Source: Candidatus Parcubacteria bacterium (GTDB lineage Bacteria > Patescibacteriota > Minisyncoccia > Sungbacterales > SURF-37). From it: a stretch of 64,000 nucleotides of DNA. The translations under genes were made by a program, and so were the position numbers. The notes below the pieces were generated by a model. That model was not told the DNA's origin, did not search any database, and was given only the letters and a program-made list of their open reading frames with translations. Location of the stretch: contig QZJO01000013.1 in the NCBI GenBank assembly GCA_003599755.1, positions 27,729-91,728 of the forward strand. The letters run 5' to 3'. Below are positions 1 to 64,000 of this stretch, one piece after another (position 1 is the first letter of the stretch; the number at the start of each line of letters is the position of its first letter).

Positions 1-247
1 CCGGACGCTGGGATGGTTTTGGGCGCAGCTGATCCGTACGCTCGGCCTATTGCCGTCCGCGGCATCATCCGAAGCGGCGGATGCCGCCGAACTGCTCGCG
101 CTCGGCGGCGCAGGACTTGCCGAAGCGCTTGCGCGGCCGTACGATGCGGGGCGCGTGGAAGGGGAACTCACCGCGCTGCGCCGCCAATTTGATCAATCAT
201 TTTTTATGCCGCGCTCTCCCCTCATGGCGAGCCGGGCGGTATACTAG
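1..247 (+). CDS. 3' end of a gene entering from upstream of the window (hypothetical protein, C-terminal fragment)
   Basis: The frame is open from position 2 with no stop until TAG at 245-247. The ORF track lists only the Met-initiated part (50..247). No recognisable motif. Confidence 0.3.
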   Translation, partial: RTLGWFWAQLIRTLGLLPSAASSEAADAAELLALGGAGLAEALARPYDAGRVEGELTALRRQFDQSFFMPRSPLMASRAVY

Positions 248-251
248 CGCT

Positions 252-2162
252 ATGGCCGGACTCGACAAACTCCGCGAAGCAATCTATTCCCGCGATTTCA
301 AGGAGCCGACGCGCTCGCCGGAAGGCGAGCTGCCGCCTGAAGCGCTGCAGGAATCGGCAAAGCCCATACCGCGCTCCTGGACGGAACGCCAGCCGAATGC
401 ATCCGCTCCGCTGGCGGCCGCAACGGGAAAACAGCGTCACTGGATCCGCAACGGCGTGATTATCGGCGTGGCTGCGATTTTAGTCGGCGGCGGCTGGCTC
501 GGGTATACGCTTTTTTTGGCGACCTCTGATGTGGGATTTTCGATCGAAGGGCCGAAAGAAGTTTCGGCCGGCGAACCGACCGTGTATACGATCCGCGTGA
601 CGAACCGTTCGAGCGTACCGCTCACCGAAGTATCCGCGACGCTGACATTTCCGCCCGGCACGATTACGCCCGACAGTATGGAAATTCCGTTTTCGGCCCC
701 GCGCATCCGCGTGCCGATCGGCGACGTTCCGGCGGGCGAACGCACGGAACGGGAAGTCCGGGTGCAGCTCGTAGGCCAGGCCGGCCACATGCATACGATT
801 GCGGGCCTTTTGTTGTACCGGCCGGAAAATATCTCATCACAGCTGACGCGCGAGACCGATATGACCACCACCATCGCGCGCGTACCCATCGCGGTCAGCG
901 TGGACGTACCCGAACGAATCAGCTCCGGCCAGGAGGTGAAGATGATCATTGCCGTGGACTCAGAATTATCAGTCGTGCTGCCGAACATGTCGCTTGGCGT
1001 CGAATTTCCCGCGGGGTTCGTGTTCGATCGCGCGGAACCCGATCCGATCGCGCCGAATAAACCCATTTGGTCGCTCGGAGAGCTCGTCGGCGGCCAATCG
1101 CGCACCATTACGGTCTTCGGGACGCTTGCCGGCGAGCCGGAAGAAGCGAAGCCCTTCCGCATGCGCGTTGGTCAATATGAAGCGGCGAATGATCGGTGGC
1201 TTGCGGTCATTGAGCATACGCAAACGCCATTGATCGCGTCGCCGTTTTTGCTCGCGCAGGCCACGCTTAATGGCGCCCGCGGCGGCGCGCTGCAACCGGG
1301 CACGCGCGTGACCGGTAGCGTATTTTATCGGAATAATTTGCCCGATCGCGTCGAGAATCTTACGGTTTCGGCTTCGTTCCCGGAGAATCTCGTGGATTTG
1401 CGCTCGGTTCGGGCCGAACGCGGCTTTTACGATGTCGGAAAGAAATCGCTGGTTTGGAATCCGAGTTCGGAATCCCGGCTGCGGGAGCTTGCCGCGGGCG
1501 GAGAGGGAACGCTCGCCTTTTCGTTCGAGCTTAAGCAGGCATTGCCGATCAATTCATTTGCAGACAAAAATTTTTTGTTCCCCGTCATCACGCTGATCGA
1601 TACAGCCAATCCGCCGCCGGCGTACCGGGGGATTGAGCTCGGCTCGGAGGACCGGATCGAATACCGGATGGCCTCGGTCCTTGGCCTGATCGGCCGCACG
1701 ACGTATTATGAATCTCCGTTCCCGAACACCGGCCCTCTGCCGCCCAAGGTGCGCGAGACGACTACCTATACGGTATTTTGGGAGCTGACCAGCGGCGGCA
1801 ATGATCTGCGGGATGTAGAGGTGCGCGGCGAACTGGCTGCGGGCGTCGAATGGCGGGATCAGGTGACGAGCGATTTGGGAACCGTTACGTTCAATCCCGC
1901 GACGCACGAAGTCATCTGGCGGATCCGCGATCTGCCGGCCGCAACCGGGGTGCTGCGCGCCCCGATCCGCGCCGCGATCCAGGTTGCCATTGCTCCCGCC
2001 GAGAACCAGATCGGTACCAGTCCGAATCTCTTGCAGAACGTGCGCGCGAGCGGCCGGGACCTTTTTGCCGACGTCACGCAGGACGTAACCGTTCCGAACG
2101 TATCCACGGAATTGAAGAGCGACAGCCAAAGCAAGCAAATCGAATGGCGAGTCGCGCCGTAA
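252..2162 (+). CDS. Large membrane-anchored protein with repeated beta-rich (DUF11/CARDB-like) domains; hypothetical surface protein
   Basis: ATG at 252 (MAGLDKLREAIYS) directly after the upstream stop. Single N-terminal TM helix (IIGVAAILVGGGWLGYTLFLA) followed by about 550 aa of repetitive 'GEPTVYTIRVTNRSSVPLTEV'-type segments. ORF track 81..2162, trimmed to the first plausible ATG. Confidence 0.55.
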   Translation: MAGLDKLREAIYSRDFKEPTRSPEGELPPEALQESAKPIPRSWTERQPNASAPLAAATGKQRHWIRNGVIIGVAAILVGGGWLGYTLFLATSDVGFSIEGPKEVSAGEPTVYTIRVTNRSSVPLTEVSATLTFPPGTITPDSMEIPFSAPRIRVPIGDVPAGERTEREVRVQLVGQAGHMHTIAGLLLYRPENISSQLTRETDMTTTIARVPIAVSVDVPERISSGQEVKMIIAVDSELSVVLPNMSLGVEFPAGFVFDRAEPDPIAPNKPIWSLGELVGGQSRTITVFGTLAGEPEEAKPFRMRVGQYEAANDRWLAVIEHTQTPLIASPFLLAQATLNGARGGALQPGTRVTGSVFYRNNLPDRVENLTVSASFPENLVDLRSVRAERGFYDVGKKSLVWNPSSESRLRELAAGGEGTLAFSFELKQALPINSFADKNFLFPVITLIDTANPPPAYRGIELGSEDRIEYRMASVLGLIGRTTYYESPFPNTGPLPPKVRETTTYTVFWELTSGGNDLRDVEVRGELAAGVEWRDQVTSDLGTVTFNPATHEVIWRIRDLPAATGVLRAPIRAAIQVAIAPAENQIGTSPNLLQNVRASGRDLFADVTQDVTVPNVSTELKSDSQSKQIEWRVAP

Positions 2163-2173
2163 TCAAAACCAGC

Positions 2174-3505
<1,332 letters not shown>

Positions 3506-3520
3506 CCGACGTCCATCCCT

Positions 3521-4792
3521 ATGTTCAAGAAGGTAGCGCTCCCCAACGGTTTACGGATCCTGACCGCACCGATGCAGGGCACCAATACGGTGACCACATT
3601 TGTCATGTGCGGGACCGGCTCGGACCACGAGACCGAACCGCAAAGCGGCATATCGCATTTTTTAGAGCACATGTTTTTCAAAGGCACGACGAAGCGGCCG
3701 AACCACTTGGCGATCACCAAGGAGCTCGACCGCATGGGCTCGGCCTCGAACGCCTTTACGTGGCACGAAACTACGGGATACTACGTGAAGGCCGGCGCCA
3801 TCCATTTTGACCGGGCGATTGATCTTCTGGCCGACATCTACCGGAATTCCCGATTTCCCGAAGAAGAGATGGAAAAGGAAAAGCGGGTGATCATCGAGGA
3901 GCTGCATATGCGGCGGGAAATCCCCACGAGCTATATCTGGCGCCTGTGGGAAAAGACGTTGTACGGCGATTCGCCGGCCGGCCGCGAAGTCGGCGGCACC
4001 GAAGAAACGGTGCAGGCGATTCGGCGTGAGGACTTGGTTAAATACTTCGAAAGTCAGTACGTCGCGCCCAATACCGCAGTCGTAGTTGCGGGCAAAATCG
4101 ACGAGGACGCGGCCGTGCGGCGCGTGGCGGAATTATTCTCCGATATTCGCGCCGGCGCGCCGCATCCGGCGCCCGCGTTTGTGCCGCGGCAGGCCGCACC
4201 CATTCTCATGCCCGAGGCGCGGACGATCGACCAAACGCACACGGTCATCGGTTTCCGGGGGTATGACGCGTTCCATCCGCGGCGCTGGGCCGCCGAGATG
4301 CTCGCGATCGTGCTCGGAGGATCGTGGAGCTCGCGGATGTTCGTGCGCGTGCGCGAGGAGCTCGGGCTCGCGTACACGGTATCGTCGTCGAGTTCGAACT
4401 ATAAGAACCGCGGCTCGTTCGAGACATATGCGGGCGTGAGCCATCACAATCTCGCCAAGGCCATCGAGGCGATCCTGGCCGAATACCGCCGCGTTCGCGA
4501 AGAGCCGATCGCGGCCGAAGAGCTTGCCGATGCACGCGAATTCCTCAAAGGCCGGATGCTTATGGAATGGGAGACCTCCGAGGCGGTCGCGGATCATGCC
4601 GCGGGCGAAGAAATGCTGACCGGCGATCCGTTGACCATCGAGGAAGTATTTGCGAGGATCGATGCAATCAAGCCGGCGGATCTGGCCGACGTTGCCCGAG
4701 ACCTCTTCCGGCCCGACCGCCTCAATGTCGCGATTTTGGGTCCCGAACCGACGTTCGGGGATCCGCAAGCCCTCATCAACCGATTCGCCTGA
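3521..4792 (+). CDS. M16-family zinc peptidase (insulinase-like; HxxEH motif HFLEH)
   Basis: GISHFLEHMFFKGT... is the inverted zinc-binding motif of M16 peptidases. 423 aa. Confidence 0.8.
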   Translation: MFKKVALPNGLRILTAPMQGTNTVTTFVMCGTGSDHETEPQSGISHFLEHMFFKGTTKRPNHLAITKELDRMGSASNAFTWHETTGYYVKAGAIHFDRAIDLLADIYRNSRFPEEEMEKEKRVIIEELHMRREIPTSYIWRLWEKTLYGDSPAGREVGGTEETVQAIRREDLVKYFESQYVAPNTAVVVAGKIDEDAAVRRVAELFSDIRAGAPHPAPAFVPRQAAPILMPEARTIDQTHTVIGFRGYDAFHPRRWAAEMLAIVLGGSWSSRMFVRVREELGLAYTVSSSSSNYKNRGSFETYAGVSHHNLAKAIEAILAEYRRVREEPIAAEELADAREFLKGRMLMEWETSEAVADHAAGEEMLTGDPLTIEEVFARIDAIKPADLADVARDLFRPDRLNVAILGPEPTFGDPQALINRFA

Positions 4793-4795
4793 TTT

Positions 4796-5857
4796 ATGGC
4801 CCTCGAACGCATCTCCTTGGATATCTCGTATACTTCGTATATACGGGCCGTGATCGTCGTCGCGGTTACCGTCGCGCTGGTATATCTGTCGCAAATCATC
4901 GTGGCCCTCTTGTTCGCCATGGTCATCGCGTCGGGCATCGAGCCGGGCGTGCGCTGGTTTGCGCGCTACCGCGTGCCGCGCATTGCCGCGGTGCTCTTGA
5001 TCTACGTCATTGCCATTGCGGTTCTCGGCACCGCGCTCGCGCTGGTTTTGCCGCCGCTGGTCGATGAGTTCACGGCGTTTCTCGATGACTTTCCGCGTTA
5101 CCAGCGGGTCCTCCTCCAGGAGCTGCGCGCGTTTGAGGATCTGCCGTTCTACACGTATTTTTCGGAAAACGCGCAGCAGTTTATTTTGAACCCGCCGTTT
5201 GACCTGCGCACCGTCGGTTCAAGCGCCCTGGATCTTATCGTCGCGTTCTTCGGCGGCATCGGGTCCGCACTGATTCTCCTGGTGGTTTCGTTTTACCTGG
5301 CGAGCCAGGAGCGGGGGATCGAACAATTTCTGCGTCTGGTCACGCCCCTGCGGAGCGAGGAATATGTAATCGGGCTTTGGCAGCGCACGCAAACTAAACT
5401 CGGGCGATGGCTGCGCGGCCAACTCATCCTCGGTCTGATCATCGGCGTGCTCGTCTATTTCACGCTGATCATCCTCGGCGTTCCGTACGCATTCACGCTC
5501 GCGCTGTTGGCCGCGGTGTTGGAATTGGTGCCGATCATCGGCCCGATTCTGGCGGCGATCCCCGCGGTATTTTTCGGATTCCTCGATTCACCGGTCCGCG
5601 GCCTGGTGGTTGCGGCGGCATACGTGCTGATCCAGCAAATCGAGAGCCATTTGTTGGTTCCGCTCGTGATGCGTCAGGCCTTGGGCTTGAATCCGTTGAT
5701 CGTGATCATCGGGCTTTTGGCCGGCGCGAAACTGGGCGGTATCATCGGCATGTTTCTTGCCGTGCCGCTTGCTTCGGTGATTGCCGAATTCCTCGTGGAC
5801 ACGGATCGCAAGCGGCGCGAAGTGCTCGCGGATCCGCGCCTGACCGGCCAGGGATGA
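4796..5857 (+). CDS. AI-2E family transporter (PerM/YdiK-like, UPF0118)
   Basis: Polytopic membrane protein; the LxxxxxExxPxxG-type region 'LLAAVLELVPIIGPILAAIP' is typical of AI-2E permeases. Confidence 0.65.
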   Translation: MALERISLDISYTSYIRAVIVVAVTVALVYLSQIIVALLFAMVIASGIEPGVRWFARYRVPRIAAVLLIYVIAIAVLGTALALVLPPLVDEFTAFLDDFPRYQRVLLQELRAFEDLPFYTYFSENAQQFILNPPFDLRTVGSSALDLIVAFFGGIGSALILLVVSFYLASQERGIEQFLRLVTPLRSEEYVIGLWQRTQTKLGRWLRGQLILGLIIGVLVYFTLIILGVPYAFTLALLAAVLELVPIIGPILAAIPAVFFGFLDSPVRGLVVAAAYVLIQQIESHLLVPLVMRQALGLNPLIVIIGLLAGAKLGGIIGMFLAVPLASVIAEFLVDTDRKRREVLADPRLTGQG

Positions 5858-5965
5858 GTAGCGGTTGGCAACGGTTTATGCTACGGTCAATAGGGCTTTC
5901 GGGCCCTATTTTTGATCCCTGCTCCGTGTAGCCGCTGTGCTACACTGGGCTAACAAGGGGCCTTC

Positions 5966-7429
5966 ATGACCAACACTGGCGGCAACAAATTTTATATCAC
6001 GACGGCCATCGATTACGTGAATGGCGCGCCGCATATTGGGCATGCGCTGGAGAAAATCCAGGCCGACGTCATCGCGCGGTGGCAGCGGAGCCGCGGCAAA
6101 GCGGTATGGTTTTTGACCGGGACCGACGAACACGGCTCGAAAATCGCCCGGCGCGCGGCCGAAGTCGGGAAAGAGCCGCAAGCGTTCGCTGATGAAAACG
6201 CGGCGATATTTCGCGATCTCAAGAAGGTGCTTGATCTGTCCTGGGATGATTTCATCCGGACGACCGACCGCGAACGCCATTGGCCCGGCGTGGAAAAACT
6301 CTGGCGCGCGCTCGCTGCGGCAGGGGATATATATAAGAAACGCTACGGGGGCCTCTATTGCATCGGGCATGAAGGATTTGTGACCGAGAAGGACTTGGTG
6401 AACGGAAAATGCCCTGATCATGGAACGGCGCCCGAAGCCATCGCGGAGGAAAACTGGTTTTTCCGATTGTCGAAATACGGGCCCCAGATCAAACGGCGGA
6501 TCGAATCCGGGGAACTGGCTGTTCATCCGCAGAGCCGAGCCAATGAAATCCTGGCGCTGATCGACCAGGGACTGGAGGACGTATCGTTTTCCCGGCCGCG
6601 CGAAACGCTTTCATGGGGCATTCCGGTGCCGGACGATCCGACGCAGACGATCTATGTCTGGTGCGACGCGCTGGCGAATTATCTGACCGCCGTGGGCTAC
6701 GGCCGGGATGACGCGAATTTCGCGCGATGGTGGCCGGCGGATCTGCACGTTATCGGCAAAGATATTCTCCGTTTTCATGCCGCCATTTGGCCGGGCATGC
6801 TGCTCGCGGCCGGCATTCCGCTGCCGCGTGCGATTTTGGTGCACGGCTTTCTCAATGTTGAGGGCCAGAAGATTTCCAAGACCCTGGGCAATGTCATTGC
6901 GCCGGGCGATATCGTACGCGAATACGGCACCGATCCGGTTCGCTATTATTTGTTGCGCGACGTGCCGGTCGGTGAAGACGGCAATTTCTCTCGGGCCGTG
7001 CTGAAGGAGCGATATAACGGCGATCTGGCCAACGGCCTCGGAAATCTGGTCGCGCGCGTGGGTGCGCTTGCCGAAAAGGCGGGTCCTTTGCCGGTGCCGT
7101 CAACGCATCCGCTGGCTGATGCGGTTGCTGCGGCTCGCGCGGGGCGCGAGCGCGCGCTGGGGGCGTATAAATTCAACGAGGCGCTTGCTGCGGTCTGGTC
7201 CTTGATCGGCGCGGCGGATCGGTATCTGAACGAAACCAAACCCTGGACGCTGGACGGCGCAGAGCTCGCTCGCGCCATCGCGCCCGCCGCGCTGGCGGTT
7301 GCGGCACTCGCTGAGCTTATCGAGCCGTTCCTCCCGAGCACCGCGGCCAAGATCGCCGCGGGAATCAGCCGCGAGGGCGATATCCTGGTCATACGAAAAG
7401 GCGAGGGACTGTTCCCTCGCCTTGCCTAG
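5966..7429 (+). CDS. metG: Methionine--tRNA ligase (short form, no C-terminal tRNA-binding domain)
   Basis: FYITTAIDYVNGAPHIGHA (HIGH motif) and KISKTLGNVI (KMSKS motif). 487 aa. Confidence 0.9.
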   Translation: MTNTGGNKFYITTAIDYVNGAPHIGHALEKIQADVIARWQRSRGKAVWFLTGTDEHGSKIARRAAEVGKEPQAFADENAAIFRDLKKVLDLSWDDFIRTTDRERHWPGVEKLWRALAAAGDIYKKRYGGLYCIGHEGFVTEKDLVNGKCPDHGTAPEAIAEENWFFRLSKYGPQIKRRIESGELAVHPQSRANEILALIDQGLEDVSFSRPRETLSWGIPVPDDPTQTIYVWCDALANYLTAVGYGRDDANFARWWPADLHVIGKDILRFHAAIWPGMLLAAGIPLPRAILVHGFLNVEGQKISKTLGNVIAPGDIVREYGTDPVRYYLLRDVPVGEDGNFSRAVLKERYNGDLANGLGNLVARVGALAEKAGPLPVPSTHPLADAVAAARAGRERALGAYKFNEALAAVWSLIGAADRYLNETKPWTLDGAELARAIAPAALAVAALAELIEPFLPSTAAKIAAGISREGDILVIRKGEGLFPRLA

Positions 7430-7464
7430 GACTGCCTCCAGCAGTCGCGTCGGTTGTGGATCTG

Positions 7465-7998
7465 TCAGGTGAATTCGCTGAACCCGGTACCGCGCCAGAG
7501 GACGGATCCCGGCCGCTCGGGTGCGGCATTGAAGCAGCCGGCATACGCCAGAAGCCGTCTGCCATTCGGCTTCTGGAAGAAAACCGGATACGCTCGTTCC
7601 AGCGGTTGGAGCGGTTCGCCGCAGGCGGTACAGCGCGATCGCGCCTCGATGTCGGCCGGAAGGCCTTTTTGGAGCTCGAAGTGCCGCTCGTTGAGACAGG
7701 CGCGGTGGATGAGCACGAGCCGGCCGGTGAGGCGGTCGCGCACGGATGCGATACCGGCTGCAGTATTTCGCACTGTCTTCGCGGGCGAGTGCGCCGGAGT
7801 GGATCCGGGCTTGCCCGGGTCATCGCAGAGCGCTGCGTGACAGATACGGCAGAGCTGATTCGCGCCGTTGGTTCTCGGACTCAAATTGTGCACGATGACG
7901 AGGCCGCGCGCCTCGGCGCACGCGCGGTGCGCGGGAATCCGTGCGGTGCGTGTTGCGTTGAGCGCGAGCACGAGGCGGAACGATCGGCCCATGGGCAT
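7465..7998 (-). CDS. Hypothetical protein with a C-terminal Mut7-C-like zinc-ribbon motif (RCTACGEPL ... SVLWRGTGF); strand assignment uncertain
   Basis: The minus ORF (track 7465..8208) is trimmed to Met at 7998 so it no longer overlaps tatD. The CxxC pairs and YW.G tail resemble the Mut7-C/DUF82 C-terminus. An exactly in-register antisense ORF exists on + (7456..8040), so either strand could be the real gene. Confidence 0.3.
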   Translation of the reverse strand: MPMGRSFRLVLALNATRTARIPAHRACAEARGLVIVHNLSPRTNGANQLCRICHAALCDDPGKPGSTPAHSPAKTVRNTAAGIASVRDRLTGRLVLIHRACLNERHFELQKGLPADIEARSRCTACGEPLQPLERAYPVFFQKPNGRRLLAYAGCFNAAPERPGSVLWRGTGFSEFT

Positions 7999-8047
7999 CA
8001 CCTCCGGTATGAGCGGTATGAGGAGCTGAAGCGAGTATAATCGATAT

Positions 8048-8875
8048 ATGTCCGGTATGAAACTGATCGATACGCATGCGCATATGCAGTTTCCCGCGTA
8101 TGACGCCGATCGCGCGGCCGTGTTGCAGCGCGCCCGCGACGCAGGCGTGGCCATGATCAACGTCGGCACGCAATATTCGACGTCGCAGGCGGCGATCGAG
8201 CTTGCCACGCGCGAAGGTCTTTGGGCGACGGCGGGATTCCACCCCGGGCATCTTGCAATCCAGAGCCATCACGATGCTCAAGAGCTTCGGGAACCGAATC
8301 AAGAGGAGTTTTCGGCCGCGCGCATCCGCGAGCTTGCCGCTCATGGGCGTATCGTTGCTATCGGCGAATGCGGCCTGGACTACTACCGATTATCCGGCGT
8401 CGATGTTGCGGCAGTGAAGCAGCGACAGCGCGAAGTATTTGGCGAGCAGATCGCGGTCGCCCGTGACATGAAAAAGCCGCTCGTCATCCATTGCCGCCAA
8501 GCGTTCGCCGACCTGATTGCGATTCTCAACGATGCGCGGCTTGCGATCACGCCGCAGGGAAACGGCGTGATTCATTTTTTCAGCGGCACGGCCGATGACG
8601 CCAAGGCGCTTTTGGATCTCGGATTTTTTCTGGGCTTCGGCGGCGTGGTAACGTTCGCGCGCGAATACGACGAGGCGCTGCGCTTTACGCCGCATGGTCG
8701 ATTGCTCTTGGAGACCGATGCGCCCTACGTCGCGCCGGTGCCGCATCGGGGCAAGCGCAACGAGCCGACATTTATCATTGAAACGGCGAAGAAAATCGCT
8801 GAACTGCGTGACATGGAGTTTGAAGAACTGGCTGCCCGGACCACAGCGAACGCGAAAATGCTCTTCGGTCTTTGA
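8048..8875 (+). CDS. tatD: TatD-family metal-dependent DNase/hydrolase
   Basis: LIDTHAHMQFPAYD... at the N-terminus; HCRQAF and FFLGFGGVVTFAR motifs of TatD/YcfH. 275 aa. Confidence 0.85.
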   Translation: MSGMKLIDTHAHMQFPAYDADRAAVLQRARDAGVAMINVGTQYSTSQAAIELATREGLWATAGFHPGHLAIQSHHDAQELREPNQEEFSAARIRELAAHGRIVAIGECGLDYYRLSGVDVAAVKQRQREVFGEQIAVARDMKKPLVIHCRQAFADLIAILNDARLAITPQGNGVIHFFSGTADDAKALLDLGFFLGFGGVVTFAREYDEALRFTPHGRLLLETDAPYVAPVPHRGKRNEPTFIIETAKKIAELRDMEFEELAARTTANAKMLFGL

Positions 8876-8880
8876 TTAAG

Positions 8881-8910
8881 AAATCGCCGCCAGCGCGGGC
8901 TGGCGGCGAC
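8881..8910. terminator. GC-rich hairpin (TCGCCGCCAGC-GCGG-GCTGGCGGCGA) between the convergent tatD and the minus-strand ORF; likely bidirectional terminator
   Basis: 11-bp perfect stem with a 4-nt loop, 6 nt after the tatD stop. A T-rich tract follows on the minus strand (rc: ...GATTTCTTAATC). Confidence 0.45.
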
Positions 8911-8932
8911 AAGGACTCCGAGGGTGCTGGGG

Positions 8933-9373
8933 TCAGGCGACGGCGGCGGGGGAGCGGGGGCCGAGCGGCGCGAACGCCGCGAGGAAGGCACTGATCGCTT
9001 CGAGATCGAGGAATGCGGCTGCCTCGAGGAACTGGTACGGATCTTCGTCGAACCGTACCAGTATCGCGTAGGCGATGACGAGCTCGGTGTTGAGCTCCCA
9101 GATGCCCTCGGCCGCTGGGGAGATGAAGGTGGTCTCCGTGGCGACGCCGTAGCGGAATGCGAGTACGCTGCGAATCTGGTCGCCGGCGAAACAGCTTATG
9201 GCGACTCCGTCACGCCGATCGTAGCGGATACTGATCGTGCCTCGGAGCTTGTTTTCGTGCAGCGTGTGCTCGCTGGAGAAACGGCCCATGAAGTGGCCGC
9301 ACGTGAAGATCTTCCCGGCTGCGTGGCGTATTCCTTGCTCGCCCCACTCGTGCGATTCCAGATACTGGATCAT
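8933..9373 (-). CDS. Hypothetical protein (146 aa)
   Basis: Minus-strand ORF between tatD and leuS with a mixed, protein-like composition (W/Y/H/F present). The in-register antisense + ORF 8924..9454 is Gly/Glu/Asp low-complexity and is judged the artefact. Confidence 0.35.
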   Translation of the reverse strand: MIQYLESHEWGEQGIRHAAGKIFTCGHFMGRFSSEHTLHENKLRGTISIRYDRRDGVAISCFAGDQIRSVLAFRYGVATETTFISPAAEGIWELNTELVIAYAILVRFDEDPYQFLEAAAFLDLEAISAFLAAFAPLGPRSPAAVA

Positions 9374-9463
9374 CCTGGCCCCTTTCGCGGCAACCGCGTT
9401 GCCGGTACCGGTACTTTCTGGTACGCTGGGTCTGTATTTATCACGTTTTCATAAGAAAGTCAA

Positions 9464-12334
9464 ATGCCGCGGCCGTACGACCCCAAAGCCATTGAAGCGA
9501 AATGGACCAAGCGCTGGCTCAAGGAAAAAACCTATGAGCCGAACTTTTTGCGCGCGAAACGTCCGTTTTACAACTTGATGATGTTTCCGTATCCCTCGGC
9601 CGAAGGCCTGCACATCGGCAGCGTGCGCACGTTTTCGGGCGTGGATATCTACGGGCGGTTCAAACGCATGCAGGGCCACGACGTATTTGAACCGATGGGC
9701 TTGGACGGGTTCGGCATTCATTCCGAAAACTACGCCCTGAAGGTCGGCAAGCATCCGGCGGATTTGGCCAAAGTCACGGCGAAAAATTTCTATCGCCAGC
9801 TTTCCGAGATCGGCAACGGGTTCGCCTGGGACGAGCGCTTGGAAACGTACGACCCGAAGTATTACCGCTGGACGCAATGGATCTTTGTTCAGATGTTCAA
9901 GCGCGGCCTCGCATACCGCAGAAAGCAGGCCGTGAACTGGTGCCCGTCTTGCAAGACCGTGCTTGCCGACGAACAGGTTATTTCGGGCGAATGCGAACGG
10001 TGCGGGACCGCGGTCGTCAAAAAAGACCTCGAACAGTGGTTTTTCAGAATCACCGAGTACGCCGATCGGCTGCTGAAAAACATCGATGCGCTCAACTGGT
10101 CCGAGAAGATAAAAATCGCCCAGAAGAATTGGATCGGCAAATCCGAAGGCGTGGAGATAAAATTTTCGCTGGAAAAAATCCCCGGCCAGAAAGACGGTGC
10201 TCACTCGGTTACGGTGTTTACCACGCGGCCGGATACGCTCTTTGGCGCGACGTTTCTCGTCATTTCGCCCGAGCTTGCTGATCAATGGATGCACGTGGGC
10301 TGGCGCGCGCCCGAGAAGGTGCGCCGCTACGTTGCCGCCGCGTTGAAGCGCCGCATCGGCGAACCCGCGGCAGGCGATCGGGCAAAGACCGGCGTGGATG
10401 CCGGCTTCGTGGCCGTGAATCCGGCGACCGGCGCGCGGATTCCGGTCTGGGTTTCGGATTACGTGCTCGCCGGCTACGGCACGGGCGCGATCATGGCCGT
10501 GCCCGCGCACGACCAGCGGGACTACGAGTTCGCCAAACAATTCGGCTTGGAAATCGTTTCGGTGATCGATCCGGTCACCGGTACGCCTCAGGAGAATCCG
10601 CGCGAGAAGAAAAAAATCGTCGCCTTCGTGGAAGACGGCGACGCGGTCCTGACCGTACAGTGGGGTCCGGAGCTTGGCGGGCGGTTGCTGATCGGCGGGA
10701 CCGTTGAGGACGGCGAGGATCCGGCGGCAACGGCGCGGCGTGAAATCGCCGAAGAAACGGGATATACCGACGTGGAACTTATCGAGCGGGCGCCGGAGAC
10801 CGTGCATCACCGATACTTCGCTCCTTCGAAGGGCATCGCCTTTCACGCCGCGGTAACGGTGCTCCGTTTCCGGTTGAATAACAAGAAACGGAACGCTCAG
10901 AAACTCGAAGAGAATGAACGGGGCAAGTTTGTAGTGGAGTGGGTGCCGAAATCTCAAGCGCTGCGGGAAGTCACTGATCCGCTGCATCGCTATGCGTTGG
11001 CGAAATACGGCGAAGGAATGGTATACGACGGGCCCGGCGTGCTCGCGCGCTCAGGGAAATTCACCGGCATGCCGTCCGAAGAAGCGAAATGGGCTGTTGC
11101 CGAGGCGGTCGGCGGCACGCGGGTGGCGCGCTACCGCCTGCGCGATTGGCTTTTGTCGCGGCAGCGCTATTGGGGCCCGCCAATTCCGATGATCTATTGC
11201 GACGCGTGCGCCAGGGCGAATAAAGGCGAGCGCGCGGACATGCCCGGATGGTATGCGGTACCGGAGCGCGAGCTCCCGGTGAAGCTTCCGCAGGTCAAAG
11301 AATTTCGGCCCACGGGCATAGGCGTATCGCCGCTGGCAAGCGTGCGTTCGTTTTACGAAGCGCGGTGCCCGGCCTGCAACGCGAAGGCCCGGCGCGAGAC
11401 CGACGTATCGGATACGTTTTTGGATTCGGCGTGGTACTTCCTCCGCTATCCGTCGGTGCGCGAAGCGAAACGGCCGTGGCATTCGGCGATCACCAAGAAG
11501 TGGCTGCCGGTGGCGAGCTACATCGGCGGCGCGGAACACGCGGTACTGCATCTGTTGTATGCGCGGTTCCTCACAATGGTGTTCCATGACTGGGGCATGG
11601 TGGATTTCGAAGAACCGTTCGCGACGTTCCGCGCGCACGGCCTGATCACCAAGGACGGGGCGAAGATGTCCAAATCCAAGGGCAACATCGTGAATCCGGA
11701 CGAATATTTCCGGCAATACGGCGCGGATACTATGCGTACGTACCTTGCCTTTTTGGCGCCGCTGGAACAGGGCGGCGACTTTCGCGACGAAGGCATTCGC
11801 GGCATTACCCGATTTTTGGAGCGTGTCTGGAAATTCTACGACGGCGCGCAGTTTTCCGCGCGGTCGGATAATGCGGTCGCGCGCGCCGCGCATCGGGCCG
11901 CCGACAAAGTCGGCCGCGACATCGAGGCGCTGCAATACAACACCGCGATCTCGGCGCTCATGGTATTGTTGAACGAATTCGAAAGGCGCCCGGACGCAGT
12001 GGGCAGGCGCGAAGCCATGCGGTTTCTCCAACTGCTTGCGCCGTTCGCGCCGTTCATTGCGGAAGAATTGTGGGATCGGTTAAGCGGGAAGGGAAGTATT
12101 CACTGCAGCCGTTGGCCCGAAGTCGATCCGCGGTTCCTCAAAGACGAGACGGTCCAGATCGCCGTGCAGATCAACGGCAAAGTGCGCGATCACATTGCGC
12201 TCGCGCCCGATACGGGGGCAGTAGATGCCCGGAAGGCCGCCTTGGCGCTGCCGAAAGTCCGCGAAATGCTCGGCGCCAACGAACCGAAGAAATTCGTCTA
12301 TGTGCCGGGACGCATCATTAATATCGTGATTTAA
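9464..12334 (+). CDS. leuS: Leucine--tRNA ligase carrying an inserted Nudix hydrolase domain
   Basis: MPRPYDPKAIEAKWTKRW..., HIGH-region 'YPSAEGLHIGS', editing-domain TTRPDTLFGATF, 'KMSKSKGN', RLRDWLLSRQRYWGPPIP. 956 aa, about 100-150 aa longer than typical. The extra segment contains a complete Nudix box GGTVEDGEDPAATARREIAEETGY (see findings). Confidence 0.9.
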   Translation: MPRPYDPKAIEAKWTKRWLKEKTYEPNFLRAKRPFYNLMMFPYPSAEGLHIGSVRTFSGVDIYGRFKRMQGHDVFEPMGLDGFGIHSENYALKVGKHPADLAKVTAKNFYRQLSEIGNGFAWDERLETYDPKYYRWTQWIFVQMFKRGLAYRRKQAVNWCPSCKTVLADEQVISGECERCGTAVVKKDLEQWFFRITEYADRLLKNIDALNWSEKIKIAQKNWIGKSEGVEIKFSLEKIPGQKDGAHSVTVFTTRPDTLFGATFLVISPELADQWMHVGWRAPEKVRRYVAAALKRRIGEPAAGDRAKTGVDAGFVAVNPATGARIPVWVSDYVLAGYGTGAIMAVPAHDQRDYEFAKQFGLEIVSVIDPVTGTPQENPREKKKIVAFVEDGDAVLTVQWGPELGGRLLIGGTVEDGEDPAATARREIAEETGYTDVELIERAPETVHHRYFAPSKGIAFHAAVTVLRFRLNNKKRNAQKLEENERGKFVVEWVPKSQALREVTDPLHRYALAKYGEGMVYDGPGVLARSGKFTGMPSEEAKWAVAEAVGGTRVARYRLRDWLLSRQRYWGPPIPMIYCDACARANKGERADMPGWYAVPERELPVKLPQVKEFRPTGIGVSPLASVRSFYEARCPACNAKARRETDVSDTFLDSAWYFLRYPSVREAKRPWHSAITKKWLPVASYIGGAEHAVLHLLYARFLTMVFHDWGMVDFEEPFATFRAHGLITKDGAKMSKSKGNIVNPDEYFRQYGADTMRTYLAFLAPLEQGGDFRDEGIRGITRFLERVWKFYDGAQFSARSDNAVARAAHRAADKVGRDIEALQYNTAISALMVLLNEFERRPDAVGRREAMRFLQLLAPFAPFIAEELWDRLSGKGSIHCSRWPEVDPRFLKDETVQIAVQINGKVRDHIALAPDTGAVDARKAALALPKVREMLGANEPKKFVYVPGRIINIVI

Positions 12335-12340
12335 TAACGA

Positions 12341-13021
12341 ATGGACGTCTTGCACCTGACCGAACGCAATATTGATGCGGCCGCGGACCATGCGGCTTCG
12401 CTGATCAAGCGCGGCGGCATCGCGGCGGTGCCGACCGATACCGTCTATGGCCTAGTCGGCGATGCGCTGCGGCCGTCTTCAGTGGGCAAGATTTACCGTA
12501 TCAAGGCGCGCGCGTTTACCAAGGCCTTGCCGATTTTCGTGCGGGATATCGCCATGGCGCAGCAATACGCCTACATCGAGCGGCGCCTGGTTCCGTTTTT
12601 GCAGGAAGTATGGCCCGGACCGACCACGATTATTCTGCGCAAAAAAGATGCGTTGCCCGATTCGCTGACCGGCGGCACCAACACGATCGGCATGCGCATT
12701 CCGGCCAGCCCCTTCATCGCCGCACTGCTCGCGCGGTTTGATAATCCGCTGGCCGAAACGTCGGCGAACATTTCGGGCAGCGAGCCGGCAACGACGGCCA
12801 GCGAAGTACAAAACACGTTCATGCATCACATCCCGCAGCCCGAGCTCGTGGTCGACGGCGGGAAAATCGAATCCGAGGGCCCTTCGGCCGTGCTCGATCT
12901 GACGCGGCCGGACAATCCCAAAATTTTGCGCATGGGCTCGATCACCAAAGAAAAGCTCGACGAAATGCTCGCGCAGTGGAACCGCTTCGCGTCCCAGGAG
13001 GGCATACCAAACGGCAACTGA
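12341..13021 (+). CDS. tsaC: L-threonylcarbamoyladenylate synthase (TsaC/YrdC/Sua5 family)
   Basis: VPTDTVYGLVGDA, LPIFVRDI, WPGPTTIIL and GMRIPASP are YrdC-fold signature segments. 226 aa. Confidence 0.8.
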   Translation: MDVLHLTERNIDAAADHAASLIKRGGIAAVPTDTVYGLVGDALRPSSVGKIYRIKARAFTKALPIFVRDIAMAQQYAYIERRLVPFLQEVWPGPTTIILRKKDALPDSLTGGTNTIGMRIPASPFIAALLARFDNPLAETSANISGSEPATTASEVQNTFMHHIPQPELVVDGGKIESEGPSAVLDLTRPDNPKILRMGSITKEKLDEMLAQWNRFASQEGIPNGN

Positions 13022-13074
13022 TATGGACGAGGAGCTCCGCGCCGCAGAGCGGCGCGGTACCTCGCGACAAACAC

Positions 13075-14328
13075 ATGAAAAAAACTTCACTCGGGAAAAC
13101 CGACCCCGCGCTCGCGCGGCTCATCCGCGCCGAAGCCAAGCGCCAAGAAGAAATGCTGGATCTGATTCCTTCGGAAAATTTCGCGTCGGTTGCGGTGCGC
13201 GAAGCTGTGGGCTCGGTGCTCACGAATAAATACTCGGAAGGATATCCAGGCAAACGCTATTATCCCGGCAACGCGATCGTGGACGAGATTGAGCTTCTTG
13301 CCCAGAAGCGCGCGCTTGCCGCGTTCAAATTGTCGCCCGATGCCTGGGCTGTCAATGTGCAGCCGTATTCGGGCTCGCCCGCGAACATTGCAATATACGC
13401 CGGCCTTATGGATATCGGCGATACGGTCCTCGGCATGGCGCTGGCGGCCGGCGGGCATCTGACGCACGGACACAAGGTAAACTTCTCCGGCCGCGCGTGG
13501 CACGCGGTCCAATACGGCGTGGCCGTTGCGACGGGGCGCATTGATTACGAATCTGTGCGCGCGTTGGCCGAGCGGCACAAGCCCAAAGTCATTGTTTCGG
13601 GTACGACCGCGTATCCGCGCCAGATCGATTTCAAAAAATTCGGCGCGATCGCCAAGCGCGCCAAGGCCTATCACGTCGCCGATATCTCGCACATCGCGGG
13701 GCTGGTCGCCGCGGGCGTCCATCCGTCGCCGTTCGGATATGCGGATGCGGTCATGACGACGACGCACAAAAGTTTGCGCGGCCCGCGCGGGGCCATCATC
13801 TTTGCGCGCAAAGCCGTCGCCGACCAGATCGATCGCGCGGTGTTTCCCGGCATGCAGGGCGGCCCGCATAATCACGTGACCGCGGGCATTGCGGCCATGT
13901 TTGCCGAAGCGCTCCGCCCTTCGTTCCGGCGCTATCAAAAGCAGATCGTGAAAAATGCGCAGGCGCTCGCGAGCGGATTATTGAGCCATGGATTCGCGCT
14001 CATCACCGGCGGCACGGACACCCATCTGGTGCTTGCCGACGTGCGGCCGTTCAATCTGGACGGCATGGCCGCCGAGCGGAAGCTCGAAGCGGTCGGCATC
14101 ACTGCGAATCGCAACACTATTCCCGGCGACGCGTCGCCCTTTCGGCCGTCGGGCCTGCGCATGGGTACGCCCGCGCTCACGACGCGCGGCATGCGCGAGA
14201 AGGAAATGCGCGAGGTCGCGGATCTGATTGCTGAGACACTCCGCGGGGGCGCGGCCGGCCCGATCAGGCGCCGCGTACAAAAGCTCTGTAAACGATTTCC
14301 CATCAATGGCAACGTTGCTCGACGGTAA
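13075..14328 (+). CDS. glyA: Serine hydroxymethyltransferase
   Basis: LIPSENFASVAVREAVGSVLTNKYSEGYPGKRYY and TTTHKSLRGPRG (PLP-lysine region). Start set at ATG 13075 (MKKTSLGK); track ORF 12976..14328. Confidence 0.9.
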   Translation: MKKTSLGKTDPALARLIRAEAKRQEEMLDLIPSENFASVAVREAVGSVLTNKYSEGYPGKRYYPGNAIVDEIELLAQKRALAAFKLSPDAWAVNVQPYSGSPANIAIYAGLMDIGDTVLGMALAAGGHLTHGHKVNFSGRAWHAVQYGVAVATGRIDYESVRALAERHKPKVIVSGTTAYPRQIDFKKFGAIAKRAKAYHVADISHIAGLVAAGVHPSPFGYADAVMTTTHKSLRGPRGAIIFARKAVADQIDRAVFPGMQGGPHNHVTAGIAAMFAEALRPSFRRYQKQIVKNAQALASGLLSHGFALITGGTDTHLVLADVRPFNLDGMAAERKLEAVGITANRNTIPGDASPFRPSGLRMGTPALTTRGMREKEMREVADLIAETLRGGAAGPIRRRVQKLCKRFPINGNVARR

Positions 14329-15142
14329 AGCCCTTGCGGGCCAGATTATCGAGGAACTTCGCGCGGAATACGCGAAGCTGCCGCGACCGCTTTCGCTCGC
14401 GATCGTGGTCGTCGGCGGCACCGAAGCGATCCGAAAATTCGTGGCGCAAAAGGAAAAAGTCGCCCATGAGCTTGGCGTGAATTTTCGCATGCATGAGTAT
14501 GACGCCGCGATCTCCACCGATGCATTGCGCAAGCGTATGGCGGCATTGGCCCATGACGCGGATCCGGACGGCATCATCGTGCAATTGCCGCTCGCCGAGC
14601 ATATCAATCAGCAGAGCGTTTTGAATGCCGTGCCGCCCGAAAAAGACGTGGACGTTCTCTCGGCGCGCGCGCTTGGGAATCTTTTTGTCGGAAAGCAACG
14701 AGTGCTGCCCGGCGTCGTCGGCGCGGTCAAGGCGTTGCTCGAGGCGTATGCCATAGATTGGACAAAAAAGGCCGCGGTGATCGTGGGTGCCGGGTTGCTT
14801 GTCGGCAAACCGATGGCTGCGTGGTTGTTAAACGAGCGGGTGACGTTTTCGGTCGTGCGCTCCACGACGTCCGACATCGGCGACTATATCCGGCGCGCGG
14901 ATGTGGTTATCACCGGCGTGGGCAAGCCGGGGCTTATTACCGCGGATATGGTCAAAGACGGCGCGATCGTCATCGATGCGGGTACGTCGGAATCGGCGGG
15001 AAAGCTCGTGGGCGACGTGGATTTCGAGCCAGTTTCGAACAAAGCGTCGTTCATCACGCCCGTGCCCGGCGGCGTGGGTCCGCTGACCGTGGCGATGATC
15101 TATAAGAATCTTTTGGAACTATACCGAGCAAAAAAGCGATGA
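14306..15142 (+). CDS. folD: Bifunctional methylenetetrahydrofolate dehydrogenase/cyclohydrolase
   Basis: MATLLDGKALAGQIIEEL..., VGKPMAAWLL and PVPGGVGPLTVAMI. Overlaps the glyA end by 23 nt; start trimmed from track ORF 14228. Confidence 0.85.
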   Translation: MATLLDGKALAGQIIEELRAEYAKLPRPLSLAIVVVGGTEAIRKFVAQKEKVAHELGVNFRMHEYDAAISTDALRKRMAALAHDADPDGIIVQLPLAEHINQQSVLNAVPPEKDVDVLSARALGNLFVGKQRVLPGVVGAVKALLEAYAIDWTKKAAVIVGAGLLVGKPMAAWLLNERVTFSVVRSTTSDIGDYIRRADVVITGVGKPGLITADMVKDGAIVIDAGTSESAGKLVGDVDFEPVSNKASFITPVPGGVGPLTVAMIYKNLLELYRAKKR

Positions 15143-15690
15143 ACGCGTTCGATTTTTTCCTATTCGAATGGCTTAATGGACTCGTACTCCGCTGGCCGTG
15201 GTTCGATGCTGTGGTAATTCTTGCGGGCAAGAAACTGCCATACGGAGTAGGCATTGCGTTTGCGGTACTGTTTTTACTGCCGATTTTTCCTCGATTTCGG
15301 CAACGCGCATGGAAAAATTTGGAAATGTTTTTCGTGGCGCTCGGCGGAGCGATCATTGCGCGTCTCGTAGTGGCGGGGGCTATTCGTTACTTCTATGATC
15401 GACCCCGACCGTTTGAAGTAGTCGATAACGCGCGGCAGCTGATCGATCATGCGATTGGCGCCTCATTTCCATCGGGCCATGCGGTATTTTTCTTCGCGCT
15501 CGCGGCAGGAATCTGGCCGTATTACAAAAAAACGAGCGCGGCGTTTTTCGGAGCCGCAATGCTGGTTTCGATAGGCCGGATTATGGGCGGCGTGCATTGG
15601 CCCTCGGATATTATTGCAGGCGCCATACTCGGTATTGCGACGACCGGGCTCTTAGTTATGGCAACGCGACGCATCCGGTCCGAATCATGA
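15139..15690 (+). CDS. PAP2-superfamily membrane phosphatase (undecaprenyl-diphosphatase/PgpB-like)
   Basis: PAP2 motifs KxxxxxxRP (YDRPRPF), SFPSGH and GVHWPSD; multiple TM helices. Confidence 0.75.
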   Translation: MNAFDFFLFEWLNGLVLRWPWFDAVVILAGKKLPYGVGIAFAVLFLLPIFPRFRQRAWKNLEMFFVALGGAIIARLVVAGAIRYFYDRPRPFEVVDNARQLIDHAIGASFPSGHAVFFFALAAGIWPYYKKTSAAFFGAAMLVSIGRIMGGVHWPSDIIAGAILGIATTGLLVMATRRIRSES

Positions 15691-16961
15691 ATCTTGTTCC
15701 CGTTCCGGTACAGCCGCATGCGCGTTCGATACTCCGGCGATATCGGACGCTCAATCCGGGTTTATTTCGCCGTCTTCGCCGGGCGGGCGGGCGACTCACG
15801 GGGACTGCCGTATTGCATATCAGCGCCACGCCGCGCGGTGGCGGCGTGGCCGAAATACTCCAAAGCGAGGTTGCGCTCGAGCAGGGACTCGGCATGGACA
15901 GCCGGTGGTTGGTTATCCGCGCGCCGCGGAAATTTTTTGCCATCACGAAAAAAATTCATAACCTTCTGCAGGGAGCAGCGGGAAAGCTTACCGAGCAGGA
16001 AAAAGGATATTATCTTGCCGCAAACCGGGAGTTTGTCGCGGCGTTTGCTCGAGCCGCGCGCGGCGTTGAACGCGCGGTGGTGGTCGTGCATGATCCCCAG
16101 CCGCTTGCGATGATCGGCGGATTGCCGGCAGAAATTTCGACCGTACTGCGCCTGCATATTGATTTGGCGACGCCCGATCCCGCGACGCTCGAATTTTTCC
16201 GGCCGATGATCGACCGATACGACCGCGTCATCGTGAGCGAACGAGCGTACTTGGTTTCATTGCCGTGGCTGCGGCGCGCGAAAGCGCGCGTGATATTTCC
16301 TGCGATCGACCCGTTGTCCGAGAAGAACCGACCGATGTCCCGCCGTGCGGCCGAGCGTCTGCTGTTGGAATTCGGTATTGATTGTTCGCGGCCGCTCGTT
16401 ACGCAGGTCTCACGATTCGATCCTTGGAAAGACCCCATCGGTGTCGTTCAGGCGTACTATCGTGCAAAAAACGATATTCCGGATTTGCAATTGGCGCTTG
16501 CCGGCTTGCGTGTCGCGGTCGACGATCCGGAGGCAGAGGCCGTATTCCGGAAAGTGCGCAAGTTCGCGCGCGGCGATTCGGCAATTCATTTATTCGGGGA
16601 TCACGAGCAGCTCAAAACCGTTTCTGGTGACCGATTCGTCAGCGCGCTCTATACGGCAAGCGATGTCGTTATCCAAAAAAGCATTCGCGAAGGGTTTGGC
16701 CTGACGGTGGCCGAAGCACTGTGGAAAGGGAAGCCGGTCGTTGCCGGTATGACCATCGGCACCAAAGCGCAGATCCAAAATGGTAAAAACGGCCTGCTCG
16801 TCGCTTCGCCCGAGGAGGCGGCCTCAGCGATCATCAAACTTATGCGCGATCGCCGGCTTGCCGCGCGCCTCGGCGCGGCCGGCAAAAAATCCGTGCAGCA
16901 GCGGTTTTTGCTGCCGCGTCTCGCGCTCGATATGGCCAACGTCTTTGGAGAGTTGGTGTAG
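15687..16961 (+). CDS. GT4-family glycosyltransferase (trehalose-synthase/TreT-like, RFDPWKDPIGV motif)
   Basis: Start ATG 15687 overlaps the PAP2 stop (ATGA). SRFDPWKDP... and a C-terminal GT-B fold signature EGFGLTVAEALWKGKPVVA. Confidence 0.7.
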   Translation: MNLVPVPVQPHARSILRRYRTLNPGLFRRLRRAGGRLTGTAVLHISATPRGGGVAEILQSEVALEQGLGMDSRWLVIRAPRKFFAITKKIHNLLQGAAGKLTEQEKGYYLAANREFVAAFARAARGVERAVVVVHDPQPLAMIGGLPAEISTVLRLHIDLATPDPATLEFFRPMIDRYDRVIVSERAYLVSLPWLRRAKARVIFPAIDPLSEKNRPMSRRAAERLLLEFGIDCSRPLVTQVSRFDPWKDPIGVVQAYYRAKNDIPDLQLALAGLRVAVDDPEAEAVFRKVRKFARGDSAIHLFGDHEQLKTVSGDRFVSALYTASDVVIQKSIREGFGLTVAEALWKGKPVVAGMTIGTKAQIQNGKNGLLVASPEEAASAIIKLMRDRRLAARLGAAGKKSVQQRFLLPRLALDMANVFGELV

Positions 16962-16976
16962 CGATATTCGAAACTG

Positions 16977-17696
16977 CTACTGACGTAAGGCGAATGGGTT
17001 AAAGTTTGTTCCCTCGTCGTAGGTATCAAGACCTTCCTTACGCTTGATAATCTTAATTACTCTTTGGGTGATCGGGAGGACAATTATTTCCCAGGTTGTG
17101 GCGAAGACAACGGTTGTAATTGTAAGGGGGATAATCTCTTCTGCAGTAAACCAGCCAGCGAAATAAAAAGCGGTAAAGAATGCAATGGTATTGTCCACTG
17201 TTTGTCCAAAAAGTGTGGATAGGACGAGGCGCACACCTATAAATCTTCCTTGCGTCCAAAGCTTCATTTTTGCGACGACATAGGAGTTTGTTAGTTCTCC
17301 GGCAAAAAATGCAACAATAAATCCTAGAGCAATGATTGGTGCGGCCCGGAAGATTAGATTAAATGCCTCGTTGTACTCGAAACTAGGATTGGGTACAAAA
17401 CTATAAATTGAAGTAAGTGTTGCCGAAAGGAGCATACAGGCAAAGCCGGTCCACACGATTTTTCTAGTAACTCGGTAGCCGTACACTTCGGTAAAAATGT
17501 CGGCAAAGATATATACGAATGGATATGCTATTGCTCCCACGGAAAAAACGAGGCTGCCAATGTAAAAGGTTTTAAGTGAAGTAAAGGTGCCGACAAGCAA
17601 AACCGTGACCCATAACATTCCAAAAACTCCTAGCCATTTGTGTGGTTGTGCCGCCGAAACAGCTGGGTCTGTGATGAGTTGTTTTTCTTGCTTCAT
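16977..17696 (-). CDS. Queuosine-precursor (YhhQ/DUF165, VUT family) transporter-like membrane protein; conspicuously low-GC gene
   Basis: 239-aa polytopic membrane protein (…YPFVYIFADIFTEVYGYR…LFGQTVDNTIAF…) typical of YhhQ. By eye the region is about 40-45% GC, against over 60% for its neighbours. Confidence 0.65.
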   Translation of the reverse strand: MKQEKQLITDPAVSAAQPHKWLGVFGMLWVTVLLVGTFTSLKTFYIGSLVFSVGAIAYPFVYIFADIFTEVYGYRVTRKIVWTGFACMLLSATLTSIYSFVPNPSFEYNEAFNLIFRAAPIIALGFIVAFFAGELTNSYVVAKMKLWTQGRFIGVRLVLSTLFGQTVDNTIAFFTAFYFAGWFTAEEIIPLTITTVVFATTWEIIVLPITQRVIKIIKRKEGLDTYDEGTNFNPFALRQ

Positions 17697-17767
17697 ATGG
17701 GTAAGAAATTTCTTCCCAAAATGCAGGCCGCCAATTCATTTTATCCAAACTCGTTGATTTTTCTACT

Positions 17768-17826
17768 TGGTGCCGAGGGATGGAGTTGAACCCTCACGCC
17801 CTTGCGAGCAACGGATTTTGAGTCCG
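17768..17826 (-). pseudogene. tRNA-Leu(CAA)-like 3' fragment (anticodon arm through CCA); no 5' acceptor strand or D-arm
   Basis: Minus-strand sequence ACGGA-CTCAAAA-TCCGT (anticodon CAA), a long variable arm, GAGGG-TTCAACT-CCATC T-arm (one G.A mismatch), acceptor 3' strand CCTCGGC and an encoded CCA. Only 23 nt lie between it and the intact tRNA, too few for a D-arm and 5' acceptor, and no GCCGAGG partner is present. Confidence 0.5.
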
Positions 17827-17850
17827 TTGTGCCCCGAACTAAATTTTCTG

Positions 17851-17934
17851 TGCCGCGGGAGAGAGTCGAACTCTCATGAGGTTGCCCTCGCTGGATTTTG
17901 AGTCCAGTGCGTCTGCCAGTTCCGCCACCGCGGC
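17851..17934 (-). tRNA. tRNA-Leu (anticodon CAA), type II with long variable arm, 84 nt, CCA not encoded
   Basis: Hand fold: acceptor GCCGCGG/CCGCGGC (perfect), D-arm GCGG-AACTGGCAG-ACGC, anticodon arm CTGGA-CTCAAAA-TCCAG, variable arm CGAGGGCAACCTCATG, T-arm GAGAG-TTCGACT-CTCTC, discriminator A. Confidence 0.8.
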
Positions 17935-17943
17935 GCACGGCTC

Positions 17944-17971
17944 ATTCTATCGCTTTTTCCAGCTTTTGCAA
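17944..17971 (-). promoter_or_regulatory. Putative sigma70-type promoter for tRNA-Leu (TTGCAA-N16-TAGAAT)
   Basis: On the minus strand: -35 TTGCAA (+17966..17971), 16-nt spacer, -10 TAGAAT (+17944..17949), about 9 nt upstream of the tRNA 5' end. Confidence 0.4.
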
Positions 17972-18028
17972 TAAGAAGCGCCCCGCCGCGTTCTGACTTC
18001 GAACACGACGGGGCGATATAACGGCGGG

Positions 18029-19861
18029 CTATTCCGTCGTCACGGACTTGGCGAGATTCCGAGGCTTGTCGACATTGATGCCGCGGGACACGCCCATCCA
18101 GTAGGCGAACAATTGCAGCGGAATTGCGGTCAGAACCGGCATGAGGAACTCGTCGTCTTCCGGCACGGTGATCGTCGCGTCGGCAAGCGAAGCGATTTCA
18201 CTATCGTCCGGATTTGCGATGGCAATGACCGGTCCGCGGCGCGCCTTGATCTCCTGGATGTTCGCGACCATCTTTTTGCGGCGGGAGTCGCGTACGGCGA
18301 TCGCGATCGTGGGAAACCGGTCATCAACGAGGGCAAGCGGCCCGTGTTTCATCTCGCCAGCCGAATAGCCCTCGGCATGCGCATAGGAAACCTCCTTCAG
18401 CTTGAGCGCACCTTCGAGCGCGACGGGGTACTGATATCCGCGGCCGATGAAAAGGCAACTCTGCATCCAGCCGAACTGTTCAGCGACCGCTCGAACGTGG
18501 TCGCTTTGCGCGAGCGCCGTGGTGATCTTATCGGGTAACCGGAGGACGGCTTCGAGCATGCGCTCCGCGTCTGTCCGGATCAGATCACGCTGGCGGCCCA
18601 GGTGGATCGCCAGGAGCGCGAGCAGGGTGACCTGGGAAACGAAGGCCTTGGTACTCGCGACCGATGTCTCGGGGCCGATATGGTTGTAGATACCTGCATC
18701 GGTCAGACGCGCGATGGCCGAACCGACGCGGTTGACGATGCCGAGCGTGAGAATGCCGCGGTCCTTGCCGCCTTTGATGGCGAGCAGCGTGTCCATCGTT
18801 TCGCCGGACTGGCTGATAGCGAGCATCGCGCTGTTGCGCCGCGATGATGTACGGCGGTATTCGTATTCGGACGCCAGCACTGCTGTAGCAGAAAGACCAG
18901 CGTAGGCCTCGATGTACATGGCACCGATGAGTGCGGCATGGTAGGCCGTGCCGCATCCGACGACGGTGAGGTCCTCGATCGCAGAGAGCTGTTTTTCGAC
19001 GGCGGCGAGGCCGCCGAACCGCACGTGGCCTTCTCTCGCGATGATGCGGCCGCGTAACGAGTTGGACAGAGCCGCCGGTTGCTCATTGATCTCGAAGAGC
19101 ATCCGATGCGGAAACCCGCCGAACTCCGCGCTCTCGGCCTCGAGCTCGATCGCTTGCGATGGGCGCATGCGAGTCACCGCGCCCGCGTCAACGATCATAT
19201 GGCTGGTCGGCGAAAGTGTGGCGATGTCGTAGTCCTCGAGATGTACCACTTCGCGGGTATGGATGGCCATGGCCGCCGCGTCGGATGCGATAAGGCGGGC
19301 ATCGGGCAGAATGCCGATGGCGAGCGGGCTCGAACGGCGGCTGGCGACGATAACGCCGGGTTCGTCGGCCGTGATGGCAACGAGCGCAAAGGTGCCTTCG
19401 ATCTGGTGGATGGCGGCACGCATGGCCTCGGCGAGATTACCGCGATACTCCATCTCCAAAAGATGCGCCACTACTTCGGTGTCGGTCTCGGAGGTGAAGC
19501 GATGACCGGCCGCCGTTAGCACGCGGCGCAGTGCATCGTGGTTCTCGATGGTGCCGTTATGGACGACAGCGAAACGCGTGTCGCAGCCGGTGTGTGGGTG
19601 CGTGTTCCGTTCGCTCGGCGCGCCATGGGTAGCCCAGCGGGTATGCCAGATACCGACAGAACTGACCAGAGTATGTCCGGACACTGCATCACGGAGCGCG
19701 TTGATGTCGCCCACGGATCGGATGATGGTCAACTCGGCGCTGTTTTGGAGTGCAAAGCCGGCTGAATCGTATCCGCGGTACTCGAGACGACGAATGCCTG
19801 CCATGCCCCAGGGCACGATGTTGGTATTCGGAACAGCCGTAATGCCGTAGATTCCGCACAT
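18029..19861 (-). CDS. glmS: Glutamine--fructose-6-phosphate aminotransferase
   Basis: MCGIYGITAV... (N-terminal catalytic Cys) and SIS-domain motifs. 610 aa, ending ...VDKPRNLAKSVTTE. Confidence 0.9.
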   Translation of the reverse strand: MCGIYGITAVPNTNIVPWGMAGIRRLEYRGYDSAGFALQNSAELTIIRSVGDINALRDAVSGHTLVSSVGIWHTRWATHGAPSERNTHPHTGCDTRFAVVHNGTIENHDALRRVLTAAGHRFTSETDTEVVAHLLEMEYRGNLAEAMRAAIHQIEGTFALVAITADEPGVIVASRRSSPLAIGILPDARLIASDAAAMAIHTREVVHLEDYDIATLSPTSHMIVDAGAVTRMRPSQAIELEAESAEFGGFPHRMLFEINEQPAALSNSLRGRIIAREGHVRFGGLAAVEKQLSAIEDLTVVGCGTAYHAALIGAMYIEAYAGLSATAVLASEYEYRRTSSRRNSAMLAISQSGETMDTLLAIKGGKDRGILTLGIVNRVGSAIARLTDAGIYNHIGPETSVASTKAFVSQVTLLALLAIHLGRQRDLIRTDAERMLEAVLRLPDKITTALAQSDHVRAVAEQFGWMQSCLFIGRGYQYPVALEGALKLKEVSYAHAEGYSAGEMKHGPLALVDDRFPTIAIAVRDSRRKKMVANIQEIKARRGPVIAIANPDDSEIASLADATITVPEDDEFLMPVLTAIPLQLFAYWMGVSRGINVDKPRNLAKSVTTE

Positions 19862-20010
19862 GGTAGTCCTCCTTGTCAGGTTGGGGAAGAACTTCTCCTA
19901 TCCATGATACCGGCGTATATACTGCTCTGTTTTCAGGGTATCGCGCGGTACCGGAAGCGGCTGCGTAGGCACTGTCGCAAGGGCTGAAAATGCACTATGG
20001 TACAATTGAT

Positions 20011-20772
20011 ATGGCAACCGTCATCGCATTCTGTAATCAAAAAGGAGGTACGGGAAAGACCACGACGGCCGTGAATGTCGCAAGCTATCTTGTGGCGCTC
20101 GGCAAGCGGGTGCTTGTCGTGGATATCGATCCCCAGGCAAACGCGACTTCGGGCATCGGCGTGCAGGCGGGCGAGCGGCATCTGTACCATGGCCTCGTGC
20201 GGGATGCGCATCCGGATGAATTGATCCGCCATTCCGGCCTGATGAATCTCCATGTGTTGCCGGGGCATCCGGACTTGGCCGCCGCGACCGTGGAGCTCGT
20301 ACCGATGGAGAACCGCGAATACCGGCTGCGCGATCTCTTGCGCCGCGTCGGCCGCCGCTACGATTTTATTCTCATCGATCCGCCGCCGACGCTCGATCTT
20401 CTGACCATCAACGCGTTGACGGCGGCCGATCAGGTGATCATCCCGGTACAGTGCGAGTACTACGCGCTCGAGGGGCTGGCGCGCCTGATGCATACGATCA
20501 ATCTTGTCAATCAGAATTTGAAAATGAAAGTGCGGACCATGGGCGCATTGCTGACGATGTTTGATCGCACAAGCCGGCTGCACCGCGCGGTCGCGCGGGA
20601 CGTGCGCAAAAAGTTTCCCGGCTATGTATTTGATGCCGTTATCCCGAGGAACGTTAGCTTGGCCGAGGCGCCGAGCTTCGGCAAAACGATCCTCCAGTAC
20701 GATCCCTATTCGCACGGCGCGAAGGCCTACCGAAAATTGGCGCAGGAAATTGTTAAGATCGAAAAAGAATGA
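20011..20772 (+). CDS. parA: Chromosome-partitioning ATPase ParA/Soj
   Basis: MATVIAFCNQKGGTGKTTTAVNVASYLV (deviant Walker A). Start at ATG 20011. A TGgTACAAT extended -10 lies only 4 nt upstream, so the mRNA is possibly leaderless. Confidence 0.85.
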   Translation: MATVIAFCNQKGGTGKTTTAVNVASYLVALGKRVLVVDIDPQANATSGIGVQAGERHLYHGLVRDAHPDELIRHSGLMNLHVLPGHPDLAAATVELVPMENREYRLRDLLRRVGRRYDFILIDPPPTLDLLTINALTAADQVIIPVQCEYYALEGLARLMHTINLVNQNLKMKVRTMGALLTMFDRTSRLHRAVARDVRKKFPGYVFDAVIPRNVSLAEAPSFGKTILQYDPYSHGAKAYRKLAQEIVKIEKE

Positions 20773-21230
20773 AGCGCATTGCCATTATTTTTATAGTCGT
20801 CGCTGTAATTTTTGGCTTATTTCTTTACAGTAGGCGCGAAAAGGAAGTTTCCGGGCGCGTTGTTGCGTGCGAAACCGGAGAGCCGATTGCTGGAGCTACA
20901 GTTTCAGCGCATCAGCACGGATGGGGGCTCTCGAATGGCATGCCCGTCTGGGATAAAGAATATACGACAACTGCGGTAAGCAGTTCTGATGGTTCATTTT
21001 CGCTTGCTTGGCGGGTCGGTAATGCGGCGCAATTGCGGGCTAAGCATGATAACTATATCGTTGCTGAATGGTGGGCAAAAGATACGGAAACGGTTTCTTT
21101 GCCATTGCGCCCCGGAACCGATCCGTTCCCATTGGCGGTAACATATAATTGCAAACTCGTTTCTGAATGCATGGTATGTGAAATGATAAACGGTGTTGAA
21201 ACGTGTCATAATTCGTGTCTGCCTCAATGA
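20769..21230 (+). CDS. Small low-GC membrane-anchored protein with a carboxypeptidase-regulatory-like beta domain and a Cys-rich C-terminus; inserted between parA and parB
   Basis: N-terminal TM (IAIIFIVVAVIFGLFLY), a GRVVACETGEPIAGATVSA motif (CarbopepD_reg-like) and a C-terminal CKLVSECMVCEMINGVETCHNSC. About 47% GC by eye. Start overlaps the parA stop (ATGA) and the end overlaps the parB start. Confidence 0.5.
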   Translation: MKRIAIIFIVVAVIFGLFLYSRREKEVSGRVVACETGEPIAGATVSAHQHGWGLSNGMPVWDKEYTTTAVSSSDGSFSLAWRVGNAAQLRAKHDNYIVAEWWAKDTETVSLPLRPGTDPFPLAVTYNCKLVSECMVCEMINGVETCHNSCLPQ

Positions 21231-22327
21231 CCAACCCTCTCGGCAAAGGACTTGAATCGCTCATTCCGGGCAAGGCCACGCCGCCTCCGGAACCGGAGCC
21301 GTTGGACGTGCTACACGGCCAAAAAGAGCTCGACGAGCCGATGCATCGGTTCCACGACGGCGGTCCGATGCGCCAAGCTGCATCCGCGCCCGGATCGACG
21401 GGTACTGCAGCGCCGGTGAACGCGGCCGCTTCCACGCCCTTGCCGCCGCGAACGATCCAAGTCGATACGCCGGGTCGGATGATGTTTTCGGCGCAGCCCA
21501 TCCGTGGGGATAGTATTTTCTGGATTGAGATCACCAAGATCGAGCCGAATCCCTTTCAGCCGCGCCGCGTGTTCGACGCGGGCGAGTTGACCGCGCTTGC
21601 GCAATCCATCCGCGATCATGGCGTGCTGCAGCCGCTGTTGGTAACGAAGGTTACCAAGGATACGCCCAGCGGCGTGGACGTGCGCTATCAGTTGATCGCC
21701 GGCGAACGGCGCTGGCGCGCATCCAAGCTCGCGGGTTTGCGCACGGTGCCGGTGATCGTACGCGGAACCGATACGTCCGATCAGGCCAAGCTCGAGTTGG
21801 CGCTCATCGAAAACGTCCAGCGCGAGGACCTGAACGCGATCGAGCGGGCCAAGGCCTTCCAGCAATTGATCGATGAATTCCGCCTCGGGCACCAGGATAT
21901 CGCCAAGCGCATCGGCAAAAGCCGGGAGATGGTGACCAATACGCTCCGCCTTTTGCGCCTCCCTAAAGAAATGCAGGATGCGATTTCGGGGGGCGTAATC
22001 ACCGAAGGCCATGCCCGCGCGCTCTTGATGCTGGATCCGGAACCGGATAAGCAGCAGCAGTTATTCCGCGAAATGCAGCAAGGTCCGATGTCCGTGCGCG
22101 CGGCCGAGCTTGCGGCGCGGGCCTTGGGCGGCGCCAAAGTGCAAAAACGGAGCAAGCTGAAAAACACGCCCGTGGATCCGGATCTCCAGTCGCTGCGCGA
22201 GCGACTTGAAGAGCTGTTTGGAACCAAGGTATCGCTGATCCGGCGCGGCGAGCGCGGCCGGATCATCGTGGAATTTTATTCGGATGAAGAGTTGCAGGGG
22301 ATTATGGGACGGATCGTGAAGGAATAG
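21215..22327 (+). CDS. parB: Chromosome-partitioning protein ParB/Spo0J with a long Pro/Ala-rich N-terminal extension
   Basis: ParB box EIEPNPFQPRRVFD...LQPLLV...YQLIAGERRWRASKLAGLRTVPVIVR, and HTH region NTLRLLRLPKEMQDAI. The alternative start at 21227 is equally possible. Confidence 0.85.
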   Translation: MSASMTNPLGKGLESLIPGKATPPPEPEPLDVLHGQKELDEPMHRFHDGGPMRQAASAPGSTGTAAPVNAAASTPLPPRTIQVDTPGRMMFSAQPIRGDSIFWIEITKIEPNPFQPRRVFDAGELTALAQSIRDHGVLQPLLVTKVTKDTPSGVDVRYQLIAGERRWRASKLAGLRTVPVIVRGTDTSDQAKLELALIENVQREDLNAIERAKAFQQLIDEFRLGHQDIAKRIGKSREMVTNTLRLLRLPKEMQDAISGGVITEGHARALLMLDPEPDKQQQLFREMQQGPMSVRAAELAARALGGAKVQKRSKLKNTPVDPDLQSLRERLEELFGTKVSLIRRGERGRIIVEFYSDEELQGIMGRIVKE

Positions 22328-22336
22328 AATTCGAAA

Positions 22337-22370
22337 CAAAAATCCCGGCGAATGCCGGGATTTTTGTTTA
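22337..22370. terminator. Bidirectional intrinsic terminator between convergent parB and topA (AAAAATCCCGGC-GAAT-GCCGGGATTTTT)
   Basis: Perfect 8-bp GC stem with a 4-nt loop, flanked by an A-run upstream and a T-run downstream. It overlaps the last codons and stop of topA. Confidence 0.75.
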
Positions 22371-24425
22371 TTCTTCAGCTGCGGCTTTGGCCGCTTTCGC
22401 CTTCTGCTTCTTTTCGGGAATTGGTTTCCGCGGATCGTTCCACGTCGCATATTTGCAATCCGGATATCGGCCGCACCCGAAGAACATCCGGCCTTTGCGC
22501 GTGCGCCGCTCGAGGATTTCGGCCTGGCCGCATTCGGGACACCGCACGCCCGTGGATTTGGGCGGGTCTTTGGGCATGGGCTTGGCGTTCTTGCAATCGG
22601 GAAATCCCGAGCAGGCGAGGAACTTGCCGAAGCGGCCGTATTTGACGAGCATTGGCTTGCCGCATTTTTCGCAGACCTCGTTCGTTTCTTCGACCGGCGT
22701 GCGCCGCTCGACGACCTCGTATTTTTCAGCCAAGTGCTTGGCAAACGGCTCATAGAATTCGCCGATCACCGGCCGCCATGCGCGCTTGCCTTCGGCGATT
22801 TCGTCCAGTTCCTCTTCCATTTTCGCCGTGAATTGGATATCCACGATCTCGGGGAAATGCTCGACCAACAGATCATTGACGATATTGCCGATCTCGGTCG
22901 GCCGCAGGCGCTTTTGCTCGTCTTTTTCAACATAGTTGCGATCTTGGATCGTCGCGATGGTCGGCGCATAGGTCGAAGGTCGGCCGATGCCTGCCTGTTC
23001 CAATGCTTTGATGAGCGACGCTTCGGAGAAGCGGGGCGAGGGTTCGGTGAAGTGCTGCTCGGGAACCACGGCGTCGAGTCCGAGCGCCTCATCCTTAGCA
23101 AGCTGGGGCAGCGACACTTCCTCGATTTTTACCGGCCATGCGGCAAGGAAGCCGTCGAACTTCTGGGTCTGGCCGTTGGCACGGAACGTATATGCATCGT
23201 TGGCCTCCTGGGGCGCAACCGCAATATCCACGCTTACGGCTTCGAACAGCGCTTCGGGCATTTGCGATGCCATGAAGCGCCGCCAGATGAGGTCATAGAG
23301 CCGGAACTGTTGGCGATCGAGCGAGGAGCGGATGGAATCGGGCGTGCGCGCCGGATCGGTTGGCCGGATGGCTTCGTGCGCTTCTTGCGCGCCCTTGGCT
23401 TTGGTCTTGAAGCGGCGCGCTCCCGCGGCATAGCTTTTTCCAAAGAGCGTTCCGATGGCAGATTGCGCGCGGGCGAGCGACTCTTCAGAAAGGTTAAGCG
23501 AATCGGTACGCATGTACGTGATGAGGCCGGTCGAGCCCTCGCCGGCGAGATCCATGCCTTCGTAGAGCTGCTGGGCGATGCGCATGGTCTGACGCGCGGA
23601 AAAGCCGAGGCGGCGGAAAGATTCCTGCTGCAGCGTGGAGGTGGTAAACGGTGTGGGCGGTTTTTTTGAAACGGCTTTGGTTTCGATGCCGATCACGGTC
23701 CAGGTTGCCTGCTCGAGCCGCGCGGTGATGGCCTTTGCCTCTTGTTCATTCGGGATGGCGAATTTATCGAGTGTCTCGTTATTGATGCGGACGAGGCGCG
23801 CCGAAAAGATATCTTGTTTGCGTTTTTCCGGATGTACGTTCGCGGCAATGGTCCAGTATTCTTGCGGCTTGAAGGCCTGGATTTCGCGCTCGCGCTCGAC
23901 GATCAGGCGCACGGCCACGGACTGCACGCGGCCTGCCGAAAGCCCACGCAGCACTTTTTTCCAAAGGAAGGGCGAGAGCGAGTAGCCGACGAGCCGATCC
24001 AAAATACGGCGCGCCTGCTGGGCGTCGACGCGGCGCATGTCGATGGTGCGCGGGTTTTTGAGCGCCTCTTCGATGGCCGATTGGGTGATTTCGTGAAATA
24101 CGATGCGCTCGGCTTTGTCTGCGTCTAAGCCCAGGGCCTCGGTCAGATGCCAGGCGATGGCTTCGCCTTCGCGGTCTTCATCGGTCGCGAGAATCACACG
24201 CTCGGCTTGGCTCGCTTGTTTCTTCAAAAGCGTGACCTGTTTTTTTGACTTGGTCGGAATGATGTACGACGGTTCGTAATTCTTTTCGATTTCCACGCCG
24301 AGCTTGGATTTGGGCAGATCGCGAATGTGCCCGTACGACGATTCCACCGCAAAATCGCTCCCGAGGAAGCGGGAGATGGTGCGCGCTTTGGTCGGCGATT
24401 CGACGATGACGAGTGATTTGGCCAT
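22368..24425 (-). CDS. topA: DNA topoisomerase I with C-terminal zinc-ribbon repeats
   Basis: MAKSLVIVESPTKARTISRFLG... (Toprim), active-site region ITYMRTDS, and C-terminal CEKCGKPM...CSGFPDC...CPECGQ zinc ribbons. 685 aa. Confidence 0.9.
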   Translation of the reverse strand: MAKSLVIVESPTKARTISRFLGSDFAVESSYGHIRDLPKSKLGVEIEKNYEPSYIIPTKSKKQVTLLKKQASQAERVILATDEDREGEAIAWHLTEALGLDADKAERIVFHEITQSAIEEALKNPRTIDMRRVDAQQARRILDRLVGYSLSPFLWKKVLRGLSAGRVQSVAVRLIVEREREIQAFKPQEYWTIAANVHPEKRKQDIFSARLVRINNETLDKFAIPNEQEAKAITARLEQATWTVIGIETKAVSKKPPTPFTTSTLQQESFRRLGFSARQTMRIAQQLYEGMDLAGEGSTGLITYMRTDSLNLSEESLARAQSAIGTLFGKSYAAGARRFKTKAKGAQEAHEAIRPTDPARTPDSIRSSLDRQQFRLYDLIWRRFMASQMPEALFEAVSVDIAVAPQEANDAYTFRANGQTQKFDGFLAAWPVKIEEVSLPQLAKDEALGLDAVVPEQHFTEPSPRFSEASLIKALEQAGIGRPSTYAPTIATIQDRNYVEKDEQKRLRPTEIGNIVNDLLVEHFPEIVDIQFTAKMEEELDEIAEGKRAWRPVIGEFYEPFAKHLAEKYEVVERRTPVEETNEVCEKCGKPMLVKYGRFGKFLACSGFPDCKNAKPMPKDPPKSTGVRCPECGQAEILERRTRKGRMFFGCGRYPDCKYATWNDPRKPIPEKKQKAKAAKAAAEE

Positions 24426-24431
24426 TCTGAG

Positions 24432-25523
24432 TTATGCGACGCGTTGAAATCGGTTCTGTCCCATGCCGCGAACGTACCCTTTTAATTCCAACATGGAAAG
24501 GCAAGATATGACTGCCGCGGGCGGAAGTTCGGTCGTGCGGCAAAGCTCATCGACGCTCTGCGGCTCCGACAAGAGTTCCAATATGGTGCGCTGGGTCGCG
24601 TCCGTCAAGGCGCCGGCGCTCGATGGAGGCGCGGCGCGTTTGGAAATGCCGAGCGCGTCGACCAGTTCTTCGGCGCTTCGGAGTAGTGCGGCGCCTTCTT
24701 GAATCAGGCGGTTGTTGCCCGCACTCGCCGCGGAAAAGAGTGTGCCCGGAATCGCGAATACGTCGCGGCCCTGCTCAAGCGCGTAGTTGACGGTGATGAG
24801 CGTGCCCGAGCGCTCGGGCGCCTCGGCCACGACCACCACGCGTACCAGGCCGGCGATGAGACGGTTGCGCGCGCGGAAATGGTGTTTCAGCGGCCGGCTT
24901 GCGGGCGGATATTCGGAAATGACCGCGCCGCCTTTGCGAATTATCTGCTCCGCCATGTCCCAATGCTCGGCCGGATAGAACGACGTGCGATCCAAGCCGC
25001 CGCCCAATACGCCGACGGTTTCGATACTCGATTCGAGCGCGGCGCGATGCGCCGCGCCGTCAATGCCGCGCGCGAGGCCGCTGACAATCGCCACGTCGGC
25101 GATATCGGCAAGATCGCGCACGATTTTCCGCGTCGCTTCCAAGCCGTAAGGCGTTGCTTTGCGCGTGCCGATCACGGCGATGCGCGGCTTTCCGGGCGTA
25201 ATCCTTCCTTTTATATAGAGCGCGGCCGGCGGATGAGCCAGTTGCCGCAGTTCGTGCGGGAATTCATCATCTTCGGCCGCGACGAGCGCGATGCCAAAGC
25301 CCACGAGCTTGCGCAATTCCTCGTCCGGACGTACGCGGTCGCGGGCGCGCGCGATGTGGTTCGCGCGTTCGGCGTTTAAGCCGGCCTGTTCCAGCGCGGC
25401 GCTCGATGCGCGCCACGCGTTTTCATACGACGGAAACGCGGCGCGGAGTTTCTCGATCGTATCGAGCTCCGCTCCGGACTGCAGTATCGCATGCAGGAAT
25501 TTTTTTTCCTGTGCGGCTAACAT
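24432..25523 (-). CDS. dprA: DNA processing protein DprA (Smf)
   Basis: RIAVIGTRKATPYGLE...VSGLARGIDGAAHRAAL...AIPG (Rossmann-like DprA core), followed by a C-terminal winged-helix region. Confidence 0.85.
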   Translation of the reverse strand: MLAAQEKKFLHAILQSGAELDTIEKLRAAFPSYENAWRASSAALEQAGLNAERANHIARARDRVRPDEELRKLVGFGIALVAAEDDEFPHELRQLAHPPAALYIKGRITPGKPRIAVIGTRKATPYGLEATRKIVRDLADIADVAIVSGLARGIDGAAHRAALESSIETVGVLGGGLDRTSFYPAEHWDMAEQIIRKGGAVISEYPPASRPLKHHFRARNRLIAGLVRVVVVAEAPERSGTLITVNYALEQGRDVFAIPGTLFSAASAGNNRLIQEGAALLRSAEELVDALGISKRAAPPSSAGALTDATQRTILELLSEPQSVDELCRTTELPPAAVISCLSMLELKGYVRGMGQNRFQRVA

Positions 25524-25533
25524 TGCCTCTCAC

Positions 25534-25672
25534 TATACCCGGTAGTAGAACTTCGAACAATCATGCAAGCGCTTCGCGTATGAGTATATCCATCTTTGGC
25601 ATATGTAAACTGCATGACGGTTTCCGGCATTACATTCCGTTATCCATTCGAAGTTTCACTATCGGGTATACC
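25534..25672. repeat. Intergenic repeat family B, copy 1 (TATACCCGGTAGTAGAACTTCGAA ... TTCGAAGTTTCACTATCGGGTATACC); imperfect terminal inverted repeats
   Basis: Shares the CCGGTAGTAGAACTTCGAA left end and the TTCGA..TTTC...GGGTATACC right end with copies at 30456..30585 and (degenerate) about 35533..35600. Lies in the divergent dprA/pyrF intergenic region. Confidence 0.5.
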
Positions 25673-25789
25673 GACCGCGGAATGGTTTGACAACGCATAA
25701 TCCGTGCGGTAGTCCTTGAACAGGGTTTACGCATACCGGCTCTTCGATAACCGATACATCACATACCAGGCGACCCGAAGGAGGGATGC

Positions 25790-26806
25790 ATGGTCCAGAG
25801 CGAGACCTTCATCGACCGGCTCGTGCATGCGATCCAGGAAAAGCGGAGCGTGCTCTGCGTCGGGATCGATCCGCAATTCGATTCGATACCCGAGCCTTTG
25901 AAGCGGGAGGCGATCAGCCGCTACGGTAAGACACTGCGGGCGATCCGCCATCTCTTCGAGGAATTCGCCAAGCGGATCATCCATGCGGTCGAATTCGATG
26001 CGGTAGCGGTCAAACCCAACTGGGGTTTTTTCGTCGGCTATGGGTATCACGGTTTCCGCGCGTATCAAAACATTCTCCAGTATGCCCAGCGGCAGGGCCT
26101 GATCGTCATCGCTGATGGAAAACCCGGTGATGGGCCGCCGACCGCCCAGTACTACGCCAAGGGGTTTCTCGGTGAGATGCCCTTCTGGCCGGACGGAGAC
26201 GGAAGGCCGACGACGATTCGGTCGCCCATCCGGGCCGACGCCATGACCGCGCAAGTCGAGCTCGGCGAACCATGGTGGGATGCGCTGCGCGATGAGGTCG
26301 TCGCGACCGGACGCGGCGCGTTCCTGATGCTGCGCTCTTCGTTCCGCGGGGGATGGAGCGGGCACGAATCGAGCATCCAGCGGCATACCACGATCAGCGC
26401 CGAGCCGTGGTGGGAGCAGTTCGCGCAGAGCCACATGAAAAAAATCTGCGCGGATACGGCCGGCAAAACCGGCTGGTACAATGTCGGCGCGGTGGTGGGC
26501 GCGACATTTCCCCGGGAGGCGGAAACAATCCGCAAAATCCTGCCCAAGGTCTGGTTTCTCACGCCGGGTCTCGGCGACCAGAAGGCGACAGCGGACGATG
26601 CCGTCGCGGGCGTCGATGACCAGGGTCTTGGCGTGCTCGCGGCGCCAAGCCGCAGCGTGATCTACGCATACATGCGCGAAGGATTCATCCGGCCGCCCGA
26701 AGAATTCGCGCAAGCGGCCGCGGCCGCCGCGCGCGTCGCGCGCGACGCGCTCAACATGGCGATCCAGCGGCGGCTGCACGATCGGAAGAATGCCACGGTC
26801 AGATAA
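25790..26806 (+). CDS. pyrF: Orotidine-5'-phosphate decarboxylase, type 2 (actinobacterial-like long form)
   Basis: RSVLCVGIDPQFD, AVAVKPNWGFF and LIVIADGKPGDGPPTAQYY align with the type-2 OMPdecase motifs LCxGIDP / VKPqxaFFE / DaKRGDIg.T. Its codon style (C-ending codons, few GCG/CCG) differs from neighbouring genes. Confidence 0.7.
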   Translation: MVQSETFIDRLVHAIQEKRSVLCVGIDPQFDSIPEPLKREAISRYGKTLRAIRHLFEEFAKRIIHAVEFDAVAVKPNWGFFVGYGYHGFRAYQNILQYAQRQGLIVIADGKPGDGPPTAQYYAKGFLGEMPFWPDGDGRPTTIRSPIRADAMTAQVELGEPWWDALRDEVVATGRGAFLMLRSSFRGGWSGHESSIQRHTTISAEPWWEQFAQSHMKKICADTAGKTGWYNVGAVVGATFPREAETIRKILPKVWFLTPGLGDQKATADDAVAGVDDQGLGVLAAPSRSVIYAYMREGFIRPPEEFAQAAAAAARVARDALNMAIQRRLHDRKNATVR

Positions 26807-27492
26807 TGGAAAAGGAGGATGCCTTGCTGACGAAGGAGGAACAAGAGGTCGCCCTGATTCTTCATCGCTGTCAGGTGAACCAGTTCAGTCGTACGGGGTT
26901 CCTGGGCGCGCACCACGCAGAGCATCCGGATGCGCCGCCGATGCCCGATTACATTCAGACGGCGAATCTGTATTCCTTCCCTGCGGACGCATGGAGGGTT
27001 GCTGAGATCTTCGCCGGGCGGTTCGGCGCTCGGCTGAAGGTCGAATGCGATCTGATCATGGATGTACCGAGGGCCTCGACGCCGTTCGTGGCATACGTGG
27101 CGGTCCTTACCGGCATTCCCATGATCATGCCTCAATACGAGTCCAAGCAGCGCGGCATCGACAGTCCGTTCACCGGCGTGTGGGTGTCGGGGCAGCGTGT
27201 CGGCATCATCGACGGCGTCAAGAATACCGGCCTTTCGCTTCGAAAGGCTATCGCGCACTGCAGGAAGCACCGGCTCGTGCCAACCTTCGCCGGCGCGATC
27301 ACGGATCGTGGTACTGACGAAGAAGAGTTCATCGATGGCGTGCCGTCCGGTTCGCTACTCCGCTGGCGGAGGGCCCTCGACTTTTACGAGTCGGAAAGCG
27401 ACATCCCGGCCGATCTCATTGATGCCTCACGGCAATATCCGGATGTGTTCAGGCGGTATCTCTGGGTGAAAAACCATGCGGACGGGAAGTAG
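26806..27492 (+). CDS. Phosphoribosyltransferase-like protein (possible divergent orotate phosphoribosyltransferase)
   Basis: Immediately follows pyrF with a 1-nt overlap. VGIIDGVKNTGLSLRKAI resembles a PRPP-binding loop, but the canonical acidic dyad is degenerate. Confidence 0.35.
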   Translation: MEKEDALLTKEEQEVALILHRCQVNQFSRTGFLGAHHAEHPDAPPMPDYIQTANLYSFPADAWRVAEIFAGRFGARLKVECDLIMDVPRASTPFVAYVAVLTGIPMIMPQYESKQRGIDSPFTGVWVSGQRVGIIDGVKNTGLSLRKAIAHCRKHRLVPTFAGAITDRGTDEEEFIDGVPSGSLLRWRRALDFYESESDIPADLIDASRQYPDVFRRYLWVKNHADGK

Positions 27493-27512
27493 CCGTCCAA
27501 GAAAGGGATCCG

Positions 27513-27836
27513 ATGCAGAATCAGCTGACTGACGTTCAGATGATCTCCTGGAACGATCTGCGGGCCCGGCTGCGGGAGGGCCTCGACAAGCTCCTCGCAG
27601 TGGTGCCCGAAGGCGATGCGCCGGAGTTGAAGCTGGGCTATCGCGACAGTGGGGGTTGGCTCCCGCTTCCGCCGGAGGCAGCCGATCCGCTCGTGCTGCT
27701 GCGCGAGTTCGTCGGGCCGGTCGTGACGCTATCGCGTCATCGGTCTCCCGCTCAAGTTCGCGCGCTTCTCCATCAAGGCGTCGGTCAATGCCTCATCGCC
27801 GAGGACCAGAGCTGGCATCAGGCCTACGTCGACTGA
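27513..27836 (+). CDS. Hypothetical small protein (107 aa)
   Basis: ORF with the same codon style as pyrF. No recognisable motif. Confidence 0.25.
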   Translation: MQNQLTDVQMISWNDLRARLREGLDKLLAVVPEGDAPELKLGYRDSGGWLPLPPEAADPLVLLREFVGPVVTLSRHRSPAQVRALLHQGVGQCLIAEDQSWHQAYVD

Positions 27837-27902
27837 AGCTTGCGCAGTTCCTTAAGGTTTCGGCCCGTCGCGCGAACGCGCGCGACGGGCTAACTCTTTT
27901 AA

Positions 27903-29873
27903 TTACCCGTCGCCAGTGCCCACAATTTCCTCGAGCGCTTCGTTGAGCAAAGATGCATAGAGATTCAAACCGACTTTATTCATGGTTCCGGATTGCTGTT
28001 TGCCGAGCACATTGCCCGCGCCGCGAATTTCCAGATCGCGCAATGCGAGCTGAAACCCCGCGCCAAGTTCCTGCGCTTCGCGCAATGCCTCAAGGCGCTG
28101 CTCGGCTTCGGCGGTCATGCCGCGCGTCGGGTAGAAAAAATACGCATAGGCCTGCTCGCCGCCTCGGCCGACGCGGCCGCGGATCTGATGCGCTTGCGCC
28201 AACCCGAGCCGCGCGGCATTGGCGACGATGAGCGTATTGGCATTGGGCATATCCAGTCCGTTTTCGATGATTGTGGTCGCGAGTAGGATATCGATTTCGC
28301 CCGCGCGAAAGGCATGCACGGTGCGCACCAGTTCCGTCTCGCGCATGCGGCCGTGGAGCACCGCGATGCGCGCACCCTTGGCCATGCGCTCGAGTCGCCG
28401 GCGTACGAGCTCGATGGAATTGATGCGGTTCCAAAGATAAAAAATCTGGCCGCCGCGTTTGCGCTCTGTGCGGATCGCTTCGGCAATCGCGCTCTGCGAG
28501 AAGGGCAGAATGAACGTCTGGATGGGGATGCGGCCGTGCGGCGGTTCGTGGATCGCGGAAAGGTCGCGGAATTTGGCGAGCGCCAGCGACAGCGTGCGGG
28601 GAATCGGCGTGGCCGAAAGCGAGAGAATATCCACGTTGGCGCGCAATTCCTTGAACCGTTCCTTCTGGCGGACGCCGAAGCGCTGTTCCTCGTCGATAAT
28701 AACGAGGCCGAGATCCTTGAATTGAATATCGCGGGACAATAAACGATGCGTGCCGATGACGATATCGGTCTGGCCGGTTCGGATGCGTTCGATTTCGTGC
28801 TTGATATCGCGCTTCGACGCCAGGCGCGTCAATTGTGCCACGGTAAGCGGAAGATTACCGAGTCGTTCGCGAAACGTCGCCGCATGCTGGTCGGCGAGCA
28901 CGGTCGTCGGCACCAAGAGCGCTACTTGTTTGCCGGTATATGCCACGCGGACCGCGGCGCGGATCGCGACTTCGGTCTTGCCGAATCCCACGTCGCCGAC
29001 GAGCAGCCGATCCATCGGCTTTCCGGCCGAAAGATCGCCGTGGATCTCGGCAATAGCGCGCTCTTGATCGCGGGTTGTGGCCCAGGGAAACGATGCGGCC
29101 AGCACGGCCTCGATCTCGGGAAAGCGGGGATACGGCGGACGCGTCGCTGCGGCACGACGCCGGTAGATCGCCGCCAATTCTTTGGCCATTGTTCGCGCAT
29201 CCTCGCGCGCCTTGCGTTTGGTGGTTTCCCACACCGTGCCGCCGAGGCGGTGCACGGTCGGCGTCTCGAATCCGACATAGCGTGCGATACGCTTGGATTG
29301 TTCGCGCGGAACCAGCAAGCGGTCAGGCATGGAACCGGCGCGCGGCGGCGCGTATTCCAGTTCGAAAAATTCATTGCCGGTTTCGCGCGCGGCAATCCCG
29401 CGAAATATTCCGATGCCGTGATCGATGTGTACGACAAAGTCGCCGGGCTTCAGTCCGGCGAGCCACAGTTTCTCGTATTCGTCGGCCGATGCCGCGCTCG
29501 GAGTTTTGAGAGGTTTGGGTTTTTCGGCAACCGGCAGCGGCAGAATGTTGAGTACGGTGTTCCCGGAAAATTCGATGCGGATCGGATGCTCGATGTTGAT
29601 CGGAAATACGTCCACGATGCCGCCGCGCGTGGCGAATTCGCCGGGGGCGGAAACCATGCCGACTTTGCCGTAGCCCATGTCGGCGAGTTTGCGCAGGAGC
29701 GGCGAGTAGGGAAGCGCGGCGTCGTGCTCCACGATCACGGTACGGTCGCGCCACCACGGATCCTGCCGCGCTTGCTTCCGTATTTCGTCGGCATGCTCTC
29801 GGAACCACAAAACGCCCCGTTCCAGAAAATAGGGGGTGATGCCGGCGATGAGGGTGGGTTCTTGGGCGGGCAT
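27903..29873 (-). CDS. mfd: Transcription-repair coupling factor, short form (RNAP-interacting and superfamily-2 translocase domains only)
   Basis: GDFVVHIDHGIGIFRGI (CarD/RID-like), GDVGFGKTEVA (Walker A), DEEQRFGV (motif II), SATPIPRTL and QIRGRVGRG (motif VI). At 656 aa (E. coli Mfd is about 1150) it lacks the UvrB-homology N-terminal domains and the C-terminal D7. Confidence 0.8.
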   Translation of the reverse strand: MPAQEPTLIAGITPYFLERGVLWFREHADEIRKQARQDPWWRDRTVIVEHDAALPYSPLLRKLADMGYGKVGMVSAPGEFATRGGIVDVFPINIEHPIRIEFSGNTVLNILPLPVAEKPKPLKTPSAASADEYEKLWLAGLKPGDFVVHIDHGIGIFRGIAARETGNEFFELEYAPPRAGSMPDRLLVPREQSKRIARYVGFETPTVHRLGGTVWETTKRKAREDARTMAKELAAIYRRRAAATRPPYPRFPEIEAVLAASFPWATTRDQERAIAEIHGDLSAGKPMDRLLVGDVGFGKTEVAIRAAVRVAYTGKQVALLVPTTVLADQHAATFRERLGNLPLTVAQLTRLASKRDIKHEIERIRTGQTDIVIGTHRLLSRDIQFKDLGLVIIDEEQRFGVRQKERFKELRANVDILSLSATPIPRTLSLALAKFRDLSAIHEPPHGRIPIQTFILPFSQSAIAEAIRTERKRGGQIFYLWNRINSIELVRRRLERMAKGARIAVLHGRMRETELVRTVHAFRAGEIDILLATTIIENGLDMPNANTLIVANAARLGLAQAHQIRGRVGRGGEQAYAYFFYPTRGMTAEAEQRLEALREAQELGAGFQLALRDLEIRGAGNVLGKQQSGTMNKVGLNLYASLLNEALEEIVGTGDG

Positions 29874-29892
29874 TACATATGGCGTGACTGAG

Positions 29893-30456
29893 TTAGGCGT
29901 TGTACTGGTTCATCGCGCGTTCGGGTCCCATATCCGTGATCGCTTCGATGGCGGCGATCGATTTTTTGACCATTGTTTTGGCAGTCGCTTCCTCATTGCC
30001 GCGGAATTTCTCGAGTACGAGCTTTTCGGCCGGAACGCGGCGCTTTTTCTGGATGCCGATGCGCATGCGCCAGAATTCGCGGGTTTTCAAGGCGCGGGCG
30101 ATCGCGTCAACGCCCTTGTGGCCGTTGGAGCTCTTATTAAAGGAAAGCTTGGTCGCGCCGAGCATAAGGTCAGCATCATCATGCAGCACCACGATCTGCT
30201 TCGGCTTCACTTTATAGAATTTGGCGGCGGGTCCGGCGGCATTGCCGCTTTTGTTCATGAATGTTTCGGGCAGCACGAATGCCGCTTTTTCTTTGCCGAT
30301 TTTTCCTTCCGCGACCAGGGCTTGGAGCTTCGCCGACGGCGCGGGTGCCGGAAATCCGAGCTTGCGGACAGCCGCGAGCAGGGTTTCGCGCCCAATATTA
30401 TGCCGGGTGCCGGCGCAATCCGGGCCAGGGTTGCCGAGTCCGATAAAGAGATACAT
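29893..30456 (-). CDS. pth: Peptidyl-tRNA hydrolase
   Basis: MYLFIGLGNPGPDCAGTRHNIGRE... Start set at Met 30456 (track ORF extends to 30522). Confidence 0.85.
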   Translation of the reverse strand: MYLFIGLGNPGPDCAGTRHNIGRETLLAAVRKLGFPAPAPSAKLQALVAEGKIGKEKAAFVLPETFMNKSGNAAGPAAKFYKVKPKQIVVLHDDADLMLGATKLSFNKSSNGHKGVDAIARALKTREFWRMRIGIQKKRRVPAEKLVLEKFRGNEEATAKTMVKKSIAAIEAITDMGPERAMNQYNA

Positions 30457-30585
30457 AGCCGGTAGTAGAACTTCGAATACTGAATGCGATTTCCACCGTG
30501 TATTTTCAGGTATTTTACCCAAGAGAGCCCGGTGTTCGAGTTATCGGGCCGCCGGCCCATTCGAGATTTCGCCCCCGGGTATACC
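30456..30585. repeat. Intergenic repeat family B, copy 2 (…AGCCGGTAGTAGAACTTCGAATA … TTCGAGATTTCGCCCCCGGGTATACC)
   Basis: Same termini as copy 1. Its left end abuts the pth start codon; it lies in the divergent pth/lepB region. Confidence 0.45.
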
Positions 30586-30648
30586 GGGCCAATTCTATCC
30601 CGCCCGCCGGCATTTGCCAAACGTCCAAAACTATACTAAAATCGTCCC

Positions 30649-31251
30649 ATGTCATTTGATTCCGCGCTTCCGCCGCGCCGATCCGAACCTACGCCGGAAC
30701 CCAAATTCGCTTCAACGCTCCGCCGGACGATCGGCGAGTTTTTACGCTTGGCCGTGATCGCGGCCGCCATCGCACTGCCGATCCGCTACTTCATTGCGCA
30801 GCCGTTCGTGGTGGATGGCGCATCCATGAGCCCAAACTTCATCGATGGCCAGTATTTGGTCGTGGATGAATTGACGTACTTTCTGCGGCCGCCGGAACGG
30901 GGCGAGGTCGTCGTGTTCCGCTATCCGCGGAATCCCCAGACGCATTTTATCAAGCGCATCATCGGCCTGCCGGGCGAAACCGTCGAAATCCGCGAAGGCG
31001 ACGTCTACATTGCGAACGCCGAATATCCGGACGGATTCAAGCTCGAAGAGTCGTATCTGCCCGAAGACGTCCACATTCCCGGCGCGTTCAAGTTCGTGCT
31101 CGGACCCGAGGAATACGTCGTGCTCGGCGATAACCGGGCCGAGAGTTCGGATTCGCGCTACTGGGGAACGCTCGAACGCCGCCTGATCACCGGCCGCGCG
31201 ATCTTCCGCGCCTGGCCGCCGACTGATTTCGGACCCATTGTGCAGCCCTAA
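30649..31251 (+). CDS. lepB: Signal peptidase I
   Basis: VVDGASMSPNF (catalytic Ser box), GLPGETVEI, VLGDNRAESSDSRYWG. 200 aa. Confidence 0.85.
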   Translation: MSFDSALPPRRSEPTPEPKFASTLRRTIGEFLRLAVIAAAIALPIRYFIAQPFVVDGASMSPNFIDGQYLVVDELTYFLRPPERGEVVVFRYPRNPQTHFIKRIIGLPGETVEIREGDVYIANAEYPDGFKLEESYLPEDVHIPGAFKFVLGPEEYVVLGDNRAESSDSRYWGTLERRLITGRAIFRAWPPTDFGPIVQP

Positions 31252-31284
31252 GACCGCATGGCACGACCCAAAGACAAACCAAAA

Positions 31285-32655
31285 ATGATCCAGCGGCCGC
31301 GCGGCACGCATGATGTTTTGCCGCCGGAGCAACCGATATGGGAAGCGGTCCGGAAAACTATTCGCGAACTTTCCCGTTTCTACGGATTCGAGCGCATCGA
31401 GACGCCGCATTTTGAGATGACGGATCTGTTCACCACGGGCGTCGGCGAAGCGACTGATATCGTGACCAAACAGATGTATTCGTTCAAGACCCGCGGCGGC
31501 GATCAATTGACGCTGCGGCCCGAAGGTACCGCGCCGGTGGCGCGCGCATTTATTGAACACGGCATGATGAACTGGCCGCAGCCGATCAAAGTGTTTTATG
31601 ACGGTTCGTTTTTCCGCCACGAGAACCCGCAGCGCGGCCGATACCGCGAGTTCCACCAGTGGGGACTCGAGGTGCTCGGCGATGACGGAGCGGTAGCGGA
31701 CGCTGAGGTGATCCACGTTTTCACGTTGTTTCTCCGCGAGTGGGGCTTTAAGGATTTCATCGTCGAGGTCAATTCCATCGGCTGCCCGGCATGCCGCGCG
31801 CCGTTCCGCGCGCAGCTTACGCAGTATTACCGGTCCAAGGTTCGGGGGCTTTGCAAGGATTGCAAAGAGCGGTTCAAGGAAAATCCGTTGCGCCTTCTGG
31901 ACTGCACCGAAGAAAAGTGCATGCAGGTCAAGAAAGGCGCGCCGCAGCTTTTGGATAAGCTTTGCGAAGCGTGCCGATCGCACTTCAAATTGCTCCTGGA
32001 ATTCTTGGAAGAGCTGCAGATTCCCTACGCATTGAATCCGCACCTCGTGCGCGGACTCGATTATTATACGCGCACGGTATTCGAGGCCTATGTCGACGAA
32101 CCGATCAAGCCCTCGGCCGAGCCGATTAGTCCCGAAGCGGTCGTCCCGGAAGAAAAATCGGCGGACGAAGAGGCGCCCGCGCCGGTCGAGGCACCGAAGC
32201 TCGAGGACAAATCGCCGCGCCGACTTGCCGTATTCGGAGGCGGCCGCTATGATAACCTCGTTGAATTGGTCGGCGGCAAGTCGACGCCCGCCTGCGGCGG
32301 TGCGCTCGGCTTGGAACGGTTCATCGCGCTCGTGCGCGAGGCGGGCAGGGCGCCGGCCGAAGAAAAGCCGAATGTGTTCTTGGTGCAGCTCGGCGAACTT
32401 GCCAGGAAAAAAAGTTTTCGGATCATGGAGGAGCTCCGCGCCGCGGGCATCACCATGGCCGAATCGCTGGGGCGCGACTCGATTCGTTCGCAACTCAAAG
32501 TCGGTGATCGCGTCGGGGCGCTGTACGCCCTGATTATCGGCCAGAAAGAGGCGCTCGATGAAATGGTGATTCTTCGGGAGATGTCGTCGGGTATCCAGGA
32601 AACCATCCCGCGAAGCCGGCTGGTCGATACCTTGAAACGGAAGCTCAAGACCTAG
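31285..32655 (+). CDS. hisS: Histidine--tRNA ligase with a Cys-rich (4x CxxC) insertion
   Basis: MIQRPRGTHDVLP, motif 2 region LTLRPEGTAPVARAF, and C-terminal anticodon-binding domain. Insertion CPACRAPF…CKDCKERF…CTEEKC…CEACRSHF. The track ORF begins at 31258; the conserved start is MIQRPRGT at 31285. Confidence 0.85.
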   Translation: MIQRPRGTHDVLPPEQPIWEAVRKTIRELSRFYGFERIETPHFEMTDLFTTGVGEATDIVTKQMYSFKTRGGDQLTLRPEGTAPVARAFIEHGMMNWPQPIKVFYDGSFFRHENPQRGRYREFHQWGLEVLGDDGAVADAEVIHVFTLFLREWGFKDFIVEVNSIGCPACRAPFRAQLTQYYRSKVRGLCKDCKERFKENPLRLLDCTEEKCMQVKKGAPQLLDKLCEACRSHFKLLLEFLEELQIPYALNPHLVRGLDYYTRTVFEAYVDEPIKPSAEPISPEAVVPEEKSADEEAPAPVEAPKLEDKSPRRLAVFGGGRYDNLVELVGGKSTPACGGALGLERFIALVREAGRAPAEEKPNVFLVQLGELARKKSFRIMEELRAAGITMAESLGRDSIRSQLKVGDRVGALYALIIGQKEALDEMVILREMSSGIQETIPRSRLVDTLKRKLKT

Positions 32656-32662
32656 GTATGGA

Positions 32663-32775
32663 TCCCGTTAGAGACCGCGGTCGCGGTATATAAATTATGC
32701 GGATGCTGAGAATAGTAATTACTCAGGGTAATCGACGGGCGGGAAACTGTGCGACCGCGCCCTGTCTCTAACGGG
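32663..32775. mobile_element. 113-bp MITE-like palindromic element, copy 1 (TIR CCCGTTAGAGACCGCGGTCGC…GCGACCGCGCCCTGTCTCTAACGGG), flanked by 5-bp direct repeat ATGGA
   Basis: Inserted between the hisS stop and the HIT start codon. Left flank ATGGA|T, right flank ATGGA|C (the HIT ATG). Same length and termini as copies at 57811..57923 and 60054..60166. Confidence 0.7.
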
Positions 32776-33132
32776 ATGGACTGCGTATTCTGCAAAATCG
32801 CGCGCAAAGAAGTGCCGACCGAGGTCGTGGCTGAGGATGCCCAGATTCTGGCCTTCCCCGATCATAAACCCAAGGCCCCGGTTCATATTCTCGTCATCCC
32901 GAAAGAGCACATTCAGTCAATCGCGCATCTGGAAGCGAATCATAACGATGTGATCGCGAAGCTCATCTATACCGCCAAGCACGTCGCCGCCGAAAAAGGA
33001 CTGAAAGGATACAAGCTCGCGTTCAACGTCGGGCGCGCGGGCGGGCAGCTCGTCGATCACCTCCATCTGCACCTCTTGGGCGGATGGGACAAGCCCGAAG
33101 ATTGGAAAAAAGGATTTTTAGGAGATTTGTAA
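32776..33132 (+). CDS. HIT-family (histidine triad) nucleotide hydrolase
   Basis: MDCVFCKIARKEVP…HLHLHLLGG (HxHxHxx triad). Start at ATG 32776, regenerated by the element's target duplication. Confidence 0.85.
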   Translation: MDCVFCKIARKEVPTEVVAEDAQILAFPDHKPKAPVHILVIPKEHIQSIAHLEANHNDVIAKLIYTAKHVAAEKGLKGYKLAFNVGRAGGQLVDHLHLHLLGGWDKPEDWKKGFLGDL

Positions 33133-33147
33133 TCACATATTCATCGC

Positions 33148-33375
33148 ATGGTCTACGTCAAACGAAAAGAACGCGAAACGACCGCCTCAATGCTTCGTCG
33201 CTTCACGCGGCGCGTGCAGCAATCGGGCGTGCTGTTGCGCGCGCGCAAGGGTCGCTTCTTCGTGCCCAAGCCCAGCCGCCGCGCCGTGCGCGAGCGGGCG
33301 TTGCGCCGCATCCAAGTTCAAAAGGAGCGCACGAAGCTCGTGAAGCTCGGCAAATTGCATGAACTCGACCGCTAG
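33148..33375 (+). CDS. rpsU: 30S ribosomal protein S21
   Basis: MVYVKRKERETTASMLRRFTRRVQQSGVLLRARKGRFFVPKPSRRAVRER… 75-aa basic protein with the bS21 pattern. Confidence 0.8.
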   Translation: MVYVKRKERETTASMLRRFTRRVQQSGVLLRARKGRFFVPKPSRRAVRERALRRIQVQKERTKLVKLGKLHELDR

Positions 33376-33384
33376 TCCGTTCTC

Positions 33385-33846
33385 ATGCTCGCCGATACCG
33401 TTGCCGCCCAATTGAAAGAAGCAATGGTGGCGCGGGATGAACTCCGCGTCTCGACCCTGCGCATGCTGCAGGCCGCTTTGCAAAATCGCGAAATCACCGA
33501 GCGGGGCAAGGGGAGTGCAAGCCCGCTTACCGATGCCCAGGTCACGGCAGTGGTCCGCGCGGAACTCAAAAAGCGGCGCGACGCCATCGAAGCGTATCGC
33601 GCCGCGGGCCGGGTTGATGCCGCGGCGCGGGAAGAAGCCGAAGCGGGGGTGCTCGCTGTGCTCTTGCCGCCCGAACTTTCCGATGCCGAGCTCGATGCGC
33701 TTGTGGCCGAAGGCGTTCTTGCGACCGGCGCGGCAAGCGAGCGCGATTTTGGTAAACTGATGGGGTGGCTCCGCGGACGGGTGGACGGCAAGGCATCGGG
33801 CGAGCGAGTCGCCGCGGCAGCCAAACGGAAGTTAGGAGTTGCATGA
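33385..33846 (+). CDS. yqeY: GatB/YqeY-domain protein
   Basis: LKEAMVARDELRVSTLRMLQAALQNREI… is the YqeY family. The rpsU-yqeY arrangement is common. Confidence 0.75.
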   Translation: MLADTVAAQLKEAMVARDELRVSTLRMLQAALQNREITERGKGSASPLTDAQVTAVVRAELKKRRDAIEAYRAAGRVDAAAREEAEAGVLAVLLPPELSDAELDALVAEGVLATGAASERDFGKLMGWLRGRVDGKASGERVAAAAKRKLGVA

Positions 33847-34274
33847 TCGTAACGGTCGCAAATCGGACTGCGGCGCGCGTGTCCCGCGCTGAAGTCGCGC
33901 GCATCATCGAACGAACGTTCCGGATACTGCGCCGCCAGGGCTTTGGCATCGAGCAGGGATATGCCGTATCCGTGGCCTTCGTGGGCCAGCGCGAGGCCAA
34001 AGCCATTGCCAGCCGATTTTTAAAAAAACGCCACGCCGCCAACGTCCTTTCCTTCGACTATGGCCCGGCGGGGGAGCTCGTTCTCAACCCGGACGCTATT
34101 CGGCGCTCGATTCCGGCATTGGGGGCCTCATTTTCCGAGGCTTTGCGCCGGCTCCTCATCCACGGGGCCGTGCATTTGGCGGGCGTGCATCATGAGCGTT
34201 CCCGGCGGGAGGCCCGCGCGGCGGAACGATTAGAAGCGGATATCGAACGAGCGCTCCGCGTCCGGCGGCGCTGA
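33843..34274 (+). CDS. ybeY: Endoribonuclease YbeY (16S rRNA maturation)
   Basis: HGAVHLAGVHH (HxxxHxxGxxH zinc motif). Start ATG 33843 overlaps the yqeY stop. Confidence 0.8.
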   Translation: MIVTVANRTAARVSRAEVARIIERTFRILRRQGFGIEQGYAVSVAFVGQREAKAIASRFLKKRHAANVLSFDYGPAGELVLNPDAIRRSIPALGASFSEALRRLLIHGAVHLAGVHHERSRREARAAERLEADIERALRVRRR

Positions 34275-34284
34275 ATAAAAACCT

Positions 34285-35508
34285 GTGCGCGATGTTTCCA
34301 TAGGCATTGATATCGGTACGACCGCAGTGACGACTGCGGTCGTCGAACGCATGGCCGACGGAACCATTGCGGTGCGCGGCATCGGCCGCGCGCCGAGCGC
34401 CGGCTTGCGCCGCGGCATGATCGTGGATGTGGATGCGACCGCGCAATCAATCCGCCGTTCGGTGCTTGAGGCGTCCAAGGCCTCGGGCGCGACGATTCGC
34501 GCCGCGGTAGTCGGCATCGGCGGGACGCATCTGGGAAGCTTTACGACGCGCGGCGCGGTTGCCGTGACGCGTACGGACGGGGAAATCACCGAGCAAGATG
34601 CGACGCGCGCGCTCGCGGCCGCCGAAGGATTCATTTCGAAAAATCCCAATCGCGAGATCGTGCATGTTATCCCGCGTGAATTTCGCGTGGACGGACAGGG
34701 CGGCGTCATGGATCCGGTGGGTTTGGTCGGCATGAAGCTTGAAGTGGAAGCGCTCGTTATCGATGGTGCGCGGCCCGCGCTGCAAAATATCGTGAAGGCC
34801 TGCGAGCTTGCCGGCATTGAAGTGCGCGATTGGGTCGCCAACGTCGTGGCCGCGTCGTCGGTGCTTTTGAATGATCAGCAGCGGGAACTCGGCGCGATGC
34901 TCTTGGACTTGGGCGCGGGCACCACGGATTTTGCGATCTTTGAGGAAGGGCGACTCCTGGACGCGGGCGTCATTCCGATCGGCGGCACACACATCACTGC
35001 CGACATCGCGATCGGCCTTCGAACCAACATCGCGGCCGCGGAACAGATCAAGCTGCGTTACGCGTCGGCATTGCCCGATCCGCGCGCGACGCGGCGCGAT
35101 ACCATCGCACTCGGAGATTTCGTGCGCGGCGACAGTTCGGTCTTCGCGGTCCGCGACCTCGTCGATATTATCGGCGCGCGGCTTACCGATGTGTTCGAAC
35201 TTGCGACCAAAGCGATGAAACGCGTCGGCCGCGCGGGCCTCTTGCCCGGCGGCATCGTGCTCGTCGGAGGCGCGGCCTCCATTCCGGCGATTCAGGAACT
35301 CGCGCGCCGGGAGCTCCGTTTACCGGTCGAGACCGCGACCGAACTTTCCATCGAGGGCATGCCGCTTGATGCGCCGACCGAATTTGCGGTATCCATCGGC
35401 CTCGCACTGTGGGAAGGTCGGGGACTGCGGTTCGCCCCCCGGCACGCCAATCGTTTCGGCAGCATTTGGGAAGGAATCAAGCGCGTATTGCGCACATTCG
35501 TGCCCTAG
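34285..35508 (+). CDS. ftsA: Cell division protein FtsA
   Basis: IGIDIGTTAVTTAVV… actin-like ATPase; DLGAGTTDFAIF; LVGGAASIPAIQELARR. Confidence 0.9.
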   Translation: MRDVSIGIDIGTTAVTTAVVERMADGTIAVRGIGRAPSAGLRRGMIVDVDATAQSIRRSVLEASKASGATIRAAVVGIGGTHLGSFTTRGAVAVTRTDGEITEQDATRALAAAEGFISKNPNREIVHVIPREFRVDGQGGVMDPVGLVGMKLEVEALVIDGARPALQNIVKACELAGIEVRDWVANVVAASSVLLNDQQRELGAMLLDLGAGTTDFAIFEEGRLLDAGVIPIGGTHITADIAIGLRTNIAAAEQIKLRYASALPDPRATRRDTIALGDFVRGDSSVFAVRDLVDIIGARLTDVFELATKAMKRVGRAGLLPGGIVLVGGAASIPAIQELARRELRLPVETATELSIEGMPLDAPTEFAVSIGLALWEGRGLRFAPRHANRFGSIWEGIKRVLRTFVP

Positions 35509-35532
35509 TTCCGGCCATCGGCTGGACTTGTC

Positions 35533-35600
35533 GCCGGCGGTAGTACTCGAACACACCCGGAGCAATTATCAAGTTTACGAATCGCCGGCTTTTTGCTACG
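35533..35600. repeat. Degenerate copy of intergenic repeat family B (GCCGGCGGTAGTACTCGAACA…) in the ftsA-ftsZ spacer
   Basis: The left end matches the CCGGTAGTAGAACTTCGAA consensus at 15/19 positions. The right end is not clearly defined. Confidence 0.25.
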
Positions 35601-35632
35601 GCTCGTATAGGAATTTATAATCGTCCGGTTCA

Positions 35633-36802
35633 ATGGGCGGCGGCATGATGCTGCCGCCGTATCCCGCTTTTCTCGAAAACGCATTCGCTGTGCCACACCT
35701 CAAACCAGAACTCGAAACGTTTGCGCGCATCAAAGTCGTTGGCGTCGGAGGATCCGGCAACCACGCCGTAACGCGCATGGTGGAGAAGAAAATTCACGGC
35801 GTTGATTTTATTGTTATTAATTCCGACGCCCAGGATCTTCATCAGGCCAAGGCGCAGCACAAGATCCATATCGGTAAAAATCTGACCAAAGGCCTCGGCG
35901 CGGGGATGAATCCGGAAATCGGGCGCCAGGCGGCCGAAGAGAATCGTGACGACATCCACGAAGCGATCAAGGGCGCGGACATGGTGTTCGTGACCTGCGG
36001 CTTGGGCGGCGGCACCGGCACCGGGGCCGCACCGATCGTCGCCGAAGTTGCGAAAGAATCGGGCGCGCTGACGGTCGGCGTCGTGACGAAACCGTTTTCG
36101 TTCGAAGGATTGCAGCGCACGCGCATCGCCGAAGAGGGTTGGGCGAAATTGCGCGACCGCGTGGACGCGCTCATCACGATCTCGAACGATCGGCTCTTGA
36201 ATCTCGTCGACAAGGCGACTTCGCTCCTCTCGGCATTCCAGGTCTGCGATGACGTGCTACGCCAAGCGGTGCAGGGCATCTCCGATCTCATCACGCTGCC
36301 GGGCTTGATCAACGTGGACTTCGCAGACGTGCGCGCGGTGATGCAGGATACCGGTTCCGCATTGATGGGCGTGGGCTTGGCGACCGGCGATGACCGCGCG
36401 GTGCAGGCCGCGCGCGCCGCGGTTAGCTCGCCGCTTTTGGATATTTCTATTGATGGCGCGCACGGTGTGCTCTTCAACGTCTCGGGCGGTTCGGACATGA
36501 CCATGTGGGAGATCAACGAGGCGGCCAAAGTCATTACCGAATCCATTGATAAGGAAGCAAAACTCATTTTCGGCGCGGTCCACGACGAACGGCTGAAGAA
36601 AGGCGAGCTCAAAATCACCGTGATTGCGACCGGATTCGGGACGCCGGTGCCCAAACCCGTGCCCGAATTGAAAAAAGCGGTCACGCCGCCGCCCGCCCTT
36701 GAGCGCGCCAAACCCGCGGTGCCGACGGCAACACCCGTGACCCGCGATGCCGAAGAAGAGGAGTGGGGAGCGGTGCCCGCGTTTCTTCGCCGCCGCAAGT
36801 AG
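35633..36802 (+). CDS. ftsZ: Cell division GTPase FtsZ
   Basis: [18 protein letters not shown]…[19 protein letters not shown] (tubulin signature)…[11 protein letters not shown]. Confidence 0.9.
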
Positions 36803-36905
36803 CGCTCGGCTCCGCGGCCGCCAGCCGAGCCCGATGGGCCAGTTCGGCAGGCCGTCAACGGAGCGGGCGAAATTTTCCGAAAAATTCTCTTCGCGCCTTC
36901 CTTCA

Positions 36906-36945
36906 GGCGACGGCTCATGAGCCGTCGCCTGATTCGTTTGTCTTG
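36906..36945 (+). terminator. Perfect 24-bp palindrome GGCGACGGCTCATGAGCCGTCGCC followed by a T-rich tract; likely ftsZ terminator
   Basis: 10-bp GC-rich stem with loop CATG, then TGATTCGTTTGTCTTG, about 100 nt after the ftsZ stop and 200 nt before nrdJ. Confidence 0.5.
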
Positions 36946-37143
36946 CCAAAAATATTTTTCATTGCGTAGGCCGGCTTTCGCAGCGGTTATCCACACCGGT
37001 TCTCTGGCGGACGAGGTCTATAATAAAAATCTCTCAATCGATTCGTCGTCTTTCTTATTCATAGAGGTCTGTTCCGTTCGGTCGCGTAGTTCGCAAGGCC
37101 CCCCGTCGAGGCCTTTCGGCTCCCCGCAGGAACGCATACGTCC

Positions 37144-39909
37144 ATGCCCGACGCAACGCTCACGCCCGGGGTCGCAACCCAAAAGAAAGTCGCGCTTCCT
37201 ATTGCGCGGTTGTTCTCGGCGCCCGGCCGCCATCCGTTCGATGAAGTGGAATGGGAAAAGCGTCCGGTCGTCATTCGGGGCATGAATGGCGTGACGCACG
37301 AAGAAGAAGGCGAGTTTCCGGTATTTTGGTCGGTCAACGCTTCCAATATAACCGGCTCGAAGTATTTTCGCGGGAAAATCGGCACGCCGACGCGCGAAAA
37401 TTCAGTCAAGCAGATGATCAGCCGCGTCGTGCGCGTCGCGCGCGAGTGGGGATTGCAGTTCGGACATTTCGATACCGAAACCGAAGCCAATACCTTTGCC
37501 GACGAGCTGACGCATATCCTTTTGTTCCAGAAGGCCTCGTTCAATTCGCCGGTGTGGTTCAACGTCGGCGTTGAAACCAAGCCCCAGTGTTCGGCCTGCT
37601 TCATCCTTTCGGTGGAAGATGACATGCGCTCGATCATGGATTGGATCTATACCGAGGCTATGATTTTCAAAGGAGGATCGGGCGCGGGCGTGAATCTATC
37701 GCCGTTGCGTTCATCGCACGAGAAATTGACGCAAGGCGGCCGCGCTTCCGGACCCGTATCATTTATGCGCGGCGCTGATTCGATCGCCGGCATGATCGCG
37801 TCAGGCGGCTCGACGCGCCGCGCGGCAAAGATGGTCGTGCTCAATGCCGATCACCCGGATATCATGTCCTACGTGCGTTCAAAAGCCGACGAGGAAAAGA
37901 AAGTGCGCGCGCTCATGGCGGCGGGCTACGACATGCAGGATTTGAACAACGACGGCTGGAAGTCCATCCAATACCAGAACGCGAACAACTCCGTGCGCGT
38001 AACCGATGAATTCATGCGCGCGGCCGAAACTGATAGTACGTGGCAGACCCGTTATATCATGACAGGCGAAGTTGCCGGAGAGATGAAGGCGCGAGAGCTC
38101 CTGCGCGCGATCGCCGAGGCGTCATGGGAATGCGGCGATCCGGGATTGCAGTACGACACGACGATCAACCGCTGGAACACCGCAGCCAACACCGGGCGTA
38201 TCAACGCGACGAATCCGTGCGCAGAATACATTCACCTCGACAACTCGGCCTGCAACCTCGCGTCTATTAATCTGATAAAGTTTTTGGGCGATGACGATTC
38301 GTTCCGCGTGGAGGATTTCATGCACACGGTACGGATCATGATTCTCGCCCAGGAGATCTTGGTCGGCGGCTCGTCCTATCCCACGCCGAAAATCGAGAAA
38401 AATGCCCATGATTTTCGCGAATTGGGCTTAGGTTACGCGAATCTTGGCGCATTTATGATGGCGTTGGGCGTGCCCTATGACTCGGCCGAAGGTCAGGCGA
38501 TCGCCGGCGGCATCACCGCGCTCATGACCGGCGAGGCCTACCGTTATTCGGCCGTGATCGCCGCGCGCATGGGACCGTTCGCCGGATTCGCGGTCAATCG
38601 CGAGCCGATGACCCGAGTGCTCCGCATGCATCGCGACGCGCTCTCGACCATCGCGCGCGATAAACTGTTCGATCCGCGCATCTACGACCAAGCCGTGCAA
38701 TCCTGGAACGAAGCGGTGCGCCTCGGCGAAACGTACGGCGTGCGCAATTCGCAGGTCACGGTTATCGCGCCGACCGGCACGATCTCGTTCATGATGGATT
38801 GCGATACCACGGGCGTGGAGCCGGATTTTTCGCTCGTCAAAACCAAGAACTTGGTGGGCGGTGGGGTAATGAAAATCGTCAATCGCACCGTACCCCGCGC
38901 GCTCCGGCGCCTCGGCTACGACGAAGTCCAGATCAACGACATCATCGCGCACATCGAGGCGAAAGGAACGGTCGAAGGCGCGCCGCATATTCAGAACGAG
39001 CACTTGGCGGTATTCGATTGCGCGGTCAAACCGGCCAACGGCACGCGCTCGATCGCGTGGCAGGGCCATGTGCGAGTCGTCGCCGCGGTACAGCCGTTTA
39101 TTTCGGGCGGCATCTCGAAGACCTTCAACATGCCGTATGAGACGACGGTCGAAGAGATTATGGAGGCCTATATCATGGCCTGGAAACTCGGCATCAAATG
39201 TTTCGCGGTGTATCGCGACGGATCGAAAGCCGCCCAGCCGCTGGTCACGTCGAGCGGCAAAGGCGGCGCGCGCGAGGACGCCAAGCAAGTTGAGATGCCG
39301 TTCGCACCCATGCGCCGCCGCATGCCCGCGACCCGCGCGTCCGAGACGCATAAGTTCGTCGTCGCCGGCCACGAGGGCTACATGACTTATAGCGTCCACC
39401 CTGACGACGGCCTTGCCGAAATTTTCATCCGCATGGCCAAACAGGGCTCGACCCTCGCGGGACTCTTGGACTCGTTCGCGATCATGGTATCGGTTTCGCT
39501 CCAGTACGGTGTGCCGTTGAAAGACCTCGTGCGCCGCTTCGCCTACACGCGTTTCGAGCCGGCCGGCTTTACCGAAAACGCCGACATCCAAGTAGCGACC
39601 TCGATCGTGGACTATATCTTCCGGTATTTGGGCCAGCGCTTCCTTTCGCCCGATGAGCTGGCGGAGCTTGGTATCAACGCGTCGAGCGCCGTGCTCGCGC
39701 CTCTGACGAATCGCGCGGCAGCCGCTCCCATGGAGGGCGAGCTGGAACCGACCCAGCCGGTCAGAATCGAGGCCACGAAAGCCATCAAAATCGAGGAAAC
39801 AGTGACCATATACGCCGACTCGGTCTGCCGGAATTGCGGGGGAATGCTGGTTCAGACCGGGGCCTGCAAGACCTGCCGCTCCTGCGGCGTCTCGACCGGC
39901 GGGTGCTAG
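37144..39909 (+). CDS. nrdJ: Adenosylcobalamin-dependent (class II) ribonucleotide reductase
   Basis: NPCAEYIHLDNSACNLASINL (class II active-site Cys region), and C-terminal zinc ribbon CRNCGG…CKTCRSCG. 921 aa. Confidence 0.85.
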   Translation: MPDATLTPGVATQKKVALPIARLFSAPGRHPFDEVEWEKRPVVIRGMNGVTHEEEGEFPVFWSVNASNITGSKYFRGKIGTPTRENSVKQMISRVVRVAREWGLQFGHFDTETEANTFADELTHILLFQKASFNSPVWFNVGVETKPQCSACFILSVEDDMRSIMDWIYTEAMIFKGGSGAGVNLSPLRSSHEKLTQGGRASGPVSFMRGADSIAGMIASGGSTRRAAKMVVLNADHPDIMSYVRSKADEEKKVRALMAAGYDMQDLNNDGWKSIQYQNANNSVRVTDEFMRAAETDSTWQTRYIMTGEVAGEMKARELLRAIAEASWECGDPGLQYDTTINRWNTAANTGRINATNPCAEYIHLDNSACNLASINLIKFLGDDDSFRVEDFMHTVRIMILAQEILVGGSSYPTPKIEKNAHDFRELGLGYANLGAFMMALGVPYDSAEGQAIAGGITALMTGEAYRYSAVIAARMGPFAGFAVNREPMTRVLRMHRDALSTIARDKLFDPRIYDQAVQSWNEAVRLGETYGVRNSQVTVIAPTGTISFMMDCDTTGVEPDFSLVKTKNLVGGGVMKIVNRTVPRALRRLGYDEVQINDIIAHIEAKGTVEGAPHIQNEHLAVFDCAVKPANGTRSIAWQGHVRVVAAVQPFISGGISKTFNMPYETTVEEIMEAYIMAWKLGIKCFAVYRDGSKAAQPLVTSSGKGGAREDAKQVEMPFAPMRRRMPATRASETHKFVVAGHEGYMTYSVHPDDGLAEIFIRMAKQGSTLAGLLDSFAIMVSVSLQYGVPLKDLVRRFAYTRFEPAGFTENADIQVATSIVDYIFRYLGQRFLSPDELAELGINASSAVLAPLTNRAAAAPMEGELEPTQPVRIEATKAIKIEETVTIYADSVCRNCGGMLVQTGACKTCRSCGVSTGGC

Positions 39910-40168
39910 ATCGCTCGCATCCCGGAAAAATCTCAGCCGTTCTGCGAACGCCGTTGCCTCGGATGCTTCGCAATGCGAATCAGGAAAATTTCAACTCGAC
40001 CGCGCCGAAGACGCGGGACTCGGACAAGAAAATTTTCCTTGCATTGCTCGCGTCCTCGGCACGGCGTTTGTCGCATCTCGGCAATGTAATTTTTACGGAA
40101 TACTCACTTGGCATTTCCCTGCGGTAGGGCCCTTGCGGGGCCCTCGGTCCTGTTATGATAACCGCATT

Positions 40169-40717
40169 ATGCTGCTTATATTCACTGGCAATGGAAAAGG
40201 AAAAACCACGGCCGCGCTCGGGCAGGCGCTGCGTTCGGTTGGCGAAGGCAAACGAGTATTGATGGTGCAGTTTATTAAAGGGCCGTGGAAGTCGGGCGAA
40301 GATGACATTGAGATCGTTATCAAAGGAAATCCTTCGACAAGCTCGGGATCACCAACCTTTCGGTTGGTGAAGATGGGCAAAGGCTTTGTCGGCATTCTCA
40401 ACGACAAACTGCCGCGTGAAGAACATGAACGAGCCGCAGCCGAGGCGTTGATTTATGCGCGGCAAGAGGCGGAGTCCGGAAAATGGAACATGATTATTCT
40501 TGACGAGGTAAACAATGCGGTTGCCCTTGATCTTATAAGGAAGGAAGACGTGCTCGCATTCGTAGATAGCGCATTGCCGAAGCTGGAGCACATTATTTTG
40601 ACTGGCCGCGATGCGCCGCAAACATTCATCGAGCGAGCGGACTTGGTGACGGAGATGCGCGATGTGAAGCATCCCTATGAGCAGGGGATCAAAGCCAAGA
40701 GAGGATTGGAATATTGA
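40169..40717 (+). CDS. cobO: Cob(I)yrinic acid a,c-diamide / corrinoid adenosyltransferase (CobO/BtuR/CobA family)
   Basis: MLLIFTGNGKGKTTAALGQALRSVGEGKRVLMVQFIKG… P-loop typical of CobA/BtuR. An upstream alternative start is at 40133. Confidence 0.8.
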   Translation: MLLIFTGNGKGKTTAALGQALRSVGEGKRVLMVQFIKGPWKSGEDDIEIVIKGNPSTSSGSPTFRLVKMGKGFVGILNDKLPREEHERAAAEALIYARQEAESGKWNMIILDEVNNAVALDLIRKEDVLAFVDSALPKLEHIILTGRDAPQTFIERADLVTEMRDVKHPYEQGIKAKRGLEY

Positions 40718-42252
40718 TGAGTAAGTCGCGGATATTTTTCTGGCTCAACATCGCATTCATCGCCGGCATCGCCGCCGCATCCTACTTTTTCGTATCACTC
40801 ACCGTTGTGTGGGCGGTTTTTATATTCGGCGTTATCGCTACCGTATCCGCGCTGCGTCGGCACGGAGTGCGGCAACCGGCACTTGTCGCTGGCGCGTGCT
40901 GCATTACGGCGGCGTTCGGGATGTTTTGGTTTCTCTGGCGTGGCGCGGCGGATTTACCGTTGGAATCCACGGTCGGCGCACCCGCAATCATTGAGGGCGT
41001 GATCGCAGCAGAACCGCGGCGGACCGCGCGGAGCCAGCAGATCGTGATCGAAGAATCAATGACCAACGCGCGGATTCTTATCGGAACGGAGCGGTTCCCC
41101 GAATACGCGTACGGCGACCGTGTCGCGGCGGCGGGCATCGTGAAGCATCCGGAAAACTTTTCCGATGATTTTGATTACGCCGCGTTCCTCGCCAAAGACG
41201 ATATTTACTACACGATGGCGTTTCCGAAAATTACGATACTCGGTACGGGTGCGGCTTCCCCGGTGCGGCATATGCTCTTTAGCATCAAAAACGCTTTTGC
41301 GGCGTCGTTGGAGCGGACATTTCCCGAACCGCATGCCGCATATCTCAAGGGGCTTTTGCTCGGCGAGCGGCAAAGTTTTTCCGAAGAATTGCGCGAGGAT
41401 TTGCGGCGGACGGGCACGGCGCATATCGTGGCGTTGTCGGGATACAATATCGGCATCGTCGCAAGCGGACTCATGGCGCTGCTCCGCTGGCTCTGGGTGC
41501 CGTTCGGTGCCGCGTTTTGGGGCGCGACGTTCGGCATTATCGGTTTCGTGGCATTGACCGGCGCCCAGGCATCGGTGGTGCGCGCGGCGATCATGGGCAC
41601 GCTCGTGCTTGTCGCGGCGCGCGAAGGGCGTCCGTACCATATGCGCAATGCCCTGGCGTTTGCCGCGGCGGCGATGCTTTGGGAGAATCCGAAGCTTTTG
41701 CGGTTCGATGTCGCATTTCAACTTTCGTTCCTGGCGACCGTCGGCGTGGTGTGGGGCTCACCTCTCGTGGCGGCGTGGTTCCGGCGCATCGGGGCGCGTT
41801 TGCATATTTGGCTTCGCGAGCACGGCGTCGTTCGCGAGCAACGCGGCGGCGGATTACGCGAGAGGCGATCCTTGTTTGTCGAAACGCTCGCGACCACGAT
41901 TGCCGCGCAGCTCGCGGTCTCGCCGCTGCTCGTGCTCACATTCGGCGAACTCTCGCTCATCAGCCCGATCGCCAACGCCATGGTCCTTGTGCTCATACCG
42001 TATACCATGGCTCTCGGATTTGTGACGGGACTTGTCGGCATGGTCGCGCCCGTCGCCGCGCTGCCGCTTGGGTGGATGACGCGCGCGCTGACGAGCTATG
42101 AACTCGGCGTTATCGAGGCGCTCGGCGGGATATCGTACGCTGCCATTAACGATCGGCGCGTCGGTATGGCGATCGTGGCCGGCATTGCGCTCGGCATTGC
42201 CGCGGCCCTTGTCTGGCGCCGCATGCGCGCCCGCGCTCTTGTTATTCTATGA
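40714..42252 (+). CDS. comEC: ComEC/Rec2 competence channel, N-terminal part (DUF4131 + ComEC membrane domain)
   Basis: Polytopic membrane protein; the …GERQSFSEELREDLRRTGTAHIVALSGYNIGIV… motif is characteristic of ComEC. Confidence 0.75.
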   Translation: MMSKSRIFFWLNIAFIAGIAAASYFFVSLTVVWAVFIFGVIATVSALRRHGVRQPALVAGACCITAAFGMFWFLWRGAADLPLESTVGAPAIIEGVIAAEPRRTARSQQIVIEESMTNARILIGTERFPEYAYGDRVAAAGIVKHPENFSDDFDYAAFLAKDDIYYTMAFPKITILGTGAASPVRHMLFSIKNAFAASLERTFPEPHAAYLKGLLLGERQSFSEELREDLRRTGTAHIVALSGYNIGIVASGLMALLRWLWVPFGAAFWGATFGIIGFVALTGAQASVVRAAIMGTLVLVAAREGRPYHMRNALAFAAAAMLWENPKLLRFDVAFQLSFLATVGVVWGSPLVAAWFRRIGARLHIWLREHGVVREQRGGGLRERRSLFVETLATTIAAQLAVSPLLVLTFGELSLISPIANAMVLVLIPYTMALGFVTGLVGMVAPVAALPLGWMTRALTSYELGVIEALGGISYAAINDRRVGMAIVAGIALGIAAALVWRRMRARALVIL

Positions 42253-43142
42253 TCACGCGCCTCAACCATTGGCGCTGGCTTGTCGTCGGCGCATTGGGAT
42301 TCGCGGCGCTTGCCGTCTGGTCGGCGGTGTTCGCCTTGGCCGAACGCCAGGATCTTACGCTCACCGTGCTTGATATCGGCCAAGGCGAAGCGCTTTTCAT
42401 CGATGCGGGCAATGGCGTGCAGGTGCTCATCGACGGCGGGCCGAGCGACGCGATTCTGGAAAAACTCGGTACGGCCATGCCGTTTTGGGACCGGACGATC
42501 GAGCTGGTTGTGCTGACGCATCCGCATGCGGACCACGTGAGCGGGCTCGTATCCGTGCTTGATCGGTATCGGGTCGGCATGGTGATCGATTCGGGCGTGG
42601 CGCACGAGATCGCCGATTATGCCGCGTGGCAAGAGCGGATTCGCGATCAGGGCATTGTCCGCCATGTGCCGGTCGCGGGCGAGCGGATCAGAATCGATGC
42701 GGATACGGTTTTTGAAGTGCTCGCGCCGTTGGAAAATTTCGATGGCCGCACGGCCCCGGTGCATGACGCCATGGTGGTACTGCGTTTGGTGGATGCGGGG
42801 GCGACGGCACTGTTGACCGGCGATGCGGAAGCAGATGTCGAGGCGCACATTCTTTCCAGCGGTGGAATCGTTTCCGCGGATTTGTTGAAAGTAGGGCATC
42901 ATGGATCGAAAACTTCGACGAGCGCGCGATTCCTTGAGGCCGTGCGCCCGGCAATGGCGGCGATGTCGCTCGGCGCCGGCAACCGCTACGGCCATCCGCA
43001 TCCGTCCGTGGTGTCTCGCCTTGAAGCGGCGGGCGTTCCGATTTATCGGACCGATCGACGCGGCGACTGCATATTTACGAGTACCGGTGAATCGTTTGCC
43101 GTTCGTTGCGTTCGGGAAAATACATTGCCTGCTATTGAATGA
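42249..43142 (+). CDS. ComEC C-terminal metallo-beta-lactamase domain encoded as a separate, membrane-anchored ORF
   Basis: Start overlaps the upstream stop (ATGA). TM anchor WRWLVVGALGFAALAVW, then LTVLDIGQGEALFID…VLTHPHADHVSGL (HxHxDH) and …GHHGSKTS. Confidence 0.75.
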   Translation: MITRLNHWRWLVVGALGFAALAVWSAVFALAERQDLTLTVLDIGQGEALFIDAGNGVQVLIDGGPSDAILEKLGTAMPFWDRTIELVVLTHPHADHVSGLVSVLDRYRVGMVIDSGVAHEIADYAAWQERIRDQGIVRHVPVAGERIRIDADTVFEVLAPLENFDGRTAPVHDAMVVLRLVDAGATALLTGDAEADVEAHILSSGGIVSADLLKVGHHGSKTSTSARFLEAVRPAMAAMSLGAGNRYGHPHPSVVSRLEAAGVPIYRTDRRGDCIFTSTGESFAVRCVRENTLPAIE

Positions 43143-43172
43143 TTCGGCCCGATCGGCTACGATTGGTCCATT

Positions 43173-44249
43173 ATGAAAGGGCTGAACTTTCCATTGTTCC
43201 CGACGAAGCTCGGCGATCAAAGCCCGCGCTTCGCGCTCGAAGATCCGGTCGAGCGGCGCAAGTACTTCGATCTCAAAGCCGGACCGGAAATCGAGAAGCT
43301 CCGCGAGTATCTCCGAACGGGAACGTTCGTCGGTTTTTTGTTGGGCAAGAAAAATTCCGGCAAAGGAACCTACTCGAAGTTGTTCATGGAAGCGGTCGGG
43401 GGTGAACGCGTGGCGCACCTGTCGGTCGGCGATATCGTGCGCGGCGTGCACAAAGATCTGGCGGACGAAAGCCGTAAGCAAGAGCTTATCAAATTTCTCG
43501 AATCGCGCTATCGCGGATTCATCACTATCGAGGCCGCGCTCGATATTATTCTCGGCCGCGACACGAAAACTTTGCTGCCAACCGAAATCATCATCGCGCT
43601 CGTGGAGCGGGAGATTGATCGCATCGGTCGTAAGGCGATTTTTATCGACGGTTTCCCGCGGAATTTGGACCAGATATCGGCCGCCCTCTATTTCCGCACG
43701 ATCATCGGTTACCGCGATGATCCGGACTTTTTCGTGTTTATCGACCTTCCGGATACGGTTATTGATGCGCGCATGAAGACGCGCGTGGTTTGCCCGAAAT
43801 GCAACATGCCGCGAAGTTTGCAGTTGTTGCGAACCAAAGAAGTCGGATACGACGAAGCGGCTAAGGAATTCTATCTGATCTGCGATAATCCGGCGTGCGG
43901 TTCGAGCGCGCGCATGATCGGCAAGGAAGGGGATGAGCTCGGCATCGAGGCGATCCGCGATCGGGTGGAATTGGATGACAAAATCATGCGTCAACTGCTC
44001 GAATTGAAAGGCGTGCCGAAGATACAGCTCCGCAACACCATTCCCGTCGAGAAAGCGCGCGAAGTCGCGGACGACTATGAGATCACACCGGCTTATCGCT
44101 ACGAATGGGATGCGGCGGCCAAGCAGGTGCGCGTGATTGAAGAGCCATGGGTCATCAACGATGATGATGGCGCGCCGTCGCATAGCTTGCAGGCCGCACC
44201 CGTGGTTATTTCGCTGATCAAGCAGATGACCAAAGTTCTCGGCCTCTGA
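43173..44249 (+). CDS. Adenylate-kinase-family protein with long N- and C-terminal extensions (358 aa) and a zinc LID (CPKC…CDNPAC)
   Basis: P-loop GKKNSGKGTYSKL, IDGFPRNLDQ (the NMP-kinase DGFPR motif), RDDPD and CxxC…CxxC LID. Distinct from the canonical adk after secY. Confidence 0.6.
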   Translation: MKGLNFPLFPTKLGDQSPRFALEDPVERRKYFDLKAGPEIEKLREYLRTGTFVGFLLGKKNSGKGTYSKLFMEAVGGERVAHLSVGDIVRGVHKDLADESRKQELIKFLESRYRGFITIEAALDIILGRDTKTLLPTEIIIALVEREIDRIGRKAIFIDGFPRNLDQISAALYFRTIIGYRDDPDFFVFIDLPDTVIDARMKTRVVCPKCNMPRSLQLLRTKEVGYDEAAKEFYLICDNPACGSSARMIGKEGDELGIEAIRDRVELDDKIMRQLLELKGVPKIQLRNTIPVEKAREVADDYEITPAYRYEWDAAAKQVRVIEEPWVINDDDGAPSHSLQAAPVVISLIKQMTKVLGL

Positions 44250-44251
44250 GC

Positions 44252-44731
44252 ATGGACGCGAAGAACCGGTTTAAAGTGGTCATCACGGCGATCGTCGTTC
44301 GCGACGGTCGCTATTTGATTCTCAAGCGCTCGGCTAAGGAAGAAAAATTTCCGAACCGCTGGACCGTGCCGGGCGGGAAACTGGATACCGACGATTATAT
44401 GCACCGGCCGAAGGACACGCCGGATTACTGGTACAACGTATTGGAAGAAACGTTGCGCCGCGAAGTGCGCGAGGAGGCGGGTATCGAGATCGCAAACATC
44501 CGATACGTTACGTCGCTGGCCGATGCGCCCGAGGGCAAAGATCCTTCGCTCGTGATTTCGTGCCTCGCTGATTACGCGCGTGGCCAGATTGCGCTTTCGG
44601 ACGAGATGAGCGACGCGGCATGGGTGACCCTCGAAGAGGCGAAGCGATTCGATCTGATTGAAGGTATTGGGGAAGAAATTGCGATGGCCGAGGCCATGCG
44701 TAACGGCAGGGCAAAGGGTGAGTGGCGGTGA
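44252..44731 (+). CDS. Nudix hydrolase
   Basis: Nudix box GGKLDTDDYMHRPKD…EETLRREVREEAGIE. 159 aa. Confidence 0.8.
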   Translation: MDAKNRFKVVITAIVVRDGRYLILKRSAKEEKFPNRWTVPGGKLDTDDYMHRPKDTPDYWYNVLEETLRREVREEAGIEIANIRYVTSLADAPEGKDPSLVISCLADYARGQIALSDEMSDAAWVTLEEAKRFDLIEGIGEEIAMAEAMRNGRAKGEWR

Positions 44732-44839
44732 GGATGACCGGTTGACAAGTTACGCATCCGCCGGGTTGACGGCCGGGCGGGTATCCAGCTACGCTCGGAG
44801 CAGCGTAGGGTGGGTTCTAACAATTCGCGGAGGATGCTG

Positions 44840-45223
44840 ATGCCGACAGTCAGCAAGAGTGCAGGCCAGCGGAAGTTGAGGCAGCAGGTCGTGGAAGAGA
44901 TCCGCGCAAAGCTCCTGAAGGATCGGGCGGAGCTGGCCAACGGCCGTGGCGGGATCATGGACGCCGGAGGGGACTTCGGCAAGGATCTCGGCGACCACAG
45001 CGTCGTGAGCCTCTCGCAGGATCTCCTTTTCCAGAAGGCGCAGACGGCGACGGAGCAGATCCGCGCGATCGATGAGACGATCGCGAGGATCGACGACGGG
45101 ACGTTCGGGATCTGCGCGGAGTGCGGAGGGCCGATCCCCGTCAAGCGACTGCAAGCCGTGCGTACGGCGCAGTGCTGCTGCGAGTGCCAGGGGCGTCGCG
45201 AGGGCCTCGCGCGGAGGAGGTAG
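44840..45223 (+). CDS. DksA/TraR-family C4 zinc-finger protein
   Basis: Coiled-coil N-terminus plus C-terminal CAECGGPIPVKRL…CCCECQ zinc finger. GGAGGA sits 5 nt upstream of ATG 44840. Codon style resembles the pyrF block. Confidence 0.65.
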   Translation: MPTVSKSAGQRKLRQQVVEEIRAKLLKDRAELANGRGGIMDAGGDFGKDLGDHSVVSLSQDLLFQKAQTATEQIRAIDETIARIDDGTFGICAECGGPIPVKRLQAVRTAQCCCECQGRREGLARRR

Positions 45224-45304
45224 CGCAGAAGCCGCCCGAAGTACATTTTCGATGCGATAACAGCTGGCTGCCCTACGCCTCCGAGTCCAGCTGCTCGGGG
45301 AATC

Positions 45305-45349
45305 CCGCTGACCGGTCGAGGTAGACGTACCTCAATGGCCGGTCAGCGG
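45305..45349 (+). terminator. Nested hairpin CCGCTGACCGG-[TC GAGGTA GACG TACCTC AATGG]-CCGGTCAGCGG downstream of the DksA-like gene
   Basis: 11-bp outer stem and 6-bp inner stem, about 80 nt after the stop. No clean U-tract, so its function as a terminator is tentative. Confidence 0.3.
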
Positions 45350-45361
45350 ACTTAAATTTAA

Positions 45362-45398
45362 ATTAAAAAATGAACCGGGCGGTGCTCTGCACCGCCCG
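45362..45398 (-). terminator. Intrinsic terminator for the minus-strand hypothetical gene (CCGGGCGGTGC-TCT-GCACCGCCCGG followed by a U-run on the minus strand)
   Basis: Perfect 11-bp GC stem and 3-nt loop. On the minus strand it is followed by TTCATTTTTTAATTT, 20 nt after the stop at 45418. Confidence 0.7.
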
Positions 45399-45417
45399 GA
45401 GGCGAAGGGGTCGGCGT

Positions 45418-45792
45418 TCAGGCCGCCTGCTCGAGCTTTCGGAGAAGCTCTTGGGGTGGCGTGGCCGCGCGAATCTGGACCAGATGGGCTGGAAGGATCT
45501 TGTCGAGGCACTTCTTGATGGTGTTCGTCTCGTTGCGCGCGGCATCGCTGCCGCGCAGAAGCTCGGGCGCGTACATCCCGACCATGAAGCCGTTGCCGGC
45601 CTGGCGGAGGGTTATCCACCCCTCCTTGTAGCCGAAACAGACCGCGATGATCGTGAGGATCTGCGGCGACCGGAGCGGGTGCTCTCGATGCGGTTCGATC
45701 AGGCGTGCGCGCCAGTCGCTGGAGAACGACTCTGCCACCGGGGACTCCCGGAGGCACTCCTCGATCTGTCTCAGGATCTCGAGTTTCTTCAT
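45418..45792 (-). CDS. Hypothetical protein (about 124 aa)
   Basis: ORF MKKLEILRQIEECLRESPVAESF…; start taken at the MKKLEIL Met. No recognisable domain. Confidence 0.4.
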   Translation of the reverse strand: MKKLEILRQIEECLRESPVAESFSSDWRARLIEPHREHPLRSPQILTIIAVCFGYKEGWITLRQAGNGFMVGMYAPELLRGSDAARNETNTIKKCLDKILPAHLVQIRAATPPQELLRKLEQAA

Positions 45793-45883
45793 GCCTCCGT
45801 CACCCCCTTCTGTGCACATTTTGCCGCCACATGACGGCTGCTCACACGTAGCGACTAGTATATAGCTCTTTATTGGGGAAAGT

Positions 45884-45916
45884 CAAGAGCGCCGCGCATC
45901 ATGCGCGGCGCTCTTG
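45884..45916. repeat. Perfect 33-bp palindrome CAAGAGCGCCGCGCAT-C-ATGCGCGGCGCTCTTG
   Basis: 16-bp perfect arms around a single central base. Located between the hypothetical gene's upstream region and the tRNA cluster. Hairpin/terminator or operator candidate. Confidence 0.6.
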
Positions 45917-45931
45917 GTTTGCTTCGCTCAG

Positions 45932-45960
45932 TCGGGCTGCTGGGAATCGAACCCAGTCTA
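45932..45960 (-). pseudogene. tRNA 3' piece (variable loop, T-arm CTGGG-TTCGATT-CCCAG, acceptor 3' strand CAGCCCG, discriminator A) lacking any local 5' partner
   Basis: Hand fold. No sequence able to pair with CAGCCCG exists in the 100 nt upstream on the RNA. The only perfect partner (CGGGCTG) is 230 nt away at 46190..46196. Confidence 0.5.
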
Positions 45961-46085
45961 CGAGTTCCAGGGTGTAGTGTTGCGAGCGTATCCGCTGCGC
46001 GGATTCGTTCTCGCAACACCCGCGCAAACCAAAGACCTTTGCTTTGCGCCCCCTCGCCTCGCTTGCCCCGCACCAATTTCGGCAG

Positions 46086-46156
46086 TCGGGGCGCCGGGAA
46101 TCGAACCCGGTCTACAAGACCCCCAGCCTTGTGTACTGCCGTTATACTACGCCCCG
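46086..46156 (-). tRNA. tRNA-Pro (anticodon GGG), 71 nt, CCA not encoded
   Basis: Hand fold: acceptor CGGGGCG/CGCCCCG, D-arm GTAT-AACGGCA-GTAC, anticodon arm CAAGG-CTGGGGG-TCTTG (G37), variable TAGA, T-arm CCGGG-TTCGATT-CCCGG, discriminator A. Confidence 0.75.
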
Positions 46157-46170
46157 AAATTTGGTGCGGG

Positions 46171-46196
46171 GTGTACTGCCGTTATACTACAGCCCG
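46171..46196 (-). pseudogene. tRNA 5' piece (acceptor 5' strand CGGGCTG + complete D-arm, identical to the tRNA-Pro D-arm) with no contiguous anticodon or T-arm
   Basis: A 20-bp exact direct repeat of the tRNA-Pro D-arm region (GTGTACTGCCGTTATACTAC at 46131..46150 and 46171..46190). The acceptor CGGGCTG is perfectly complementary to CAGCCCG at 45932..45938. Confidence 0.5.
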
Positions 46197-46221
46197 TGTA
46201 TGCTGCTTGTGCCCCTCCGAT

Positions 46222-46410
46222 TTATCCGGCCTTTCGGTGCAAGGTCTTCAGGCAGCGCGTGCAGGCCTTCACCCGGCGGCCGGACGCCAAACGTACCCAC
46301 TGGAGGTTGGGGTACTTGCGCTCGGTTTTGGTAAGATTGTAGTGTCCGCGGAGAAGCTTCCGGGTACCGCCAATAATTGAGCTTTTGCCGCAGAGTGGAC
46401 AGGCGCGCAT
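46222..46410 (-). CDS. rpmB: 50S ribosomal protein L28
   Basis: MRACPLCGKSSIIGGTRKLLRGHYNLTKTERKYPNLQWVRL… carries the bL28 K(T)xRxxxPNLQ motif. An alternative start is at 46434. Confidence 0.7.
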   Translation of the reverse strand: MRACPLCGKSSIIGGTRKLLRGHYNLTKTERKYPNLQWVRLASGRRVKACTRCLKTLHRKAG

Positions 46411-46452
46411 GGGATTGGGGCGATAAATACTCATTGGTTGTAGCAGACATTC

Positions 46453-47094
46453 ATGGAAAATGCAATTTCGTTTCTCTTCCCATTGGCAGTGCTGGTATTC
46501 TCCGTGGTGCTCCATGAGGTGTCTCACGGGTATGTCGCCAATGCGCTCGGGGATCCGACCGCCAAGTACGCCGGACGCTTGACGCTGAATCCGATCCCGC
46601 ACATCGATCCGGTAGGCTCCATTCTCGTGCCGTTGGCGTCCTGGTTTTTAGGAGGATTTGTCATCGGCTGGGCAAGGCCCGTGCCGTATGATCCGCGCAA
46701 TATCCGCCTCCGCAATACGGAGTTCGGCGCCGCGCTCATCGGGGCGGCGGGACCGGGCGTTAATATCGCGATCGCGTTGATATTCGGCCTCGTGATTCGG
46801 TTCACGGACTTGTGGCAAAACGCGGTTGGCGCGGCGGCATCGCCCATGCTTGAAATATTCGTGACTATTACGATCGTCAATCTATTCCTCGCGATATTCA
46901 ACCTTATACCGATTCCGCCGCTCGATGGATCAAAGGTTCTGTTCTGGCTATTGCCGGGCGAATGGTGGCAGCTCCGCCAGGCCTTAGAGCAATACGGGTT
47001 TTTCATTCTTCTCTTCTTTATATTTGCCCTATCCAATTGGATCGTGCCGATAGTGCGCGCCATTTTTGGCGCTATTACCGGCATCCCGCTCTGA
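46453..47094 (+). CDS. M50-family (site-2 protease-like) membrane metalloprotease
   Basis: HEVSHG (HExxH) within a TM helix, a second-site LDG motif (IPPLDGSKVL), multiple TM segments. Confidence 0.75.
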   Translation: MENAISFLFPLAVLVFSVVLHEVSHGYVANALGDPTAKYAGRLTLNPIPHIDPVGSILVPLASWFLGGFVIGWARPVPYDPRNIRLRNTEFGAALIGAAGPGVNIAIALIFGLVIRFTDLWQNAVGAAASPMLEIFVTITIVNLFLAIFNLIPIPPLDGSKVLFWLLPGEWWQLRQALEQYGFFILLFFIFALSNWIVPIVRAIFGAITGIPL

Positions 47095-47100
47095 GCTGCG

Positions 47101-47129
47101 TTGACAGCCCCTGCCCTCCTCCGTATACT
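47101..47129 (+). promoter_or_regulatory. Near-consensus sigma70 promoter of the str operon (TTGACA-N17-TATACT)
   Basis: TTGACA at 47101..47106, 17-nt spacer, TATACT at 47124..47129. About 180-nt leader before rpsL. Confidence 0.55.
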
Positions 47130-47308
47130 CGGAATGTTATGCGTTCGTCTGCGCGCCCGGCGGGCGAGCAGAAATGAACCTATAATTCCGTTTCATCGGG
47201 GGCAGTTACGCCTCGGAGAGCGTTCTAGCGGAGCGGATTCCCGGCATTGCTCGGCGGGCCAGTAATTCGGCTCGACGATGATGCGGGGTTTTCTCTACCT
47301 ACGATTTC

Positions 47309-47722
47309 ATGCCGACGATTCATCAACTTCTAAAACACGGGCGTGGCCGCAAGCGCGCCAAGTCCAAAGCCCCCGCCCTGGGGCGTGGTTTTAATACGAT
47401 CTACAACCGGCCGGTACAATACGCGTCGCCGTTCAAGCGCGGCGTGTGCGTTAAGGTTTCGACCATGACCCCGAAAAAGCCCAACTCCGCGCTCCGCAAG
47501 GTAGCGCGCGTGCGGCTGACCAACGGCATGGAGGTTACTGCCTATATCCCTGGCGAGAAGCATAATCTTCAGGAGCACTCGGTCGTGATTATCCGCGGCG
47601 GCCGCGTCAAAGACCTTCCGGGCGTGCGCTATCATATCGTGCGCGGCGTGTTGGACACCGGCGGCGTGGAAGGCCGGCGGCAGCAGCGCTCGAAGTACGG
47701 CGCCAAGCGACCGAAGTCATAA
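47309..47722 (+). CDS. rpsL: 30S ribosomal protein S12 (with a short internal insertion)
   Basis: [24 protein letters not shown]…[28 protein letters not shown]…. Confidence 0.9.
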
Positions 47723-47725
47723 CCT

Positions 47726-48193
47726 ATGCGCCGCAAACGCAATTTCGAACGCGATATCGCACCCGACCCGCGCTATGACAGCGTGTTGATCGCCAAGCTT
47801 GTTAATTCAGTCATGCAGAAAGGGAAAAAGTCCGTGGCGGAGTCGGTGATCTATGACGCGTTTGATCTGATCGCGAAAGAGACCGGCGAAGATCCATTGA
47901 TCGTATTCCAACGCGCGATGCAAAACGCGTCGCCGTTGCTGGAGATCAAGTCGCGGCGCATTGGCGGCGCGAACTACCAGGTGCCGCGCGAGGTGAATCC
48001 GAAGCGCCGCGTGGCGCTGGCATTGCGCTGGCTGATCGGCGCAGCGCGCGCCAAAACGGGCAAGCCCATGGCCGCGCGATTGGCCGAAGAAATCATGCTC
48101 GCGGCCAAAAACGAAGGCGCGGCGATCAAGCGCAAAGCCGATATGCATCGGATGGCAGAAGCCAACAAAGCATTTGCGCATTTTGCGTGGTAA
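47726..48193 (+). CDS. rpsG: 30S ribosomal protein S7
   Basis: MRRKRNFERDIAPDPRYDSVLIAKLVNSVMQKGKKSVAE…. Confidence 0.9.
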   Translation: MRRKRNFERDIAPDPRYDSVLIAKLVNSVMQKGKKSVAESVIYDAFDLIAKETGEDPLIVFQRAMQNASPLLEIKSRRIGGANYQVPREVNPKRRVALALRWLIGAARAKTGKPMAARLAEEIMLAAKNEGAAIKRKADMHRMAEANKAFAHFAW

Positions 48194-48202
48194 CTCTTCA
48201 GA

Positions 48203-48529
48203 ATGGATCTTGGGATTCGCTCGAAACATAAGATTAGGCTTGGGCTTATTATAAGTTCGCTGGTATTTGGTTTTTTATTTACCGCCTTCGCGGGAATCGT
48301 GCTGTATGCATACACACTTACTAGTGTGTTTTCCGGCGGAGAACTTATGTGCTACGGATTTTTTAGTGATGGAAGTCCATGCTCATATGTAGATATCGTA
48401 GTGCGAGGTGCAGGATTTCTCCTGGGTGGCTTCCGCGATGCGGAGTCATGGATCATACCTTTGGTTTCTGCTGGCATTTTCTATATCGCGGTAGATAATA
48501 TTTCCCGTCTGAAAGCACGCGCCGTATAG
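48203..48529 (+). CDS. Small low-GC membrane protein (108 aa, 2-3 TM) inserted between rpsG and fusA
   Basis: Exactly fills the rpsG-fusA spacer (ends 1 nt before the fusA ATG). About 45% GC by eye, against over 60% in flanking genes. TM segments [25 protein letters not shown] and [14 protein letters not shown]. Confidence 0.45.
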
Positions 48530-48530
48530 C

Positions 48531-50648
48531 ATGGCACGAGAATATCCACTCGAAAGAACAAGAAACATCGGGATCATCGCCCATATCGACGCCGGAAAAA
48601 CCACGGTTTCCGAGCGCATTTTGTTTTACACCGGGGTCTCGCACAAAATCGGCGAGGTGCACGAGGGCGACACGGTCATGGACTGGATGGAGCAGGAGCG
48701 GGAGCGGGGCATCACCATTACCGCGGCCGCGACCAATGCATTCTGGAAGCCGTCGTATCTTGCCGAAGCGCAGAAGACCAAAGACAACGAATACCGGATC
48801 AATCTCATCGATACCCCGGGCCACATCGATTTTACCGTCGAGGTGAAGCGCTCGCTCCGGGTGCTGGACGGCGCGGTCGTCGTGTTCGACGGCGTAGCCG
48901 GCGTCGAACCGCAATCCGAAACCAACTGGCGCTACGCGGATGATTACCGCGTGCCGCGCATCTGTTTCATCAATAAGCTCGATCGCACCGGCGCGTCGTT
49001 CGAAAAATCACTCGCTTCTATTTACGAACGGCTGACGCCCAACGCCGTGGCGCTCTCCATTCCGATCGGATCGGAAGCGGATTTCGAGGGCGTGATCGAT
49101 CTTCTGAACGAGCAAGCGGTCCGGTTCCTCGGCGAACGGGGCGAGCGGATCGAGCGAGGGCCGATTCCCGACGCATTGAAAGAAACCGCGGCCGAGTGGC
49201 GGGCCAAGATGGTGGAAAAGATTTCGGAGACCGACGACGCGCTGACCGAAAAATTCCTGAATGCCGAGGCGATCACGCCGGCTGAACTGAAGGTGGCGCT
49301 GCGCCAAGCGACTCTCGCGGCCAAGCTCGTGCCGGTGCTTGCCGGCTCGGCTTTGAAAAACAAAGGCGTGCAGCTCGTACTCGACGCGGTCGTGGATTAT
49401 CTGCCCTCGCCGCTCGACCTGCCGCCGGTCAAAGGCGTCAATCCCAAAACCGGCGCCGAAGAAGAGCGCGCGGCCAAGGATGACGCGCCGTTTGCGGCGC
49501 TTGCGTTCAAGCTGCAATCCGATCCGTTCGTCGGGCAGCTGACGTTCTTTCGCGTGTATTCGGGTACGCTCGCAGCCGGTTCGTACGTATTGAACACCAC
49601 GAAGGGTGAACAAGAGCGCGTGGGTCGGATTTTGCGATTGCACGCGAACCATCGCGAAGAATTGAAAGAGATCCAGGCCGGCAATATCGGCGCGATCGTT
49701 GGCCTCAAGATCACGCGTACCGGCGATACGCTGGCTGACCCCGACCATCCGATCGTGCTCGAACAGATCCAATTTCCCGAGCCGGTGGTGTCGCTGCGCA
49801 TCGAACCGAAAACCAAGGCCGACCAGGAAAAAATGGGCATCGCGTTGCGCCGATTGTCCGAAGAGGACCCGACGTTCCGCATCAAGGGCGATGTCGAGAC
49901 GGGCGAGACGATCATCTCGGGCATGGGCGAGCTGCACCTCGAGATCATCGTGGACCGGATGCGCCGGGAATTTTCCGTGGAAGCGAACGCCGGCCGCCCG
50001 CAGGTCGCGTACAAAGAAACCGTTAAAAAGGCGGCCGAAGCCGAAGGCAAGTACATCCGCCAGACCGGCGGCCGGGGACAATACGGCCATGTGCGGCTCC
50101 GCGTGACCCCGCAGGAACGAGGCAAGGGCTTTGAATTCGTCAATGAAATCAAGGGTGGCGTGATTCCTCAGGAATTCATCCCAGCCGTGGAAAAAGGCGT
50201 GCGCGAGGCGACTGATCGCGGGGTGCTCGCCGGCTATCCGGTCGTGGACTTGCAGGTGGCGCTCTACGACGGTTCATTCCATGACGTGGACTCGTCTGAA
50301 GCCGCGTTCAAAATCGCGGGTTCCATGGCATTCCAGGAAGGCGCACGCCGCGCGGGACTCGTACTCTTGGAGCCGATTATGCGCGTCGAAGTAGTCACGC
50401 CCGAGCAATTCCTCGGCGACGTGACCGGGGATCTGAACGCCAAGCGCGCGCGGATCCAGGCGATGAACGAGCGCGCGATGGGCGTCAAAGTCATCGAGGC
50501 CCAGGTGCCGCTTGCCGAGATGTTCGGCTACGCGACCACGCTTCGTTCGTTGACGCAGGGTCGGGCGTCATTTACGATGGAGTTCAGCCATTATGAGGAG
50601 GTCCCGTCGAACATCGCACAGACGATTGTCGCGGGGCGCACCGGGTAG
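48531..50648 (+). CDS. fusA: Elongation factor G
   Basis: [25 protein letters not shown]…DTPGHIDF…NKLDR. 705 aa. Confidence 0.95.
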
Positions 50649-50656
50649 TTCAGCAT

Positions 50657-50950
50657 ATGTTGGATGACCTCACCTCACTCATTCGCAACGGCGAGCGCTA
50701 CATCATCGTCGAAGGCGGCAAGCCGCGCTACGTGCTTTTGAGTTTCGATGATTATCGCGCGCTCGTGGGCGGTGCCGGCAACTCGACTGCGTCCGCACCC
50801 GCGGTCCGCGCGGACCTCGATCTGGCGAATGCCGAGCTCCAGGCGGCTCGTCAGCGTCCGAGCGCCGACATCCCGCCCGAGGCCTTGCCCATGGCCGTCG
50901 CGGCAGCGCCCGATCCCCTGAGCATCCGGCTCGAGGATCTGCCGCTTTAG
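50657..50950 (+). CDS. Small protein with a Phd/YefM-antitoxin-like N-terminal region and an Ala/Pro-rich tail (97 aa)
   Basis: ERYIIVEGGKPRYVLLSFDDYRAL resembles the Phd/YefM beta-strand/helix core. Sits between fusA and tuf with no toxin partner. Confidence 0.3.
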   Translation: MLDDLTSLIRNGERYIIVEGGKPRYVLLSFDDYRALVGGAGNSTASAPAVRADLDLANAELQAARQRPSADIPPEALPMAVAAAPDPLSIRLEDLPL

Positions 50951-50965
50951 AGCATCCGGCGGCGC

Positions 50966-50994
50966 TTGACCGGTTTGCAAAGGCCTGCTACCAT
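50966..50994 (+). promoter_or_regulatory. Putative internal promoter for tuf (TTGACC-N17-TACCAT)
   Basis: TTGACC at 50966..50971, 17-nt spacer, TACCAT at 50989..50994, about 90 nt upstream of tuf. Confidence 0.3.
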
Positions 50995-51087
50995 GCATCT
51001 GTTTGGTAATGGCTTGAAACCGGCTTTCGCCGGAGCTTTTATCCGGTCGTTATTCGTATCATTCATTAGCGATATTAATACTGCACT

Positions 51088-52281
51088 ATGGCAGGGAAGT
51101 TTGAACGATTGAAGCCGCACCTGAACGTCGGCACCATCGGTCACGTGGACCACGGCAAGACGACGCTGACTGCGGCCATCACCAAGTCGCTGAATCTCGC
51201 GGGATTCCAGTCCCGGGTGGAATCGGTCGACCAGATCGACAACGCGCCCGAGGAAAAGGCGCGCGGCATTACCATCGCGCTCCATCACTCGGAGTACGAG
51301 ACCGACAAGCGCCACTACGCGCACATCGACGCGCCGGGCCACGCCGACTACATCAAGAACATGATTACGGGTGCCGCTCAGATGGACGGCGCGATCCTCG
51401 TCGTATCGGCAGTGGACGGCCCGATGCCCCAGACCCGCGAACATATCCTGCTCGCGCGCCAGGTCGGCGTACCGGCTATCGTGGTTTTCTTGAACAAAGT
51501 GGACATGGTGCAGGAAAAAGAGCTTGTGGATTTGGTGGAAGCCGAAGTTCGTGAGTTGCTCAAGAAATATGAATTTCCGGGCGATACGACGCCGGTTATT
51601 CGCGGCTCGGCCTTGAAGGCGCTCGAAGCGACTTCGAAGGACGATCCGGCGGTGCAGCCGATTCTTGAATTGGCAAAAGCGCTCGATGAATTCGTGCCCG
51701 ATCCGGTGCGCGACGTCGAAAAGCCGTTTTTGATGCCGGTCGAGGACGTGTTCTCGATCGAAGGCCGCGGCACCGTGGTGACCGGCCGTATCGAACGCGG
51801 CAAAGTCAAGCTTAATGACGAAATCGAAATCATCGGCTTGAAAGACACCGCGAAGACGACGATTACCGGCATCGAGATGTTCAACAAGTCCCTGGACGAA
51901 GGCATGGCCGGCGACAATGCGGGCATCCTGCTCCGCGGTCTTAAGAAAGAAGACGTCGAGCGTGGCCAAGTGCTCGCCAAGCCCGGCTCTGTGACGCCGC
52001 ACACCGAATTCGAATCCGAGGTCTATATTCTGACCAAGGAGGAAGGCGGCCGCCACACGCCGTTTTTCGCCGGGTACAAGCCCCAATTTTACATCCGCAC
52101 CACGGACGTAACGGGCGAAGTGACCCTGCCGGCCGGAACCGAGATGGTCATGCCGGGCGATACGATTACCTTCCAAGTGAAGCTCATCCAGCCGGTCGCA
52201 CTGGAAGAGAAGCAGCGATTCGCAATCCGCGAGGGCGGCAAGACCGTCGGCGCGGGCGTCGTGACCAAAATCAACAAGTAA
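51088..52281 (+). CDS. tuf: Elongation factor Tu
   Basis: [20 protein letters not shown]…DAPGHADY…NKVD. 397 aa. Confidence 0.95.
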
Positions 52282-52360
52282 TCCCAGGATGAAGGCGCGG
52301 GCGAACCCTTGTATCGCTCGCGTCTTCGTTCCTTGAACCCGCCAGTTCTTCGAAACGAGT

Positions 52361-52693
52361 ATGGCAACCGCTGTCCGCGAAGAGGAGGTAAAGCCGCGCA
52401 TCCGGATCCGCATCCGGGCCTATGATCATAAGATCATCGATGCCTCGGTGCGTCAGATCGTGGATACTGCGCGCCGCCACGGGGCCGATGTCATCGGCCC
52501 GGTGCCATTGCCGACTGAAATCCGGAAATACACGGTGAACCGCTCGACCTTCGTCCATAAAGATGCGCGCGAGCAGTACGAAATGCGGGTGCACAAGCGC
52601 CTCGTGGACATCGTGAACCCCACGCCCAAAATCATCGACGCGCTGACGAATCTGACGCTGCCGGCCGGCGTGGATATTGAAATCAAGATGTGA
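52361..52693 (+). CDS. rpsJ: 30S ribosomal protein S10
   Basis: [42 protein letters not shown]…. Confidence 0.9.
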
Positions 52694-53005
52694 GGTTTTG
52701 CCTGCCGAGGCGGAGCCGAGAGGCCCTAAAATCTTCATCCGCCGAAGCTTTGCCGGCAGGCAGGTTCAGCGGAGGCGAATTGCCAAAATGCATTCCTGCC
52801 CTTTTCTCCCAGTGCGAAGCAGTGGAGGAAAAGGGGAGTGATGCAACCGGCTCACTCCGCCCGTTGTCCCTTCGACTCGCTCCGTTCGCTCAGGGTAAGC
52901 ACCTGCAGCGCGCAAGCAGAAAGAAGGTGGGCGCCTTATTTGCAAGGCATAATCGTGATTGATTTCGTGCACCGGTAGGCACTGCGGCCAAGCGCGTATC
53001 CCAAG

Positions 53006-53028
53006 GCGGGCGTTGCCCGTTTTTTCTT
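53006..53028 (+). terminator. Terminator/attenuator-like hairpin CGGGC-GTT-GCCCG + TTTTTTCTTG inside the unusually long rpsJ-rplC spacer
   Basis: 5-bp GC stem with a 3-nt loop followed by six T's, about 90 nt upstream of rplC. The 425-bp spacer is otherwise noncoding. Confidence 0.35.
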
Positions 53029-53118
53029 GTCTTCATGCGCCGGCCAGCTCGCCATACCGCTCTTCCCCGGCCTCTGCATTTCTGCTACGAATGGCCGGTG
53101 GCCTGATCGATTCCATCC

Positions 53119-53736
53119 ATGTCCAAATTCATTCTCGGCAAAAAGCTCGGTATGACCCAGGTGTTCGACGCATCGGGCGCGGTGATTCCCGCAACCCTGA
53201 TCGCGGTCGCGCCCCTTACGGTCATTCGAGTGAAAACCAAGGAGCGCGATGGCTATACCGCGGTCCAGCTTGGCTATGGCCGCCGCCGCCCGACGCGTGT
53301 CGCCAAGGCCCAGCGCGAGGAATGGAAGGATCTCGGCCCGTTTGCCGTCGTGCGCGAGGCGCGGGGCTTGAGTCAAGGCGAGCGGGCGAGCACCATCGAT
53401 ATTTCGCAGTTTGCCGAAGGCGATGAGGTTATTGTCAGCGGCGTTTCCAAAGCGAAGGGATTTGCCGGCGTGATGAAACGCCACGGATTCCACGGCGCTC
53501 CGGCGACCCACGGCACGAAACACGCGCACCGCGAACCGGGTTCCATCGGCGGCGGGGGCGGACGGGCCGGCGGCCGCGTGGTCAAAGGCATGCGCATGGC
53601 CGGCCGCATGGGCGCGGACCACGTCACGCGCCGGGGCGTACCGATCGTGAAAATCGACGCCGAGCATAACATTATCGCGGTGAAAGGCGCGGTACCCGGT
53701 CCGCGGGGCGCGCTTATCGAAATTCGCGCGGACTGA
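53119..53736 (+). CDS. rplC: 50S ribosomal protein L3
   Basis: MSKFILGKKLGMTQVFDASGAVIPATLI…FKTRQG… L3 signature. Confidence 0.9.
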   Translation: MSKFILGKKLGMTQVFDASGAVIPATLIAVAPLTVIRVKTKERDGYTAVQLGYGRRRPTRVAKAQREEWKDLGPFAVVREARGLSQGERASTIDISQFAEGDEVIVSGVSKAKGFAGVMKRHGFHGAPATHGTKHAHREPGSIGGGGGRAGGRVVKGMRMAGRMGADHVTRRGVPIVKIDAEHNIIAVKGAVPGPRGALIEIRAD

Positions 53737-53741
53737 CATTT

Positions 53742-54401
53742 ATGAACATCGGCGTATACAACCAAGAAGGAAACCGCGTGGGCGAGATGGAATTGCCCGC
53801 CGCGTTTGCCATGCGTTGGAACGCGAATCTCGTGCATCAGGTGGTGACGAGCGAGCTCGCGAACCGCCGACCGACCGTTGCGCACACACGGGGCCGGAGC
53901 GAGGTTCGCGGCGGCGGAAAAAAACCGTGGCGCCAGAAAGGCACGGGCCGCGCGCGCCACGGGTCCATCCGATCGCCGATTTGGAAGGGCGGCGGCGTGA
54001 CCCATGGACCAACCAAAGAGCACGATTTCAAGAAAAAGATCAACCGCCGCATGGCGGCCAAGGCCCTGGCCATGGTACTGGGCGCGAAAGCCCGTGACCA
54101 CGAGCTCGTGGTGGTGGATACGCTGCAACTTGGCGCGCCCAAAACCAAGCAGGCCGCGGCGGCATTTGCCAATATCGCCAAGGGTGCCGCGATCCGCGAT
54201 TGGGGCGGCAAAAAGCCGCGCGCGCTCCTTCTCTTGCCCAAGAAGGATGAGATCGTGATTCGCGCGAGCCGGAACATTCCGTTTTTGGAACTCATGGAGG
54301 CGCGCAACGTCACCGCGCTCGATGCCCTTAACCGCAAGTACGTCGTCGCGCCCCAGGAGGCGATCGCCGTGCTCGCCGAACGCCTGAAGCGCGCCGCCTA
54401 A
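53742..54401 (+). CDS. rplD: 50S ribosomal protein L4
   Basis: …RGRSEVRGGGKKPWRQKGTGRARHGSIRSPIWKGGGVTHGP…. Confidence 0.9.
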   Translation: MNIGVYNQEGNRVGEMELPAAFAMRWNANLVHQVVTSELANRRPTVAHTRGRSEVRGGGKKPWRQKGTGRARHGSIRSPIWKGGGVTHGPTKEHDFKKKINRRMAAKALAMVLGAKARDHELVVVDTLQLGAPKTKQAAAAFANIAKGAAIRDWGGKKPRALLLLPKKDEIVIRASRNIPFLELMEARNVTALDALNRKYVVAPQEAIAVLAERLKRAA

Positions 54402-54411
54402 CCCGCGAATC

Positions 54412-54816
54412 ATGTTCAATCCGTTCAAAAAAGAAGCGAAGCTCAAGACCGAGCCGCCGACTAAAGCCCCGCGTCGCGCGGCAACGGCCGCGCCGCAAGC
54501 CGCGGCCAAGCCAGCGGCCGCGCCGCGTAGCGCGGAGGCGCGCCGGTTTATCGGCATCGTCATTGCGCCGCATGTCACGGAAAAAGCGAGCATGGCCGGC
54601 GCCCATAATTGGTATACGTTTCGCGTCCGGCCGCAGGCCACGAAAATCGAAATCCGTCGCGCTGTGGAAGAGCGCTACGGGGTTTCAGTCGAGCGCGTAC
54701 GCGTACTCAACACCCTGCCGCGCCGCATTCGACTCGGCCGTACGGAGGGCACGGTATCTGGATTCCGCAAAGCCATGGTAAAAATTGCGCCCGGCCAGAA
54801 AATCGAATTTACCTAA
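54412..54816 (+). CDS. rplW: 50S ribosomal protein L23 (Lys/Ala-rich N-terminal extension)
   Basis: …IGIVIAPHVTEKASMAGAHNWYTFRVRPQATKIEIRRAVEERYGVSVERVRVLN…. Confidence 0.85.
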   Translation: MFNPFKKEAKLKTEPPTKAPRRAATAAPQAAAKPAAAPRSAEARRFIGIVIAPHVTEKASMAGAHNWYTFRVRPQATKIEIRRAVEERYGVSVERVRVLNTLPRRIRLGRTEGTVSGFRKAMVKIAPGQKIEFT

Positions 54817-54821
54817 ATTTC

Positions 54822-63463: not shown

Positions 63464-64000
63464 ATGAAAAAATCCCGAAAGGTCCGGGGCAAGACATTCA
63501 TCGTGCTCGGCATTTCCGGCTCGGGCAAAGATACCCAAGCACAGTTTTTACTGAAGGCCATTGGGGGCCATCGGTTAAGCACGGGCGACGGCCTGCGCGC
63601 GATGGCCAAAAAGAAGAATATGGTCGGTCGATACGTCGCGCGCGCCCTGAAGCGCGGGGGGCTCTTACCGGCGTGGGCGCCGATTTATCTCTGGCTTTTC
63701 GAATTCATCAACGATCTCGAAGGCGACGAATCAGTGATTTTCACGAGCGGCCCGCGGCGCGTCGAGGAAGCCCAGCTCTTGGATGTATTCTGCCATGACC
63801 TTGGTCGCGCCGCGCCCGTCGCGATCCATCTTGCACTGCCGATTCGGGTGGCGCGCGAGCGGCTGATGGCTCGGCGACGGGGCGACGACACGCCGCAGGC
63901 CATTGAAGGGCGCCTGCGCTTTTACGAAGAGCATGTGCGCGATGTTATCGCGTATTTCCGGCGCAAAGGACGGTTGATATCGATTAACGGCAACCAGTCG
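63464..64000 (+). CDS. adk: Adenylate kinase (5' portion; runs off the window end)
   Basis: MKKSRKVRGKTFIVLGISGSGKDTQAQFL… (P-loop) …RRGDDTP… Canonical position after secY. No stop before 64000. Confidence 0.7.
   Translation, partial: MKKSRKVRGKTFIVLGISGSGKDTQAQFLLKAIGGHRLSTGDGLRAMAKKKNMVGRYVARALKRGGLLPAWAPIYLWLFEFINDLEGDESVIFTSGPRRVEEAQLLDVFCHDLGRAAPVAIHLALPIRVARERLMARRRGDDTPQAIEGRLRFYEEHVRDVIAYFRRKGRLISINGNQS

Follow-up and report, generated by a model that had tools for sequence, protein, structure and literature searches.

The str operon of a Candidatus Parcubacteria bacterium carries, between the genes for ribosomal protein S7 (rpsG) and elongation factor EF-G (fusA), a 337-bp segment of low GC content that is absent from all relatives found and that is filled by a single open reading frame of 108 codons (ORF108). 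We credit about as much as we doubt the reading that this segment is a lineage-specific insertion at a junction where pieces of DNA are swapped, and that ORF108 is co-transcribed with the str operon, translated by a relay of ribosomes and encodes a small membrane protein.

Position of ORF108 in the str operon

The sequence analysed here is a contiguous stretch of 64,000 nucleotides (the window). Its gene order in the region of interest is M50 peptidase (46453-47094, upstream of rpsL), rpsL, rpsG, ORF108, fusA, an ORF of 97 aa, tuf and rpsJ, followed by further ribosomal genes. The rpsG gene (47726..48193, + strand) was identified by a match to Pfam Ribosomal_S7 (PF00177, 205.9 bits) and fusA (48531..50648, + strand) by the EF-G domains of Pfam, while rpsL (ribosomal protein S12, 47309..47722, + strand) and tuf (EF-Tu, 51088..52281, + strand) were identified from their translations and from Pfam matches of the syntenic genes of relatives, S12 in the case of rpsL. 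The EF-G encoded in the window is nearest to that of Candidatus Sungbacteria.

Inspection of the ORF list and of the raw sequence indicated that ORF108 (48203..48529, + strand) begins with an ATG located 9 nt past the rpsG stop codon (TAA, 48191-48193; the raw sequence reads TAA-ctcttcaga-ATG), that it shares the reading frame of rpsG, and that its TAG stop lies 1 nt before the fusA ATG (TAG-c-ATG). The low-GC segment between the two flanking genes thus measures 337 nt (48194..48530, + strand, GC 0.454). A previous reading of this DNA from sequence only (the sequence-only reading) had described an ORF of 108 codons occupying the spacer between rpsG and fusA, with its end 1 nt ahead of the fusA ATG; the coordinates given there are correct, and the low-GC string quoted there was found at 48235-48284. 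GenBank already holds an identical protein, annotated as 'hypothetical protein' of Candidatus Parcubacteria bacterium under the locus tag C4552_04890.

Base composition and low-GC islands

The window has an overall GC content of 60%. Windowed analysis (200 nt) over positions 48200-48500 showed a drop to about 0.415-0.46 against a level of ~0.60, which bears out the earlier statement that the region is conspicuously AT-rich relative to the ribosomal genes. The GC content of ORF108 is 0.453, with 0.51, 0.43 and 0.40 at the first, second and third codon positions (GC3 0.404), while GC3 ranges from 0.71 to 0.77 in rpsL, rpsG, fusA, tuf, parA, parB, glmS and topA. The contrast with the neighbouring genes (0.40 versus 0.72-0.77) is of the kind expected of a horizontally acquired islet. 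As a possible trace of a recombination tract extending into the flanking genes, codons 1-30 of fusA have a GC3 of 0.53, the minimum of 824 windows; low-GC3 gene starts are common, however, and that of rpsL has 0.60. No uncovered segment of the window has a lower GC content than the 337-nt segment; the short intergenic spacers have values of 0.48-0.59, all of them higher, and for this reason the segment does not pass for plain native non-coding DNA.

Only three islands with a GC content below 0.47 are present in the 64 kb, at 16901-17850, 20951-21250 and 48101-48550, and they have in common a GC3 of about 0.40-0.44, which is consistent with acquisition from donors of lower GC content. At the first island, a gene for a queuosine-precursor transporter of 239 aa (16977-17696, - strand, GC 0.43, GC3 0.43) lies beside tRNA-Leu (17850-17934). 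This protein belongs to the YhhQ/Vut_1 family, with matches to TIGR00697 (90.6 bits) and Pfam Vut_1 (127 bits) that are both above the curated cut-offs, and the gene looks like a horizontally acquired salvage gene placed next to a tRNA gene. At the second island, an ORF of 153 aa located between parA and parB (20769-21230, GC 0.48, GC3 0.44) overlaps its neighbours on both sides, the parA stop through an ATGA and parB at its called start; its product shows an N-terminal hydrophobic signal-anchor and a weak, sub-threshold CarboxypepD_reg-like match, and its situation resembles that of ORF108. The sequence-only reading had joined the three cases in a pattern of small, low-GC membrane-protein genes parasitising highly expressed conserved operons. 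The common low GC3 agrees with this grouping, but the tRNA-Leu case is a transporter of 239 aa that is neither small nor inside an operon, and the word 'parasitising' is an over-reading. A description as small ORFs of foreign composition wedged in tight junctions of core genes fits two of the three islands.

A further tRNA call in the window, a 90-nt tRNA-Val(TAC) placed by ARAGORN at 1397-1486, falls inside a long host-like ORF (81-2162); the Rfam tRNA model gave no match there at the gathering threshold, and the call is probably a false positive.

The rpsG-fusA junction in relatives

Eleven relatives, whose EF-G proteins are 80-87% identical to that of the window, were located through the closest EF-G proteins. 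All share the order M50 peptidase-rpsL-rpsG-X-fusA-Phd-like ORF (~95-101 aa)-tuf-rpsJ, in which X is variable. ORF108 is absent from this position in all eleven, where either other content or none was found, and comparisons of the 337-nt segment with all relative loci by tblastn, blastn and tblastx gave no similarity. Since ORF108 is missing from every relative found while the flanking synteny is the same, it is to be regarded as an insertion and not as an old member of the operon, as the sequence-only reading had proposed. ORF108 is therefore a lineage-specific passenger at a variable junction and is not a str operon member conserved in the clade. By the criteria of the sequence-only reading itself, this absence leaves the choice between a recent insertion and a spurious frame.

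The content of the junction differed widely among the relatives. In locus L090 (EF-G 82%) rpsG and fusA are separated by a gap of 5 nt, in L092 (81%) by 151 nt without an ORF, and in L001 and L002 (80%) by 99-117 nt with a GC content of 20-30%. Loci L085-L087 (86%) contain 700 nt with an ORF of 71 aa and a RelE/HigB/YafQ-like ORF of 90 aa, these family matches being sub-threshold; the pair lies between perfect 21-nt direct repeats, TCGCGCATTTTGCGTGGTAAA, which correspond to the rpsG 3' end, and is followed by an AT-rich spacer of ~95 nt. The 687 nt of L082-L084 and L089 (85%) carry an acidic orphan ORF of 113 aa and then a duplicate of fusA codons 1-24, which is 84% identical over 50 nt; the frame of this copy closes at an ATGA shared with the true fusA start. 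The junction of L094 (80%) is occupied by two ORFs for soluble products (136 and 174 aa). In L095 (80%, a complete genome of 923 kb) the 370 nt comprise a second rpsG end and an ORF of 94 aa that stops 11 nt before fusA; the second rpsG end (~39 nt) encodes AEANKAFAHFAW followed by the stop, and most of its differences from the first copy are synonymous. An orphan three-helix membrane ORF of 98 aa, with its stop 89 nt before fusA, was found in L091 (80%), and an uncalled two-helix ORF of 98 aa in L093 (86%), which starts 2 nt past the rpsG stop and ends 35 nt inside fusA.

The duplicated fusA 5' end of this group (3843-4004 in L082, likewise in L089) is split by an element of ~95 nt. This element is bounded by terminal inverted repeats (GTCCCGATT...AATCGGGAC), contains a hairpin and resembles a miniature transposable element.

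The intervals of the relatives showed no likeness, at the DNA or the protein level, to the segment of the window or to each other, and no recombinase gene was found in any of their inserts. Homology of ORF108 to the junction ORFs of L091, L093 and L095 was considered and rejected (BLASTP E=0.98-24; Smith-Waterman z of -1.0 to 2.0 against shuffles); pairwise comparisons among ORF108 and the ORFs of L093 and L091 gave z values from -1.0 to 0.0. The GC3 of the inserts was lower than that of their hosts in L082 (0.37 versus 0.52), L085 (0.47 versus 0.79) and L093 (0.52 versus 0.79), the exception being the ORF of L091, whose GC3 is near that of the host (0.545 versus 0.564).

The ORF located between fusA and tuf (97 aa, 50657..50950, + strand) is Phd/YefM-like, with a score of 21.8 bits against a cut-off of 29.8. 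All seven clade members examined carry it, its C-terminal RLEDL motif is invariant, and its GC3 of 0.78 is host-like; no toxin partner was found for it. It is apparently an old, clade-specific member of the str operon, and ORF108, being unlike this conserved ORF of host-like GC3, does not look like one.

Further downstream, a gap of ~400-425 nt between rpsJ and rplC was observed across the clade (window 52694-53118, L082 8296-8700, L091 4756-5121). It contains a conserved block with a small hairpin (CGCCTTATTTGCAAGGCAT) and, after it, a terminator-like hairpin that is conserved as well (GGCGGGCGTTGCCCGTTTTTT), has no Rfam match at the gathering threshold, and may be a leader, an attenuator or a small RNA between S10 and L3.

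Variability of the junction across Patescibacteria

A wider set of 80 genome loci was recovered with S7, and the gap was counted where fusA lay downstream. Gaps of more than 250 nt between rpsG and fusA were present in 14 of 44 Patescibacteria loci and in none of the 29 loci of other bacteria (Fisher p=4.5e-4), in which the gap was 169 nt or less in every case. The 14 large gaps of Patescibacteria measure 260-3394 nt and are occupied by unrelated genes, and at least three further Patescibacteria loci had no fusA within 4 kb. The premise of an inviolate rpsG-fusA pair, on which the sequence-only reading had relied, does not hold for this phylum: about one third of its loci have an interrupted junction, and the content differs in nearly every close relative. 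ORF108 thus represents one case at a variable site and not a singular breach. No account of str operon interruptions in Patescibacteria was found in the literature.

The rpsG 3' end (encoding ...AHFAW and the stop) is duplicated downstream in three lineages, where the copies bracket the inserted DNA. These are located at 3281-3301 and 3885-3905 in L085, at 4455-4471 and 4619-4635 in the distant locus L072, where the repeat is of 17 nt, and at ~2592-2630 and ~2713-2751 in L095. In L095 the differences between the copies are mainly synonymous, as though one copy derived from another genome. The duplications suggest that recombination anchored on the conserved rpsG end may have been recurrent.

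Such scars were confined to L085, L072, L095 and L082. The window showed no notable direct or inverted repeats, no second rpsG 3' or fusA 5' end and no integrase, and the protein cluster, phmmer, metagenome, viral, phage and plasmid searches revealed no donor of the 337-nt segment.

Homology searches and predicted product of ORF108

ORF108 is an orphan without known relatives. Among ~15 billion proteins only the identical GenBank entry was retrieved, and an indexed search of 5.8 billion protein clusters likewise returned just the identical sequence. An exhaustive phmmer search of 1.84 billion representatives gave, beyond the query, three long repeat proteins, which were rejected as homologues because their scores add up many weak matches. 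A tblastn match in metagenomes (L081) was rejected as a coincidence over 31 residues of a TM helix within a protein of 525 aa. No match to ORF108 was found in viral contigs (pattern and tblastn scan), in phages and plasmids (tblastn), in PHROGs and PADLOC, in Pfam (0 families at E<=1) or among PDB sequences (E<=10), and the only NCBIfam match was TIGR03647 at E=0.069, with 13.4 bits against a cut-off of 26.

Hydropathy analysis predicted a strong hydrophobic helix at codons 13-37 (48239..48313, + strand), either a first TM helix or the h-region of a signal-anchor, with a KD19 peak of 2.37 over residues ~13-37, and a weaker one at codons 82-98 (48446..48496, + strand), within a hydrophobic stretch at residues 81-100 (KD17 >= 1.5) and followed by the basic tail RLKARAV. 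The N-terminus is basic (R6, K8, K10, R12), the middle stretch is moderately hydrophobic only, and the loop between the hydrophobic helices contains two cysteines. The net charges of +3 at the N-terminal and +2 at the C-terminal end would fit the positive-inside rule. The product is thus predicted to be an integral membrane protein, having one or more hydrophobic helices long enough to span the membrane and charges placed according to the positive-inside rule, and the arrangement suggests a hairpin topology with both ends inside (N-in/C-in). An AF2 model of the single sequence placed helices at residues 3-42, 62-74 and 81-107 with low confidence (pLDDT 61). The two or three TM helices claimed previously are therefore plausible, but hydropathy and this low-confidence model make a clear-cut case for one only. 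T-rich sequence readily gives rise to hydrophobic peptides, and the hydropathy peak of ORF108 was equalled in 4.8% of shuffles, which indicates that its hydrophobicity is partly compositional.

Transcription, translation and the proposed relay

A consensus scan upstream of rpsL gave as its best match a sigma-70-like promoter (TTGACA-17-TATACT, 11/12) at 47101..47129 (+ strand), which is likely the promoter of the str operon and would also drive ORF108. No terminator-like site was found between rpsG and fusA. A weak promoter-like match (9/12) upstream of fusA, at 48471..48499 (+ strand), lies within the 3' end of ORF108 and may be due to chance. Only 6 of 45 confidently framed genes of the window had an SD-like motif in the 20 nt ahead of the start, a heuristic count in which some starts are perhaps mis-set, and no such motif was found upstream of fusA; translation initiation in this organism seems to be largely SD-independent. 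In E. coli, the translation of fusA is coupled to that of rpsG (PMC10931766).

The course of events that we propose begins with a small piece of DNA of lower GC content, which would have entered a junction prone to recombination in this Sungbacteria-related Parcubacteria lineage, where the junction would repeatedly gain and shed such pieces. An insert without its own promoter and terminator would then be carried on the str operon mRNA. Given the spacings of 9 nt and 1 nt, re-initiation of ribosomes at ORF108 and then at fusA is possible: ribosomes ending S7 would re-initiate on the ORF108 start 9 nt downstream, and those ending ORF108 on the fusA start 1 nt downstream, a translational relay that would keep fusA coupled to rpsG in spite of the insertion. 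Translation of ORF108 would yield a small membrane protein with a basic N-terminus, a TM helix at ~13-37, a two-cysteine loop, a helix at ~82-98 and a basic C-terminus. The 5-nt gap of L090 and the ATGA junction of L082 show that, without an AT-rich leader, tight coupling is the local norm. The relay is not obligatory, since most of those relatives that have AT-rich spacers of 90-150 nt evidently start fusA independently.

The same spacings admit a different explanation, which we regard as rather unlikely, namely that the segment is junk or de novo DNA whose frame is open only to bring ribosomes to fusA, its amino-acid sequence being free of constraint and its likeness to a membrane protein a side effect of the abundance of T. 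That ORF108 fills the spacer to the nucleotide would be expected of such DNA, as would the T frequency of 0.40 at its second codon positions and the rpsG-fusA coupling known from E. coli. The window, L093 and L091 each have at this site a hydrophobic ORF of ~98-108 aa, the three being mutually dissimilar, and those junction ORFs checked for homologues were all orphans. A precedent for a membrane by-product is offered by yeast, in which Vakirlis and co-workers reportedly observed TM peptides emerging de novo from thymine-rich sequence. However, the GC content of the segment is below that of native intergenic DNA of the window (0.454 versus 0.48-0.59) and at the same time well in excess of that of relatives, whose native spacers have 0.2-0.3, and these spacers, from relatives of at most 87% EF-G identity, provide no alignable non-coding counterpart or ancestor of the segment. 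Moreover, the frame of L093 alone is not significant, a spacer-filling ORF being obtained in 198 of 3000 shuffles, and the stop of the L091 ORF, 89 nt before fusA, argues that a relay is not general.

A broader version, in which the junction acts in Sungbacteria-related Parcubacteria as a cradle for new small proteins, appears quite unlikely to us. According to it, unrelated orphan membrane ORFs of ~100 aa (window, L093, L091) would repeatedly arise or land between rpsG and fusA, be expressed immediately by way of the str operon transcript and be kept open as relays between both genes, while recombination would be anchored on the conserved 3' end of rpsG and 5' end of fusA. A role of these ends as anchors is suggested by their duplication in L085, L072, L095 and L082.

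Coding signal of the segment

The chance occurrence of such a frame was assessed with dinucleotide shuffles of the 337-nt spacer, scoring + strand ORFs that start within 15 nt after the rpsG stop and remain open to fusA. A spacer-filling ORF was obtained in 34 of 10000 shuffles (0.34%), and in 1 of 5000 with a stricter definition of spacer filling, while an open run of at least 108 codons in any of the six frames occurred in 2.5% of shuffles. As only ~0.3% of shuffles reproduce such an ORF, a chance origin of the spacer-filling frame is disfavoured and ORF108 is unlikely to have arisen by chance. The composition of its codon positions (G 0.35 at position 1, T 0.40 at position 2, and GC1 > GC2 > GC3) fits the coding frame of a hydrophobic protein. 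Codon-usage likelihoods, with models derived from two other low-GC genes or from host genes, gave antisense frames scores equal to or better than that of ORF108. Support for a translated gene is indirect, coming from the shuffles and the codon-position pattern, and the gene of the sequence-only reading is better called a putative one.

These results bear on the proposal that the 337 bp are a non-coding spacer, inserted or expanded and perhaps acting as a fusA leader or internal promoter, and that its frame is open by coincidence. High-GC genomes often contain long ORFs by chance; ORF108 has no homologues, its codon likelihood ratio is ~0, the promoter-like site of 48471-48499 lies ahead of fusA, and relatives have non-coding spacers of 99-370 nt, all of which is in line with a spurious frame. 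Against it stand the rarity of spacer-filling frames among the shuffles, the G-rich first and T-rich second codon positions with GC falling from the first to the third, and the protein-like layout of basic, hydrophobic and basic parts. Evidence of an RNA element was also negative: the lenient Rfam scan gave no match to the 337-nt segment at E<=1 and its folding is ordinary (MFE z = -1.23, 13 of 100 shuffles folding as well), on which grounds a structured RNA was rejected. We consider a spurious ORF improbable.

That ORF108 and the 98-aa ORFs of L093 and L091 are orthologues from the clade ancestor, diverged past recognition, is very improbable, for although the three agree in location, in length (98-108 aa) and in overall layout, and the products of the window and L093 both resemble N-in/C-in two-helix hairpins with basic ends, they show no similarity in protein or DNA while the neighbouring Phd-like protein, at equal divergence, retains 51-57% identity in three of six aligned relatives and 26-39% in the other three, the intervening lineages are ORF-less (L090, L092) or carry quite different cargo (L082, L085, L094), and a GC3 below that of the host in every insert except the L091 ORF argues against long residence.

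Significance and comparison with known systems

Taken alone, ORF108 is another unannotatable orphan of a candidate phylum, already deposited as a hypothetical protein. Its context is more useful: a junction treated as near-universal, rpsG-fusA, is fluid in Patescibacteria, with cargo that shifts between close relatives. This fluidity bears on synteny-based annotation and binning checks in these phyla, and on how reduced genomes still gain novelty. If the relay of the preferred reading is true, translational coupling could shelter new reading frames and expose them to selection.

The insertion of ORF108 is comparable to the islets of ORFans and 'hypothetical proteins' found at core-gene hot spots, with which it shares low GC content, absence from close relatives and cargo that varies among lineages. 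It differs from them in that its site is inside an operon of the translation machinery and not between operons, and in that the islet consists of a single ORF in 337 bp, in a window without detectable integrase, repeats or donor. Insertions, site-specific or facilitated by homology, that duplicate the conserved ends of genes, such as the 3' ends of tRNA or ribosomal protein genes, are matched by the signature of L085, L072, L095 and L082 but not by that of the window.

Accessory genes of ribosomal operons, such as secY, adk and map in the spc operon or the Phd-like ORF described above, are co-transcribed passengers with tight intercistronic spacing, and the similar spacing of ORF108 suggests that it too may be coupled; such genes, however, are conserved in their clades and have host-like composition, while ORF108 occurs in one genome and is compositionally foreign. 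The product of ORF108 is small and hydrophobic, as are type I toxins and similar toxic peptides, but with 108 aa it is longer than type I toxins usually are, and neither evidence of an antisense RNA or a promoter nor a family match was found.

The de novo membrane proto-genes of yeast (Vakirlis et al. 2020, PMC7005711) are resembled by ORF108 in being orphan, short, T-rich, TM-prone and located in a transcribed context. The yeast work deals with intergenic DNA, whereas ORF108 has no alignable non-coding ancestor and a composition unlike that of the native spacers.
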